DNA of 60,516 bases. Origin: an uncultured Bacteroidota bacterium (GTDB taxonomy: Bacteria > Bacteroidota > Bacteroidia > Chitinophagales > Saprospiraceae). Both the position numbers and the translations under genes were made by a program. Below the pieces are notes generated by a model, which saw nothing but the letters and a program-made list of their open reading frames with translations, had not been told where the DNA came from and did no database searches. The stretch spans positions 1-60,516 of the forward strand of contig CAIVGO010000673.1 of NCBI GenBank assembly GCA_903905445.1, given 5' to 3'. Positions within the stretch are counted from its first letter, which is position 1. Each line of letters starts with the position of its first letter. Positions 1-60,516 of this stretch are shown here, piece after piece.

Positions 1-1
1 C

Positions 2-22
2 GGAAGGGTCCCGGACCCTTCC
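2..22. repeat. Short perfect hairpin/palindrome at the window edge (GGAAGGGT-N5-ACCCTTCC)
   Basis: Read directly: 8-bp arms at 2-9 and 15-22 are exact reverse complements. The element may be truncated by the window start. Confidence 0.6.
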
Positions 23-54
23 GACGTGGGGGGACGCTTCCGACGTGGGGGGAC
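18..54. repeat. Two tandem copies of the 18-mer CTTCCGACGTGGGGGGAC, 1-nt spacer
   Basis: Copies at 18-35 and 37-54 are identical. Only two copies are visible and no other copy occurs in the window. Confidence 0.7.
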
Positions 55-56
55 AT

Positions 57-87
57 AAAAAAAGGCGTTCCCGAAACTCGGGACGCC
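57..87 (-). terminator. Rho-independent terminator downstream of the NlpC/P60 gene
   Basis: GGCGT(T)CCCG / CGGGACGCC stem at 64-73 / 79-87, 9 bp with one bulge. It is followed on the minus strand by a 7-U tract (A run at 57-63 on plus). Confidence 0.6.
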
Positions 88-169
88 CTTCTTCTCTCAT
101 GGTACGTTTTGTATTGATGTGCCTGTGTTGGTCAGCAGACAATAAAAGCCCCTTACGGGTAAATAAATC

Positions 170-724
170 TTAGTGGCTCGCCAATTGCGACCATTGCTGG
201 GAAATTACATCCCGTGCAAACAAAATCTTGGGCTTCCAGTACTTGGAAGTATTTATATTTTCTACAATAATTCCTCGGCTGCAGGTGCTGTGAATCACAA
301 ACACCCCTTCTTCGGTACGGTCAACCACCATCGCAACGTGCTGAATGTGGCGGCCTTTGCCAAAAAATACCAGATCGCCAGGCAATACCGATTTCAAAGG
401 AATTTTCATTCCTTGTTTGGATTGGGTGGCAGAACAGGAGGAAACTTTGATGTCAAACTCTTTCAGAAGAAAACTGGTAAAACCGGAACAATCGAAGCCC
501 GTTTTCGGGGTAACCCCGCCGTGGCGATAGCGCAAACCGAGAAAATTGTGCGCGTAACCGGTAATGTATTCCCGCATTTGCATCATCTCGGCGTTTTCAG
601 CCTTGGATGGAACACGGTCGGATGGCGTAAACGCCGAACCAAAAATAAACAATGCGATTAAAACTGGGGCAAAATACTGGTGAATCGTTGGAATTGTTCG
701 ATTGGATGTTCGTATTTCATTCAT
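170..724 (-). CDS. NlpC/P60 (C40) family cell-wall peptidase, secreted
   Basis: 184-aa ORF with an N-terminal hydrophobic signal. Motif GFDCSGFTSFLL carries the catalytic Cys; GDLVFF...HVAMVV carries the His region. Both are typical of NlpC/P60. Confidence 0.85.
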   Translation of the reverse strand: MNEIRTSNRTIPTIHQYFAPVLIALFIFGSAFTPSDRVPSKAENAEMMQMREYITGYAHNFLGLRYRHGGVTPKTGFDCSGFTSFLLKEFDIKVSSCSATQSKQGMKIPLKSVLPGDLVFFGKGRHIQHVAMVVDRTEEGVFVIHSTCSRGIIVENINTSKYWKPKILFARDVISQQWSQLASH

Positions 725-980
725 AAGTGCAATATTTCAACGTTTAGTCGGGAGACGCGACTATTCAACTCTACATAAAGAGTATGATACGTTGTTCGTG
801 AAATGATTAGTTGTGGTCAAAGCCCTACGGTCGTTCTGCTTGTGTTAGAATCGAATGTTCAAGGGTGGGATTAAGATGAACAGACCGGCTAAATGACCTA
901 CTAAAAAGCACCAAGCGATGGCAAAGGTAGTAAAGGATTTTAAAAATCAAATATTTTGAAATAAAAAATGGCTATTTTCT

Positions 981-1766
981 TCAAATCAAACGAAAAGTAT
1001 CGCCATCTTTCAAAAAAGGCAATTGCTGTCGGTAGGTAGGTAGTTTCTCCAATGATAGTTCAGTGGTAAACACGCCTTCGCAATGGGATATTTGGCATAA
1101 GTGTTGCCCCGAAAAATCAATGATCGCCGAGTCTCCTCCATAAACCAGCTGATTTCCATCGGTTCCAACGATGTTCACACCCGCCACAAATGCTTGATTC
1201 TCAATGGCTCTGGCCTGTAACAGGCTGCGCCAGTGCAACGAACGCGTTTGGGGCCAATTGGCGATGTATAAAAGCAGGTCATACGGCTGATCGGGGTGGT
1301 TTCTGCTCCATACCGGAAAGCGCAAATCATAACAAACCAACGGACAAATACGCCAGCCCTTCCATTCTACGGTCAACCGCTCGGTACCAGGTGTAAAGGT
1401 TTGATGCTCGGCTGCCAAGGAAAACAAATGCCGTTTATTGTAAAAATGAACGACCCCATCGGGCTGCACCCACACCAACCGATTGTAAAACAAGCCATTT
1501 TCTATACAAATAAAACTACCGGTGAGGGCGGCATCCAATTGTGTGGCTTGCTCCTGCATCCACGCTACCGTTGGTCCGTCCATCGGTTCTCCCAGTTCGG
1601 CTGCACGCATGGAAAACCCCGTGGTAAACATTTCTGGCAACACCACCAGATCGGTTCGGCCTTGCAATGGGGCCAGTTTGGCTGCAAGTTGACTTCTATT
1701 TTCAACCGGTTGTTCCCATATCAAGGAGGTTTGAACAAGGGTAACAGCAAGAGATGAATTATTCAT
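981..1766 (-). CDS. yafV: Carbon-nitrogen hydrolase family amidase (YafV-like omega-amidase)
   Basis: 261 aa. Recalled E. coli YafV blocks match along most of the length: VLPEMFTTGF, HFYNKRHLF, VEWKGWRICPLVCYDLRFPVWSRN, ANWPQTRSLHW, ARAIENQAFVAG. There is a 4-nt overlap with the upstream gene. Confidence 0.85.
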   Translation of the reverse strand: MNNSSLAVTLVQTSLIWEQPVENRSQLAAKLAPLQGRTDLVVLPEMFTTGFSMRAAELGEPMDGPTVAWMQEQATQLDAALTGSFICIENGLFYNRLVWVQPDGVVHFYNKRHLFSLAAEHQTFTPGTERLTVEWKGWRICPLVCYDLRFPVWSRNHPDQPYDLLLYIANWPQTRSLHWRSLLQARAIENQAFVAGVNIVGTDGNQLVYGGDSAIIDFSGQHLCQISHCEGVFTTELSLEKLPTYRQQLPFLKDGDTFRLI

Positions 1767-2743
1767 ATTGAATTGGTTTGTACGCTTGCCCGGCGCAAAC
1801 GGTCATTGATCGCACGCCCTAAACCAAGTTCTGGCATCGGCGCTGCGATGATTATTTCAATATCGGATGTGTCTAACTGGCGTAATGCCGCAAATAGATG
1901 TTGGGCCGCTTCGTTTAAATCGCCCGTTTCGGACAACACGATTTCCAAGAAATGCGCGGGCAAATCTATCTGTTTTTCCAGGCTTAAAACACCTGTTTTT
2001 TGTGTTGCAAACTGTTTTGAGAGGACCGATAAATCGCCTAAATACAAAGGCTTTGCTGGCGCATAGTGTGATTTTAACATGCCCGGCGCAGCAGGATTGC
2101 TGCTCTGGTTGGGTTGTACCCGTAGTTTTCCAATCACCGATTCAATAGCTTCCACGGATATTCCCCCTAAGCGATATAATACGGCCTCCTCCCCTTCCCA
2201 ACCAACAATCGTCGATTCTACCCCAACTTCACAGGCACCTCCATCCACAATATAAGGTATTAAACCATTTAATTGATCGTACACATGTTGCGCGGTAGTT
2301 GGACTGATGTACCCAAACGGATTGGCACTGGGGGCCGCCAAGGGGAATGGCAAACTTTCCAACAAAGCGCGTGTAAGCGGATGCACCGGCACCCGTATGG
2401 CTACCCGGGGCAATCCGGCGGTCACTAAATCGGGGATATGGGGTTGTTTGGGCAATAAAAGCGTAAGCGGACCAGGCCAGAAATGGGCTGCCAAACGACG
2501 TGCAGCCGCTGGAAAATCAAGCACATGCGCTTCCACAGCCGCAACATTGGCCACATGCACAATGAGCGGATCGAAGGTAGGGCGATTTTTTACCTCAAAA
2601 ATGCGGGCAACAGCTGCCACATCTAAGGCATTTCCGGCCAAACCATATACGGTTTCAGTTGGAATCGCCACCGGCTCAGATGCACGCAGCCATTGCGCGG
2701 CAAGCGCTACATCCAATCCAATTTTTGTGTTAATTTTTTTCAA
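1763..2743 (-). CDS. tsaC: L-threonylcarbamoyladenylate synthase, long Sua5/YwlC form
   Basis: 326 aa. Contains the YrdC-type motif PTETVYGLAGNA and SAN(P)FG, plus a C-terminal Sua5 domain. Confidence 0.85.
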   Translation of the reverse strand: MKKINTKIGLDVALAAQWLRASEPVAIPTETVYGLAGNALDVAAVARIFEVKNRPTFDPLIVHVANVAAVEAHVLDFPAAARRLAAHFWPGPLTLLLPKQPHIPDLVTAGLPRVAIRVPVHPLTRALLESLPFPLAAPSANPFGYISPTTAQHVYDQLNGLIPYIVDGGACEVGVESTIVGWEGEEAVLYRLGGISVEAIESVIGKLRVQPNQSSNPAAPGMLKSHYAPAKPLYLGDLSVLSKQFATQKTGVLSLEKQIDLPAHFLEIVLSETGDLNEAAQHLFAALRQLDTSDIEIIIAAPMPELGLGRAINDRLRRASVQTNSI

Positions 2744-2854
2744 ACAAATTCAAATTTCTACTGCAAATGTCCAATAAAACCATCAAATCGTGTACAAAAG
2801 ATTTATAAGCCCCAAAGCAATGATTTTTTCTGAACACCTACAATGATTTTACCT

Positions 2855-2862
2855 TACCTTTG
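2855..2862 (+). promoter_or_regulatory. Bacteroidota-type -7 box TACCTTTG
   Basis: Exact match to TAnnTTTG, 16 nt upstream of the ATG at 2878. This argues against the TTG at 2860 used by the ORF track. Confidence 0.5.
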
Positions 2863-2877
2863 CGTAAAACTTACACG

Positions 2878-3318
2878 ATGGTTTATCAAGAGCAATCTGA
2901 TGCGTCTTTAAAAGAGGCATTCAACGAAAAAGGCGAACGGATTAGTCCGCAATTGCCGAAACACGTAAAAAACTTTTTGATTGATATCGATGGCACCGTC
3001 TGCGACGATGTGCCAAACGAAGAACCTGAGCGCATGGGAACAGTACTGCCCTACCCGGATGCACTGCTCATGCTCAATAAATGGTATGAAGAAGGCCATG
3101 TAGTTTTCTTTTTTACCAGCCGAACGGAAGCACACCGCGAGGTAACCGAACAATGGCTTTCCAAACACGGGTTCAAATACCATGGTATCCTTTTTGGCAA
3201 ACCACGTGGCGGTAATTATCATTGGATCGACAACCATATCGTGCGCGCCACCCGTTTTAAAGGGAAATTCACAGATCTGGTAGTTAAAAACCATGAAATT
3301 GAAGTTTTTTCCGAGTAA
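2878..3318 (+). CDS. HAD-superfamily phosphatase-like protein
   Basis: DxDGT motif (FLIDIDGTVCDD), a FFFTSR motif-II-like segment, and K...D later in the sequence. Start moved to the first ATG downstream of the promoter box. Confidence 0.6.
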   Translation: MVYQEQSDASLKEAFNEKGERISPQLPKHVKNFLIDIDGTVCDDVPNEEPERMGTVLPYPDALLMLNKWYEEGHVVFFFTSRTEAHREVTEQWLSKHGFKYHGILFGKPRGGNYHWIDNHIVRATRFKGKFTDLVVKNHEIEVFSE

Positions 3319-3386
3319 TCGGTAGGCTATACCATTTAAACATGCGTTCTTTGCATGGGGCAAATTAATCATACTTGCCCATTACA

Positions 3387-4298
3387 ATGATACCCACTGT
3401 GCACAATACGCAAAAACGATTCTTTCCTGCCTGGGCCTTGTGCCTGCTTTTACTGCAACATGCCGATTGCAAACTGCAAGATGCCAGCAAATCTGGGCCT
3501 AAGCCTGGAAGCGCACTTGCAATGCCTTACGATTTGGAAAATCCATCTTTGATTATAAACCTCGTAAGTGAAGATTTGCGTGAAATATCTGGCTTGAGTG
3601 CGGCAGATACGACAGGACGCTTTTGTGCAATTTCGGATGAACGGGGAGAAGTATTTTTTATAGAAGGAAATGCTGGTGGGAAAATCAAAAAACGGGTCCT
3701 GTTTCGCGATAAAGGCGATTTTGAAGGCATTGAAATGGTCGGTAAAACCCTTTATGCCGTTAAAAGCGATGGAAAACTGTTCGAAATGAATGCCTGGCGC
3801 AACCCGAGTACAATGACGGTCGAAATATTCGAAACGCCCCTCAAAAAAGAAGACGACATTGAAGGGCTTGGTTATGATACCCGAAAAAATGAACTGCTCC
3901 TGGCTGCAAAAGGCGACCCAGCACAGGATACCATCCGGCTTGTTTGGGGTTTTAATTTGAAAACCAAGCAACTAAGCAAAACCCCTGTTTATCATATCGA
4001 TCCCAAGCAGGTAAATGAATTGGTTCCTTACAACCAGGAGGAAAAACAACACTTTTTTAGCCCCTCTGGTATCGCGGTGCATCCTAAAACTAAAGATATT
4101 TACCTGATTTCAACGGCCCTCAAGAGAATGGTCGTCCTGAATGCCGCAGATGGTACGATCCGTTTTGCTGCCCGCCTTGATAAAAACCTGCTGCCACAGC
4201 CCGAAGGAATTGCATTTGACGAAACAGGTAATTTGTACCTGAGTAGCGAAGGCAAGAAAAAAGAAGGGCTTATGTTGAAATTTAACTACCAAAAATAA
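3387..4298 (+). CDS. SdiA-regulated/YjiK-like beta-propeller domain lipoprotein
   Basis: Signal with lipobox-like LQHADC. LREISGLS and repeated Gly/Asp-rich blade-like segments resemble the SdiA-regulated family. Family call is from memory. Confidence 0.55.
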   Translation: MIPTVHNTQKRFFPAWALCLLLLQHADCKLQDASKSGPKPGSALAMPYDLENPSLIINLVSEDLREISGLSAADTTGRFCAISDERGEVFFIEGNAGGKIKKRVLFRDKGDFEGIEMVGKTLYAVKSDGKLFEMNAWRNPSTMTVEIFETPLKKEDDIEGLGYDTRKNELLLAAKGDPAQDTIRLVWGFNLKTKQLSKTPVYHIDPKQVNELVPYNQEEKQHFFSPSGIAVHPKTKDIYLISTALKRMVVLNAADGTIRFAARLDKNLLPQPEGIAFDETGNLYLSSEGKKKEGLMLKFNYQK

Positions 4299-4355
4299 AA
4301 GACTTGTTGCGCGCTTAACCACGGCGCTTTTAATCTTGGAGCCTGTTTTTCCGAT

Positions 4356-4517
4356 AGACTTGTTGCGGTGGGGAGTAAAACGACAAAAACAGTCCATTTT
4401 TTGGCCTTCAAGGCTTTTTTTCTTGTGCGTAGCAGCGCTACGGACAAGAAAAAAAACGCAGAAGGGCGGAAAATGGGCGTTTTTACGTCGTTTTCAACTT
4501 CTCACCGCAACAAGTCT
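4356..4517. repeat. ~160-nt imperfect palindrome (two ~80-nt arms, roughly 80 percent complementary)
   Basis: Arm ends AGACTTGTTGCGGTG (4356-4370) and CACCGCAACAAGTCT (4503-4517) are exact complements. The core is TTTTTTTCTTGTGCGTAGC-AGC-GCTACGGACAAGAAAAAAA. An extra copy of AGACTTGTTGCG lies at 4300-4311. Confidence 0.8.
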
Positions 4518-4598
4518 AATTAATCCCGCTTAATTCGACGCGCTTGATTTGTAATCCGAAAGCAACGAATTATCCAACAACAACCGACTTACACACCC

Positions 4599-5048
4599 AT
4601 GCGAATCGAAGACGAACTGAAAACTTCGAGTTTTTTAAATGAAATTCAGAAAGCGCAACTCCACATTATTTTTTGTGCCGGATGGATTAGAAACCGAATT
4701 AATAGCCGACTAAAACCGTTCGGGATTACTTTTGAACAATTCAATGTGCTAAGCATTGTGTTGGGAAAATTTCCAGAAAGTATCATGGTGAAGGAGATTA
4801 CCCTCAAAATGCCCGACCGAAACTCGAACACCACCAGAATTATTGATAAATTAATCACTAAAAAACTGGTCTCCCGATTGCCCTCCGAAAAAGACGGCCG
4901 CGCCCGTTCGATCCTCCTAACAGCCTCCGGACAAGCCCTGATGCTTGAAATTGACCAGGTTTGGGCCAATAACTCGCCCTATCAAAGCGCCTTAAACAAT
5001 GACCAGGCAAACTTGTTAAATAACCTGTTGGAGCAACTGCGCGACTAA
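4599..5048 (+). CDS. MarR family transcriptional regulator
   Basis: 149 aa. Winged-helix pattern: GITFEQFNVLSIV...EITLKM...NTTRIIDKLITKKLV...DGRA. Confidence 0.8.
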   Translation: MRIEDELKTSSFLNEIQKAQLHIIFCAGWIRNRINSRLKPFGITFEQFNVLSIVLGKFPESIMVKEITLKMPDRNSNTTRIIDKLITKKLVSRLPSEKDGRARSILLTASGQALMLEIDQVWANNSPYQSALNNDQANLLNNLLEQLRD

Positions 5049-5087
5049 ATATATAGTTTTCTATATACTTTTTTTCACCGAAAAGCC

Positions 5088-5095
5088 TACTTTTG
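5088..5095 (+). promoter_or_regulatory. -7 box TACTTTTG upstream of sucB
   Basis: Exact TAnnTTTG match, 62 nt upstream of the ATG at 5157. Confidence 0.4.
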
Positions 5096-5156
5096 CACTG
5101 CCTGCTGCGGCAGGTGTCTTTTTTGTATTTTATAACGCTTTACACCTTACTGGAAA

Positions 5157-6389
5157 ATGCCGGTCATTGAATTAAAAATCCCAAACTTGGGAGAATCCAT
5201 ATCAAGTGTAACTTTCTCCAAGTGGCTCAAACCCGACGGGGCAACAGTTTCCATGGATGAACCGCTTTGTGAAATTGAAACAGAAAAAGCCAACCAGGAA
5301 TTGTCTGCCGATTCGGCTGGCAAATTAACTTGGGTTGCCAAAGAAGGTGAAGACCTTGCGGTAGGGGCGCTTTTTGCTAAAATCGATACAGATGCAGCCG
5401 GAAGCACCGCGGCGACGCCCGCTGCAACCGCACCTGCTGTTGCAACGCCAACACCAGAAACAACCAATACCAGCACAAATTATGCAACCGGATTTCCGTC
5501 TCCTGCCGCTGCTAAAATTTTGGAAGAAGGCCAGGTAAGCGGCGACCAAGTGAAAGGCTCCGGAAGAGATGGCCGCATCACGAAAGAAGATGCACAAAAA
5601 GCCGTAGAAAACAAACCCGCGCCTACGCCAACCCCCACCGTAGAAAAGGCTACACCCGTTGCTGCACCCGCTGCAACTACCGCTTTCTCGCGCAACGAAC
5701 GCCGCGAACGCCTTACCCGCATGCGCCGCACCATCGCCAAACGCCTGGTAAGTGCTAAAAATAACACGGCCATGTTGACCACCTTCAATGAGGTTGATAT
5801 GACAGCAGTGATGCAACTGCGCGAAAAATACCAAGAGGCTTTTGTGAAAAAATACGGCATCAAACTGGGCTTTATGTCCATTTTTGCCAAAGCTTGCGCG
5901 AAAGTGCTGCTCGAAATGCCCGATGTAAATGCCGCCTTGGATGGAGACGACATCATTTTCCACGATTTTGCCGATATCAGTTTTGCAATCAGCACACCAA
6001 CCGGATTGGTGGTGCCCCCTATTCGCAACATAGAAAGCCTGAAATTCAGCGACATCGAATTCAAATTGAAAGAGTTGGCTACAAAAGCCAAAGACGGAAA
6101 ATTATCGCTGGAAGAAATGAGCGGTGGAACCTTCACCATCACCAATGGTGGTATTTTCGGCAGCCTCATGAGCACCCCGATTATCAATGAGCCACAAAGT
6201 GCTATTTTGGGCATGCATGCAATCAAGGACCGCCCAATTGTGGTAGAAGGAGAAATCAAAATCCGCCCAATGATGTACCTCGCCCTGAGCTATGATCACC
6301 GCGTGATTGATGGTTCTACTTCGGTAACCTTCCTGGTGAAAGTTAAAAACTTGATCGAAGATCCAATCGCACTGTTGATGGATTTATAA
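5157..6389 (+). CDS. sucB: Dihydrolipoyllysine-residue succinyltransferase (E2 of 2-oxoglutarate dehydrogenase)
   Basis: Lipoyl domain (CEIETEKA with the lipoyl Lys), Ala/Pro linker, peripheral subunit-binding domain, and a catalytic domain with SYDHRVIDG. Confidence 0.9.
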
Positions 6390-6457
6390 AAAAAATCCGG
6401 CGGTTTATCTTTACAACAAACCACCGGAGCAACTAGCCACAGCAAAAATTATTCTTG

Positions 6458-6492
6458 ACGGGTTTTGGAGGCAATTGCACTCCGAAACCCGT
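6458..6492. terminator. 13-bp hairpin between convergent sucB and the Usp-fusion gene
   Basis: ACGGGTTTTGGAG / CTCCGAAACCCGT with a 9-nt loop. It starts at the stop codon of the minus-strand gene and has T-rich sequence on both sides. Confidence 0.5.
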
Positions 6493-7655
6493 TAATTATT
6501 TACAAGGTCATTGAACTGATGTACCACCAAAACAGGGGTGTGCGTGTTCAATACCATGTGTTTCGTTTGACTTTTGTGCAATAAATTTTGCCAAAATCCG
6601 CGCCTGGGCGTTACAAAAACGAACAAGTCAGTCTTGTGGTAAAAAGCATATTCATGTAATTTTTCGGTTACATCCTCGCCTACCATCTTTTGAAAAACAA
6701 AGGGCTTTTCTGGATCACTGTATTTGTAATTGACCTCAAACAGTGCACGTTCGAGTTTTTCCCCATGCTCCTGCACCTTTCCTACGTGAACAAAATGCAA
6801 TTGCGCATCAAATTTTTTAGCAAAAGCAACCACTTGCTTCACTTTTTCCGGATCGTTACTCTCAAAATTGCTGGCATACAATACATTTCGAAATCCGCTG
6901 TACTGCGCCCCCGGCGGAATAAGCATGACCGGACAATGGGCGCTCCGACTAAGTTCCAGGCTCACTGAACCCAACACTTGCGTTGCCAAATTACTTTTTC
7001 CACTCGTTCCCATCACAAGCAAATCATAACGCTGGGTCAAATTTTCCAATACAATTTCGGGAAAACCAAACTCCACTTTTGCCCGCACCCGGTATAGAGC
7101 GCTTGGGCTGGAAACTTCGCCCGGACCGGCCGCTACAGGTGTAATGGGCAAATCGTTTGGAAAAAACTTCCTAAACGTTTCGGTAACAAACGCTTGCAAT
7201 GCTTGTTGGGTCGTTTGAACATGTTGCTCCAAAAGGCCAGACGTTGCTTGTGTATTTCCTTCAAAAACACCTTCCATGGCATGCACCACATCCAGTGTTG
7301 CATCAAAATGCCGCGCAATTTCCCAAGCAAAACAAAGCGCATTTTCAGCGCTCGTACTGAAATCAACAGGTACCAGTATTTTGCTCAAACGATATAATTT
7401 TGATTTGTACAAAAAACGATTGCGCAATAAATTGGTCAATTCCTCAATCGATGGCACATTCCCCTCCGATATAATTTGATTATCAAACAACAAGGCCGGA
7501 GTTTCGGTTACACCCGATAAGGCGATCCGATTTACTTCCGAAACTTCTTCGATTTTTCCTTTTAGCGGGTATAAACGCAAGGCTGCATCAAGATTATCTC
7601 TTAATGCACGGGTTTTCAAATCACCCATACCCAATATTTTTATGTTCATGCTCAT
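6492..7655 (-). CDS. Fusion protein: thioredoxin-like (redox-active-disulfide-protein-2-like) N-domain lacking CxxC, plus two universal stress protein (UspA) domains
   Basis: N-terminus KILGMGDLKT...TPALLF...G.VPS resembles small thioredoxin_3 proteins, but GCxxC is replaced by GDLKT. Two Usp-like modules follow (ILVPVDFS...GTSG; VLYASNF...VLVVH). Confidence 0.65.
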   Translation of the reverse strand: MSMNIKILGMGDLKTRALRDNLDAALRLYPLKGKIEEVSEVNRIALSGVTETPALLFDNQIISEGNVPSIEELTNLLRNRFLYKSKLYRLSKILVPVDFSTSAENALCFAWEIARHFDATLDVVHAMEGVFEGNTQATSGLLEQHVQTTQQALQAFVTETFRKFFPNDLPITPVAAGPGEVSSPSALYRVRAKVEFGFPEIVLENLTQRYDLLVMGTSGKSNLATQVLGSVSLELSRSAHCPVMLIPPGAQYSGFRNVLYASNFESNDPEKVKQVVAFAKKFDAQLHFVHVGKVQEHGEKLERALFEVNYKYSDPEKPFVFQKMVGEDVTEKLHEYAFYHKTDLFVFVTPRRGFWQNLLHKSQTKHMVLNTHTPVLVVHQFNDLVNN

Positions 7656-7701
7656 GCTGCTTGCTTTAATCGAGTGAGGTCATGAAGAATAAAAGCGACG
7701 G

Positions 7702-8148
7702 CTACTCGTAAACTTCTTCCGGATGTGCTGGTTTCTCGGCCTGAAGCATTTTCAAAATATCAAAAGTCGTAACCATCCCAACCAATTCGTCGCCTTGTAC
7801 TACTGGCAATGCGTGAAACAGGTTTTTACAAAAAACTTCGATTGCAACGTTGATACGATCTTCCTGCTCTAATTTACCCAGCCTTTTCACCATTAATTCG
7901 GAGGCTTTCATATTCTTCAAACGATGTTCGTTCACAAATTGATCATCCTGAAAATGGCTCAATCCTCCCATAAAATGCTCAAAATCAGTTTTGCTCACCA
8001 TACCAACCAACTGGCGTACATGCAAAACAGGGATATGGTGGATGTTGTGCTGGTCAAAAATCTCCTTTACCGTTGCCAGATTGTCTTCTGAACTTACAGT
8101 ATAAAGTTTGGTGGTCATGATGCTGGAAACAGGTGCAAATAAATTCAT
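7702..8148 (-). CDS. CBS domain pair protein
   Basis: 148 aa from the internal ATG. Two CBS repeats (IMTTKLYTV...IHHIPVL; LMVKRL...HALPVV). The ORF-track N-terminal extension is unsupported. Confidence 0.75.
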   Translation of the reverse strand: MNLFAPVSSIMTTKLYTVSSEDNLATVKEIFDQHNIHHIPVLHVRQLVGMVSKTDFEHFMGGLSHFQDDQFVNEHRLKNMKASELMVKRLGKLEQEDRINVAIEVFCKNLFHALPVVQGDELVGMVTTFDILKMLQAEKPAHPEEVYE

Positions 8149-8233
8149 GGTAGTGACAGGTTTTATAAATTTAAGATGATGCAAAATTGGCCGCTTAGAC
8201 AATTTGTAGAAATGACCTCGATCATAGCACAAA

Positions 8234-9541
8234 ATGACTTTGCTTATGATTGGATATCTAAATTATCCAGTATTTTGGGGCATGGATACAATTTCACGCG
8301 AAGAACTTGAACTTCGGTTTGAAGCCGTTTATGGAACCGCGGTAGATGGCATTATTATCATCAACCAACATGGCCACATTGAATCAGTCAACCCCTCAGC
8401 CTGCCGTTTATTTGGCTACGATAAGGATGAAATGGTCGGTGATAAGGTAACTAAATTGATGCCAAGCCCACATCGAGAGGCACACCATGGATATATTAAC
8501 CAATATCTCGATACAGGAAATAAAAAAATTATCGGCACCGGAAGGGAGGTTTTGGGCCTGAAAAAAGATGGCACGACTTTCCCTTTTTGGCTGAGTGTCA
8601 GTGAGTTTCGACTAAAAGACCAGATCGTTTTTACAGGCTTCATTCATGATATTAGCCAACTGAAAAATGCCGAATATGAAGTAAAACAACTCAATGCAGC
8701 CTTAGAAGCAAAAGTCAGCGAGCGCACCGAACAACTCGCCGATGTCGTCAATCGCTTGCTCGCCTCCAATAAAAAACTGGAACGAGAGGTACACGAACGC
8801 CAAGCCGCACAACATGCCCTACACCAAAAACAGGAAGAACTCGTACAAGCCCTGGAACGTGAAAAAGAACTCAGTGAACTCAAATCGCGCTTTGTGAGCA
8901 TGGCCAGTCATGAATTCAGAACACCACTGGCCACGATTCAGTCTTCGGCAGCCTTGGTTCGACGTTACACCGAATCTAATAACGTAGATCGTCAACTATT
9001 TCACCTCGAAAAAATTCGATCTACCGTAAATAACCTCACGAGCATCCTCAATGACTTCCTCTCCCTCACCAAATTGGAAGAAGGTCGTGTGGCCAACAAC
9101 CCCGAATGGTTTGATATCGAAAAATTTTGCTCCGATACCATGGAAGAAATTCGCGGATTGGCGAAAACCGGGCAACAACTCCGCTTGGAATTTGATGGCG
9201 AAAATCGCATTGTCTATTTAGACCCACGCCTGCTTAAAAACGTGCTCTACAACTTGTTATCCAACGCAATTAAATATTCGGAAAAAGATATTTTGTGTAG
9301 CGTATTGTTGAGCCCAACCAAATTATTGATTCAAGTCATCGACCATGGGCTCGGAATCCCGCAAGCCGATCAAATTCATTTGTTCGACCGCTTTTTCCGT
9401 GCAAGTAATGTTACAAACATTCAGGGCGTTGGACTCGGTATGAATATCGTAAAACGGTATATGGAGATTCTACAAGGTGAAATTTCTTTTGACAGCACAG
9501 AAGGGAAAGGGACTACATTTACCTTACTGTTTTCATTGTAA
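8234..9541 (+). CDS. PAS-domain sensor histidine kinase (cytoplasmic)
   Basis: PAS (DGIIIINQHG...NPSACRLFGY), coiled coil, H-box SHEFRTPLATI, N-box LLSNAIKYS, G-boxes DHGLGIP and GVGLGMNIV. The start could instead be the ATG at 8282. Confidence 0.85.
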   Translation: MTLLMIGYLNYPVFWGMDTISREELELRFEAVYGTAVDGIIIINQHGHIESVNPSACRLFGYDKDEMVGDKVTKLMPSPHREAHHGYINQYLDTGNKKIIGTGREVLGLKKDGTTFPFWLSVSEFRLKDQIVFTGFIHDISQLKNAEYEVKQLNAALEAKVSERTEQLADVVNRLLASNKKLEREVHERQAAQHALHQKQEELVQALEREKELSELKSRFVSMASHEFRTPLATIQSSAALVRRYTESNNVDRQLFHLEKIRSTVNNLTSILNDFLSLTKLEEGRVANNPEWFDIEKFCSDTMEEIRGLAKTGQQLRLEFDGENRIVYLDPRLLKNVLYNLLSNAIKYSEKDILCSVLLSPTKLLIQVIDHGLGIPQADQIHLFDRFFRASNVTNIQGVGLGMNIVKRYMEILQGEISFDSTEGKGTTFTLLFSL

Positions 9542-9592
9542 TACTTTCTATCTTGCCGCCTCAACCGTTTGTTACACCAGCCTATTCGTAGT

Positions 9593-10633
9593 ATGAAAAA
9601 GATTCTCATTATTGAGGACAATGCCGATGTTCGAGAGAACCTGGCTGAAATCCTAGAATTGAGCAATTACCAAACGATCACCGCAGAAAATGGCAAAATT
9701 GGCGTAGACAAGGCCTTGCGGGAACTGCCAGACTTAATTCTTTGTGACGTAATGATGCCCGAGCTGGATGGCTTTGGCGTATTGCATATTTTGGGCCGAA
9801 ACCACAAAACAGCCGATATTCCCTTCGTTTTTTTGACCGCTAAAAGTGAAAAAGAAGATTTTAGAAGGGGCATGTCTTTAGGTGCTGATGACTATATCGT
9901 CAAGCCATTTGATGACGAGCAACTGATGCAAACCATCGAAGCACGCCTGCGCAAAAGCGAACGCCTCCGTGCGGCAAGTGTTGCGGCCTCCGGTTCACTG
10001 GACTCCTTTATTAATGAGGCACGGGCCAATGAAATGCTGCAAACCTTATCAACCGACCGTGAAAGCCGCCATTTCAGAAAGAAAGATGTCGTTTTTAAAG
10101 AAGGTGAAATGCCGCGTTGGCTGTATTTTGTAGAAAGTGGGCAGGTCAAAATTTTCAAAACCAGCGAAGATGGCCGCGAATTGATCGTAAAAATTGCCAA
10201 AGCTGGCGATTTCTTGGGTTATCTGGCATTGCTTAAAAATGACTATTACCCCGAAAGCGCCTCTTCGCTAGACGATGCCGTTATTCGCCTGATTCCTAAA
10301 GACGATTTTCAAACGCTGGTTACCGGCAACCGCGATGTAGCCAGCTCTTTCCTCAAAATGCTGGCGAGCCACGTTGCCGAACGAGAACAACAATTGCTCG
10401 ATCTTGCCTATAATTCGGTGCGACGCAGGGCTGCTACGGCGCTGATTTACTTATACAATCAGGGTAACCGCGAAATTCACCTGCTCCGTGAAGACCTCGC
10501 CGCATTGGCTGGGACCGCAAAAGAAACCTTGATACGTACCCTGACCGACTTTAAAAATGAAAACCTGATTGAAATTAAAGAAGGGGTCATTTTTATTACT
10601 CAAATCGAAAAATTGCGCAATATGCCCAATTAA
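9593..10633 (+). CDS. Hybrid response regulator: REC + cyclic-nucleotide-binding + Crp-type HTH
   Basis: REC (KILIIEDN, DLILCDVMMPELDG, FLTAKS, K-P-F), then a cNMP-binding fold (FKEGEMPRWLYFVESGQVKIF...GRELIV), then the HTH (LREDLAALAGTAKETLIRTLTDF). Start set at ATG 9593; the track start is a TTG. Confidence 0.8.
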   Translation: MKKILIIEDNADVRENLAEILELSNYQTITAENGKIGVDKALRELPDLILCDVMMPELDGFGVLHILGRNHKTADIPFVFLTAKSEKEDFRRGMSLGADDYIVKPFDDEQLMQTIEARLRKSERLRAASVAASGSLDSFINEARANEMLQTLSTDRESRHFRKKDVVFKEGEMPRWLYFVESGQVKIFKTSEDGRELIVKIAKAGDFLGYLALLKNDYYPESASSLDDAVIRLIPKDDFQTLVTGNRDVASSFLKMLASHVAEREQQLLDLAYNSVRRRAATALIYLYNQGNREIHLLREDLAALAGTAKETLIRTLTDFKNENLIEIKEGVIFITQIEKLRNMPN

Positions 10634-10637
10634 TCTG

Positions 10638-11507
10638 ATGAAAACCTGGATTTCCATAGTCATGCTCGGGCTTTGCAACCTTGCATTGCTCTCCGCACAA
10701 GGCCCTTTAGATGGCTACTTAAAAGGAGCGAAGACGCTAGACCTAGCACCTTCCTTTTCATTTTTATCGGCCAAAACGTTTTTAGGAGCCCAACAGCAAA
10801 AATTTGATGCACCTTATCGTGGGAGCATGCTCAGCCTGTTTGCAGAATACGGACTTACTGAAAAAGTGGACCTGGTGGCTACTGCCGCAACCGTTTTTAC
10901 TGCAAACCAAAGCGGACTGCAAGACGGAGGGCTGTATATAAAGTACCGACCCGTTTACGCCCAATTAAAAAAAGCAGGTAAACTTGGGATTCTTTTCGGG
11001 ACAGGTGCAAGTTTCCCTCTGGCCAACTACTCCCCCACCGCAACGGGCGCAATTGGCCAAAAAGCAACCTCAGTACCTGCTCGACTAATCATACAGTGGG
11101 AAACCCCTTTAGGGCTGTTTTTTAACCTGACCGGTGGCTATAACTTTCGCCTGGACGATTTAAAAGAAAAAGATATTGCACTAATTAGACTCCAAAGGCC
11201 GAACTATGTGCCAATAGACCCTGTAAATTATAGTACCTACTTGTTTAAAGTAGGGTTTCCTGCCCGCTTTTATTACCTGGACGCCTGGATAGAACACCAA
11301 TATACTAAAGGGGGCGCCGATTATGTGTTTAACGTCAGTGATTTGCCACAAGCATATGGGGTTAGTTATACCCAAATTGGGGGCACTGCCTATTATTCTG
11401 AATCGGGCAAGTTGGGCTTCTACCTGAGCGGGGCGTACACTATAAGTGGCCGGAATACCAGTCAAATTATGCGTATCACGACCGGAATTGTCTTAAAATT
11501 CAAATAA
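10638..11507 (+). CDS. Putative outer-membrane beta-barrel protein
   Basis: Signal peptide MKTWISIVMLGLCNLALLSAQ, alternating amphipathic strands, aromatic C-terminus (VLKFK). Family not identified. Confidence 0.5.
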   Translation: MKTWISIVMLGLCNLALLSAQGPLDGYLKGAKTLDLAPSFSFLSAKTFLGAQQQKFDAPYRGSMLSLFAEYGLTEKVDLVATAATVFTANQSGLQDGGLYIKYRPVYAQLKKAGKLGILFGTGASFPLANYSPTATGAIGQKATSVPARLIIQWETPLGLFFNLTGGYNFRLDDLKEKDIALIRLQRPNYVPIDPVNYSTYLFKVGFPARFYYLDAWIEHQYTKGGADYVFNVSDLPQAYGVSYTQIGGTAYYSESGKLGFYLSGAYTISGRNTSQIMRITTGIVLKFK

Positions 11508-11512
11508 ACCAA

Positions 11513-12421
11513 CTACTTACGAATGTGAATTTCGTAGGTTTTACCCGCCTTATTCGTCAACTTGCCATCTATCAGCCAAGGGTTGTACAACTTTAACATC
11601 CGGTAACTGGTACCTTGTTCCTGTGCAAAATCGCCCCAACTCGGTACGGCCTTACTCACTTTTACCACTTTATAGTCGTTCATCTGTGGATAAAGATGTT
11701 CCTTTTCGATGGTATACTCATAGAGTGCCGGATTTTCCATTACTTCCTTGATCGCCATAATCCGAAAAGGATAACGCATGGTTTCATCGGCGGCTAAATT
11801 GAGGTCAAAAAAGTTTTTCGCGTGTTGTTTGGCCATTTCCTGGCTGATCCGATCGGGGCCGCCATTGTAGGCTGCTGCTGCCAATACCCAACTTCCAAGC
11901 CGCTCTTTTTGCCCTTTCAGGTATTTACAAGCAGCATGGGTTGATTTTTCGAGGTGATAGCGCTCGTCCACTTCTTCGGTTACCTCCAGGTTAAAATCGG
12001 CGGCTGCACTTTTCATAAACTGCCATACTCCACGCGCACCTACCGGCGAAACAACGTTCGACAAGGCACTTTCCGCAACCGCCAGGTACTTTAAATCTGC
12101 CGGAACACCTTCTGCCTTTAAAATCGGCTCGATTATCGGGAAGATGGCATTGGCCCGCTTGATTGCCAAAATGGTTTGCGAATGAAAATAAACGTTCCGC
12201 AACAACTCGGCGTCTAGGCGCTGGCGTACATCAAAATTATCCATGGGGAATTTTTCACCGCAAAAGACAAAATCTTTGTCGAGATCAATAGAGCGCACCC
12301 TTTGCTCCGGACCAGTTCCATCGCCGTTCCCTTTGAAGGAGGATACAAAAAAAAGACCAACACCAAGTGCCAATATTCCATTGAGTATCAACAACAAACG
12401 ATTATTTTGGATCCAGCTCAT
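11513..12421 (-). CDS. Lytic transglycosylase (SLT domain) protein, membrane anchored
   Basis: AESALSNVVSPVGARGVWQFM and AAYNGGP motifs. One N-terminal transmembrane segment. Confidence 0.8.
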   Translation of the reverse strand: MSWIQNNRLLLILNGILALGVGLFFVSSFKGNGDGTGPEQRVRSIDLDKDFVFCGEKFPMDNFDVRQRLDAELLRNVYFHSQTILAIKRANAIFPIIEPILKAEGVPADLKYLAVAESALSNVVSPVGARGVWQFMKSAAADFNLEVTEEVDERYHLEKSTHAACKYLKGQKERLGSWVLAAAAYNGGPDRISQEMAKQHAKNFFDLNLAADETMRYPFRIMAIKEVMENPALYEYTIEKEHLYPQMNDYKVVKVSKAVPSWGDFAQEQGTSYRMLKLYNPWLIDGKLTNKAGKTYEIHIRK

Positions 12422-12481
12422 ATATTGATTGCTTTAAACCTGCCTGAAAAATTCAACACAAAGATAAGTCAAAATTTACCC

Positions 12482-13810
12482 CTAAAAAACCAGCGACGCA
12501 CCTGCCCTTAAATTCAATGCGGGTGTATTTCTTGGGGTAAATACATTTGCCAGATTATCAGACATCAGATACAACTGAAAAGGGCCTGGCTTTAGGATGA
12601 ATTGCATACCAATATTTGCAACGGAACGGTCGTCTACACTGTACATCGCCGCGATCGTTGCCCATTTAATGGGTGACCACCGTGCACTAAATCCAAGTGC
12701 CGAATGCGTTTGTGCCCCCGATTGTTTGTAAAAACTCGCTCCAAAGGTCCAGCGCGTATTCAACATAAAGGAAAAACTCGCGTAATATCGCGTCGGCAGA
12801 CTGGTACTAAATTCCTTAGGCGTTTTTACAAACTTAAAAATATCATTGAGCGTATCTATTTTAGAATCAAAGTCTAAACTATCACCGCCATTGATAATGT
12901 CTGTCCCTGGAAAGACGGCGCCTTCATATTCGTACGTGCCATTGCTTTTATAATAATTGGCGTTTTCGGTCCAATTGATCTTGCCTTTCCAATCAAGTAC
13001 ACTTGCACTCACCCGAATACGCTTGGTGAGTTGCCAATTAAACCCAAAATCATAGGCTATACCGGTGTTGGCGGTAAAGGCCTTTCCATTCAGCGAACCC
13101 AGTGAAACCCTAAATCCATAACCGGCAGTATCAAAGGCCGAAATAATGGAAGAGGAGTTAAAAGCATAATCGGTATTAAGGGTCAGTTGATAAATATCGG
13201 GATTGGTGTATATCTCCGCTTTGTGGTGGTTTTCATCCGATTCCAACGCGCTTACGCCCGTGAGGAACTTCATTTTTGCACCAATGGTCAGATTTCCGAA
13301 GCTGCGCATTGCGCCGACGCTCCACTCATTCCAGTTAAAAAGCGCGATTTTTGGGCCAATATTTAAGGTTTGCCCAATATAGGGCGCATTTCCGTTCCAC
13401 AACAAGGCGGGTAAATCTTTCGGATAGGTAACTGCACCCGTAAAACGATTGGCGTGCCCAGCTTGAAGCGCCCACTTTTTGGAGAGGCGCAAACCTATAG
13501 AAACCGTTTCAATCCGCTGGTCGAAGTGTACGGTATTTTCAGGGTCCAATTTGTCAATCGCTGCACCAAAATCGATATACCGAATGCCATTCCTTTTGGC
13601 ATAAATGTCATTTAGGGTCAAATTGCCAGAATGTGCCGCATCCAGGGCATAGGCAGGCAAGCCGATAACCAGGCGTTTCTCTTGTGGAAAAAAAGCCGGA
13701 TTGGTCGCGTTGCTGTGCCACAATTCAGGAGCAGATTGGAGCATCAGTTCCTGTTGAGCAGACAAATGCACACACAGGAATAAGAGGAGTAATAAGGTGC
13801 TTAAGCGCAT
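12482..13810 (-). CDS. Hypothetical outer-membrane beta-barrel protein (weak PorP/SprF-like N-terminus)
   Basis: Signal ...HLSAQQ, then ...NATNPAFFP, reminiscent of the AQQ..NPAYAG start of PorP/SprF. Strand-rich sequence ending ...AGASLVF. Confidence 0.45.
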   Translation of the reverse strand: MRLSTLLLLLFLCVHLSAQQELMLQSAPELWHSNATNPAFFPQEKRLVIGLPAYALDAAHSGNLTLNDIYAKRNGIRYIDFGAAIDKLDPENTVHFDQRIETVSIGLRLSKKWALQAGHANRFTGAVTYPKDLPALLWNGNAPYIGQTLNIGPKIALFNWNEWSVGAMRSFGNLTIGAKMKFLTGVSALESDENHHKAEIYTNPDIYQLTLNTDYAFNSSSIISAFDTAGYGFRVSLGSLNGKAFTANTGIAYDFGFNWQLTKRIRVSASVLDWKGKINWTENANYYKSNGTYEYEGAVFPGTDIINGGDSLDFDSKIDTLNDIFKFVKTPKEFSTSLPTRYYASFSFMLNTRWTFGASFYKQSGAQTHSALGFSARWSPIKWATIAAMYSVDDRSVANIGMQFILKPGPFQLYLMSDNLANVFTPRNTPALNLRAGASLVF

Positions 13811-13841
13811 AATAATGGGTAAATGTGGAATAAAAATGATG

Positions 13842-15422
13842 TTACAGCCTTGTTTTAACTTTCAATCCCATTTTGATCACAACCTGATCCGTTGCGAGCA
13901 ATTTAACGGGAACTTGACCTCCATCGGCCGTAGTGAAAGCAGCCTGAAGCACTGCTTTCTTGGTGGTACGTACCCGTTCGAAACGGGCTATAGACATTGG
14001 AATGAAATTCTCTTTACGAGTAACGCCACTTACAATGCCTTGCGCATTCACCGGGGCTGCATTCATGATAAACTGCGGGCCACCTACAAACAAGGAATCA
14101 ACCTTGTTTTCATTTTCATCCAAAAAGAAAATTTGTACCGCAGCAGAAATTGCCGTTTGGTTCTCTGTCACTAATTTGAATTCCACCGCTTCAATTTCAG
14201 TGGTATCAAGCGCCGAATAGGTTCCAAAATCCAAGTCCAGCGTCTGGTCGGTTTGGAAGTTATCCGCCGATCCCTCCAAGAGCAATTCTACGCCCACGCT
14301 CAATTTGATGTTGCTGCTATCGGTGAGAAAACCAATTACATTTGGATCCAGGTTGGCATTAGAAATACCCTCGACTTCATACACCAGCCTTGTAGGTTGT
14401 GCGTTGAAGATTTCCGCAATATTTGAATTGGTTTCATCCATTTTCAAATAGGTGTATTTCGTTTGCCCAACCTCATTTTTTGTAAAATCCGGGAATTCAA
14501 AATCTACCGCATCATCCACAAAAATGGTGCTGTTCAGTTTGTATTCGGTGCCATCTTTTCCGATAAAACTCAGGTATTTGATTTTACCACGGGTTGGGAA
14601 GCCCCATGAGTTGGAAATTTTCATGGTCACCTTCGGGTTTTTCACCTTTACATTTCCATCCAGGTTGGTTTGGTTCAGGTCAATTTCAATCGTATCGCGC
14701 GTGAGCGGATAGGAAGAATACCCCCAATAACCTTGCAGGTAAGAAAAAGTTAAGTTTTGGAAGGAAACAAACACGGGTGCAAAACCGCCATTGATGGATG
14801 GAAATGCGATTCGTACCCCATCCTTATTATAGGCATAGTACTTAAACTCCAGTAGATTGCTACCAGACAGCAAAATATTGCCACTCAAGTCGATCGGTGG
14901 AGAAATCCAAACCGTATTTGGAGTAGGTGGCACCGTAAATGGGTAATTAAAAACGACGCCATTGGCCGACATCTGGGTGATTTCAAAAATGCCGCTTACC
15001 GTATCGGTTGTATTGTTGTAAATGATCAGGGTAATCGTACCCGATTTGATATCCGCGCGCGTAACGGTAACCCCATCAGGTGCCTGAATGGGGCTAGAAC
15101 TTACAGAATCGGCGATAGGAACCAACCCATTTTCGAGAAAATTAAAGATATCCGTGGCTTTCTTTTCGGCAACATCCCCTGTATAAATAAGGGTCATCGA
15201 ATTATCCGAGTTGATATAAAGGGTATCCCCTGAAAGTGTATCATTTAAGATGTTCAGCATCAAATCTTTCATCAAAAGATCCGTGCTGAAAAGTGGGAAA
15301 GCAAACTCGGCGGTGTGATCGGATATTTCTACCTGCTCAAGGTCTTCTCTGGTACAAGCACTAAAAAAGCCTGAAAAAAGCGAAAAGGCGATTACAAAAA
15401 CAAGGACAGTTTTTACACGCAT
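13842..15422 (-). CDS. Hypothetical lipoprotein (~526 aa)
   Basis: Canonical lipoprotein signal MRVKTVLVFVIAFSLFSGFFSAC from the internal ATG. Thr/Asn-rich, beta-rich, no recognised motifs. A 31-nt gap separates it from the downstream OMP gene. Confidence 0.55.
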   Translation of the reverse strand: MRVKTVLVFVIAFSLFSGFFSACTREDLEQVEISDHTAEFAFPLFSTDLLMKDLMLNILNDTLSGDTLYINSDNSMTLIYTGDVAEKKATDIFNFLENGLVPIADSVSSSPIQAPDGVTVTRADIKSGTITLIIYNNTTDTVSGIFEITQMSANGVVFNYPFTVPPTPNTVWISPPIDLSGNILLSGSNLLEFKYYAYNKDGVRIAFPSINGGFAPVFVSFQNLTFSYLQGYWGYSSYPLTRDTIEIDLNQTNLDGNVKVKNPKVTMKISNSWGFPTRGKIKYLSFIGKDGTEYKLNSTIFVDDAVDFEFPDFTKNEVGQTKYTYLKMDETNSNIAEIFNAQPTRLVYEVEGISNANLDPNVIGFLTDSSNIKLSVGVELLLEGSADNFQTDQTLDLDFGTYSALDTTEIEAVEFKLVTENQTAISAAVQIFFLDENENKVDSLFVGGPQFIMNAAPVNAQGIVSGVTRKENFIPMSIARFERVRTTKKAVLQAAFTTADGGQVPVKLLATDQVVIKMGLKVKTRL

Positions 15423-15571
15423 TAGATGGGTTGTTAAGATTAAGAGAAGTGAACAGAAACGCTTCTGCAAATTTAAGGTATTATCGGTCGTCGGAAAGGA
15501 TTAAAAAGGCAAAACCTGCAGGTTGTATCGCCCAACATGCAGGTTTCACACTGAAATGCTCAAAAAATACA

Positions 15572-16450
15572 TTAAAAACTGAAGCCAACGGAGGCTTGAA
15601 TTTGAAAATTGTGGTCTTTATCATCTAAAAAGCGGAAATTACCCGTATTATCCAAAGACCCCTTGGAAGCGTCCGCGCTGTTGTTGGTCAGGTCGGCAAA
15701 GCCATATTGTACCCGTACGCCTGCATACAAAGAGGAACTGAGGTAATACGCCACACCGCCGATTAAGCCATAATCGAAGTTATTGAAAGCCTTGCTGTTG
15801 CTGTCCGGAAAATCATAATAAGCACCCAAGGTTTTAGGCATCTGAATGTTTCTGGCATCGACCTTTACCAATAATTGATCGGTGCCAATACCTTTACCCG
15901 GATCATCCCGGCGATAATTATAACTCAAATTATACTCCACATCGGCGACCGGGTTGTTCAAGGGTGCAGCAGTTTTTCCACCGGTATAACTCAACGAGCC
16001 TTCGCCTATGGTTTGAACCAATACGGAACCATAAACACCGCCAGACACTTCAAAATCACCTAAACGGGCAAATGCCATCACAGGAAGATCAAAATATGCA
16101 TTGTTAATCTTGAGCAAATACTTAGAATTGCCGGTAGTAATGGTTCTTCCACCATCATAACGAAAAACCCGGAATGAAGGGCCATCAAAGGAATACTTTA
16201 CCCCTTTTTTGCTGTATAATAATTCGCCCCGCACGCCAAAATGATCCGTAAAATTGTATCCAAAGGTCATTCCAATGTGAAATCCGGTAATATTCTCAAA
16301 GGTTTCCAGGTTTTTGCCATTGGCATCCTGTTCGGATGGAGCCGAAAAACGTGAAAAATTCAGGCCGGTTTTAAATCCGTACCGCAATTGCGCCTGCAAC
16401 CCGAAAGAAAGCAGGCAAAACAACAACACACCAGTAATTTTTAATTGCAT
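15572..16450 (-). CDS. Porin-family outer-membrane beta-barrel protein
   Basis: Signal ...GLQAQ, then LRYGFKTGLNFS, typical of Bacteroidota OMP_b-brl_2-type proteins. C-terminal ...ASVGFSF. Confidence 0.65.
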   Translation of the reverse strand: MQLKITGVLLFCLLSFGLQAQLRYGFKTGLNFSRFSAPSEQDANGKNLETFENITGFHIGMTFGYNFTDHFGVRGELLYSKKGVKYSFDGPSFRVFRYDGGRTITTGNSKYLLKINNAYFDLPVMAFARLGDFEVSGGVYGSVLVQTIGEGSLSYTGGKTAAPLNNPVADVEYNLSYNYRRDDPGKGIGTDQLLVKVDARNIQMPKTLGAYYDFPDSNSKAFNNFDYGLIGGVAYYLSSSLYAGVRVQYGFADLTNNSADASKGSLDNTGNFRFLDDKDHNFQIQASVGFSF

Positions 16451-16662
16451 GGTTCAAATAGATTGAATGATTAATTCGGTTTGGAAGGGTAAAAATAGCC
16501 ACTTTCGGTCAACTTTCTTTTTTCAAATAAGTTAAAAGCGAAACAAGCACAGCAGCGACCGCCGCAAAAGTACATTTTTCTAAACATCCGAAGATCGACC
16601 TTGCTTTTGTCCTGTATAGCTAAACGTTTGAAAATTCCAAGCTGCTGTTTGAGATACGGTCT

Positions 16663-16670
16663 TATCTTTG
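16663..16670 (+). promoter_or_regulatory. -7 box TATCTTTG upstream of paaB
   Basis: Exact TAnnTTTG match, 35 nt upstream of the ATG at 16705. Confidence 0.5.
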
Positions 16671-16704
16671 CAGGCGCTAACCAATAAATTCAAATATCCA
16701 ACAC

Positions 16705-16983
16705 ATGAAAGACTGGCCGCTTTGGGAAGTTTTTATCCGGTCCAAACAAGGACTAAGCCACAAACATGTTGGCAGTTTGCACGCCACCGATGCTGCCATG
16801 GCACTCGAAAATGCCCGGGATGTGTACACCCGACGCAATGAAGGCATCAGTATTTGGGTTGTCGAATCTGCCCATATTCATGCATCTACCGAAGATCCTG
16901 AGGCATTCTTTGACCCCGCAAACGATAAAATCTACCGCCATCCGACGTTTTACGACCTGCCGGATGAAGTAAAGCACATGTAA
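16705..16983 (+). CDS. paaB: 1,2-phenylacetyl-CoA epoxidase subunit B
   Basis: WPLWEVFIRSKQGLSHKHVGSLHA...ALENARDVYTRR...YRHPTFY aligns closely with recalled E. coli PaaB. Confidence 0.9.
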   Translation: MKDWPLWEVFIRSKQGLSHKHVGSLHATDAAMALENARDVYTRRNEGISIWVVESAHIHASTEDPEAFFDPANDKIYRHPTFYDLPDEVKHM

Positions 16984-16984
16984 T

Positions 16985-17737
16985 ATGCATAACCAACATT
17001 TAAAATATGTGTTGTCGCTCGCCGATAACGCCCTCATTCTTTCGCAACGACTCGGTGAATGGTGCGGACATGGCCCGGTGCTGGAACAAGATATCGCCTT
17101 GGCCAATATTGCACTGGACTTACTCGGACAAGCCCGAATGTTGTATGATTACGCAGGCGAAATAGAAGGCGCTGGCCGTACCGATGATGATTTTGCCTAT
17201 TTCCGCGATGTGCACCAGTTTTACAATGTCATGCTGGTAGAACAAGCCAACCAGGACTGGGCCTATACAATGGCACGGCAATTTTTCTTTGATACGTTTC
17301 ACTTCTACAACTGGCAGGCATTGTGCCACAGTAAAGACCCGCGTTTGGCTGAAATTGCAGAAAAATCACTCAAAGAAGTGACCTACCACCTCCGCTTTTC
17401 GGCTGAATGGATGCTGCGACTGGGTGACGGTACTGCCCTGAGCAATCAAAAAATTCAAACTGCGGTGGACGACCTTTGGATGTTTACCGGGGAGTTGACC
17501 ACCCCCACTGAAACGGATCAATGGGCTGCTGCGGCTGAAATTGCCCCCGACTTTACCCTGCTTAAACAGGCCTGGGAGCAAAAAACGGATGCAATATTAG
17601 CCGAGGCCACTTTAACCAAGCCCACCAATGATTGGATGCAAACGGGTGGAAAAGATGGTCGACACACCGAACAACTGGGTTTTATCCTCGCAGAAATGCA
17701 ACATCTGCAACGCACCTACCCGGGACAAAAATGGTAA
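16985..17737 (+). CDS. paaC: 1,2-phenylacetyl-CoA epoxidase subunit C
   Basis: LADNALILSQRLGEWCGHGP..LALANIALDLLGQAR...YHLRFS...GGKDGRHTEQLG..LAEMQHLQRTYPGQKW matches recalled E. coli PaaC end to end. Confidence 0.9.
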   Translation: MHNQHLKYVLSLADNALILSQRLGEWCGHGPVLEQDIALANIALDLLGQARMLYDYAGEIEGAGRTDDDFAYFRDVHQFYNVMLVEQANQDWAYTMARQFFFDTFHFYNWQALCHSKDPRLAEIAEKSLKEVTYHLRFSAEWMLRLGDGTALSNQKIQTAVDDLWMFTGELTTPTETDQWAAAAEIAPDFTLLKQAWEQKTDAILAEATLTKPTNDWMQTGGKDGRHTEQLGFILAEMQHLQRTYPGQKW

Positions 17738-17738
17738 T

Positions 17739-18782
17739 TTACAATACTGCCTTTTCCAATAAACGCAGGGTTTGCGTATTGGTATCCAATTCAGCCAAAA
17801 TGCCGTAAGGTAAAGTTGACATGTGTGTAACATGCCCAAATGGAATACCATATTGTACCGGAATACCCAAATCACCCAGGCGATCCTGCAAGGTTTCCCG
17901 CAGCGACAAGGAGGCATCGCTTTTGGGCTGACAGTCATTAAATACGCCCAGCACGATACCGGCGGCTTGCTTCAAATCAGTCCCCATCAATAATTGGGTA
18001 AGCATGCGGTCTATTCGGTAAGGCTGCTCCCCGATGTCTTCTATAAAAACCAACTTGTTTTTAAAGGAAGGTAAATACGTCGTACCAGTCATGGCCGACA
18101 ATAAGGCTAAATTTCCGCCCGTCAACACCCCTGTTGCAATACCTGGATGAATCACAAAAGGCATGAATGCTTCACCATCCAGCACTACTTCCGGTTTCGG
18201 TGCCGCGATCAACAAGGATGCTTCCGGTTCCATCAAGGTGCTACGAAAATAATGCAGGGTATCTTCTGGAAAATCGGAAGCACCAACCGGACCATGAAAA
18301 GTTACCAGGCCCGTTTTTCCATGAATGGCCAAATGCAGGGCCGTCACATCGCTATACCCAATAAAAGGTTTGGGGTGCTTTCGAATCAGGTCATAATCCA
18401 CCGCATCCAGCAGGCGCGTACATCCATAACCGCCTCTTACACACCATATTGCATCTGTTTCTGGATCGGCAAAGGCTTGGTGCAAATCGGCCAATCGCTC
18501 TGCATCGCTTCCCGCTAAATGCCCATTTTTTGCATAAACAGAAGCCCCTAACTTCATTTTCAACCCCAGCAATTCCAGGTTTTCAAACGTTTTCTCAAAT
18601 TTCTCTGGTGCTGGCGGACTGGCGGGCGCAATCAATGAAATGGTCGCGCCTGGTTTGATGCGGGCCGGTTTAATCAATTTTAGCGTGGGCATAGTTGGAT
18701 GATTTAGCAAAACAGACGGTGATGCCAAACCTGCTCCCAGTGCCAGCACCCCACCATTGATTAAAAAATGACGCCTTTTCAT
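17739..18782 (-). CDS. LD-carboxypeptidase (S66 family) with twin-arginine signal
   Basis: MKRRHFLINGG Tat-like signal, GYSDVTAL nucleophile motif, C-terminal FGH. Its ATG lies 1 nt after the stop of the upstream gene. Confidence 0.8.
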   Translation of the reverse strand: MKRRHFLINGGVLALGAGLASPSVLLNHPTMPTLKLIKPARIKPGATISLIAPASPPAPEKFEKTFENLELLGLKMKLGASVYAKNGHLAGSDAERLADLHQAFADPETDAIWCVRGGYGCTRLLDAVDYDLIRKHPKPFIGYSDVTALHLAIHGKTGLVTFHGPVGASDFPEDTLHYFRSTLMEPEASLLIAAPKPEVVLDGEAFMPFVIHPGIATGVLTGGNLALLSAMTGTTYLPSFKNKLVFIEDIGEQPYRIDRMLTQLLMGTDLKQAAGIVLGVFNDCQPKSDASLSLRETLQDRLGDLGIPVQYGIPFGHVTHMSTLPYGILAELDTNTQTLRLLEKAVL

Positions 18783-18783
18783 C

Positions 18784-19905
18784 TTAGAGTTTGATAAAAA
18801 TCTTTCGCGCATACAAAATTCGGCACACGCCCCAGCAAACCAGCATATAAACCAAGGCGAAAAGGAAAGAACCTATTTCGGCACCATCAATCGGCTTAAA
18901 CCAGTTTAGATAAATCCAGTCTTTCAAATTCACATTTTTAACGCCCATCGGAACATCAATCACATACATAATCATCACCAAGGCTTCCGATAAAACATAC
19001 GCAAAAAGCGAATTCGTCCCGATCGAAATAAAGAAACCTGAGCCATTCCACCAACGTCGAACGTCCAGCAACCAAACGGTCATGCCAAATAAAACCATGG
19101 AAATCCCTCCAGCATAAAGCACATAAGAACTACTCCATATCTTTTTATTGATCGGGAAAAACAGGTCCCAAAACAATCCAACAAACCCGCAAATAAGGCC
19201 AAAAACCAACAAATCCCGGACCGCCTGGTCTTTTTTATCCCCACGGCTGGTCAATACACCGCCACTGAGCCAACCCAATACAACGGTTACGATGGAGGGC
19301 AGGGTACTTAACACACCCTCTGGATCAAAGGCAATTCGATAGCCAGGGGCCACTTGCTCATGGTACAAATGCGCCAAGCCAAACAACCAGCGGTCGAGGC
19401 GTAAAATAGCACTGCCCTCGGCTCCTAACGGATCCATGCCTGGTGCTGCAAAAGCATACAAAATACCCCAATATGCCAATAAAATACTGCCGGAAATCCA
19501 AATGAGCGATCGGGTATTGACATTCAAAACCAGGATGGAGGCCAGGCCATATCCCAATGCCAACCGCTGCGGAACCCCCATGATGCGCCAGGTGTCCCAA
19601 TGTTGCCAAACAAATGGAAAGTTATTCAATATTAAGCCAATCACAAAAAGCAATGCGGTACGGCGTAATATTTTCAAGCCGATTGCAGCCGACCATTTTC
19701 GTTCAAATCGGGCAAAAGCAAACCACATCGAAACGCCAATAATGTACATAAACGACGGGAAAACAAGGTCGGTAGGCGTACAACCGTTCCAAATGGCATG
19801 TTGCAAGGGAGCAAAAACAAAATCTCCGGTACCAGGGGTATTGACAATAATCATAAAAACGATGGTCATACCCCGATAAAAATCAATAGCTAAGTAGCGA
19901 TTCAT
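18784..19905 (-). CDS. Heparan-alpha-glucosaminide N-acetyltransferase-like (DUF5009/DUF1624) membrane acyltransferase
   Basis: N-terminus RYLAIDFYRGMTIVFMIIVN and about 10 predicted transmembrane segments. Confidence 0.7.
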   Translation of the reverse strand: MNRYLAIDFYRGMTIVFMIIVNTPGTGDFVFAPLQHAIWNGCTPTDLVFPSFMYIIGVSMWFAFARFERKWSAAIGLKILRRTALLFVIGLILNNFPFVWQHWDTWRIMGVPQRLALGYGLASILVLNVNTRSLIWISGSILLAYWGILYAFAAPGMDPLGAEGSAILRLDRWLFGLAHLYHEQVAPGYRIAFDPEGVLSTLPSIVTVVLGWLSGGVLTSRGDKKDQAVRDLLVFGLICGFVGLFWDLFFPINKKIWSSSYVLYAGGISMVLFGMTVWLLDVRRWWNGSGFFISIGTNSLFAYVLSEALVMIMYVIDVPMGVKNVNLKDWIYLNWFKPIDGAEIGSFLFALVYMLVCWGVCRILYARKIFIKL

Positions 19906-20064
19906 TCGATTGTAACAGATTTTAAAGGCGCGCGGAAGGTGTGGTCCAATGCTGGAAATGCCCGGGTTAAAAGTTGGCCAAAATTAGTTTTTTTTGCAAA
20001 TTATCATGCAATTCGTTGCACCAATCAAGCAATAATATGTTATGCACTTCCATAAAGATAAGCC

Positions 20065-20072
20065 TACCTTTG
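20065..20072 (+). promoter_or_regulatory. -7 box TACCTTTG, ~124 nt upstream of the Smr gene
   Basis: Exact TAnnTTTG match. It implies a long leader that contains an imperfect inverted repeat (ATCGGTTTTG...CAAAACCAAT). Confidence 0.35.
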
Positions 20073-20195
20073 GGTTTGTTCTTTTTAATACGCTTTAGCA
20101 ATCGGTTTTGTCCACTTCAGCTGGCATAGTCAGGCTCCTTTGCCCAAAACCAATCGCATCGAAATATATGTTCATCATGCTGATAAAAGTCCATT

Positions 20196-21251
20196 ATGCT
20201 TTTCGCAATAGGAACCAGGGTACGATTTAGATACACCGGCGAACGTGGTGTAATTACGGCCAAACTAGACGATGATATGCTTCAAGTGCGCCTTGATAGC
20301 GACCCTTCTTTGGAAATCCCAGCCTTTGAGGAAGACTTGACGCGCGATGAAGGCTCCGAACCGGTATTGGCAGGGGCCAAATTTGTCGCAGGCAAACAAA
20401 GTAAAAGTCCGGAAGCACCACCGCGGCGCGAAATCAAAATTCAATACCACATTCTGAAGCCCAAAGGTATTCAAGTGGCCTTTGAACCCATGCCCGGACG
20501 GGATGGCACCATCACCCGCTATAAAACCTGGTTGCTTAACGATACCAATTTTGAGTTTCTAGTCGAATTTGATCTCTATTCCAGCAAAAGGGACGTGATC
20601 GTAATCGATGATAAACTCTCCGCCACATCGGCCCTGGAATTGGGAGACTTGCTGTACGACGATCTCAATGAAGCGCCCGAATTGTGGATCCGGGTGCGCC
20701 GCATTACCACGGAAGGCCCGGATGCGCCAATTGAAAAACTCATCAAAATTAAGGCAAAACAGTTTTTCAACAACTTACAAACGGTACCAATCCTGAATTT
20801 ACTCGCACATCATTTTTTACTCCTTGATTCATTTGAACCCAATGCGCCAACAGATGCAAAGGACGATTTGAAACAATATACGAAAGACCAAGCAAGTAAG
20901 CGCAGGGCAGCAGCTCCCGAACCCCATTCTGTGCCCTATAAGGCCTTTAATGTGGAAGAATTTGCCACGTTTGTCCCCGAAATTGATTTACACATTGAAA
21001 ACTTGATGAACGGGCATGCCAAGTTGGACAAAGGAGAAATTCTGAGAATACAACTGATGCATTTTCACCGTTTTATGGACAAAGCCGTTCGATTGGGTGT
21101 GCCAAAAGTATTTATTATTCATGGCGTTGGCGAAGGGAAACTGCGCGAAAACATCGCCGAACAGCTAAGAAGGCACCCTGATGTGATTAAATTTAAAAAT
21201 GAATACCACCACAAATATGGCTACGGCGCCACGGAAGTGAAATTGCAGTAG
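20196..21251 (+). CDS. Smr (MutS2 C-terminal-like) domain protein with a DUF2027-like N-terminal region
   Basis: C-terminal Smr signature: IDLHIENL...FIIHGVGEGKLRENI. The N-terminal family call is from memory. Confidence 0.7.
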   Translation: MLFAIGTRVRFRYTGERGVITAKLDDDMLQVRLDSDPSLEIPAFEEDLTRDEGSEPVLAGAKFVAGKQSKSPEAPPRREIKIQYHILKPKGIQVAFEPMPGRDGTITRYKTWLLNDTNFEFLVEFDLYSSKRDVIVIDDKLSATSALELGDLLYDDLNEAPELWIRVRRITTEGPDAPIEKLIKIKAKQFFNNLQTVPILNLLAHHFLLLDSFEPNAPTDAKDDLKQYTKDQASKRRAAAPEPHSVPYKAFNVEEFATFVPEIDLHIENLMNGHAKLDKGEILRIQLMHFHRFMDKAVRLGVPKVFIIHGVGEGKLRENIAEQLRRHPDVIKFKNEYHHKYGYGATEVKLQ

Positions 21252-21264
21252 TTTTTTAAAATAC

Positions 21265-21306
21265 AAAAAAAGGGTTTTGCCAGATGTTCTGACAAAACCC
21301 TTTTTG
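21265..21306. terminator. Bidirectional rho-independent terminator between Smr and gldN
   Basis: AGGGTTTTGCCAG / CTGACAAAACCCT stem (one mismatch), flanked by an A7 run upstream and a T5 run downstream, so it reads as hairpin plus U-tract on both strands. Confidence 0.75.
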
Positions 21307-21323
21307 ATTCAGGTAACTAAATT

Positions 21324-22220
21324 CTAGTACTGCCACAAATCGTGCTCGAAGTTGAAAATCTCATTTTTGATTTTTTCAGACTCCATCAGCAAATCAACAC
21401 CTTGCAGGTATTCTTCGATTTTGCGATCGTACACGTTTGACTCTTTGTAGATGTAGCTTGCGAAATAGCGCATTTCAAAGAGATCTTCCCAAGAAATAGT
21501 CGCATTTTGGTTGCCACCTGGCGTAAATACGCGGTGACGCGCAAACAATTCGCGTGCTTGTGGGTAGTACACCCAGAACATCGGCTTCTCAAAACGGAAG
21601 TTACCTTCGTTGTCTTTTACGTCGATCATTGGCGCGATACCCAGGATACGCACTTGGAGGGTAGAAGTTTCTTTATCAAAGAACCATACTTCCTTCAAGC
21701 GGAAGCGCTTCACATCTTCCCAGTTGATATCATTGCGCACAATTTGTACTTTTTCCTCGTATGTCTCCGGGTCGAAAGTTACTACAGTGTCCGTTTTAGA
21801 CAACATAGACAACACATCGTCGGTGCTCATCCGTTTTTTGAACTTGGCGCCTTCTTCGTCGGTGCTATACACAGGCAAATCGCCTTTGGTAGCCGCGTCG
21901 GAAAGAATTTTGAAGAAAGGTTCTTCCGGATACGCGAAAGGAAGGTTCATTTTTTCGCGTACGTCGATGATACGCCAAATGCGCTTTTCCCAAAAGATGT
22001 CGCTTTCGCGGATAGGCTGGTAGGCCAAAACGCGGCGTTCCAACATAATATCTTTTTTCACGATGTCATCAAGGGGAGCTTCGCCCTCCTGGATCACCTC
22101 AGTTTCTTCGGTATTGGTCGTGGTAGTTTCAACTTCCTCGTTGATCTGTGCCAGTACGGCTGTGCTCGTGGAAAAAACCAGCAACAGGCACAGGCAAGTC
22201 CATTTTATAAAAGTTTGCAT
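21324..22220 (-). CDS. gldN: Gliding motility / T9SS protein GldN (PorN)
   Basis: 298 aa, signal peptide, position directly after gldM, characteristic acidic N-region and the W/F-rich GldN fold pattern. Confidence 0.8.
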   Translation of the reverse strand: MQTFIKWTCLCLLLVFSTSTAVLAQINEEVETTTTNTEETEVIQEGEAPLDDIVKKDIMLERRVLAYQPIRESDIFWEKRIWRIIDVREKMNLPFAYPEEPFFKILSDAATKGDLPVYSTDEEGAKFKKRMSTDDVLSMLSKTDTVVTFDPETYEEKVQIVRNDINWEDVKRFRLKEVWFFDKETSTLQVRILGIAPMIDVKDNEGNFRFEKPMFWVYYPQARELFARHRVFTPGGNQNATISWEDLFEMRYFASYIYKESNVYDRKIEEYLQGVDLLMESEKIKNEIFNFEHDLWQY

Positions 22221-22329
22221 GACTCGCTAGGTTGATTATGAGTTGATAGAATAGTGTTGTTGTGCGTAAGCGATTGTAAAAACTGCTTCAGCCGGAATAA
22301 AACGCCGACTGAAGCAGTGTATTGTAGTC

Positions 22330-23853
22330 TTAACGAATTTTGAACGCCAGACCGCCGATATTACGCGGTACAGCATCGCCAGGACATTTAGTTTTGATAT
22401 CATCGAAGAAGTACGCGTCGCCTGGTTTCGCTTTATTGATCCAGTCTTGTACATCTCCGTTCCAGCGTGCGCCACCGTTTTGTTTGGTAACCGGATCCTG
22501 ACGTTTAGGCAGGTAAGTTACTTCAAAACCAACGATATCGCATTTTGCTTCGAAGTCGAAGTTTTCCAGTACACCGGCAACACCGCCTTGGGCCTTGAAC
22601 TCACCATTTGCCATTGCTTTGCTTTTGTGCTTAGCGCCGAGCAATGGAACTGGGTCAGGGATACGTTTTACGCGGTATTTGAACGAAGTTGCTGGCAAAC
22701 CACCACCTGAAAGCGTAATAGTTGCTTCACCAGGTGTAGTAGCACGTACGATATAGTGTGCTTTACCGTCGTTGTTCAAAGTAACACCACTTGCATTTAC
22801 TTTCAAATCATTGGAAGAAACACCTGCAGCAGCCACCGTGATCGGGTTGTCTACACCGATGTAGAACACGTTCATTTTATCCAACTGAACAGAGCAAGAA
22901 CGCTGACCTACTTCGTAAGAGAAATCTTTCGAGTAAGTTTTGATTTCGTTGTTCAATGGATTTTTCACATTGATGTTTACCTTGTACGTTTTTGTTCCAG
23001 TTGAGCTGGTTCCAGTTACGTATTTCGCTTTACCCGCTTCAACCGGAAGGTTTGAGCCATCCACATTGATGCTGATATTGTTGGCGGTAGAACTCCGTGC
23101 GCTCAGGAATACATCCGCTTCGTATTTATCGCCGCTGATTACATAGCCTTTAGAGGCAGAAATCACTGGTTCAAATTCATCGAAACGAATTTCAACACCC
23201 CCTACTTTGGTAGCGCAGTAATTCAACACCGCAGTTGCAGAGTTTTTCGCATCGCTCTGAATTTTGCCCAGAATTGGGAAAATTGCAGCCACTGGCATTT
23301 GTTTGAATTTGAATTCAGACCAGTTTTTTGCTTTGGTACCTTCTGGCAACTTTTCAATATCCAATGGAAGCGCATCTGCTGTAGGCTTGTCGTTATCGGC
23401 AAGTTCAATCAGTTTTTTGCGTGTTTCTTCCAGACGCTGTTGGATTTTGTCTCCCAAACCTTCGTTTACGAAAATGCGGGTGGTCAAATCTTTGTTCCGG
23501 ATATCTTTAGGCTGTCCCTCAACTTTTGGGTTCGGGCCACCTGCTTTTTCAAACAGGTCTTTGCGGATATCTTCAATGAACGTGATGAATTCGTCAGAAA
23601 CCTGCAATGCTTGTTGGGCATTGTTACGATATTTTTCGTTTTCAGGTTTTTTGTATGCATCTGCTTGCTTGTTAATGCCTTCCATCAGTTGCTCATTGTT
23701 CTTTTGAACAATTGCAGTACTGGTTTTCATTCCTTTATCGAGCGAAAAGAAGGCATTCATCACCTCAGCAGATACGTTCAGTGCCAGCAGCGCAGTCAAA
23801 ACCAGGTACATCAGGTTGATCATGAGCTGCCGCGGCTCCTTTGGTATAGACAT
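22330..23853 (-). CDS. gldM: Gliding motility / T9SS protein GldM (PorM)
   Basis: N-terminus PRQLMINLMYLVLTALLALNVS is the hallmark GldM transmembrane helix. 507 aa. Confidence 0.9.
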   Translation of the reverse strand: MSIPKEPRQLMINLMYLVLTALLALNVSAEVMNAFFSLDKGMKTSTAIVQKNNEQLMEGINKQADAYKKPENEKYRNNAQQALQVSDEFITFIEDIRKDLFEKAGGPNPKVEGQPKDIRNKDLTTRIFVNEGLGDKIQQRLEETRKKLIELADNDKPTADALPLDIEKLPEGTKAKNWSEFKFKQMPVAAIFPILGKIQSDAKNSATAVLNYCATKVGGVEIRFDEFEPVISASKGYVISGDKYEADVFLSARSSTANNISINVDGSNLPVEAGKAKYVTGTSSTGTKTYKVNINVKNPLNNEIKTYSKDFSYEVGQRSCSVQLDKMNVFYIGVDNPITVAAAGVSSNDLKVNASGVTLNNDGKAHYIVRATTPGEATITLSGGGLPATSFKYRVKRIPDPVPLLGAKHKSKAMANGEFKAQGGVAGVLENFDFEAKCDIVGFEVTYLPKRQDPVTKQNGGARWNGDVQDWINKAKPGDAYFFDDIKTKCPGDAVPRNIGGLAFKIR

Positions 23854-23912
23854 AGGTCTTTAATTTTTTTGATTGTGATTGGATGATTTTACCAATTGTA
23901 GCGTCGCAAAAA

Positions 23913-24506
23913 TTATTGACGACCGATGTTTGACATTGCAGACAACATATTGCCGTACACAGTATTCAATGAGCCAAGGTTCTTGTTCAAAGAAGTCAAT
24001 TGGTCTTTGTAAGCCTTCACGTCTTCTGTTGATTTAGCCATGTCAGACATAGCCTCATTCATTTTAGAATAGAAGTTGCTCATGGTTTTCATTTGTTCAG
24101 AAGTACCAGAGAAATCAACTTCTTGCAACGCTTTCAATGCGCCCATGCTTTTAGACATAGATTGCAATTCGGTCAACATACCACCCAACTGACGTTCTAC
24201 AACGTCACCGTGCAATGGCTGGAATTCAGGCTGGTTTTGAACACCACCGGCAGTCAACGGCTGAAGACGTGCACCATAGTCGGCAAGACCTGGGTACAAT
24301 TTGTCCCAGTAGTAATCTGGATCAGGTCCAAGGAGACCCAACATCAAGAAGATGAAGATCTCAATAGTCATACCGAGGATCAACATTTCGGATGCACCTT
24401 CCCAAGATTCGAGTTTGAAGAGTGCACCTGCGAGAACGAACGCGGCGCCAACGCCAATCATGAGGTTTTTGAAGTACTTAAAGCCTTTGCTTTTTACGAA
24501 ACTCAT
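23913..24506 (-). CDS. gldL: Gliding motility / T9SS protein GldL (PorL)
   Basis: Two N-terminal transmembrane helices (GVGAAFVLAGALFKLESW; conserved Glu in EIFIFLMLG) followed by a cytoplasmic helical tail. Confidence 0.9.
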   Translation of the reverse strand: MSFVKSKGFKYFKNLMIGVGAAFVLAGALFKLESWEGASEMLILGMTIEIFIFLMLGLLGPDPDYYWDKLYPGLADYGARLQPLTAGGVQNQPEFQPLHGDVVERQLGGMLTELQSMSKSMGALKALQEVDFSGTSEQMKTMSNFYSKMNEAMSDMAKSTEDVKAYKDQLTSLNKNLGSLNTVYGNMLSAMSNIGRQ

Positions 24507-24578
24507 TGTTTTTAAAACTTTTTAGCAGTTTACAAAAAGATCAGCGATCGATATTAGTGTTTTCTCGCCAATTCGGCG

Positions 24579-24586
24579 CAAAAATA
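24579..24586 (-). promoter_or_regulatory. -7 box TATTTTTG (minus strand), 73 nt upstream of gldL
   Basis: Plus-strand CAAAAATA is the reverse complement of a TAnnTTTG match. It lies inside the 327-nt gldK-gldL spacer. Confidence 0.35.
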
Positions 24587-24743
24587 GCAATCACAGGTGA
24601 TGGATGGTATAAAAACCGGCTAAAATCGTGCCCCGACATTACAAATGTCCGCTATAAGCAAACAACCGTAATGCCTGGAGATTTTTGGACCGTATTTTTT
24701 TGACGAAATCGGATGATGGAGAGGAGGCCCCAAAAGGCGTATT

Positions 24744-24818
24744 AAAAACAAGGGGCAAAACGCGTTAAGATTTAATAAAATCTTGTTGCTCAAATATTTG
24801 CAAACGTTTTGCCCCTTG
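24744..24818 (-). terminator. Terminator-like hairpin 16 nt after the gldK stop
   Basis: Perfect 14-bp inverted repeat CAAGGGGCAAAACG (24749-24762) / CGTTTTGCCCCTTG (24805-24818). The 42-nt loop holds a nested AAGATTT/AAATCTT hairpin. A T5 run follows on the minus strand. Confidence 0.5.
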
Positions 24819-24833
24819 AAAATTAACCTTGTG

Positions 24834-26114
24834 CTAGAAGTCGTTGATAGAACGGCCCAGGAAGGTCAATACACAACGGAAACCAATGTAGCATTTTGTG
24901 GTATCCTGGTATTCAAATGTGCGGTTACCTGTTTGCAGGAAGAACGCGATATCTTTCCATGAACCGCCGCGAATTACTTTGCGTTTTGCAGTGATTGGAT
25001 CAGAATCTTTTGCATCATAACGGATGTCTGGATTCAAATCGTGCATGAAAGTATATGCATTTTCGTAGTAAGCAGTTTCAGTCCATTCTGCAACGTTACC
25101 AGCCATACAATACAAACCGTAATCATTTGGATAGTATCCATCGGCTTTAACGGTGTACAAACCGCCATCTTCTGGATAGTTACCGCGACCTGGTTTGAAG
25201 TTTGCCAACAGGCAACCTTTTGCATTGCGGGTGTAGTATGCACCCCATGGGTATGGCGCTTCTGCACGACCACCACGTGCTGCGTATTCCCATTCGGATT
25301 CTGTTGGAAGGCGGAAATCTTCTGTGTTGATCCCGTCTTCGCTATACATGTCCCATACTTTACTGCGCCAGTAGCAGAATGCTTTTGACATTTTCCAGTT
25401 CACACCTACAACGGGATATTCGTCGAATGCAGGGTGCCAGAAATAGTTACGCGTCATCGGCTCATTGTAAGAATAAGCATAGTCGCGTACCCAGCACAAA
25501 GTATCAGGATAAACCTTGATCTTTTCGCGGTGAATGTGACTCGTACGGTTTGATGAACGGTCATGTGCAGCCTGCTGCCAATCGTACCACTGGAACTCAA
25601 AGACCAGTTTTGTTACATCAATTTCTTTGCGACCTGCAAAGCGTTCGTTGCCCTGGTAGTACATGTCTTCCAAAGCGCTGCCGCCATCTTCGTTTTCGCC
25701 TTCCCAATCAATCTCCTGTTCCCAGTCGATCAAATTTTGTGGCGGTTGCTGATCGTTCTCGGTTTCTTCGATGGTGTGCTCCAGTGCGCGGTGCGCAATC
25801 GAGTCAGCAACCCATTGAACAAACTGACGATACTCGTTGTTGGTGATCTCTGTATCATCCATGAAGAAACCCTGGATAGAGATTGACCGTGGTCGTGCAA
25901 CCATTTGTTTGCTGAGGTCTTCATCACCTGTACCAACGTGGAGGGTACCAGAAGGCACGTACACCATGCCATAAGGGTTGATACCTTTCCATTGTGGACG
26001 GTTGAGAACACCTACGAGCTGGCCGCTTTCCTTACGGCCACAAGAGGGAGCAGCAACTGCTGCGAAGAGGAGCAGAAGCAGGAGTAATTTTTGCATTTTT
26101 TTCATGTTAAACAC
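24834..26114 (-). CDS. gldK: Gliding motility / T9SS lipoprotein GldK (PorK), FGE-sulfatase fold
   Basis: Lipoprotein signal ...AAVAAPSCG. Formylglycine-generating-enzyme-like motifs (TEITNNEYRQF, RLPTESEWEYAARGG, GNVAEW, RGGSW). Confidence 0.9.
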   Translation of the reverse strand: MFNMKKMQKLLLLLLLFAAVAAPSCGRKESGQLVGVLNRPQWKGINPYGMVYVPSGTLHVGTGDEDLSKQMVARPRSISIQGFFMDDTEITNNEYRQFVQWVADSIAHRALEHTIEETENDQQPPQNLIDWEQEIDWEGENEDGGSALEDMYYQGNERFAGRKEIDVTKLVFEFQWYDWQQAAHDRSSNRTSHIHREKIKVYPDTLCWVRDYAYSYNEPMTRNYFWHPAFDEYPVVGVNWKMSKAFCYWRSKVWDMYSEDGINTEDFRLPTESEWEYAARGGRAEAPYPWGAYYTRNAKGCLLANFKPGRGNYPEDGGLYTVKADGYYPNDYGLYCMAGNVAEWTETAYYENAYTFMHDLNPDIRYDAKDSDPITAKRKVIRGGSWKDIAFFLQTGNRTFEYQDTTKCYIGFRCVLTFLGRSINDF

Positions 26115-26328
26115 CCGTGTTTACCTACTTTAATTATTCGGTTTGGAAAAAGTGGTCGTAAAGATATTGGATTAATCTTTCACAGAAAAAGAATTCCAAA
26201 TAAAATTGGCTTATTGAAGAAAATCGCGTTGCGAAAGCAGGACAGAAACGGAATTTTAACGTTTCATTGTATGCGTCTTAACATTTTTAAGAAAAAACAT
26301 ATTTTTCCTGCAACAGCGAGCGCAAATA

Positions 26329-27306
26329 TCATAAAAATCGGGGATTATATATCACCGGCGGTAATTTTCCTGCACCAATTGTTTTATTTAGGTCATACCG
26401 CAACAATAATTCGTGACTTCCTCGATTAACGGTATTAAGGGGCGACAGGGGAATATCGAACGAATAAGCCAAAATTGTTCTCTCATTCAACTTAAATCCA
26501 CCAAATAACACTGCTGCGTCATTTACTTTCGTGCCGATTCCCCTAAACGAAGCGCCGGCAAATATATTTTCTCTGTATCGCGCCAAACAAGAAATATCTG
26601 TTTGTGTCTTCGTTATGTCACTTTTAACTAATACGGACGGTTGCACCTGTACGTTTTCTCCTGCGTCAAACGCATAATTCACTGTCATCAAGTAATGCCG
26701 ATTGGGTGTTAAACGAAATCCTCCACTTTTCGTCGTACTTAATGAAGGTGCAAAAACGGGTTGTACTGCTGCACCGATGCTCCATTTTTTTATTTTTAAA
26801 TACAATCCAACTTCCCCGACGGGCGTCCCGGCGGTTACTTTCCCTTCCGGCAAATAAGGATCGTTGTGGTCAAATATTCCTCCAGGCTCTACATAGGTGC
26901 CCTGCGGTGCCCGCAATTTGTCGCCATCCAAACTATATTGCAAATATCCGCCGCTTACCCCCATCGATAAGACCGTGTTTCGCCCCAATCCCTGATGGTA
27001 ACTGTAACTTAGATACCCGGCAGTGGCGCGGTGGGCCCCTATTCCATCATTTTCGAGCCGAAAACCCAGGCCGCTGTTGATGCGGTATAAAGGTAAATGG
27101 GCGTTTATGTGCTGCGATAACGGCGCTCCTTTTAACCCCGACCACTGTTGTCGATACACACCTGTGGCAATCAAAGAGTTTTCCATACCCGCATATGCCG
27201 GATTAAGCCCGTACGGATTGAGCATGTACAAACTGTATTGAGTCAGTTGCTGGGCACAAACGGTACCCAATAAACCAGATAAGATCAAGGTAAAAATTAT
27301 TTTCAT
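26329..27306 (-). CDS. porP: PorP/SprF family T9SS outer-membrane protein
   Basis: CAQQLTQYSLYMLNPYGLNPAYAG N-terminal signature, 325 aa beta-barrel, located directly upstream of gldK. Confidence 0.85.
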   Translation of the reverse strand: MKIIFTLILSGLLGTVCAQQLTQYSLYMLNPYGLNPAYAGMENSLIATGVYRQQWSGLKGAPLSQHINAHLPLYRINSGLGFRLENDGIGAHRATAGYLSYSYHQGLGRNTVLSMGVSGGYLQYSLDGDKLRAPQGTYVEPGGIFDHNDPYLPEGKVTAGTPVGEVGLYLKIKKWSIGAAVQPVFAPSLSTTKSGGFRLTPNRHYLMTVNYAFDAGENVQVQPSVLVKSDITKTQTDISCLARYRENIFAGASFRGIGTKVNDAAVLFGGFKLNERTILAYSFDIPLSPLNTVNRGSHELLLRYDLNKTIGAGKLPPVIYNPRFL

Positions 27307-27325
27307 GGCTTGGCGCTTTTGGCTT

Positions 27326-29398
27326 TTAGACTACTTTAAGTTGAAGTAGTTCCCGGAACGCATCCAAAGATACAACCGGGCGCTGACAAACAAAATTACG
27401 GCATACATATATATAGGTGTTGTCGTCGGCTGTCTTTCCTGCTAATAATGGAAGTTTATCTGTCTCAAGCACACTTGCGGCAATCACTTTATTGGGCACA
27501 AATATTTTTTGAAGGGCCATGGCTTGTGCAATTGCATCTTTCCCAACCACGGCTATTTCATGCGGCGGGTAAATTTCTTGCATCAAAGCGGTGGCCCAAC
27601 GCTCAAAGGACAAGGGATACCGCTCAATGGTTTCCGCCATCGCCTGCAACATCTGGCTGCCTTTGGCCCGCCAGGCACTTCGGTCGAGCAAAATGCCCAG
27701 CCTTTGCAGGTTTAAGACCATCGTACTATTGCCGGAAGGTGTTGCATTGTCGTACAGGTCCTTTTTCCTTAAAATAATATCTTCCTGTCCTTCGGCGGTG
27801 TAAAAAAACAGTCCGGTTGCCTTGTCTTCAAAATAACTTAAAACCACTTCCAGATATTTCGCTGCGTCTTGCAAATAACGGATGTCAAACGTAATTTGAT
27901 AAACATCAATCAGTGCTGCGATCAAGTAGGCATAATCATCTATAAAGGCTTCGTACTGCGCCTGGTCGTTTTTCCAAACATGCAATAAGGGCCGTTTTGC
28001 CTCGATTTTAAATTTTTCTTCTAAAAATGCCAGGTTTCGCACCGCCATTTCCCGGTAGTTTTCATGACCGAGTGCCGTATATGCCCGTACACAGGCAGAA
28101 ACCATCAAGGCATTCCAACCGAGGATGATCTTATCGTCGAGGCCTGGGTAAATACGTTTGGAACGCACGGCAAATAGCTTTTCCCGACATGCTTTGAGGC
28201 GCGCTTTCAGCGTCTCGATGGGCATTTTTACTCCTGCTGCAAATTGCTCATAAGAAGCCAAACGCCAAAGAATATTCTGATGCTCCCAGTTGCCTTGTTC
28301 GGTTACATCATAAAATGCGTTGAACAAATCGGCATCCGGGCCCAGGATTTCATCTACTTCCGATTTTTGCCAAACAAAGAATTTACCTTCTACGCCCTCT
28401 GAATCGGCATCCTGTGCGCTGTAAAAACCGCCTTCCGGGTGGAGCATTTCCCGCTGAAGATACTCCATGGTTTCTTCAATGGTTTCGCGGTACAACGCTT
28501 TGCCTGTAACTAAGTAGGCATCAGATAACACCATCAGCAACAAGGCATTATCGTACAACATTTTTTCAAAATGCGGGATTAACCACTCCCGATCGGTGGC
28601 ATACCGCGCAAAACCACCGCCCAATTGGTCGTAAATGCCTCCCTGGATCATCTTTTCCAGCGAAAGTTCGGCATGCTCCAGCGCTTCTGTGTTTCCTGTA
28701 AAATAATGGTAATTCAGCAAATACTGAATGGCCATGGTAGAAGGGAACTTGGGCGCTCCGCCAAAACCGCCGTCGGCCCGGTCGAATCGTTCCCGCATTT
28801 GATAAAAAATATTTTCCAAAATACTGGGCACCAAGGATGCCTCCGTTTTGGCTAAATCGACTTCCAGTGCGGCATTTTCGGGGGCTTTGACAAACAAATC
28901 GTCGTTGCGCTGAATGTGGGCAAGGAGTTTATCGGCTTGTTCGTGGGCTACATCCGGTTGGGTTTCCCAAATATTGGCCAAATGTTCCAGCAGTTGCACC
29001 CAGGAGGGTCGGTTGTGTGCGGGCGTTGGCGGGAAATAAGTTCCTGCGTAAAAAGGCTTGCCTTCCGGGGTCAAAAAGCAGTTTAAGGGCCAGCCGCCGC
29101 CGCCAGTCAGAATTTGGCAGGCCTCCATATAAATTGCATCCACATCGGGGCGTTCCTCGCGATCGACCTTGATGTTGATGTAGTGTGCGTTCATATAGGC
29201 CGCAACGTCCTCTTTTTCAAAGGATTCGCGCTCCATTACATGGCACCAGTGGCAGGTAGAATACCCGATACTGACCAAAATGGGCTTGTTTTCTGCTTTT
29301 GCACGGGCAAAGGCTTCGGGTTTCCAGGCATACCAATCCACCGGATTATGGGCATGTTGCAGGAGATAGGGCGAGGTTTCGTACTGAAGTTGGTTCAT
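27326..29398 (-). CDS. Thioredoxin-domain protein of the DUF255/YyaL (SPATA20-like) family
   Basis: [17 protein letters not shown]...[23 protein letters not shown]-terminus, followed by a six-hairpin glycosidase-like domain. 690 aa. Confidence 0.85.
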
Positions 29399-30306
29399 AT
29401 AATATGGTGTCCTAAATCGTCCGGCAACTCCGGAATTTTATCCACAATTTTTTCGCGTTCGCTGATGAGTTCTACCAATCGGCGGATGGCTTTTCGGCGA
29501 ATCTGGCGTTCGAGTTCTTTATTGGGTTCGTTGAGGATGTATTGAAATTTGAGGGAAACATTGTCTTTTCTAACTTCCGCTACCCGCAGGTAATAACTGT
29601 CTTCTTTGATCAGGTCGTGGAAGGGGCGCAGGGCTTCTATCAATTGCTGTTCGAGTTCTTCCACGTTTTTGAGATGGCGGAGGGCAATTTCGAAGTCAAT
29701 GCTGGTTCTTTTGATTTCCCGCTTGGTATAATTGACTACATCGGTGGTGGTTACGACATTATTTGGGACATAAATCATGTCGTCATCGTCGTTCAGCAGG
29801 TGGATATTCTGGAGGGTAATGGCCGTGATTTTGCCCCGGTGTTGCCCGATTTTTACATTATCATGGATACTTAACTGGCCTGAAAAGGTAATAATCATCC
29901 CATTGATCATATTTGAAATATAATCCTTGGTCAAGATGGCTAAACCCGCAAAAATGATGGAAAGGGAGGTGAAAAGTTCTTTTACATTGATTTGAAAGAG
30001 CGATAAAACGCCCACAATAATGCCAATGGCCAGTAGAAGGGAATAAATATGGTTGACGCCAACGATAAAATTATCGTCCCCTTTAATTTTATGCCTGCGC
30101 CGGTACCACCAGGTGGTAAAAAACTGTACAAAATCAAGAAAAATCAGAAAAACCGCGATGCTGCTAAGGGCATTGACATAATAGGGGATTTCATTGCGGT
30201 AGCGTGAATGTTCGTACATCCAGCGTACATCCCACTCACCTAACCGTATCAGGAGTAACGATACAAAAATCAGGGCCTTAATGAGCAGAACGAAAAACTT
30301 ACGCAT
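29395..30306 (-). CDS. Mechanosensitive ion channel (MscS family)
   Basis: Transmembrane helices followed by the beta-domain motif [33 protein letters not shown]. 4-nt overlap with the downstream gene. Confidence 0.8.
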
Positions 30307-30413
30307 TGCAGGATTGGGTTAAGAGGATTGTGAGATCGGAGGAAATTTGGATAGGGCGTATGTTGATCGAACAAATATGCCCGCCCTATCCAAACGATTC
30401 CTTCGATGTCTTA

Positions 30414-31526
30414 TTACAACACCGCTGTTACCTCGTGCAGGGGCAGGCTAAATGCATCGGCTACACCTTTATATACAACCTTACCTTTTACAACATTCAG
30501 ACCGAGTTTGAGTTCATTGTTATCGGTGCAAGCTTTTTGCCAGCCTTTTTCTGCCAACTGAATGGCATAAGGCAGGGTTGCATTGGTCAAACCTACGGTA
30601 GAAGTAAATGGTACGGCCCCCGGCATATTTGCCACACAATAATGCACCACATCATCAATGATAAAGATCGGATCAGCGTGGGTTGTTGCGTGGGTTGTTT
30701 CAATACAACCGCCCTGGTCAACGGCAACATCGACAATAACGGTACCCGGGCGCATCAATTTGAGCATGTCGCGGGTAATCAATTTAGGCGCTTTTGCACC
30801 AGGAATCAAAACCGCACCAACAATCAGGTCGTGGGTTTGGATGAGGCGACGGATATTGTATTCGTTGGAATACATGGTGATTACGTTGGCTGGCATGATG
30901 TCGCTGAGGTAACGCAGGCGGTTGAGGCTTACATCCAGCAAGGTAACCTGTGCGCCCAAACCTGCGGCCATTTTAGCCGCTTGGGTGCCCACAATACCGC
31001 CACCTAATACCAATACTTTACCGGGCGCAACGCCTGGGATACCGCCAAGCAATACACCGCGGCCATTGGAGGGTTTTTCCAAATACTTGGCGCCTTCCTG
31101 GATGGCCATGCGACCGGCCACTTCCGACATTGGAATCAACAAAGGCAACTGGCGATCATGTGTTTCAACCGTTTCGTAGGCTAAGCAAATTGATCCCGCT
31201 TTAATCATGGCGTGGGTCAATTCTTCGCTGGAAGCAAAGTGGAAATAGGTAAAAATCAATTGATTTTCGCGGCAACGCGCGTATTCTTCTTTGATTGGCT
31301 CCTTTACCTTCATGATCATATCCGACTTTGCCCATACCTCATCCACATCGGACAAAATTTGAGCGCCATAGGAAATATATTCAGCATCTTCAAAGCCACT
31401 CCCTACCCCAGCTGTACTTTGAATATAAACCGTATGACCGCGACGGGACAATTCGAGTGCTCCGGCAGGGGTGAGCGCAACGCGGTTCTCGTTACTTTTA
31501 ATTTCTTTTGGAACGCCAATAATCAT
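30414..31526 (-). CDS. ald: Alanine dehydrogenase
   Basis: MIIGVPKEIKSNENRVALTPAG start, NAD motif VLGGGIVG. 370 aa from the internal ATG. The 54-aa upstream extension in the ORF track has no homology-like features. Confidence 0.9.
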   Translation of the reverse strand: MIIGVPKEIKSNENRVALTPAGALELSRRGHTVYIQSTAGVGSGFEDAEYISYGAQILSDVDEVWAKSDMIMKVKEPIKEEYARCRENQLIFTYFHFASSEELTHAMIKAGSICLAYETVETHDRQLPLLIPMSEVAGRMAIQEGAKYLEKPSNGRGVLLGGIPGVAPGKVLVLGGGIVGTQAAKMAAGLGAQVTLLDVSLNRLRYLSDIMPANVITMYSNEYNIRRLIQTHDLIVGAVLIPGAKAPKLITRDMLKLMRPGTVIVDVAVDQGGCIETTHATTHADPIFIIDDVVHYCVANMPGAVPFTSTVGLTNATLPYAIQLAEKGWQKACTDNNELKLGLNVVKGKVVYKGVADAFSLPLHEVTAVL

Positions 31527-31743
31527 GGTAATGGATTTGTTTAGTGAAAAATGGAACTTTTGGTTTGGGCAATTTAAAAACCGGGCAAATGTAAGAAAGG
31601 GAATTGGGATTGTAGAAATCTGCATCGCGGGCAAAAAAAAAGCGCGAACCTTTGTTCGCGCTCCGAATTTCTTCAATTCTAAAAACAATACTTACACACG
31701 GTAAATACTGTTTCGAAAACCGTGCCAGAAATGACGAATTTCT

Positions 31744-32574
31744 TTAATTCAAAAAAATATTTTTATCATAATTTGGAATAATCTGTTGTGCCTCGGCAAT
31801 TCGAAACATTTCGAGGATTGCCGCCCTTCCGCGTGTCCCCAAATCGACCGTAAATTGGGAAACATATAGATCAATATGCGCTTGCATCACAGCATCTTCC
31901 ATGGCTTGCGCATGTGCCCGTACGAAAGGCATGACCTCCGATGGATGCGCAAAAGCATACTCCACACTGCGGCGCATGACGCGGTTTATTTTTGCCTGAT
32001 CTTCGGCAGGAAGGCTGCGGTGTACCACAATTCCACCCAATGGAATGGGCAATCCGGTGGTTTGCTCCCAGTGTTCGCCGAGGTCCATAATTTTAACCAG
32101 ACCTTTTTGTTGGTAGGTAAAGCGGTTTTCATGGATAATCAGGCCTGCATCGGCCCGATTTTCGAGTACCGCGTCTTCTACGTCTGAAAAAAGCACCTCG
32201 GTTTTATTTTTTGCTGCCGGAAATGCCATGCTCAACAGAAAATTGGCGGTGGTCATTTTTCCTGGAATGGCGATACGCGCGGCATTTACCTCGGCTTCCG
32301 TCATCGGCTTTTGGGCGATGAGCAAAGGGCCGCAATTGTTGCCTAAGGCGCTGCCCGCATCCAGCAAGGCATATTGCTCAGTGAGGTGCGCAAAAGCATG
32401 ATAGCTGAGCTTTGTAATGGCCAATTCGCCCGCAAAGGCTCGGCGGTTGAGGGCTTCCACATCTTCCATAAATACTTCAAATTCAAGGCCTTCGGTGTCC
32501 ACTTTACCGTGTAACATGGCATCAAAAATGAAGGTATCATTGGGGCAGGGCGAAAAGCCGATGGTATAATGCAT
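31744..32574 (-). CDS. mqnD: 1,4-dihydroxy-6-naphthoate synthase (futalosine pathway)
   Basis: GFSPCPNDTFIFDAMLHGKVDTEG N-terminus and the overall 276-aa length match MqnD as recalled. Confidence 0.8.
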   Translation of the reverse strand: MHYTIGFSPCPNDTFIFDAMLHGKVDTEGLEFEVFMEDVEALNRRAFAGELAITKLSYHAFAHLTEQYALLDAGSALGNNCGPLLIAQKPMTEAEVNAARIAIPGKMTTANFLLSMAFPAAKNKTEVLFSDVEDAVLENRADAGLIIHENRFTYQQKGLVKIMDLGEHWEQTTGLPIPLGGIVVHRSLPAEDQAKINRVMRRSVEYAFAHPSEVMPFVRAHAQAMEDAVMQAHIDLYVSQFTVDLGTRGRAAILEMFRIAEAQQIIPNYDKNIFLN

Positions 32575-32603
32575 TTACCTGAATTTTGTAGGCATACAAC
32601 GCT

Positions 32604-33920
32604 TTACACCCGCTGAATGTTCGCGCCAATGGCATTCAATCGTTGGTCAATGTACTGGTAACCGCGGTCGATCTGGTGTACATTGTGGATCAGGCTGCGG
32701 CCTTTTGCCGATAAAGCAGCAATCAACAAGGCTTGTCCGGCGCGAATATCGGGCGAAGTCATTTCGATGCCCCGCAAAGGATAACGACGGTCCAAACCAA
32801 TCACGGTAGCGCGGTGTGGGTCGCATAAAATGATTTGCGCGCCCATATCGATGAGTTTATCGACAAAAAACAGTCGGCTTTCAAACATTTTCTGGTGTAC
32901 CAGCACACTGCCACGCGCCTGGGTCGCCACGACGAGCACAATCGACATCAAATCGGGCGTGAAGCCAGGCCAGGGCGCATCATAAATGGTCAGGATAGAA
33001 CCATCAATAAAGGTGTTGATTTCATAATGATCCTGCGCAGGAATATGTAAATCGTCGCCTTGCTGGTGGATGGTAATACCGAGGCGTTCAAAGGTGTGTG
33101 GAATAATGCCGAGGTGCTGTACGCCCGCATTTTTAATGGTAATTTCAGATTGGGTCATGGCAGCAAGGCCAATAAAGCTGCCAATTTCGATCATATCGGG
33201 CAAACAGCGGTGTTCGGTGCCGCCCAATTTGCTTACACCTTCTATGTGCAATAAATTAGAGCCGAGGCCTTCAATTTTTGCCCCCATTTGGATCAACATG
33301 CGGCACAATTGCTGCAAATAAGGCTCGCAAGCAGCGTTGTAGATGGTTGTTTTACCTTCCGTGAGCACAGCAGCCATCACCACATTGGCCGTACCCGTTA
33401 CCGAAATTTCATCCATGTGGATATAGGCCCCTTTCATGCCGCCATCGGGCTGCTGAATATAATAAATATCGGAAGTATCGTCGTATTTGAACTCGGCACC
33501 CAATTTTTGAAAACCTAAAAAGTGGGTATCCAAACGGCGGCGGCCAATTTTATCACCTCCGGGCTTGGGCAACACCGCTTTACCATAACGTGCCAACAAG
33601 GGCCCGATCAGCATAACCGAGCCCCGCAAGCGCTGCGCGTCTTTCATAAATGCGTCTGATTGCAAATAGGAAATATCTACAGTGCCCGCGCAAAACTTAA
33701 AGGTATCATCGGCCAGTTTTTCTACCGTCACGCCCAATCCTTTGAGCAACTCAATCAGTTGCACCACATCGCGGATATTGGGGATGTTGGAAATGGTTAC
33801 ATAGTCATCAGTCAGCAACACTGCACTGATGATTTGAAGGGCTTCGTTTTTGGCGCCTTGCGGTTGTAATTCGCCTTTAAGTGGCTGACCGCCAATAACT
33901 TCGAAAGTGTCGGACTGCAT
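32604..33920 (-). CDS. murA: UDP-N-acetylglucosamine 1-carboxyvinyltransferase
   Basis: GAKNEALQI, LPKPGGDKIGRRRLDTH and the DLMS..LVVATQA blocks. 438 aa. Confidence 0.9.
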   Translation of the reverse strand: MQSDTFEVIGGQPLKGELQPQGAKNEALQIISAVLLTDDYVTISNIPNIRDVVQLIELLKGLGVTVEKLADDTFKFCAGTVDISYLQSDAFMKDAQRLRGSVMLIGPLLARYGKAVLPKPGGDKIGRRRLDTHFLGFQKLGAEFKYDDTSDIYYIQQPDGGMKGAYIHMDEISVTGTANVVMAAVLTEGKTTIYNAACEPYLQQLCRMLIQMGAKIEGLGSNLLHIEGVSKLGGTEHRCLPDMIEIGSFIGLAAMTQSEITIKNAGVQHLGIIPHTFERLGITIHQQGDDLHIPAQDHYEINTFIDGSILTIYDAPWPGFTPDLMSIVLVVATQARGSVLVHQKMFESRLFFVDKLIDMGAQIILCDPHRATVIGLDRRYPLRGIEMTSPDIRAGQALLIAALSAKGRSLIHNVHQIDRGYQYIDQRLNAIGANIQRV

Positions 33921-33994
33921 GGGTAGTGAATGTAAGTAAATAAATCGGTTACGGCATTAAGGTGGTAAAGGCGGGCGAAAGTAGGAAAAATTCG

Positions 33995-36265
33995 TTACTT
34001 CCAACTGGTATAGCGCAGTCCGATAAAAAAACGAATGCCCTGAATGGGGGCGTAATTGTAGGACGGATCGAAGGTGTAGCCATTTGGATTGCCTGCCGGG
34101 TCATTTGCCTGCTTGTCAAAAGGGTCGAAAGGCCGCAAAATTGGGTCTTTGGGTACAAAATTCAGCAAGTTTTTTGCGCCGCCATAACACTCCAGCCCTT
34201 TCCGAATATTCCAGGTGGCTTGAATATTTTGGATACTAAACCAGGGCGAATTGGCTGGACGAAAGTCATTGGGCACCACCGGAAGGGGCATGGGGCCATA
34301 TACGTTGCCGGTGTAATCGATGCTCAGCAGGTTGCGATACAGCGGGAAACTGATGGAAAACGTGCCGGAAAAAGGCGAAGCGTGCAATTGCGGTGTTTTG
34401 ACGGTATTTCCAGTCAAATTTGGTTCCTGCGTGTAAACATCCAATACCGTGATGCCTGCCATCATTTTTAAGCCATTGGTAAAATTGGCATCGCTGTTGA
34501 GGGAAAATCCGCGCGAAATGCCAAATCCATTGAGGTTATCAAAAATTACCTTTTGCGGATCACTCAAATAATCGGCCACAATGCGGTTGCTAAAACGGGT
34601 ATAAAACAAGGTCGCATCCAACCCGACAAAGGCAACTTTGCTTTTTTGGGGTACAAATTGGCCGGTATAATTCAAATTCGTATTCCAACTGCGTTCGGGG
34701 CGCAAGGCTTCGGCAATCACCACCTCGCGCGCACCCGTGAGTGCCGCATGATCTTCACTGAATACATTGGCTACCCGGTAGCCATTGCCAATGGTAAAAC
34801 GCATAGTGTGGTTGGTATTGGGTTTCCATTGATAATTGATGCGCGGGGTAAAAATATGGCCATGGACCGAGTTGTAATCATAGCGCATCCCCGTCAAAAG
34901 GGTGTGTTTTTGTGAAAAATCGATTTGATCCTGCACAAAAATGCCGGGCAACCAGGTTATTGCGGGCGCTGTTTGACCTGGCTGATTGGGACGTGTGGTG
35001 ATAGGCGTATTGTCATCGTACCAGGTATAACGCAGCGCAACACCGAATAAGGCATCATGCAGGGTGCCTATTTTTTTGTCCCAGGTCGTTTGACCGAACG
35101 CAATGTGCTGCCGTGCATCAAAAATGGTTGTTCCATACGCGGAGGCCTGATCGTGTACGGTGTAGGACCAGGCAAATTTTATTTTTTCCGGTGCCAGGAT
35201 GCTATGGCTGCCAAGCATTTCAAAGCGGCGGGTGCTGATTTGTTCGCCATAAATACTGTCGCCGCCCCTGAATTCGGGTTTCCATTGTAATTCGCCGCCA
35301 AAGCGATTTTCCCAAATATAGCGCAACGCCAGACTGGTCTGGCTGCGGTCAGTTCGATCTAATTGCCATTTATTAAACAGGGTAAAGCGCTTTTGAAGGG
35401 TCATGTCGGTAAAATTATCGGCATTTCGGTCCAAACGCTGTTGAAAATGGAAATAATTGCCACTCAACAACACCGACGCCTTGCCTACCCTGCCCCGCAC
35501 ACCGGCATCAGCATTCAACTCGCCGTAAGAAGTTCCGTTTACATCCACACTCAGCGCGGGTGCGGTAGCCGGATTTTTGGTAATCACGTTGATTAATCCA
35601 CCTACCGCTTCCGAGCCATACAAGGTGGATGCCGGGCCTTTTACAATTTCCACCCGGTCAATTAAGGTATTGGGAATGCCATTCAGGCCATATACGGTAG
35701 ACAAACCACTCACAATGGGCATGCCATCAATTAAAACCATGGTGTACGGCCCTTCCATGCCATTGATGTGAATATCGCCGGTGTTGCATACACTGCAATT
35801 AAGTTGGGGCCGTACGCCATTTACGTTTTCCATGGCGGCGAAAAGGCTGGGGGTTGGGTTTTTTCGGAAAAAACGCGGGGTGTACACTTCCACCGGTACC
35901 GGACTTTGCATCCTGGATACCGCTTTCATGGTTCCGCTGACAACCACCTCGTTGATTTGTGTTTGCAGGGGGCGCAGGCTGAACCGAACGGGTTTTGTCA
36001 TATTTTCTATCAAAAAACTATCTTTTTGATAGCCAACACAAAGCGCTATGATTTTTGTCCCTGCTTTTACGCCGCTGCTGCTTAGTTCAAACGCACCAGC
36101 ATCGTCTGTAATGGTTTGTTTTCCGGTACCTGGAATGGCAATGGTAACTGCCGGAATGCCAGCGCCCGTTTCTGCATCCTGCACCGTACCCTTGATGGGT
36201 TGTTGCGCGAACAAAAAAACGGGGCTAACAGCCAAGAGTATGAAAAAAAACGGGGCGTTTTTCAT
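33995..36265 (-). CDS. TonB-dependent receptor with N-terminal carboxypeptidase-regulatory-like domain
   Basis: Signal ...FLFAQQ, CarbopepD_reg-like IKGTVQDAETGAGIPAVTI...TDDAGAFEL, plug (VEIVKGPASTLYGSEAVGGLINVITK), and a large barrel. Substrate unknown. Confidence 0.85.
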   Translation of the reverse strand: MKNAPFFFILLAVSPVFLFAQQPIKGTVQDAETGAGIPAVTIAIPGTGKQTITDDAGAFELSSSGVKAGTKIIALCVGYQKDSFLIENMTKPVRFSLRPLQTQINEVVVSGTMKAVSRMQSPVPVEVYTPRFFRKNPTPSLFAAMENVNGVRPQLNCSVCNTGDIHINGMEGPYTMVLIDGMPIVSGLSTVYGLNGIPNTLIDRVEIVKGPASTLYGSEAVGGLINVITKNPATAPALSVDVNGTSYGELNADAGVRGRVGKASVLLSGNYFHFQQRLDRNADNFTDMTLQKRFTLFNKWQLDRTDRSQTSLALRYIWENRFGGELQWKPEFRGGDSIYGEQISTRRFEMLGSHSILAPEKIKFAWSYTVHDQASAYGTTIFDARQHIAFGQTTWDKKIGTLHDALFGVALRYTWYDDNTPITTRPNQPGQTAPAITWLPGIFVQDQIDFSQKHTLLTGMRYDYNSVHGHIFTPRINYQWKPNTNHTMRFTIGNGYRVANVFSEDHAALTGAREVVIAEALRPERSWNTNLNYTGQFVPQKSKVAFVGLDATLFYTRFSNRIVADYLSDPQKVIFDNLNGFGISRGFSLNSDANFTNGLKMMAGITVLDVYTQEPNLTGNTVKTPQLHASPFSGTFSISFPLYRNLLSIDYTGNVYGPMPLPVVPNDFRPANSPWFSIQNIQATWNIRKGLECYGGAKNLLNFVPKDPILRPFDPFDKQANDPAGNPNGYTFDPSYNYAPIQGIRFFIGLRYTSWK

Positions 36266-36303
36266 TTGCTTGAATATTATTTTAGACTAACCTAAATAAA
36301 AAA

Positions 36304-36311
36304 CAAAGGTA
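36304..36311 (-). promoter_or_regulatory. -7 box TACCTTTG (minus strand), 39 nt upstream of the TonB-dependent receptor gene
   Basis: Plus-strand CAAAGGTA is an exact TAnnTTTG on the minus strand. Confidence 0.5.
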
Positions 36312-36349
36312 GGCGAAAATAATTATCCAGGCAAGCTTCAACGTCATTG

Positions 36350-37345
36350 CTATTTTTTAGAAAAGAAGGAATAACTGATGCCGGGCGTCCACAAATAAGA
36401 AGGTTTATTGCCTTCACCGTACACTGCCACCAAACCGACACGCAGGTTGAGTCCTTTCCACACCATCCAGCGAAAGCCAAAATCGGGCGAAAAGGCGTTT
36501 TTGTTTTCGTAAGAGCGGTTGAGTCCGCGCATGTAACTCAGTTGCAAATAAAAGGACGACGGATTCTGTTTTTTGCCAACCGGCAAAAACCATAAAGTGG
36601 TACCAAACTTCATAAATTGTGTAGTTTCATTCGGCTTCATATTGGTATTGTACAGGCCGCCGTGCACTGAAATTTGCTTGAAACGATATTCCAGGCCAAT
36701 GGATGGGTTTCGAAAGCCATTGATGCTAAATTCGTGGGTTGAAAAACGACTTTGGGCAAAAGAAGCAGTGCTCAACATTCCGAGCAGCAGGATTAGTGTT
36801 GCTGCTTTGGGCAATTTATAACCGAGGATGGATCCGAAAAAGCCCAAAACCGGCATCACAAATTGCATCAAAAACTTAGGTAAATCACTGGGAATCATAA
36901 TATTGTTAAATCGATTGATAAATTGAGCGGCAACTAATTTATTTCTTGGCACGCCTTGGGCATCGGTGGGCACTGTTTTTTCGAGCGCGGTAATGGTTTC
37001 TAAAAAAGTTTCAAAATTCAGGGCAGGCGATAATTGGGTTTTCACCTTTACAGTTTCTGCGCTTTCATTCCAATAACAATGGCTGGTACCGGGCATCAGG
37101 GTGATTTCTTCACCGGCTTGCAAGGTTTTGACTTCATTTCCGACTTGTATTTTTAGGGTACCCTCCAGGATTTGAAAATATTCGGTTTGTGTCGGATGGT
37201 AGTGCAAGGGTCTGCGCTGGGCATTCGGCGCCACTTCAATATCTATTTCAACATAGCGACCTGCTGTTTCCTGGGTGTTTTTTTGAATGGTGAATGTTTC
37301 ACCAAGTTTACTTGAAAAACTTTTTTTTGTGGATTGCGTTTGCAT
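36350..37345 (-). CDS. Cupin-domain protein continuing in frame into a signal-peptide-like segment and a small beta-barrel-like domain
   Basis: Residues 1-~175 form a cupin (PLHYHPTQTEYFQILEGTL...GEEITLMPGTSH). Residues 178-198 (LPKAATLILLLGMLSTASFAQ) look like a Sec signal. A ~130-aa strand-rich segment follows, ending ISYSFFSKK. Confidence 0.6.
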   Translation of the reverse strand: MQTQSTKKSFSSKLGETFTIQKNTQETAGRYVEIDIEVAPNAQRRPLHYHPTQTEYFQILEGTLKIQVGNEVKTLQAGEEITLMPGTSHCYWNESAETVKVKTQLSPALNFETFLETITALEKTVPTDAQGVPRNKLVAAQFINRFNNIMIPSDLPKFLMQFVMPVLGFFGSILGYKLPKAATLILLLGMLSTASFAQSRFSTHEFSINGFRNPSIGLEYRFKQISVHGGLYNTNMKPNETTQFMKFGTTLWFLPVGKKQNPSSFYLQLSYMRGLNRSYENKNAFSPDFGFRWMVWKGLNLRVGLVAVYGEGNKPSYLWTPGISYSFFSKK

Positions 37346-37377
37346 TGTCCTTTCTTTTAATGGTTAAAATGATAGGA

Positions 37378-37385
37378 CAAAGGTA
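37378..37385 (-). promoter_or_regulatory. -7 box TACCTTTG (minus strand), 33 nt upstream of the cupin gene
   Basis: Plus-strand CAAAGGTA. Confidence 0.5.
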
Positions 37386-37432
37386 TAGGGGGCGATAAGT
37401 GCGGTTCATGCACCTAAGTTAACAAGTGTTTT

Positions 37433-38005
37433 TTAGCCCAAAATTCTTTTACGAATTCGACTCAGGGATTGCGGTTGTACGCCTACATAAGACGCAATGT
37501 AATATTGCGGAATACGCTGTTGCATATCGGGGTATAATTCCATAAATTTGAGGTAGCGTTGTTCGGCGGTATCGACGTATAAGGAAGTGATTTCCTGTAA
37601 ACTTTCAATAAAAACTTGCTCAATCACCATGCGACCAAAACGTTCGCCGTGTTTTAACAACTTGTAAAACTGCTGCAGATCGTGGTAGGAAATGGTGAGT
37701 ATCACGGTGTCTTCCAGCGCCTGGATATTTTTAGTAGAGGGAATTTGGGGTATAAAGCTTTCATAATTACAAGTAAAACAGTGTTCAAAGCCAAATGAAT
37801 AGGTTTTCTCTAGTCCATCGGCATTGATATAATAACGAAGCAGTCCATGTACAATAAATGCAGCATGTCGGTTAATCTGGCCTTCTTGTAAAAAATGGTC
37901 AAATTTTTTGATATGTTTCTCATGAAAGAGTTGGCGGATGGTTGCTTCATCCTCAGGATAAATCGGGATTATTTGGGCGATTTTGTTTATGAGTGCCTGG
38001 ATCAT
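37433..38005 (-). CDS. Crp/Fnr family transcriptional regulator
   Basis: 190 aa. cNMP-binding-like N-domain and C-terminal HTH (IASYVGVQPQSLSRIRKRI). Confidence 0.8.
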   Translation of the reverse strand: MIQALINKIAQIIPIYPEDEATIRQLFHEKHIKKFDHFLQEGQINRHAAFIVHGLLRYYINADGLEKTYSFGFEHCFTCNYESFIPQIPSTKNIQALEDTVILTISYHDLQQFYKLLKHGERFGRMVIEQVFIESLQEITSLYVDTAEQRYLKFMELYPDMQQRIPQYYIASYVGVQPQSLSRIRKRILG

Positions 38006-38010
38006 AGTAG

Positions 38011-38041
38011 AATACCTTTATTTTGCAAAGACAAAGGTATT
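38011..38041. promoter_or_regulatory. Perfect 9-bp inverted repeat AATACCTTT-N13-AAAGGTATT overlapping the -7 box (TACCTTTG, minus strand) of the Crp/Fnr gene
   Basis: Read directly. The right arm holds CAAAGGTA at 38032-38039, 27 nt upstream of the ATG at 38005. It lies in the 56-nt gap after the MNIO gene stop. Confidence 0.5.
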
Positions 38042-38061
38042 GAAGACCGTTAAAATGGGCG

Positions 38062-39186
38062 CTAAAAACCTGATTTCCACTTTTGGGCAATGCGTAGGGC
38101 CGTTTCAAGCATGGCAGGGTGCCACTGTTCAACTTCCCAAGCTGTATTGGCCAGCGATGACGTACTTAATTGTTCCAGGCACTGCGCATAATTTTCGCAG
38201 GTTTCGAGGATCGTTGAAAGTTGTCGTTGTTGTTCAAACAACGGTATATCTTCCATAACAGGACCTAAAACAGGTAAATCTTGCGGTAAAAAGGTGTTTG
38301 TTGCTGGCTTTGAAAGCTGGCAGGCTTTTACTATTTCATCCATTTTTAAAAAATCGGCCTGAAACAATGCTCGACTGGCTTCCGTGCGCAAACCAACGCC
38401 CAATTGCTCCAGGACCACAAATTTCAGGTTAGGGCATCGTGGCAGGGCATATTCTAAAAACTGAAAAACCTCCGCGGGAACCCCGTCATCGTGGGTATCT
38501 CTGCGTACCATTTTTTCAGGTTGTACCGCAGTTTGATCCCAACTTCCGCCTGAAATATGGATTTCGCGCACCCGATCAAGCGGATAAAGCGCCAATAATG
38601 CATCTACGGGCAGGTCAAAATTGTGGGTTTGACAATAAAGGTTGTGTAAATCGAGGATAATAAACCCGTTGAGCGGGGCAAGCAAGGCCTCCAGAAACGC
38701 GCCATGGCGTTTTACTTCCTCTAATGTATAAGAGAAAGCCAGGTTTTCTAATCCGACCGGACAGGCGCAGGCGTCGTATATGCGCGCGAGTCGATCGCGG
38801 CCAATGGCCAGCGTTGCGGGGGTAAAGGGGATACTCATCGGCGCTCCGGTATGAAAATTGGCGCCTGTCATAAAACCGAAATGCTCGGTAATATGATCAA
38901 AATGAAAGGTTTTACACAAATTGTGCAGTTGCTCCAACCACCCTGTTTGTGCCTCTGACCATTTTCCGGAGAAAAGCGAAAAAAACACCCCATGCCCAAT
39001 CAATCGTTGCTCGGCACTGTACGCATGAAGCAGTTGTGTAAACCATTCGGGTACCTCCTTTATTTTGAACAAGGTATCGAACGACCATTCAATTGCTTCA
39101 ATTTTTTCTGCCTCCAAAAGTGGCAGCGCGGCCTGCAAAACATGCTGATCGAGGTTGCAGGCGATTGCCGAATAAATATTGCGCAT
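38062..39186 (-). CDS. DUF692 / MNIO (multinuclear non-heme iron oxidative enzyme; MbnB/TglH/ChrH-like) with a ~90-aa C-terminal extension
   Basis: Ordered motifs HGVFFSL, TEHFGF, GLENL, LDLHNLY, EIHISGG, RRDTHDD and VVLEQ correspond to the His/Asp/Glu metal-ligand series of the TIM-barrel DUF692 family as I recall it (MbnB has SDH, LEN, DxxN, HxAG, DTHD, ER). Residues ~285-374 extend beyond the usual domain end. Confidence 0.8.
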   Translation of the reverse strand: MRNIYSAIACNLDQHVLQAALPLLEAEKIEAIEWSFDTLFKIKEVPEWFTQLLHAYSAEQRLIGHGVFFSLFSGKWSEAQTGWLEQLHNLCKTFHFDHITEHFGFMTGANFHTGAPMSIPFTPATLAIGRDRLARIYDACACPVGLENLAFSYTLEEVKRHGAFLEALLAPLNGFIILDLHNLYCQTHNFDLPVDALLALYPLDRVREIHISGGSWDQTAVQPEKMVRRDTHDDGVPAEVFQFLEYALPRCPNLKFVVLEQLGVGLRTEASRALFQADFLKMDEIVKACQLSKPATNTFLPQDLPVLGPVMEDIPLFEQQRQLSTILETCENYAQCLEQLSTSSLANTAWEVEQWHPAMLETALRIAQKWKSGF

Positions 39187-39204
39187 GGGGTGCTTTAAGG
39201 GGTA

Positions 39205-39393
39205 TTAGCCCATGCCGCAGGCTGGACAGTTGTCCAATTCGGGCTCAGGGTTTTCGGTATGATCAATTTGGCAGTTTTCATTGCAACTTTTGAGGTGAAT
39301 TTGTTCTTTTTCGAACAATTCGCAGGAAGAAGCGGTGGTGCCGAGGGTAAGGCCAACCACAATGGCCTGAAGTAATGATTTAGAGATTTTCAT
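39205..39393 (-). CDS. Candidate RiPP precursor peptide (62 aa, 5 Cys, C-terminal CPACGMG)
   Basis: MKISKSLLQAIVVGLTLGTTASSC (signal/lipobox-like) + ELFEKEQIHLKSCNENCQIDHTENPEPELDN + CPACGMG. Stop codon is 18 nt upstream of the MNIO start on the same strand. Confidence 0.65.
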   Translation of the reverse strand: MKISKSLLQAIVVGLTLGTTASSCELFEKEQIHLKSCNENCQIDHTENPEPELDNCPACGMG

Positions 39394-39469
39394 AGGTGGG
39401 TTTTAATTTTTAACATGAATACCAGCAAGACGCAATGAACCTGGTTTCCGTTGGGCTTCTTTGCTCTTT

Positions 39470-40453
39470 TTAAATAAATTTTTGAAAATAGATCTTTTCG
39501 ATGCTAAAATCAATCGCCTTATGCCCCTTTTCTAATTGTTCAATCAAGGTCAACTGGTTGCGAGCGAAGGCTTTGTGTGCTGGTGTATTTTGGTGAAAAG
39601 GTCGGTGCTGCACCGCTGCCAGCAGTTTCTCCAGGGATTGATTTAATTGGCGGGTTGTCTCCGAAAAGTACAGCGCGCCGAATATCTCCCAAATATATTC
39701 CACTGCCTGGGCATTGGGATGGATCATATCTTCTCCGTAAAAACGGTAATCACGCAAGTCATCCATCAAAATTTCATAGGCCGGAAAATAGGATACATTG
39801 GGGTGCTGCCCACAAAGCGCTTCACAGGCAAGACTCAAAACGGCCTTACTGCGCTGGTTTTCGATCATGCCCTGGCGCAAATGCCGCACTGGACTTACAC
39901 TCAGCACAATCTTCAAATCGGGGCGAAAAGTTTGAATTTGTGCAAAAACTCGGGTGTATTGATCCACAATTGCTTGTACCGACATGCGATTTTGAACAAA
40001 CAGGGCAGCAGGCATTTTATGGTTATTGGCCACTATTTGGCCGTTTTCAAGCAAGGAAAATACATCGGCCGTACCCAAGGTGAGGCATAACACATCCGTT
40101 TGCAGCAATTGTGCGCGGGCGGTCGAAAACGCAGTGTGCATACTTGCTTCCGCGGTTTGGCGGTCGGGGTGCCCCAAAGCACTATGGAACGACCAACTAT
40201 TCCAAACTCCTTGATTTTCAAAGGTTTCTCCAATAAATTCATCCACATTTCCGGCACATAAAGCCTCCAAGGCATGCGCCATAGAATACGGATTATACAC
40301 GATGCCAAAAGGGTTGCACAACACCTGAAATTTGCGCGTCTGCAGGTACCGGCCTATGTGTTCGGTAAAGCAAGAGCCCATCATCAGCATTTGCTGGGTG
40401 TGGTTCAATTTGAAATCAGCAGGAGGGCTCGAAAAAACAGTTCTAAACGTCAT
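39470..40453 (-). CDS. GSCFA-domain protein
   Basis: Eponymous motif MMGSCFTEHIG near the N-terminus. 327 aa. Function unknown. Confidence 0.75.
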   Translation of the reverse strand: MTFRTVFSSPPADFKLNHTQQMLMMGSCFTEHIGRYLQTRKFQVLCNPFGIVYNPYSMAHALEALCAGNVDEFIGETFENQGVWNSWSFHSALGHPDRQTAEASMHTAFSTARAQLLQTDVLCLTLGTADVFSLLENGQIVANNHKMPAALFVQNRMSVQAIVDQYTRVFAQIQTFRPDLKIVLSVSPVRHLRQGMIENQRSKAVLSLACEALCGQHPNVSYFPAYEILMDDLRDYRFYGEDMIHPNAQAVEYIWEIFGALYFSETTRQLNQSLEKLLAAVQHRPFHQNTPAHKAFARNQLTLIEQLEKGHKAIDFSIEKIYFQKFI

Positions 40454-40487
40454 TTTTAAGGAATCATAAATTTACACACAAACTTCC

Positions 40488-40495
40488 TACTTTTG
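40488..40495 (+). promoter_or_regulatory. -7 box TACTTTTG
   Basis: Exact TAnnTTTG match, 16 nt upstream of the ATG at 40511. Argues against the track start at 40493. Confidence 0.5.
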
Positions 40496-40510
40496 GCGCG
40501 CAATCAACTT

Positions 40511-41842
40511 ATGAGTTTTTTAGAACGCCTTCTTGGAATTAGTACCGACAAAAAATCCACGCAACCCGAGGTTGTGTTTGGACGGTATAGTGATGCCTAT
40601 AAAACAGAAGCACAGATCACTGCATTCGACCAATCCCTCGAAATATTTGAAAAAGGCGAATACCTGAATGCCTACCGCGAATTCCTGATCAGCCTCAAAG
40701 ATCCGGATGTTGATCATCTGGAATGGGCGGAAGCAGACGGTGTGCTCACTTTTCAATTTTGGCAAGGATCACAGTTGATTACCGGTGTCGCCAATGCAGA
40801 AAAGGTAAAGGTACAAAGTCTGGTAGCACGCGCCGAAGATTTGAACGTTGGCGTATTACGTCGCCTGGTAACGGCCAATTTTACCTTAAAATTTAGTCGT
40901 TTTGCCCTTACCCCTGATAATTGTCTGAGTATTCAGTTCGACACCAGCACGGCCGATGGCTCGCCGCTGAAGTTGATGTATGCTTTGCGGGAGTTGGCCA
41001 TTTATGCCGACAAGCAGGATGACCTGCTGCTCGACGAATTTGATACCCTGCAACCGGTGGTAGCGCGCACTTTTGGCGAAATACCCGAGGCGGAGAAAGA
41101 AGTAAAATACCAGTTTATCCGTTCTGAAATCGAGCGGGTATTTGCCGAATTAGACAAAGCCAAGCCTGATCCCAATCAATATCCGGGCGCTTACGCCTAT
41201 TTATTGCTGTCTTTGGCCTTCAAACTCGACTATTTGGTTCGACCAGAAGGGTTTATGATGGATGTGCTGGAAAAAATCCACGGCATTTATTTTGCAAAAA
41301 ATGAAAAAACGCCGCAGGTGAAGGTGGCCAATATGCGCCGGGAATACCAGAAATTATTGGACCGGAGCAAAGCCGATTTTTTCAAAGAAATGTACCGCAC
41401 ACGCAGCACTTTTGGCGTTAATCCGGCAGTAAATCACGGCAGCGTGGTGGCTTTGATTGATGGCGAATTGCCCAATATGGAATGGCCTTTGCAACAAAAC
41501 CACGAAGTTTTGGCCTTGGCGGTCCCTCAATATATTGCTGGTTTTGCGTTGTTTCACTATGCGCCGCCGCAGCCGGTACGAGCCTTTTTCCACTTGTTTT
41601 TTCAGATCATGGAACCGGCATTTTTCAAAAACTTGGGCTTTACGGTTACTTTTGCAGATGGAGCGGGACGATTAGACAAACGTGCCATTTTACAAGGCAT
41701 CAAGCAAATTACCGATCAATACCGGCCTCAATTCCCACAGCTCCGACCTGACCAACATGCGTTGGATTTTGCTTCCCATACCCTTTTTGCCAAGTCTTAC
41801 CTCCTGATGGTCAAAGATTTAAACCTTATCAAGGCCGAATGA
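40511..41842 (+). CDS. Hypothetical protein (443 aa), N-terminal region YbjN/T3SS-chaperone-like by eye
   Basis: No catalytic motifs recognised. The segment DGVLTFQFWQGSQLITGVAN..KVKVQSLV..NFTLKFSRFAL resembles the beta-sheet pattern of YbjN-type domains. ATGA overlap with the next gene. Confidence 0.5.
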   Translation: MSFLERLLGISTDKKSTQPEVVFGRYSDAYKTEAQITAFDQSLEIFEKGEYLNAYREFLISLKDPDVDHLEWAEADGVLTFQFWQGSQLITGVANAEKVKVQSLVARAEDLNVGVLRRLVTANFTLKFSRFALTPDNCLSIQFDTSTADGSPLKLMYALRELAIYADKQDDLLLDEFDTLQPVVARTFGEIPEAEKEVKYQFIRSEIERVFAELDKAKPDPNQYPGAYAYLLLSLAFKLDYLVRPEGFMMDVLEKIHGIYFAKNEKTPQVKVANMRREYQKLLDRSKADFFKEMYRTRSTFGVNPAVNHGSVVALIDGELPNMEWPLQQNHEVLALAVPQYIAGFALFHYAPPQPVRAFFHLFFQIMEPAFFKNLGFTVTFADGAGRLDKRAILQGIKQITDQYRPQFPQLRPDQHALDFASHTLFAKSYLLMVKDLNLIKAE

Positions 41843-42924
41843 CCGATTTTGTTGAAATATATCGCCAGGTAATTGTTCAAATTGCCACGCCCAACAGCAC
41901 CGGTACCGGCTTTTTTCTCCGGAACCAAGGCCTGATTGTCACCAACCATCATGTGGTGGAAGGCAATCGCTCGGTTGTAATTGAAGGTGCAGGTTTTACC
42001 AAACAATTGGCGCGGGTGTGTTATACCGATCAAAAGTACGACCTGGCTTTTCTGGAAGGCCCTAAAAATGGTCCGGAATTGCCCGAAGTTCACTTGGGTA
42101 CGGATACCAATATTCGGGAAGGGGATCCGGTTATGGCCATTGGACACCCGTTTGGCCTAAAATTTTCGGTAAAAAGCGGCATTGTCTCAAATACCCGCGA
42201 AGTGATGAATGGCATCCCGTACCTGCATATCGACGCGGCGCTCAACCCGGGCAACAGCGGCGGCCCTTTGGTCAGCAACATTGGTACGGTGGTAGGAATC
42301 AATACTTTTGTGATTCAAAATGGCGATAATACCGGATTTTCTTTGCCGGTGCGTTATTTACAATCGGCCCTTGAAGATTTTCAACGGGTGGATACCCATA
42401 ATGCCGCGCGTTGCCCAGCCTGCCTGAATGTGGTAACCGAAAAAACCGTGGAAAAGCATTTTTGCTCCCACTGTGGCAACAAGGTGGAACTCCCCGCTAC
42501 GGTGGAAGAATTTGTACCTTCCGGGGTGCCCAAAACCATCGAATCACTGATTGTGCAAATCGGACATGATGTAGATTTGAGCCGTTGCGGCCCTAATGCC
42601 TGGGAAATTCGCGAGGGAAGTGCCAAGATTCTGATTACTTATCATGAAAAAACCGGACTGATTTCTGCCGACGCGATTTTATGTGAATTGCCCAAGGAAA
42701 ATATCAAACCTTTATACGAGTACTTGTTGCGCGAAAACCACCACAATGAATCCGTCACTTTAAGCGTGCACGAACAAGATATTATCCTTTCCCTGCTTAT
42801 TTTCGATCGATATTTGGATGAAACGACCGGCATGGCCAAATTGCGGATGTTGTTCGAAAAAGCCGACTACTACGACAATATTCTGGTGGAAACTTATGGT
42901 GCCAACTGGAAAGTAGAAGACTAA
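41839..42924 (+). CDS. Trypsin-like (S1) serine protease + CxxC...CxxC zinc ribbon + YbjN-like C-terminal domain
   Basis: Triad contexts TNHHVVEG (His), YDLAFL (Asp), GNSGGPL (Ser). CPACLN...CSHCGNK zinc ribbon. C-terminal WEIREGSAKILITYHEKTGLISADAIL...YEYLLREN. Confidence 0.75.
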   Translation: MTDFVEIYRQVIVQIATPNSTGTGFFLRNQGLIVTNHHVVEGNRSVVIEGAGFTKQLARVCYTDQKYDLAFLEGPKNGPELPEVHLGTDTNIREGDPVMAIGHPFGLKFSVKSGIVSNTREVMNGIPYLHIDAALNPGNSGGPLVSNIGTVVGINTFVIQNGDNTGFSLPVRYLQSALEDFQRVDTHNAARCPACLNVVTEKTVEKHFCSHCGNKVELPATVEEFVPSGVPKTIESLIVQIGHDVDLSRCGPNAWEIREGSAKILITYHEKTGLISADAILCELPKENIKPLYEYLLRENHHNESVTLSVHEQDIILSLLIFDRYLDETTGMAKLRMLFEKADYYDNILVETYGANWKVED

Positions 42925-44114
42925 ATTTTGCTGTGGCCTTTCCAGAACAAATAGATTAGGCCCCCCAAATTCATGAGTGCCGCTGCATAAAATACGGCTG
43001 ACATACGCCCGATTTGATCGGCAAAATACCATCCGCTCAAGGCTGCGCCTCCTCCAATTGCAATTTCCAGGGCCATAAACATGGTAGCCAGCGCCCTACC
43101 CTTCTTTTCCGGATCGCCTAAATCGATCGTCCAGGCGTTTATTGCAGGTGAGAAAATGCCATTCCCCAAACCAAACACGGCAGAAGCAATATAGAGCATC
43201 CAAGGAGTATTGGCATGGGCAAATAGCAGCATCGAAATGCCGATTACCACCGCAGAGGCCTTCAGCACCGGAATGCGCCCCCATTGATCGGATATTTTTC
43301 CCGCAAAAAAACGCGTGCTAATGCTTGCCAGGGTAAAAATGGCAAAAAAAGTGCCCCGGTTGCTTAATCCCAAGGCATCGCTCAAATCTGGGGCAAGGGT
43401 AAGAATCACCCCATAACTGAAATAGCAAAAAATCATGATGATGGCCGCCGGGATCGCCTGTGGATCAAAGATGTCTTCCCGTTTAATCCGCAATAATTCC
43501 CATCGAAAAGGCTGGGTCGGGCTGAGTGTTTCTTTCAAACGCATCAAAATAACCATCGAAAGAAAGGCCAGTACCGCCGAGGCATAAAACATTACATTGA
43601 TGTTGTGGAAGGCTTTCACCAACCAACTGCCTAATAAAGGGGAGGCAGAAGCACCCACACTCAGACAAATGCCCAAAACGCCCATCGCTTCTCCCCTGCG
43701 CAAGGGCGAAACAATATCGGCCACATACGCGGTGGTACCCGTCGGTTTGAAACCCGTAGAAAAGCCATGAAAAAAGCGCAAAGTCAGAAATCCGCTTACA
43801 AATGCCAAAGCAGGATACAGCATACTGCAAATAATACAGGCAAAAACGCCCACATACATCACCGGGATGCGCCCAATGGTATCGGTAAGACGACCGCTAA
43901 ATGGCCTGGAAATGCCCGCTGTCAGGGTAAAAAGCGCAATAATCCAGCCTTTATATTGCGCACCGCCCAGAGAACTCAAATATGCGGGCAACTCCGGAAT
44001 CATCATATTGAAACTGGAAGCAAACAGGGCATGCGACAAGCAAAGCAGTAAAAATGGCCTGGAATAAAGCGATTGCGGCACTGCTTCAGCCGCTACAGGG
44101 GTAGAAAATTGCAT
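42921..44114 (-). CDS. MFS transporter
   Basis: 12 transmembrane-like segments. GRLTDTIGR and GKISDQWGR loop motifs (the D-R/K-x-G-R signature in both halves). Confidence 0.8.
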   Translation of the reverse strand: MQFSTPVAAEAVPQSLYSRPFLLLCLSHALFASSFNMMIPELPAYLSSLGGAQYKGWIIALFTLTAGISRPFSGRLTDTIGRIPVMYVGVFACIICSMLYPALAFVSGFLTLRFFHGFSTGFKPTGTTAYVADIVSPLRRGEAMGVLGICLSVGASASPLLGSWLVKAFHNINVMFYASAVLAFLSMVILMRLKETLSPTQPFRWELLRIKREDIFDPQAIPAAIIMIFCYFSYGVILTLAPDLSDALGLSNRGTFFAIFTLASISTRFFAGKISDQWGRIPVLKASAVVIGISMLLFAHANTPWMLYIASAVFGLGNGIFSPAINAWTIDLGDPEKKGRALATMFMALEIAIGGGAALSGWYFADQIGRMSAVFYAAALMNLGGLIYLFWKGHSKI

Positions 44115-44138
44115 GCACAAAGGTAGGGCGCGCTTTAC

Positions 44139-44768
44139 TTAAGGCGCAACGGGCGGCAATTTACTTTTTACAAAAGCAGCCACCACTTCAATTCCGGCAT
44201 CAAACCGCGCATTGTTGTTGATTACGATGTCGGCTTCTTCTTTATACGGCAAAATGTAGCGCTCGTAAGAAGGCAATACATGGTGCTGGTATTTGTACAA
44301 AACATCATCGATCGGATAACCGCGCTCCACCTGATCTCGGTAAATGCGCCGAATCACCTTCAGATTTTCTTTGGCATAAATGAAAATTTTCAGGTTGAAC
44401 ATCGGCGCAATTTTTTTGTAATGGAGCACAAAAAGCCCTTCCACAATAATCACGGGCGCTGGCAGGTAGGTCAATAATTTGGGTTTGGCGGCTGCATTAT
44501 TAAAGGTGTATTCTTCCTTGATCACTATTTTCCCGGCCACCAATTGTTCCAAATCGTCGCGAAACCGTTTTTTATCAAAACTTTTGGGCAAATCGTAGTT
44601 TTTTTCTCCTTTATCGTCCTCTTTTTGTTGATCTCGGGGCAGATAATATTCATCCATCGAAATGATACAAAGTTCTTGTTCGGTGAATCGTTCGCGCAAA
44701 TGTTGGATAAAAGTAGACTTTCCGCTGCCAGAGCCGCCGGTGATACCAATCAGAAAAGGTGCATTCAT
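44139..44768 (-). CDS. udk: Uridine kinase
   Basis: P-loop IGITGGSGSGKST from the internal ATG, plus the downstream pattern IIVEGLF...R..RD. The ORF-track N-terminal extension is rejected. Confidence 0.8.
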   Translation of the reverse strand: MNAPFLIGITGGSGSGKSTFIQHLRERFTEQELCIISMDEYYLPRDQQKEDDKGEKNYDLPKSFDKKRFRDDLEQLVAGKIVIKEEYTFNNAAAKPKLLTYLPAPVIIVEGLFVLHYKKIAPMFNLKIFIYAKENLKVIRRIYRDQVERGYPIDDVLYKYQHHVLPSYERYILPYKEEADIVINNNARFDAGIEVVAAFVKSKLPPVAP

Positions 44769-44936
44769 GTGTAGGATGGTTGAATGCTGCAAAAGTAGGC
44801 TTTCCGGTAAATTTTTTTTGTAAACCAAGTGTGCTGCTTACTTTTAGCGGTTTTTTAACGCAATACTGTTTTCTTTGCCATTTGAAGGACAGCATCACCT
44901 GTCATACTCGTTCAACCAGCTTAAAATAGCATCAGC

Positions 44937-46172
44937 ATGGATCGGTTTATTGGGCTTATAGGAATTGCCCTGATTTTGGGAATCGCATATTTACTTTCGA
45001 ACAACCGCAAGGCCATCAATTACCGGGTGGTGGGGATGGGCCTGCTCATTCAGGCGAGTTTGGCTGTTTTTATCTTAAAAACACCCGCAGGGAAGTCGAT
45101 TTTTGGCTGGTTGGGCAAGGCGGTTACCAAGGTGTTGAGTTTTTCGGATGAGGGCGCAAAGTTTGTTTTTGGGGTATTGGGCGATGATGCCAAGTTGGCG
45201 CCTTTGTTTGGTGACCAAACTTTTATCTTTTTTGTGCGCATTATTCCGACCATCATCTTCGTAGCTTGTTTGGTCAATATTTTTTATCACATCGGTGTGA
45301 TGCAGTGGATTGTAGAAAAATTAGCCATCGGGCTCAATTATTTTATGCGGGTGAGCGGTGCCGAGGCCTTGAGCAATATTTCCAGTGCATTTGTAGGGCA
45401 GGTGGAAGCCCAAATTATGATCAAGCCATATTTAAAGGGCATGACCAATTCTGAGTTGATGGCTTCCATGTCGGGCAGTTTTGCCTGTATTGCAGGCGGT
45501 GTGATGGCTACTTATATCAAATTTGGGGTGCCGGCCGAGTATTTGATTGCAGCCAGCATTATGGCGGCACCAGGTGCCTTGGCTATTTCAAAAATCATTT
45601 ACCCCGAAACAGAAGAATCAGAAACTACGGGCACGGTCAAATTAAAAGTGGGCAAACAGCATTCAAATTTGGTGGATGCGATCAGCGCGGGTTGTTCGGA
45701 CGGCTTGAAAGTAGGTTTGAACGTGGTCGCCATGTTGATTGGTTTTTTGGCCTTAATTGCCTTAATTAATTATATATTGAGTGGTGCCGGTGCTTTGGTG
45801 GGTTACCCGCAGTTCAGCCTCAACACCATTTTAGGGGGCCTGTTTGCGGGTTTTGCCTGGGCCATGGGCGTGCCGGGCCAGGATGTGATGACGGCGGGTG
45901 CTTTGATGGGTACCAAATTGGTGGCCAATGAGTTTGTAGCCTATTTGCAGTTAAAAGACATCCTTACCACCATTGATCCCAAAACCTTGGTGATTGTAAG
46001 TTTTGCATTGTGCGGGTTTGCTAATTTTGGTTCGGTGGGTATTCAAATTGGTGGTATTTCGGCCCTCGAGCCGAGTAGAAGGTCTGATTTAGCCAAATTG
46101 GGCTTCCGAGCCTTGATCGCTGGCACCCTTGCATCGTATTTGTCGGCCACGTTGGCGGGCATTTTAACCTAA
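44937..46172 (+). CDS. NupC-family (CNT) nucleoside transporter
   Basis: N-terminus FIGLIGIALILGIAYLLSNNRKAINYR and GxEAL..I...FVGQ.EA motifs. Divergent from udk. Confidence 0.8.
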   Translation: MDRFIGLIGIALILGIAYLLSNNRKAINYRVVGMGLLIQASLAVFILKTPAGKSIFGWLGKAVTKVLSFSDEGAKFVFGVLGDDAKLAPLFGDQTFIFFVRIIPTIIFVACLVNIFYHIGVMQWIVEKLAIGLNYFMRVSGAEALSNISSAFVGQVEAQIMIKPYLKGMTNSELMASMSGSFACIAGGVMATYIKFGVPAEYLIAASIMAAPGALAISKIIYPETEESETTGTVKLKVGKQHSNLVDAISAGCSDGLKVGLNVVAMLIGFLALIALINYILSGAGALVGYPQFSLNTILGGLFAGFAWAMGVPGQDVMTAGALMGTKLVANEFVAYLQLKDILTTIDPKTLVIVSFALCGFANFGSVGIQIGGISALEPSRRSDLAKLGFRALIAGTLASYLSATLAGILT

Positions 46173-46199
46173 ACATGTTCACTGAAAAACAAAAACCGT

Positions 46200-47066
46200 A
46201 TGATCCGCTTTTGTTTGCGCCTACCATTGCTATGCACCTGTTGGGTGTTGTTTTTGGGCACCCGGATGCAAGCAAATCCAGCTTCCGATAGTTTATACCT
46301 GCTTCAATCAGCCGATTCGCTGATTTTTTTGGAAAAACGCAACATCGCAGCAAGTGGCAGGGATGTGGCTCAAAAAACCCTTGCCGTTGCAAAATCATTT
46401 CTGCGTACCCCCTATGTTTCGGGCACCCTCGATATTCATCCAAGTGAACGTCTGGTCATCAACCTGCGGGCACTGGATTGCTGGACATTGGTGGAAAATA
46501 GCCTAGCGATCGCACTTACCAGCCGAGACCAAGGAAATTTTGAAACCTATCAGCATTATGTCCAACAATTGCGATATTGGGGTGGCGTCATCAAAGGCTA
46601 TGGATCGCGCATCCATTATTTTACAGGTTGGGTCATTCAGGCCCAGCAATTGGGTTTTCTGCGCGATTTAACCCAATCGTTTGGGGGGATCCCATTCAAT
46701 AAAGAAATCAATTATATCTCGCTTCATGCCGATAAATACCCGAAAATCAGGGAATCTAATGCCTTGAAATCCATCCAATTGTCAGAAAAAAGGGTATCTG
46801 CGCATCATTGGTATTTTATCCCGAAAGCAAAAATTAAATCCATCGAACACCTGATTCAGGAAGGCGATTTGTTGCTATTAACCTCCACCAAACGTGGGCT
46901 GGATATTTCGCATGAAGGTTTTGCCGTGCGTCAAAATGGGCGGATTCACCTATTACACGCCTCTTCCTTACACCGAAAAGCCATCATTTCCGGACAGCCA
47001 CTTGCCGAATATATGAAGGGCCAAAAGGGTCAATCGGGCATCATTATTTTACGATTAAACAATTAA
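46200..47066 (+). CDS. DUF1460-like (amidase-like) secreted protein
   Basis: Signal peptide. LDCWTLVENSLAIAL motif with a candidate Cys nucleophile. Family call is from memory. Confidence 0.5.
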   Translation: MIRFCLRLPLLCTCWVLFLGTRMQANPASDSLYLLQSADSLIFLEKRNIAASGRDVAQKTLAVAKSFLRTPYVSGTLDIHPSERLVINLRALDCWTLVENSLAIALTSRDQGNFETYQHYVQQLRYWGGVIKGYGSRIHYFTGWVIQAQQLGFLRDLTQSFGGIPFNKEINYISLHADKYPKIRESNALKSIQLSEKRVSAHHWYFIPKAKIKSIEHLIQEGDLLLLTSTKRGLDISHEGFAVRQNGRIHLLHASSLHRKAIISGQPLAEYMKGQKGQSGIIILRLNN

Positions 47067-47068
47067 AA

Positions 47069-48358
47069 ATGAATACTATACGCAAATATTTGCTGTTCTT
47101 ATGCTTACTCGCATGGGTAGGTGCGCACGCGCAAACAACGTACCTGCATTGTGGCACGCTGCTCACGATGCTAGGTGGCGAGGACCCACAAACAGCCGTT
47201 ACCCTGGTGGTGGTACAAAATAAAATTCAACGCATCGAAAAAGGGTATCTACCAGCACCCGCAGGCACACAAGTCATTGATTTAAAAGATAAAACGGTGC
47301 TTCCCGGCCTGATTGATTGCCATGTGCACCTCGAATGGGAGCAAAGTCGCAATTCGTACAACGAACAATATGTTTTTAACGATGCCGATGTCGCATTTCG
47401 CGCTGCCGTGTATGCAAAACGCACCTTAGAGGCCGGCTTTACGACCGTGCGCGACCTGGGCGGCAATGGCATTAATATTTCCCTGCGCAATGCCATTAAC
47501 AATGGCTGGACCGTTGGTCCACGCATCCTTACAGCAGGACACGTATTGAGTGTTACCGGTGGCCATGGCGACCAAACCACCGGTACGCGCTGGGATTTAT
47601 TTGATCCACCAGGACCGGAAATCGGCATTGCCGATGGACCAGATGCTTGTCGTTTGGCGGTGCGAACCCAGGTAAAACACGGGGCAGACTGGATCAAAGT
47701 ATGTGCCACGGGTGGCGTGTTGAGCCTCGCGCGCGACGGCCGATTACCACATTACGCTGAAGATGAATTAGTTACGATTGTTAAAACCGCCCGCGATCTC
47801 GGAATTGATGTAGCGGCACATGCACATGGAGATGAGGGTATGCGGCGCGCAGTTAAAGCAGGGGTGCGCACCATTGAGCACGGTACATTTATGAGTGATA
47901 GTACGATGGATTTGATGGTGAAACAAGAGGCCTGGTATGTCCCCACCCTGACTGCAGGCTGGGCCGTAAGCGACAGCGCCAAATTTGCCAAGGGATTTTT
48001 CCCGGAAGTGGTGCGGAAGAAAGCAGAAGACATCGGTCCCAAAATTCAGGAAACCCTTAGCCGCGCCTACAAAAAAGGCGTAAAAATAGCCTTTGGAACC
48101 GATGCGGGTGTATATCCACATGGCCAAAACGGATTGGAATTTAAATTTATGGCCGATGCTGGTATCCGCAACCGCGATATTTTGGCATTTGCTACCCGCG
48201 AGGCAGCGGTAATGTTGCGTTTGCAGCATAAAGTCGGTACCCTGGAGCCTGGGAAATTAGCCGATTTAATCGCGGTTAAAGGCAATCCATATGACGATAT
48301 CAAAGCGATGCAAAAAGTCTTATTTGTGATGAAAGACGGGATAATTTACCTGGATTAA
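47069..48358 (+). CDS. Metal-dependent amidohydrolase family protein, secreted
   Basis: Signal ...GAHAQ, GLIDCHVHLEW metal-binding HxH, HAHGD, TIEHG, GTDAG. Confidence 0.8.
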   Translation: MNTIRKYLLFLCLLAWVGAHAQTTYLHCGTLLTMLGGEDPQTAVTLVVVQNKIQRIEKGYLPAPAGTQVIDLKDKTVLPGLIDCHVHLEWEQSRNSYNEQYVFNDADVAFRAAVYAKRTLEAGFTTVRDLGGNGINISLRNAINNGWTVGPRILTAGHVLSVTGGHGDQTTGTRWDLFDPPGPEIGIADGPDACRLAVRTQVKHGADWIKVCATGGVLSLARDGRLPHYAEDELVTIVKTARDLGIDVAAHAHGDEGMRRAVKAGVRTIEHGTFMSDSTMDLMVKQEAWYVPTLTAGWAVSDSAKFAKGFFPEVVRKKAEDIGPKIQETLSRAYKKGVKIAFGTDAGVYPHGQNGLEFKFMADAGIRNRDILAFATREAAVMLRLQHKVGTLEPGKLADLIAVKGNPYDDIKAMQKVLFVMKDGIIYLD

Positions 48359-49377
48359 GCCCAAACGGTGCAACCTTCTGTGCAATTTTGGCAAATATCA
48401 ATTTGGTCCCGGCCTTTTAAAAGATCTGTTCTGAATTGTTGGTAGGCCTTGCCCTGCCACAAGTCCCGAAAAGGCGTTTTTTTCAGGTCGCCTAAGCGGT
48501 GAACAGCATCTTTGTCAAAACAACAGGGCACCACCAGGCCGTCCCAGGTAATTACGCAGGCGTGCCAGAGTTTCCAGCAGTGGTTGTACAGGGTATGTTT
48601 TACTTTCCAGGTGCCATCGTCTTGTTGGCGGTACCGTGCATAGCGGTCGATGGTGGGAATCAGTGCGTTACCGCCTTCATAATCATACACTTGTGCGGTT
48701 TTTAATTTCACTTCATCTACCCCGATTTCGCGCGCTAGTTTGTAAATTTCCGGAATTTGATGTTCGTTGGGCCGTACGACCAGGAACTGAAAAATGATGT
48801 GTGGATGCCTGGATTTGAGTTGCTTTTTCCATTTCACCACATTGCGTGCGCCTTGTAACACATGCTCCAGGTTACCGCCAATGCGGTATTGTTCGTAGGT
48901 ATCCTGGGTGGTGCCATCTACCGAAATAATAAGGCGATCCAGGCCCGATTCCACCGTTTTGCGCGCATTTTCGTCGTTTAGAAAATGGCCATTGGTGCTG
49001 GTGGTGGTAAAAATGTGCTTTTTATGGGCATATTGCACCATATCCAAAAATTTCGGATTGATGTAGGGTTCGCCTTGAAAGTAAAAAATAAGGTAAAATA
49101 AATCCTTGTGTAGTTCGTCTACCGTTCGGCGAAAAAAATCCTCCTTCAAATTGCCTGTTTCCCGCGAAAAAGACCGCAAACCGGAAGGGCATTCCGGGCA
49201 ACGCAGGTTACAAGCCGTGGTTGGTTCGATGCTGATGGTCACGGGCAAACCCCACTGAATTGGGCGCCTTAGCCATTGCGTGAGGTAAAAAGAGGCAATG
49301 ACCTTGGCAAAATTCAGGATGCGCCGCACACTCAGTTTGGAAATAAAATTGAAGCTGTCGTTGATAAAGAGTTTCAT
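48355..49377 (-). CDS. Radical SAM / SPASM-domain protein
   Basis: CNLRCPEC (CxxxCxxC) after an N-terminal hydrophobic helix. C-terminal Cys cluster CWKLWHAC...PCCFDKD...CQNCTEGC. Confidence 0.75.
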   Translation of the reverse strand: MKLFINDSFNFISKLSVRRILNFAKVIASFYLTQWLRRPIQWGLPVTISIEPTTACNLRCPECPSGLRSFSRETGNLKEDFFRRTVDELHKDLFYLIFYFQGEPYINPKFLDMVQYAHKKHIFTTTSTNGHFLNDENARKTVESGLDRLIISVDGTTQDTYEQYRIGGNLEHVLQGARNVVKWKKQLKSRHPHIIFQFLVVRPNEHQIPEIYKLAREIGVDEVKLKTAQVYDYEGGNALIPTIDRYARYRQQDDGTWKVKHTLYNHCWKLWHACVITWDGLVVPCCFDKDAVHRLGDLKKTPFRDLWQGKAYQQFRTDLLKGRDQIDICQNCTEGCTVWA

Positions 49378-49652
49378 AAGTCAAAGGTAGACCAAGATTG
49401 AAATGGATTTAAAGGATGGATGGATAAAAAAATTGATTTTCAATGGATTAGAAGCCACCTGTTTTCATAAACACTTTGCGTTGACTATAAAGCGTGATGG
49501 ATTGGATTTTCCGGAGTATAAAAGACTAGGATAAAAACGAGCCAATTATATGATCGTCCAGAATGAAACATTGAATTTGGCGGAATAGTTAGGAGTAAAA
49601 ACACATTTTAGTACCTTTACATTTAAATTTTAGGATAAAACAACGGGTTGAC

Positions 49653-50174
49653 ATGTCAAAAGACGCGCTTAATCAGGACATTAAAAATATCTCTATCGTG
49701 TATCCAAAAGGAAACCAACGGGAAACCATCATATTGGTCATTGTTGCAGTTATTGGATTATCGGGCCTTGCATTGCTACAGTTTTCGCGCAAAAGTCCTT
49801 CCAATCGTTTGGGCAACCGCGCCTTGGTACAGGCAGAAAACCAAAATCAGGTGAGTGAAGCAGCCTCGGCACCGCTTCAAAAGATACCGGGTGAATTATT
49901 ACGCACCAGCGAAAACCCGGAAGCGTACAAACCATTCCGATTTTTAATGAGTAAATTTAGCCAGGGTGCCGTGTACGAAATGGATTTGGGCGATGGCACG
50001 CCACGCAAAGCTTTTGTGAACGGGTCGGTACAGCATATTTTCAAGCGCCCGGGCAGTAGTTATGTCACACTTTATGCAAAATACGAAGGTCAGGAAGTAC
50101 AACTGGATACCCTACATATCATAGTTGGCAATAAAAAAGAAGACCATATGTTGCTACCGAGCATAGATTATTAA
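49653..50174 (+). CDS. Single-pass membrane protein with a PKD-like C-terminal domain
   Basis: Transmembrane segment IILVIVAVIGLSGLALL. The segment YEMDLGDGTPRKAF...H.F.RPGSSYVTLYAKY resembles the PKD DxGDGT motif. Confidence 0.5.
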   Translation: MSKDALNQDIKNISIVYPKGNQRETIILVIVAVIGLSGLALLQFSRKSPSNRLGNRALVQAENQNQVSEAASAPLQKIPGELLRTSENPEAYKPFRFLMSKFSQGAVYEMDLGDGTPRKAFVNGSVQHIFKRPGSSYVTLYAKYEGQEVQLDTLHIIVGNKKEDHMLLPSIDY

Positions 50175-50294
50175 TTGCGTTAAAATTTGGTAGAAATACA
50201 CTTTTGAGTAGTTTTGTCGCTGTCATGTACAGACGACGTTTGGGCTGCTCCGAGCGTTCCATTTAAACAGAGTATTTAACCAATTAAATCAAGC

Positions 50295-51323
50295 ATGAAG
50301 AAAATCGGAATCCTGCACGGGAAGGAAAGCTCCTTTCCCGAAGCCTTAGTAGAAAGAGTAAACTCCAAAAATGTAAAGGGCATACACGCCGAACAAGCCT
50401 TGGTGGATGAGCTGATTCAGGGAGATCCTACGCCATATGCCGTTCTTTTTGATCGGATTAGTCAGGATGTTCCGTTTTATCGTGCTTATTTGAAAAATGC
50501 TGCCTTGAATGGCACGGCGGTATTGAACAACCCGTTTTGGTGGAGCGCAGATGAGAAGTTTTTCAACAACTGTTTGTCTACAAAAATTGGCATGCCCGTT
50601 CCACGTACCATTTTGTTGCCGTCCAAACAAATGCCGCCGGATACCACGGCGCAGAGTTTTCGCAACATGAAATACCCTCTGGATTGGGAAAAAATGATTG
50701 AGTACCTGGGTGGTTTCCCCTTATTTATGAAGCCACACTCTGGCGGCGGCTGGAAAAACGTGTATAAAATTCACAATTTTGATGAGTTTTTCGCTGCGTA
50801 CAACGAAACCAACACCTTGGTTATGTTGTTGCAGGAGGCTATCGAATTCGATGCATACTTCCGTTGCTATTCGCTGGGTGGAAAATATATCCGCATCATG
50901 GATTATGAGCCCCGCAATCCACACCACCTCCGTTATGTAGCCGACCATAAAGTGTCGAAAGAAAAACGGGCCGAAATGGAAGATTATGTATCGCGTATCA
51001 ACAGCGCCTTGGGATATGACTTCAATACGGTAGAGTTTGCAATTCGCGACGGGGTGCCTTATGCCATCGACTTCTGCAATCCTGCACCGGATGCAGATGT
51101 GGCTTCCGTTGGGGAAGAAAACTTTGAATGGGTGGTAGAACATGCTGCGCTCATGGCGATTGAAAAAGCGCAATCCCATAAAGAAGGCGCTAACAACCTT
51201 ACTTGGGGCACCTATGTTTCTGGTGCGGTAGCAGGCAACCTGCCTATTTTACCGGACCAGGGTGTAGCAGAAGACAAACCTAAAAAAACAGGGAAGGCTT
51301 CGAAAGCGAAAAAAACCGCTTAA
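50295..51323 (+). CDS. ATP-grasp fold protein of unknown specificity
   Basis: Layout typical of RimK/GshB-like ATP-grasp enzymes (FMKPHSGGGWKNVYKI, LLQEAIEF, EFAIRDG.PYAIDF.NPAPD). Lys-rich tail. Confidence 0.6.
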   Translation: MKKIGILHGKESSFPEALVERVNSKNVKGIHAEQALVDELIQGDPTPYAVLFDRISQDVPFYRAYLKNAALNGTAVLNNPFWWSADEKFFNNCLSTKIGMPVPRTILLPSKQMPPDTTAQSFRNMKYPLDWEKMIEYLGGFPLFMKPHSGGGWKNVYKIHNFDEFFAAYNETNTLVMLLQEAIEFDAYFRCYSLGGKYIRIMDYEPRNPHHLRYVADHKVSKEKRAEMEDYVSRINSALGYDFNTVEFAIRDGVPYAIDFCNPAPDADVASVGEENFEWVVEHAALMAIEKAQSHKEGANNLTWGTYVSGAVAGNLPILPDQGVAEDKPKKTGKASKAKKTA

Positions 51324-51572
51324 TTGTCTCTTTAGAAAAACTTACAACGTATATCCTTAAGCCCGCAGTTTTTTGCATTTCGGACAAACAGTCAAAAGGG
51401 GCGTTTTTTAGTAAAAAAACACCTTTTAAAACGGCTCAAGTCCCGATGCACCCGACTGCGGGCTTTTTTATTTGTTAAATTTATACATAAATAAAAATCT
51501 TAACACACTTGTATTGAAAAAATATTCCATCTTTGCAGTCCCTTAAATTTACTTTAAAAACCATAATCAACA

Positions 51573-51692
51573 ATGAAAACCACCCAAGTACCGATGCTGC
51601 GGCCTAATCCCTGCCGCCCCCACCTCCTGCCTTCCACCTGTTCAAGTTTAATGCCCTCCTCGTTCGTCCATACAGACGACCCTCCCAACTAA
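51573..51692 (+). CDS. Possible 39-codon sORF (MKTTQVPMLRPNPCRPHLLPSTCSSLMPSSFVHTDDPPN)
   Basis: ATG-to-TAA frame read by hand. Near-consensus -7 box CATCTTTG at 51528-51535 and a strong terminator at 51723-51757. Coding status is unproven. Confidence 0.25.
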   Translation: MKTTQVPMLRPNPCRPHLLPSTCSSLMPSSFVHTDDPPN

Positions 51693-51722
51693 TTTTTACC
51701 GCGACGCCACAATACCTGCCTT

Positions 51723-51757
51723 ACCTTGTCGGTCCTAAGGCCGGCAAGGTGTTTTTT
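51723..51757 (+). terminator. Rho-independent terminator
   Basis: ACCTTGTCGG / CCGGCAAGGT 10-bp stem (one G-U pair), 8-nt loop, followed by GTTTTTT. Confidence 0.7.
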
Positions 51758-52109
51758 AACTAAAACTGGTGCGATTTTTGTTGTGAAGCGATCTCCTTTT
51801 TTCAGGCCTGATCCGCTGAAGTCGCTGCTGTGGCAAGTTGCAGCCCGTCGTTTTCTCCTTTCCATTTTCCAATTATTAAATTTTTTAGCCTGATTGGTCC
51901 TACCAAATTCAGGTTACGAAACCACATGATCATGTACTTTTTACGCGGAAATTTATCAGGTTTTGTTTTTTTTCGAAAAAACTTTTAAGCAGCCTCAAAA
52001 CTGGCATGTTCCTTGCATAATGTAATGCAGAACCGAAAAATAAAACAAAACAACCATTTCCTTGGTAATCAAGCACACACTATCTAATCAACCATCAACC
52101 GACCCGATT

Positions 52110-52763
52110 ATGAAACTGTCTTTCTCTATATCAACGCTTTTCTTTCTGGTTTTTACAGTGATCAGCGTTAACGCACAAACGCCCAACTTTCGGGAATTTT
52201 TAAACCAGTTCCCAACTGCTACTTTGCCTTATACTTTTAACGCACAGGAAATGCAGGTACAACTGGAAAGCGGTGTTGCTGCAAAATCAGCACCTTTGGC
52301 TTGGGAGTTTTACGAATACCTTCCTGAACTGGAGCGCAGCGCTCAATTCAGCAGCATGCCAGTTCGTCCAGAGCCTGTAGCGTCTTTCGAAACAAAAGAA
52401 TACTACGCCGTACTTTACAACATCGCTCGCGGTTTGACACGCGGTACCAAAACATACAGCATCAGCGTTTTTGACAAAAAAGGAAATTACATCGGCACAC
52501 ACTTCGTTGCTGGTTCAAACCCTTCTATGTTGACGGTTGCTACCATCGACGAAAGCCTGAAAGCAAGCGTACAAGAATTCAAAATCAACTGGGCCAACGA
52601 TTACCGCGCAACGGGCATTAAAGGCAACAAAGTAACTGGCCTTACCTTGCTGGATATGACTACCATCGAGTTGACAACAGAAGGAAATCCTGATCAGATC
52701 GAGTGGACCAACCGCATCGAAGCAGGTCAAGTATCTACTGGTGATCTTGCAAAAAGCAAATAA
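52110..52763 (+). CDS. Hypothetical secreted protein
   Basis: Signal MKLSFSISTLFFLVFTVISVNAQ from the internal ATG. No recognised motifs. Confidence 0.5.
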   Translation: MKLSFSISTLFFLVFTVISVNAQTPNFREFLNQFPTATLPYTFNAQEMQVQLESGVAAKSAPLAWEFYEYLPELERSAQFSSMPVRPEPVASFETKEYYAVLYNIARGLTRGTKTYSISVFDKKGNYIGTHFVAGSNPSMLTVATIDESLKASVQEFKINWANDYRATGIKGNKVTGLTLLDMTTIELTTEGNPDQIEWTNRIEAGQVSTGDLAKSK

Positions 52764-52843
52764 TTAAACACAATACGAAATACAAAATCCCCGCTTGGAA
52801 CTTCCAAGTGGGGATTTCTTTTTATCGGAACACCAAACTGGCT

Positions 52844-54310
52844 TTATAGTCCGAAGGTTACGTTTTTGGTTTCTGTAAAAAAACGCAACACTTCCCAGCC
52901 ACCTTCTCTGCCAACGCCCGAATTTTTTACGCCGCCAAATGGGGTGCGCAAATCACGCAACATCCATGTATTCACCCAAACAATCCCTGCCTGCAACGCA
53001 CTGGTGATGCGCTGGGTACGGGCCAGATCATTGGTCCAAAGGGTGGCACTCAAACCATAATTGGTACCATTCGCTTGTAAAATCGCTTCCTCCTCGGTAT
53101 CAAACGCATGTAAGGTCACAACTGGCCCAAAAATCTCTTCCTGATTGGTACGGCAATGCAAAGGCAAGCCTTCAATAATGGTTGGTGCAATAAACCATCC
53201 TGCGGCGTTTTCACCTGGGAGTTGCAAAGCATGCCCCCCACACAACAATACCCCACCCTCTTCCTGCGCCAATTCGATACAAGCCATTACCTTATCGAAG
53301 TGCATTTTACTCACCACCGCCCCCAGGTTACTATTGGGATCGCTTGGATTACCCACTTTTAGTGCCTTAACCCGTGCGATAAAATCGGTTTTGAATCTTT
53401 CATACAGTGGCCTTTCCACATAAATACGCGATCCACAAAGACAAATTTGGCCTTGGTTGTTAAAGGAGGAGCGCACCGTTGTTTCCAGCATTTTATCGTA
53501 ATCGCAATCGGCAAATATCAGGTTAGGATTTTTGCCGCCCAGTTCTAAGGACATTTTTTTAAACATCGGAGCGGCAATACGCGCAATTTCTGCACCCGCG
53601 CGGGTACTTCCCGTAAACGAAATGGCTTTTACCTTGGGGTGTTTTACCATCGCTGCTCCGGCCACAGGGCCTAGTCCGTGTACAATATTGAGCACCCCTG
53701 CTGGCAATCCGGCTTCTGTACATATTTCGCCCAAAATAGCCGCCGTTAAAGGTGTCACCTCCGATGGTTTGCCGACTACACAATTACCCGCCGCCAGTGC
53801 AGGGGCAATTTTCCAGGTAAAAAGGTACAATGGAAGGTTCCAGGGGGCAATGCAGGCCACCACACCCAGTGGTTGACGCAGCGTATAACTCATTGCTTCG
53901 CCTGGCAAGTAGTAACTTTCTGATCCAAAATGCATCAAGGCCGTAGCAAAAAACTTAAAATTCAGGGCCGCCCTCGGAATGTCAATGGTACGTGCGGTGG
54001 TAATGGTTTTACCCGAATCCATGCTTTCTGCGGCGGCAAGCCGATCTAAATTGCGCAAAATACCATCGGCAATGGCCCGTAAAATGTCGTGTCTGGTTTC
54101 GGGAGCAGTCATGGACCAGGCCGGAAAAGCCGCTTCCGCCGCCGCGATGGCCGCTTCCACATCATCGGCATCCGAAGCGGGCAATTGACTGAACACCTGG
54201 CCGGTTGCCGGGTTGTAATTATCTAAATATTGTCCTGCTTGCGGCGGCACAAATGCGCCATTGATGTAGTTATGAAGTAATTGCATGGTTTTCAATTGAT
54301 TGCTGGGCAT
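52844..54310 (-). CDS. NAD(P)-dependent aldehyde dehydrogenase (hydroxy/aminomuconic-semialdehyde dehydrogenase-like)
   Basis: ELGGKNP, the catalytic Cys context (GQICLCGSR) and EEIFGPV. The start may be the ATG at 54286. Either start overlaps the end of the upstream gene. Confidence 0.85.
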   Translation of the reverse strand: MPSNQLKTMQLLHNYINGAFVPPQAGQYLDNYNPATGQVFSQLPASDADDVEAAIAAAEAAFPAWSMTAPETRHDILRAIADGILRNLDRLAAAESMDSGKTITTARTIDIPRAALNFKFFATALMHFGSESYYLPGEAMSYTLRQPLGVVACIAPWNLPLYLFTWKIAPALAAGNCVVGKPSEVTPLTAAILGEICTEAGLPAGVLNIVHGLGPVAGAAMVKHPKVKAISFTGSTRAGAEIARIAAPMFKKMSLELGGKNPNLIFADCDYDKMLETTVRSSFNNQGQICLCGSRIYVERPLYERFKTDFIARVKALKVGNPSDPNSNLGAVVSKMHFDKVMACIELAQEEGGVLLCGGHALQLPGENAAGWFIAPTIIEGLPLHCRTNQEEIFGPVVTLHAFDTEEEAILQANGTNYGLSATLWTNDLARTQRITSALQAGIVWVNTWMLRDLRTPFGGVKNSGVGREGGWEVLRFFTETKNVTFGL

Positions 54311-54869
54311 AGGTAACCCAATTTTGTATCATGTTCATTCCATATTGTGTCAGGATGGATTCCGGGTGGAATTGCACCCCCACCAAAGGCAAACTACTAT
54401 GCTGTAAAGCCATTAATTCGCCCGCTTCCGTACTTGCTATGGATTGTAAATCTGTTCCTTCCAAGGACTCCAGCACCAGCGAATGATACCGCATGACCTC
54501 AAATTGCGGTGGAATATCTTCGAAAATTGGGTGTGGGAGATGGGTAATCAGCGAGGTTTTGCCGTGCATGGGTACCTGGGCTTTCACCAGTTTGGCCCCA
54601 AAAAACATCCCCAAGGCTTGCATACCCAAACAAACGCCCAGGATAGGTTTATTTTGGTAAAAATGCGCAATTAACGCAGGCATGATACCGGCATCTTCTG
54701 GGCGCTTGGGGCCGGGAGACAATACAATTGCCTGAAAATCAGCCCCTTTTAATTCATCTATGCTGATTGCATCATTCCGAACCACCCAACAGGCATGTCC
54801 AGTTTGCTGCAAATAATCATATAAATTATAGGTGAAAGAATCGTAATTGTCGAGCAGCAGAATGCGCAT
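54270..54869 (-). CDS. Class-I glutamine amidotransferase, anthranilate/aminodeoxychorismate synthase component II
   Basis: MRILLLDNYDSFTYNLY, GVCLGMQ (catalytic Cys), GVQFHPES. PabA versus TrpG cannot be decided from context. Confidence 0.85.
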   Translation of the reverse strand: MRILLLDNYDSFTYNLYDYLQQTGHACWVVRNDAISIDELKGADFQAIVLSPGPKRPEDAGIMPALIAHFYQNKPILGVCLGMQALGMFFGAKLVKAQVPMHGKTSLITHLPHPIFEDIPPQFEVMRYHSLVLESLEGTDLQSIASTEAGELMALQHSSLPLVGVQFHPESILTQYGMNMIQNWVTYAQQSIENHAITS

Positions 54870-54930
54870 GGTTCAAATTCGAAGGTACACAGCATGATAA
54901 AAACCCCAATGATACAACCATCACCCCTTG

Positions 54931-55593
54931 TTATTCAATGCCATCGTCATCTTCCTGTGGATTGGATCGGGTACGTGGCGTGGTTGTTTCTGGCGCGCCT
55001 TCAATTTTTGTATTTTTATCGGGCAGTTCGTATATTTTAGGCTGTCCCCCCGTTTTTTCAATGCCAAACTTTTCGAGGCGGCTCATCCAGTCCAATGAAG
55101 TTCCCCATAGGTCTTCGGCAACTGGTTTGAAACGAATGGCGACATTTTTTGCCGTGGAGGGCAAGTTTGCCAAAAAAGGGTAGGTTTTTGACTCTGTGAG
55201 GGTGGCTGTGTTGAGAAACTGCACCTTTACCAGAAACCACAATAAGACACTATATATGAGTACGAAAAAGCCCCCTGTTAGGATTCCACCGGCAGCCCGG
55301 TTAAACAACCCTAAAAAAGCAACTTCGAACAAACCGGTGACTCCGGCACTTGCCATACGCAGCACCAACATAACTACCGCCAAATTAATCAAAAAACCGG
55401 CTAAAAAAATGGTTGGATTGTCTGAATTAAACGCAGTTTCGAGGATGTTGGTGGTGGTGGGCGTAATTTTAAAAGCCAGCACAATGCCAAAAACATAAGC
55501 GACTAGGTTAAAAACAGTACCAATGATTCCGCGATGGTAACCAATCCAGAATCCGTAGCTAAAAATCAATATAAAAATAACATCAATCGGCAT
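54931..55593 (-). CDS. cvpA: CvpA family membrane protein
   Basis: From the internal ATG: MPIDVIFILIFSYGFWIGYHRGII and four transmembrane segments. Pro/Thr/Asp-rich tail. Confidence 0.65.
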   Translation of the reverse strand: MPIDVIFILIFSYGFWIGYHRGIIGTVFNLVAYVFGIVLAFKITPTTTNILETAFNSDNPTIFLAGFLINLAVVMLVLRMASAGVTGLFEVAFLGLFNRAAGGILTGGFFVLIYSVLLWFLVKVQFLNTATLTESKTYPFLANLPSTAKNVAIRFKPVAEDLWGTSLDWMSRLEKFGIEKTGGQPKIYELPDKNTKIEGAPETTTPRTRSNPQEDDDGIE

Positions 55594-55951
55594 GAGTTCG
55601 GTTGAAGGCGATTTTTGAAAATGCAGGCTGATGATCAAAGGCTTGCAACACCTAAAACAGTACAAAGATACGTATTTATTATTCACCATAGGGTCCGATT
55701 ATCAGAATATCCATCTTTCGGTTATATGGTTAACCGCAGAACTAAATTTTAAAAACAAATTGAATACGAGGCCAGCTCCTTATATTTTTTGGCTAAAGAT
55801 CAAATAGACATTTTTTATTCTAAAATTAAAACAAAGCAAAACATTGAGGACTTTCCGTTGTTTTAAAAAAGATGTGGGTCAATTGACAAAACGCACTTTT
55901 TTTCCTTGGCTTTACCATTTAAGCGCCTATATTTGGAACAAAATCCCGCAT

Positions 55952-56725
55952 ATGAGAAGCAGGTTTATCTTATGGTTGCTCTTGATTGTTACTGGAGGTT
56001 TGCAAGCACAAAGTGTACGGATGCCCACGCAAAAGGTAGGCATAATTTACAACCGCGAAACAGCCTTTAATTTCATGATTACCACCAACAAAGGCTATGT
56101 TGCCGGTGTTGAGTTTGGGCGTTTGCGCACCTACAACAAGACTAAATTTTTCAAGTTATACCTTGGTGAAATCAAACACCCTAAAGAGGTGCGTCAAAGT
56201 GCAGACCCTACGGTAAGCCGCTCCTTTCGACCCTATATTTTTGGCAAAAAGAATAATTTGCTGGCTTTTCGGGCTGCCTGGGGAACCAAGCACTATTTTT
56301 CAGAAAAAGCCAAACAAAAAGGCGTGGCCATGGGCATGAGTTATTCTTTTGGGCCCACCCTGGGATTGCTAAAACCTTATTACCTGGCTTTGCGTTATGC
56401 GGTGGATGTGCCGGCAGGTCAGAATCGCGCGATACATCAAAAGTACAGTCCCGAAAATGCCAATATATTTCTCAATAACTCCCGCATTTTGGGCGCATCG
56501 CCGTTCACGCGCGGATTTAACCAACTGTCAATTGTCCCAGGTGGCAACGCAACCATTGCGATGCACATGGATTGGGGTGCATTTGACGAATTTGTAAAAG
56601 CACTTGAAATTGGTTTGACGGCCGACATGTTTGCCACAAAAGCACCCATCTTGGTATCTGACTCCAATAACCAACGCTTATTTTTCAATTTCTTCCTAAA
56701 TTTGCAGCTGGGCAAGCGGCGCTAA
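55952..56725 (+). CDS. Hypothetical secreted / outer-membrane-like protein
   Basis: Signal MRSRFILWLLLIVTGGLQAQ from the internal ATG. Strand-rich composition. Confidence 0.45.
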   Translation: MRSRFILWLLLIVTGGLQAQSVRMPTQKVGIIYNRETAFNFMITTNKGYVAGVEFGRLRTYNKTKFFKLYLGEIKHPKEVRQSADPTVSRSFRPYIFGKKNNLLAFRAAWGTKHYFSEKAKQKGVAMGMSYSFGPTLGLLKPYYLALRYAVDVPAGQNRAIHQKYSPENANIFLNNSRILGASPFTRGFNQLSIVPGGNATIAMHMDWGAFDEFVKALEIGLTADMFATKAPILVSDSNNQRLFFNFFLNLQLGKRR

Positions 56726-56758
56726 AGTCAGCGAAACTGTGCCCAAAGAGGTATTATC

Positions 56759-57637
56759 ATGCTGGAACTTCCTGTTATAGATCAAGATACACCGTCGCGC
56801 TCTAAAAAACCTGAATGGCTGAAAGTTCGGCTACCGATGGGAGAGAATTATCGCAACGTTCGAAACATCGTCGATGAATTCAAACTCCATACGATATGTC
56901 AAAGTGGTAGTTGTCCGAATATGGGCGAATGCTGGGGGGCCGGAACAGCCACTTTTATGATTTTGGGCAATGTTTGTACCCGCTCCTGCTCTTTTTGTGC
57001 CGTAAAAACCGGCCGTCCCAATGAATATGATGAAGATGAACCCCGCCGCGTAGCCGAAGCAATTTGGCTGATGAAAGTAAAACACGCTGTGCTGACTTCC
57101 GTAAACCGCGACGAATTAAAAGACCGCGGCGCCGAAATTTGGTATCAAACCGTACGCGCCGTGAAAGAACGCTCCCCGGAAACCACCATCGAAACCCTTA
57201 TTCCAGATGTAAAATCCAACTGGGAAGCCCTCGAACGGATGATTTCCGCCGGACAGGAAGTGGTAAGTCATAACATGGAAACGGTGCCACGCTTATACCG
57301 CAAAGTGCGCCCGCAAGCCAAGTACGAACGCAGTTTGGAGCAAATTCAACGCACCAAAAATTACGGAAAACGCACCAAAACAGGCATTATGGTTGGGCTG
57401 GGCGAAACACCGGAAGAAATATATGCAGCCATGGACGATTTGGTTGCCCACGGCTGCGATATCCTGACCCTCGGGCAGTACTTGCAACCCACCAAAATGC
57501 ACCTCGAAGTTGCCGAGTTTGTACATCCCGATCAATTTGCAGCTTATAAAGAAATTGGCTTGCAAAAAGGGTTAAAATACGTTGAAAGCGGCCCCTTGGT
57601 GCGCTCCAGCTACCACGCCGAGCGGCATATTTTTTAA
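56759..57637 (+). CDS. lipA: Lipoyl synthase
   Basis: [12 protein letters not shown] and [10 protein letters not shown] cluster motifs. C-terminal RSSYHA. Confidence 0.92.
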
Positions 57638-57640
57638 AAA

Positions 57641-58540
57641 CTACAACAAGGCGGCACCAAATACCCCGGCACTGTCGCCCAGTTTCGGGCGTAAGAACAT
57701 GGTATCCACACGGGTATTAAACACGTGTTTGCCAACTTCCAGCACACCATCCGAATAAAGCCGATCACAATTCCCAACGCCTCCGCCCAAAACGATTACA
57801 TCTGGATCGATAATATTAATCACCACGGCAATGGCTTTTCCGAAGAAATGAATGAGGCGATCCATGGTTTGAATGGCTGCCGGGTCCGTTTTACCTTCTG
57901 CGAGGGCGACAATTTCGCGCAAATGAAGTTTTTCACCTGTTAAACCAGCATAATACCTTTCAAGCGCCGGGCCTGAAATAACGGTTTCTACACAACCTAA
58001 TTTGCCACAGTAACACATGCCGCCGCTGTCATCGAGGTGGTTATGCCCCCACTCGCCGCCAATTCCTTGTCGACCATTTACGACTTTACCATTTACCACC
58101 AAGCCGCCGCCGACCCCGGTGCCCATAATTACCCCAAAAACAACTTCGGCATTGGGCAACCTATCGGGTACTGCACCCATGTGGGCCTCCGCGACCGCAA
58201 AACAGTTGGCATCATTGGCTAATTTCACCGGAATGCCCAATGCTTTTTCAAGATCCTTATCGAAAGGCTTGCCATTCAGTGCGGTGGTGTTGGCATTTTT
58301 GATCCCGCCTGTATTGCGATCCAGCGTTCCAGGGTGCCCTAAACCAATCGAAGCGGGCTTGATTCCGGTTTCCTGCACTAAGAGATCAACAATTTTGACC
58401 ACCTGACCAATAATATGTTCATACCCTAAATGCGCCTCGGTTGGAACCCGTTGGCGCGCCATTACATTCGGATGTTTTCGGCTTTCCAAAATAGCGCATT
58501 CAATTTTTGTTCCGCCAAGGTCAATTCCCCAAAGGTGCAT
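57641..58540 (-). CDS. ROK family sugar kinase
   Basis: GIDLGGTKIE N-terminus, NDANCFAVAE, and the zinc motif GHNHLD...CYCGKLGCVE. Confidence 0.85.
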   Translation of the reverse strand: MHLWGIDLGGTKIECAILESRKHPNVMARQRVPTEAHLGYEHIIGQVVKIVDLLVQETGIKPASIGLGHPGTLDRNTGGIKNANTTALNGKPFDKDLEKALGIPVKLANDANCFAVAEAHMGAVPDRLPNAEVVFGVIMGTGVGGGLVVNGKVVNGRQGIGGEWGHNHLDDSGGMCYCGKLGCVETVISGPALERYYAGLTGEKLHLREIVALAEGKTDPAAIQTMDRLIHFFGKAIAVVINIIDPDVIVLGGGVGNCDRLYSDGVLEVGKHVFNTRVDTMFLRPKLGDSAGVFGAALL

Positions 58541-58724
58541 AGTTTAAACTTTTTTACAGATGAATTTCAATATTAAAATTGGTTTGAAAGCCCAAATATA
58601 ATATGTGGATTGAAAGCAACTCAATGATTTTAATTTTATAGAAAGGTATTTTGTATCTATTCAAATTAATCTCAATTTTGCAGATCATTTGACGCATTTA
58701 CTTCCTCATTTATAAGCTGATTCC

Positions 58725-59159
58725 ATGCAATCTGACCCGATTCACACCACCAACGCACCCAAACCAGTAGGGGCTTATCCACATGCACGCAAGGTAGGAC
58801 AACTTTTATTTTTGTCGGGCATTGGTCCGCGGGAACCGGAAGGAGATGGAATTCCTGGTTTGGAACGCAGCGCGAGTGGCAATTTTACCAACTTTGATTT
58901 TGAGGCGCAAGTTCACTCTGTATTCCGCAATGTAAAAGCGGTGTTAGAGGCTTCGGGGGCTCGTTGGGAAGACCTGGTAGACGTAACGGTGTTTTTAGTA
59001 AACATGGAGCGCGATTTCCATACCTTCAACCGGATTTATGCTACGTATTTTCAAGACAATCAGCCTTGTCGCACGACCTTGGGCATTGATCGGCTGCCGA
59101 CGCCGATTGCGATTGAATTGAAATGTATTGCCGTACTTCCAGAAAAGGAGGCATCTTAG
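58725..59159 (+). CDS. ridA: RidA/YjgF family protein
   Basis: APKPVGAYPHA...LFLSG...DLVDVTVFL...R(T)T..I..LP...IE. Confidence 0.8.
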   Translation: MQSDPIHTTNAPKPVGAYPHARKVGQLLFLSGIGPREPEGDGIPGLERSASGNFTNFDFEAQVHSVFRNVKAVLEASGARWEDLVDVTVFLVNMERDFHTFNRIYATYFQDNQPCRTTLGIDRLPTPIAIELKCIAVLPEKEAS

Positions 59160-59187
59160 CACCTGGATTCTGTATAAAAAATGCAAT

Positions 59188-60018
59188 ATGGCACTTTGGT
59201 ATAGTTTGTTACTTTCCACGGGCATGCTCTACGGCATCCTTTGTTTGGTATTTTACTTTGGGCAAGATTTCTTTTTCTTCCGTCCGGAGCGGTTGCCTAA
59301 ATGGTTTGCCTATAAATACCCGTTTCCGTTTTCGGAGGTCAATTTTGAGATGGAAGATGGTGGGCTAATCAATGCGCTCCATTTTCGGGTGCCAAACAGC
59401 AAGGGTGTGGTGTTTTACATTAAAGGAAATTCGCGCAGCATCAAAGGCTGGGGCAAATTTGCTAAAGATTTTGTCGGCAAAGGCTACGACTTTTTCATTC
59501 TTGACTATCGCGGATTTGGGAAAAGCAAGGGTCGGCGCACGGAATCTATTTTGTATTCCGATTTACAACAAGTATATAAGTGGCTGGCAACCAATTATGA
59601 AGAGGAGCAAATTGTGTTATACGGTCGTTCGTTGGGCAGTGGTTTGGCAACCCGCATCGCTTCTTGGAACAATCCAAAAATGTTGATACTTGACTGTCCG
59701 TATTATTCCTTTTTGCACCATATTCGGCGGTACGGATTTTGGCTTCCGCTGCGTCTTTTATTGCGTTATCAGATTCGGACCGATCAATTTATTAAAAAAG
59801 TGCATTGTCCGATCCATATAATTCATGCGGTGCGCGACCGATTGATTCCTTATCGCCAGAGTTTAATGTTGAAAGCCCTTTTACCCGAAAAAATTCAGTT
59901 GCACCCCATCATAGGCGCTAGCCACAATAATATCCCTTCATTTCCGGAGTACCACGATTTGTTATACGACCTTTTGCACGAGCAGGTGCTGGAGGCCAAC
60001 TCCCTTCAAAGGGCATAA
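59188..60018 (+). CDS. Alpha/beta hydrolase with an N-terminal membrane anchor
   Basis: Nucleophile elbow GRSLGSG. Start set at the internal ATG because the track ORF overlaps ridA. Confidence 0.7.
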   Translation: MALWYSLLLSTGMLYGILCLVFYFGQDFFFFRPERLPKWFAYKYPFPFSEVNFEMEDGGLINALHFRVPNSKGVVFYIKGNSRSIKGWGKFAKDFVGKGYDFFILDYRGFGKSKGRRTESILYSDLQQVYKWLATNYEEEQIVLYGRSLGSGLATRIASWNNPKMLILDCPYYSFLHHIRRYGFWLPLRLLLRYQIRTDQFIKKVHCPIHIIHAVRDRLIPYRQSLMLKALLPEKIQLHPIIGASHNNIPSFPEYHDLLYDLLHEQVLEANSLQRA

Positions 60019-60022
60019 AATA

Positions 60023-60057
60023 AATGGTTTGACCCTGGACTTTCCAGATCAAACCAT
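60023..60057. terminator. Hairpin between convergent genes
   Basis: AATGGTTTGA / TCAAACCATT outer stem with an inner CTGGA/TCCAG stem. U-rich only on the minus-strand side. Confidence 0.45.
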
Positions 60058-60083
60058 TCAAACAAGTTTTATGCACTTTTTAC

Positions 60084-60515
60084 TTACAGATCATCTCCAA
60101 AAAAGGAAATGATTTTATCTGCGAGTTCCATTCCGATATAGCTTTGTGCTTCCACCGTGCTGGCACCGATATGCGGCGTACAAGACACCAATGGGTGCTT
60201 CAACAAGGCTTCTTTGGGTGTTGGTTCGTTTTCAAACACGTCCAAACCTGCTCCCGCTACTTTACCACTTTCCAGGGCTTCGAGCAACGCATTTTCATCA
60301 ATAACGCCCCCACGGGCCGTATTGATGAGGAAAACGCCCTTTTTCATTTTTGCAAATTCGGTAGCCGTAACCAAAGGCTGATCTACGCCCGGAATATGGA
60401 AGGTGATAAAATCGGCATCTTTAAACACTTTATCTAAAGACTCCGTTTGTACCCGCACCGTGTATTTCAAATCGGGGTAATCATTGAGTAAAATGCTGAT
60501 ATCCGCTTCCTGCAC
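60084..60515 (-). CDS. D-isomer-specific 2-hydroxyacid dehydrogenase, probably D-3-phosphoglycerate dehydrogenase (C-terminal part; 5' end outside the window)
   Basis: INTARGGVIDENAL, GAGLDVFENEP, TPHIGAST motifs. The ORF runs off the window end. Confidence 0.75.
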   Translation of the reverse strand: MQEADISILLNDYPDLKYTVRVQTESLDKVFKDADFITFHIPGVDQPLVTATEFAKMKKGVFLINTARGGVIDENALLEALESGKVAGAGLDVFENEPTPKEALLKHPLVSCTPHIGASTVEAQSYIGMELADKIISFFGDDL

Positions 60516-60516
60516 A

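Follow-up and report, generated by a model that had tools for sequence, protein, structure and literature searches.

A pair of minus-strand genes in the window (the whole 60,516-nt stretch of Saprospiraceae DNA analysed here) very probably constitutes a self-contained, two-gene cassette for a lipidated ribosomal peptide of the DybA/DybH type. Such products, named 'DAG-RiPPs', have been characterised for DybA/DybH of Dyadobacter crusticola DSM 16708, ChsAH of Chitinophaga sancti and HymAH of Hymenobacter gelipurpurascens (Chen, Zhu, Zhang, Berthold, van der Donk, PNAS 2026, PMC13056109), where a macrocycle/hydantoin is installed at CPACGMG with a net change of -4 Da and no partner protein is needed (PMC13056109). 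The window pair shares the organisation of DybA/DybH, a precursor-then-MNIO module lacking a partner protein and a conserved neighbourhood, but it belongs to a Saprospiraceae lineage (Bacteroidota). The DybA/DybH family is thereby extended to a Saprospiraceae genome and the autonomy of the two-gene module is confirmed, which is useful for annotation and not surprising. The point of wider value is a His/Cys block in the acidic core of the precursor, which offers a natural place for testing a metal-related role; if the metallolipopeptide reading discussed below were true, it would provide the first clue to what the products of the ChrH/DybH family do.

The precursor gene and its predicted lipoprotein signal

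The DybA-like precursor gene (39205..39393, minus strand) encodes 62 aa plus a stop codon, MKISKSLLQAIVVGLTLGTTASSCELFEKEQIHLKSCNENCQIDHTENPEPELDNCPACGMG, and is separated by a spacer of exactly 18 nt (39187..39204, minus strand) from the DybH-like enzyme gene (38062-39186, minus strand; 374 aa), precisely the arrangement given in the preliminary description of this DNA. The match of this pair to a RiPP precursor and its MNIO enzyme is far beyond chance. On the NCBIfam model NF050125 ('chryseobasin-related MNIO class RiPP peptide', ChrA_rel_RiPP; cutoff 40) the precursor scores 64.9 bits, equivalent to the 61.1 bits of the characterised DybA. Compared with relatives of 90-93% identity, its gene differs by 10 synonymous codon changes and by 2-5 non-synonymous ones. 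It is the sole ORF in the window with a CxxCGxG terminus, and a search of the window for a second precursor copy found none; two tandem precursor genes occur in 5 related loci. A promoter and terminator scan gave counts that were not above those in shuffled sequence, with a tool that does not cover Bacteroidota promoters.

The sequence bears out the three landmarks picked out earlier in the peptide: TASSC, CNENC and the terminal NCPACGMG. The first marks the end of a predicted SPII (lipoprotein) signal peptide (39325..39393, minus strand; residues 1-23, MKISKSLLQAIVVGLTLGTTASS), which we called with a PROSITE PS51257-style rule applied to 76 family precursors. The window precursor conforms to this rule, as do 64 of the 76, with K2/K5 in the n-region, an uncharged h-region, the lipobox A-S-S-C and Cys24; its -3 residue is Ala, versus the classical Leu. 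Among its relatives the N-terminus MK[ILV]SKSLLQAI is nearly invariant, and the lipobox residue Cys24 (39322..39324, minus strand), which is predicted to receive S-diacylglyceryl and N-acyl groups and to be the +1 position of a 39-aa mature peptide, is invariant in the precursor alignment (A3). Given that the equivalent Cys23 of DybA was shown by experiment to become triacylated upon expression in E. coli (PMC13056109), Cys24 would by homology be lipidated as well. At the other end of the peptide, CPACGMG with C56 and C59 (39208..39228, minus strand) is the predicted substrate motif of the MNIO enzyme, and CPxCGxG is invariant among the relatives. That CPACGMG is the motif of ChrA precursors, as the preliminary description stated, is confirmed by the published work on chryseobasin (Ayikpoe et al., ACS Cent Sci 2023, PMC10214503).

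The window precursor resembles DybA in its MK(I/L)SK... SPII signal, its lipobox Cys and its CPACGMG terminus. In contrast, its mature core comprises 39 rather than 28 aa and is strongly acidic (net charge about -7) where that of DybA is basic, and the precursor has five Cys instead of three, together with two His that form part of an extra H-x3-C-x3-C-x-I-D-H element.

The MNIO enzyme and its C-terminal bundle

That the larger ORF encodes a DUF692/MNIO enzyme, as had been proposed from seven short motifs, is borne out by profile search and alignment. The motifs occur in the proposed order, starting at residues 65, 100, 145, 178, 208, 228 and 257, and the protein matches Pfam PF05114 with 98.7 bits (cutoff 25, E 4.3e-28). 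Nine positions, assigned as iron ligands on the basis of the published MbnB and TglH structures (H65, H102, E147, D179, N182, H210, D230, H232 and E260), are all invariant in alignments of 81 and 63 sequences, and the ligand motifs align with their counterparts in TglH (8HCI) and 3BWW. The catalytic domain (38392..39186, minus strand; residues 1-265) is a TIM barrel according to the AF2 model (pLDDT 89.7, pTM 0.91), which shows an alternating beta/alpha core and has TglH, MbnB and 3BWW as its top Foldseek matches (E 7e-14 to 2e-9); we regard this predicted fold as one of the firm points of the analysis. An N-terminal signal peptide was sought on the enzyme and none was found. The TIM-barrel multinuclear-iron fold and the ligand series are shared with MbnB/MbnC (methanobactin) and TglH/TglI (3-thiaglutamate). 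However, identity of the window enzyme to MbnB and TglH is 14-20%, both of those enzymes need partners and have no C-terminal bundle, and their systems act on other substrates to give other products, from precursors that are not lipidated.

The unusual length of the enzyme, which the preliminary description had listed as a difference from known systems, is real, as an extension of about 100 aa (38065..38391, minus strand; residues 266-374) is conserved and predicted to be helical, but it is no novelty. The AF2 model places helices at residues 269-288, 314-329, 333-341 and 357-369 with a linker at about 289-313, and conserved residues include F279, F299, Q320, L323, L327, S343, W350, W355, P357, I366, K369 and W370. 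The extension aligns through to the end of DybH, and also with the 363-position ChrH model. Judging from the model, it corresponds to the helical bundle of the ChrH family, a linker-joined element of about 7.8 kDa reported for all members of that family (PMC13056109). In the Melainabacteria MAG system MelA1/MelH/MelHc, CPACGMG is likewise modified at the C-terminus with a change of -4 Da; there, however, the precursor MelA1 is a 34-kDa secreted TPR protein and the helical bundle is a separate polypeptide without which there is no activity, whereas the window enzyme has the bundle fused (PMC13056109).

Over all 374 residues the enzyme is 60% identical to DybH, which itself shares 40% identity with ChrH (PMC13056109). 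On the ChrH equivalog model NF050165 it scores 379.5 bits, below the cutoff of 600, and DybH scores 385; as for DybH, this marks it as a relative of ChrH and not as a member of the Chryseobacterium equivalog. The assignment of the cassette to the ChrA/ChrH (chryseobasin) lineage, made from the sequence at the outset, stands, with the precursor passing NF050125 and the enzyme matching PF05114. It is very unlikely, however, that the window encodes a true chryseobasin system, whose product would be an SPI-secreted, soluble, S-methylated peptide (+10 Da). The CPACGMG motif, the MNIO subfamily and the C-terminal extension are indeed common to ChrA/ChrH(/ChrI) of Chryseobacterium (PMC10214503) and the window pair, and macrocycle/hydantoin chemistry would be expected here as well. 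Against this, ChrA is longer and has an SPI signal, whereas the window precursor is short and carries a lipobox Cys that Chryseobacterium ChrA lacks; the enzyme score falls short of the equivalog cutoff; and annotation of the region from 24.8 to 46.2 kb shows none of the conserved chr operon genes. The products of ChrH and ArlH are S-methylated (PMC13056109), and the +14 Da of S-methylation, which the preliminary description had suggested looking for, was seen in ChrA, while the characterised Dyb-type homologues show only -4 Da.

Autonomy of the module and its proposed maturation

In related genomes, too, the homologous enzymes sit beside small CPACGMG-type ORFs. We compared 80 homologous loci from other genomes, the best genomic relatives, from Saprospiraceae, Chitinophaga, Dyadobacter, Hymenobacter, Spirosoma and Pontibacter; in 75 of them the gene immediately upstream of the enzyme gene is a small ORF with a CPxCG[ML]G terminus, with a spacer that mostly ranges from -16 to about 60 nt and exceptionally reaches 216 nt. 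Beyond the cassette itself, no neighbour is conserved. When all 757 flanking ORFs were clustered all-vs-all, each flanking family was confined to 5 of 81 loci at most; the 80 loci, searched by tblastn with 26 window proteins, gave no conserved neighbour besides the cassette; a profile search placed a TonB-dependent receptor within 5 kb in just 7 of 81 loci; and the window neighbours of the cassette are, by Pfam, unrelated housekeeping genes. A larger gene cluster was rejected on these results. In the chr operon, genes for ChrI (DUF1772), an epimerase and an M42 peptidase accompany the pair (PMC10214503); the window cassette has none of these, and a domain scan of 18 neighbouring proteins, encoded between 24.8 and 46.2 kb, turned up no ChrI (DUF1772), ribulose-phosphate 3-epimerase or M42 peptidase.

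The missing partner gene, the long enzyme and the lipidated-looking precursor had together been taken to suggest an undescribed MNIO architecture or product. We give next to no credence to a new class defined by a lipidated precursor and an extended enzyme that lacks a partner. These features are unusual relative to the MbnBC, TglHI and BufBC systems, and nothing beyond that speaks for it. All three are defining traits of DybA/DybH, experimentally characterised in DybAH and its homologues, and Saprospiraceae MNIOs are already part of the dataset of that study (PMC13056109); an undescribed architecture is rejected since the three supposed differences are published family traits (PMC13056109, PMC10214503). 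The observation on the partner was right insofar as none is conserved nearby, but DybH works unaided both in vivo and in vitro, ChrI was later found to be dispensable for ChrH, and cassettes of the non-Chryseobacterium branch of Bacteroidota are described as normally having no partner gene (PMC13056109). Similarly, the precursor does carry a lipoprotein-type signal by the PS51257-style rule, yet its lipobox is a hallmark of DybA-type DAG-RiPPs.

By analogy with DybAH, maturation of the DybA-type product of the window would proceed in four steps. The 62-aa precursor would first be translated, and the cytoplasmic, partner-independent multinuclear-iron oxidase would then recognise the C-terminal CPACGMG. 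An O2-using, four-electron oxidation would link Cys56 to the former Cys59 and yield a small macrocycle with two thiohemiaminals, a hydantoin (imidazolidinedione) across Gly60-Met61 and one free thiol, at a net change of -4 Da. The modified peptide would next be exported by Sec. Finally, Lgt would add diacylglycerol to Cys24, signal peptidase II would cut after Ser23 and Lnt would N-acylate Cys24; in the DybA system, triacylation by the lipoprotein pathway follows modification by DybH (PMC13056109). The end product would be a 39-residue, strongly acidic, triacylated lipopeptide in the membrane, probably at the outer membrane, the cell surface or in vesicles. Given that identity to DybH is just 60%, the chemistry of the window enzyme could differ in detail, and, because the core is markedly unlike that of DybA, the product may carry features that DybA does not show, for instance a disulfide, a further modification or a bound metal.

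A His/Cys block in the acidic core

The one remaining undescribed feature of the cassette is the H33-LKS-C37-NEN-C41-QID-H45 block (H-x3-C-x3-C-x-[ILVM]-D-H; 39259..39297, minus strand), a candidate metal site that occurs neither in DybA nor in the published precursor table. It forms a conserved island between a variable stretch behind the lipobox and a linker of about 7 to 22 residues, and relative to the close relatives L001 and L002 its positions H33, C37, C41, D44 and H45 show zero non-synonymous changes. Of 35 database relatives, ranked blind to the motif, the 17 at the top have the block; among 76 genomic loci, 15 have it and 4 more have C-x3-C-x3-C. The block is confined to Saprospiraceae-like lineages, and one cultured bacterium with an HCCH-type precursor is Flavilitoribacter nigricans DSM 23189 (L010).

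This block may be a metal site. Once exported, it would bind Cu or Zn, possibly together with the C-terminal free thiol, making the product a membrane-anchored metallolipopeptide; we consider this a possibility, though a doubtful one, and it extends rather than replaces the DybA/DybH-type explanation. Conservation of the island in the 17 closest database relatives speaks for it, as does the replacement of the first His by Cys in several lineages (L006, L023, L014 and P0025), giving C-x3-C-x3-C-x3-H with the same i, i+4, i+8, i+12 spacing. Exchange of His and Cys as ligands is a typical trait of metal sites and would not be expected for a disulfide. In addition, mature peptides with the block are acidic, with a mean net charge of -5.7 versus +1.0 in the DybA type, and about 60 nt past the MNIO gene of the closest relatives lies a gene for a TonB-dependent receptor. 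Several other MNIO RiPPs (methanobactin, bufferins, oxazolins) bind copper. The lipidated oxazolin NedA/NedBC and the lipoprotein-type bufferins resemble the window cassette in sending a Cys-containing MNIO RiPP through the lipoprotein pathway (PMC13056109; Leprevost et al. 2025, PMC12452194), and by analogy a metal-binding role would be plausible for the window block; the NedA and bufferin enzymes, however, belong to another MNIO subfamily, need the partner NedC or BufC, and act on EGKCG motifs by oxazolone-thioamide or thiooxazole chemistry.

Other evidence weakens the metal reading. The AF2 model of the precursor is unreliable (pLDDT 51): it predicts no helix besides that of the signal, leaves the mid-core block unstructured, and speaks neither for nor against a helical H/C face. 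A PDB profile search with the core returned only matches with E>1, driven by the generic CPxCG knuckle, and a literature search for the block motif found nothing similar. The low count of nearby TonB-dependent receptors (7/81 loci within 5 kb) also speaks against it. More distant relatives share the signal peptide and CPACGMG but have no block, which indicates that it is dispensable for the core function of the family. We propose tentatively that the Saprospiraceae-type precursors could represent an undescribed sub-class of DAG-RiPPs, in which an acidic core with a dedicated [H/C]-x3-C-x3-C-x3-H metal site and the macrocycle/free thiol would together give a metallolipopeptide, anchored at the surface or in vesicles, that captures, buffers or delivers metal.

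Alternatively, the MNIO, or some other enzyme, could also act on C37-x3-C41, which would give two modified sites and a chemically new product. The extra pair C37/C41 is conserved, and MNIOs typically act on Cys, some of them at several sites per precursor, as in NedA with its change of -12 Da over three EGKCG motifs (PMC13056109). Even so, we judge a second substrate site to be improbable. CNENC is unlike the CPxCGxG recognition motif, its residues between the two Cys are poorly conserved (0.18 for N38 and 0.59 for E39), and DybH acted solely on the C-terminal motif of DybA while ignoring its other Cys (PMC13056109). Furthermore, no second tailoring enzyme is conserved nearby, and an NJ tree scatters the enzymes that go with HCCH-type precursors among Saprospiraceae-like branches, with no clade of their own.

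A separate observation concerns a segment of 1.7 kb that separates the enzyme gene from the TonB receptor gene. A mobile-element origin was considered for this segment and dismissed, as there are no convincing terminal repeats; part of it survives in L002, which points to its loss by deletion from the relatives rather than to an insertion.

The gene pair and its place in the DybA/DybH family

The cassette consists of two ORFs on the minus strand, encoding a 62-aa precursor peptide (39205-39393) and a 374-aa enzyme (38062-39186), and the spacer between them is exactly 18 nt, as originally described. The precursor reads MKISKSLLQAIVVGLTLGTTASS followed by CELFEKEQIHLKSCNENCQIDHTENPEPELDNCPACGMG, and comparison of its gene with 90-93%-identical relatives reveals 10 synonymous and 2-5 non-synonymous codon changes. 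The enzyme matches Pfam PF05114 (MbnB_TglH_ChrH) with an E value of 4.3e-28, while the peptide scores 64.9 bits on the curated NCBIfam model NF050125 ("chryseobasin-related MNIO class RiPP peptide"), above its cutoff of 40. Together with the C-terminal CPACGMG, which is the conserved ChrA motif that the preliminary description had named (PMC10214503), these matches bear out its reading of the pair as a ChrA-like RiPP precursor beside a DUF692/MNIO enzyme.

The same description raised an undescribed MNIO architecture, given that no separate partner gene is adjacent, the enzyme extends beyond the domain, and the precursor looks exportable or lipidated. No DUF1772 protein (ChrI), MbnC, TglI, epimerase or M42 peptidase occurs among the annotated window neighbours. 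As signs of novelty, all three differences fail, because each has been published as a hallmark of the DybA/DybH family by Chen et al. (PNAS 2026, PMC13056109; preprint PMC12636315). These authors recognise two clusters in the ChrH subfamily, one from Chryseobacterium and one from the remaining Bacteroidota. In the second, the precursors are shorter and carry an extra invariant Cys, which is the lipobox residue of an SPII signal. The Dyadobacter crusticola enzyme DybH, acting alone, turns the CPACGMG of DybA into a macrocycle and hydantoin with a free thiol (-4 Da), in vivo as well as in vitro; the E. coli lipoprotein machinery then triacylates DybA, and the authors call such products "DAG-RiPPs". 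ChrI, re-examined in the same study, was dispensable (PMC13056109).

DybH shares 60% identity with the window enzyme over all 374 residues, and DybH and DybA score 385 and 61.1 bits on the NCBIfam models, essentially equal to the window pair (379.5 and 64.9). Searching a single genome for each species turned up 323 relatives; the best 80, used as loci, belong to Saprospiraceae, Chitinophaga, Dyadobacter, Hymenobacter, Spirosoma, Pontibacter and other taxa. The closest are two Saprospiraceae MAGs (93-94% protein identity), which places the window in the same lineage. One locus is the dyb locus of D. crusticola DSM 16708 itself (L055), where the upstream ORF contains Met26-Asp27, the site of the published His-tag insertion. 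In 75 of these best 80 of 323 relatives, the enzyme is immediately preceded by a small ORF with a CPxCG[ML]G terminus. We conclude that the window cassette is a further member of the DybA/DybH DAG-RiPP family, the sole residual novelty being a lineage-specific accessory His/Cys block.

Some relatives vary in their precursor genes. Five loci (L005, L021, L031, L062, L080) carry a tandem pair upstream of the enzyme, the extra copies including a CIACGRG terminus in L031, a CPPCGRG terminus in L005 and an extra core Cys in L021. Four DybH-like loci (L046, L047, L048, L068), three of which (L046, L048, L068) form one enzyme clade, have no CxxCGxG-ending ORF in 8-17 kb of locus sequence, nor does any candidate with a Cys lie in the 700 nt upstream of the enzyme; their precursor may be encoded elsewhere or end in a different motif.

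The enzyme and the proposed pathway

Against NCBIfam NF050165 (MNIO_ChrH) the enzyme aligns along its whole length and scores 379.5 bits, short of the equivalog cutoff of 600. HGVFFSL, TEHFGF, GLENL, LDLHNLY, EIHISGG, RRDTHDD and VVLEQ occur in the order first noted, starting at residues 65, 100, 145, 178, 208, 228 and 257. The metal-ligand series is retained, with H65, H102, E147, D179, N182, H210, D230, H232 and E260 invariant in alignments of 81 genomic and 63 database homologues and located in motifs with aligned counterparts in TglH and 3BWW; the final 100 residues contain about 20 further positions that are invariant or nearly so in the same alignments. The 63-sequence alignment yielded a confident AlphaFold2 model (pLDDT 89.7, pTM 0.91), in which beta and alpha elements alternate through a core that runs to about residue 260, followed by a helix (269-288), a linker and three further helices (314-329, 333-341, 357-369). 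Foldseek ranked TglH, MbnB and 3BWW at the top; the PDB holds no ChrH or DybH structure.

While the gene-level features are observed directly, we infer the chemistry and lipidation of the window pair from DybAH. By this analogy, the enzyme would catalyze a cytoplasmic, O2-dependent four-electron oxidation of Cys56 and Cys59 in CPACGMG, the modified peptide would be exported by Sec, and processing at Cys24 by Lgt, LspA and Lnt would yield a triacylated lipopeptide of 39 residues. No signal peptide was found on the enzyme, consistent with cytoplasmic modification before export. The precursor passes a PROSITE PS51257-style rule for lipoprotein signals, as do 64 of 76 family precursors.

A conserved His/Cys block in the precursor core

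The window core contains H33-x3-C37-x3-C41-x-I-D-H45 (the HCCH block), which DybA and the ChsA-type and HymA-type precursors lack. The block is present in 15 of 76 genomic precursors, and four more carry C-x3-C-x3-C, followed in three by x3-H; nearly all belong to Saprospiraceae-like lineages. In a peptide search of 5.8 billion proteins the best 17 matches all keep the block, and remoter matches have the same signal peptide and CPACGMG without it. Its conservation stands out against variable flanks, a stretch following the lipobox on one side and a linker of about 7-22 residues on the other. Mature HCCH-class peptides are also more acidic and longer (mean net charge -5.7, 43 aa) than DybA-type ones (+1.0, 32 aa).

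The block is absent from the published descriptions of DAG-RiPPs: it is not mentioned in the text of Chen et al., nor does it occur in any of the 34 chryseobasin-like lipoprotein precursors of their Table S6, although their enzyme table does include Saprospiraceae and Flavilitoribacter MNIOs (PMC13056109). Searches of the PDB and literature returned no related motif. The replacement of His by Cys at fixed spacing suggests a candidate metal site rather than a disulfide.

Saprospiraceae-type precursors with HCCH or Cx3C also often show C-[SE]-L-F-[EKD]-x-[ED] directly after the lipobox Cys (residues +2 to +8; window 39301-39321); the Chitinophaga and Dyadobacter types show C-[GS]-K-D-[DE] there instead. 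KDD and Asp-rich stretches have been related to surface and vesicle export signals in Bacteroidota (PMC13056109), and the differing signature might reflect a different localisation.

Genomic neighbourhood

The window neighbours comprise a GSCFA-family protein, a Crp-like regulator, a cupin-containing ORF, a TonB-dependent receptor, an EPSP-synthase-family enzyme, an MqnA-like menaquinone enzyme, alanine dehydrogenase, an MscS channel, an HtrA-like protease, an MFS transporter, uridine kinase and a nucleoside transporter. Of 26 window proteins (24-54 kb), none accompanies the cassette in the other genomes compared except the two near-identical MAGs, and every family obtained by clustering 757 flanking ORFs is limited to at most 5 of 81 loci. 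TonB-receptor domains have a frequency of about 0.4 within ten genes either side in the published neighbourhood table (preprint PMC12636315); a TonB-dependent receptor lies within 5 kb of the cassette in only 7 of our 81 loci.

The two MAGs (L001 and L002, 90-93% identical) lack about 1.6-1.7 kb directly after the MNIO stop codon (window 36326-38062; cf. L001:9123, L002:9127), a segment that holds the Crp-like regulator (37433-38005) and the cupin-containing ORF (36350-37345), and their TonB-dependent receptor gene begins about 60 nt past the MNIO gene. Since L002 keeps a remnant of about 130 nt of the cupin ORF 3' end, the difference more likely reflects deletions in the relatives, whether independent or nested, than an insertion in the window; no terminal repeats were found around the segment. 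The cupin ORF (minus strand, 331 aa) has two apparent units, an N-terminal cupin_2 domain (residues 36-101) and, after a signal-peptide-like stretch KAATLILLLGMLSTASFAQS, about 130 aa with an alternating, beta-strand-like pattern and SYSFFSKK at the end, possibly a small outer-membrane barrel; the ORF may be a fusion, or two genes may have been wrongly joined.

On the plus strand, 41839-42924 encodes a cytoplasmic-looking HtrA/trypsin-like protease domain with a C-terminal CxxC...CxxC region that gives a zinc-ribbon-like match (NOB1 Zn-ribbon, E 5e-5). The gene overlaps by 4 nt an upstream ORF (40493-41842, plus strand, 449 aa) that has no assigned family and only a weak, sub-threshold FhuF match, and this pair is conserved in the two close MAGs only.
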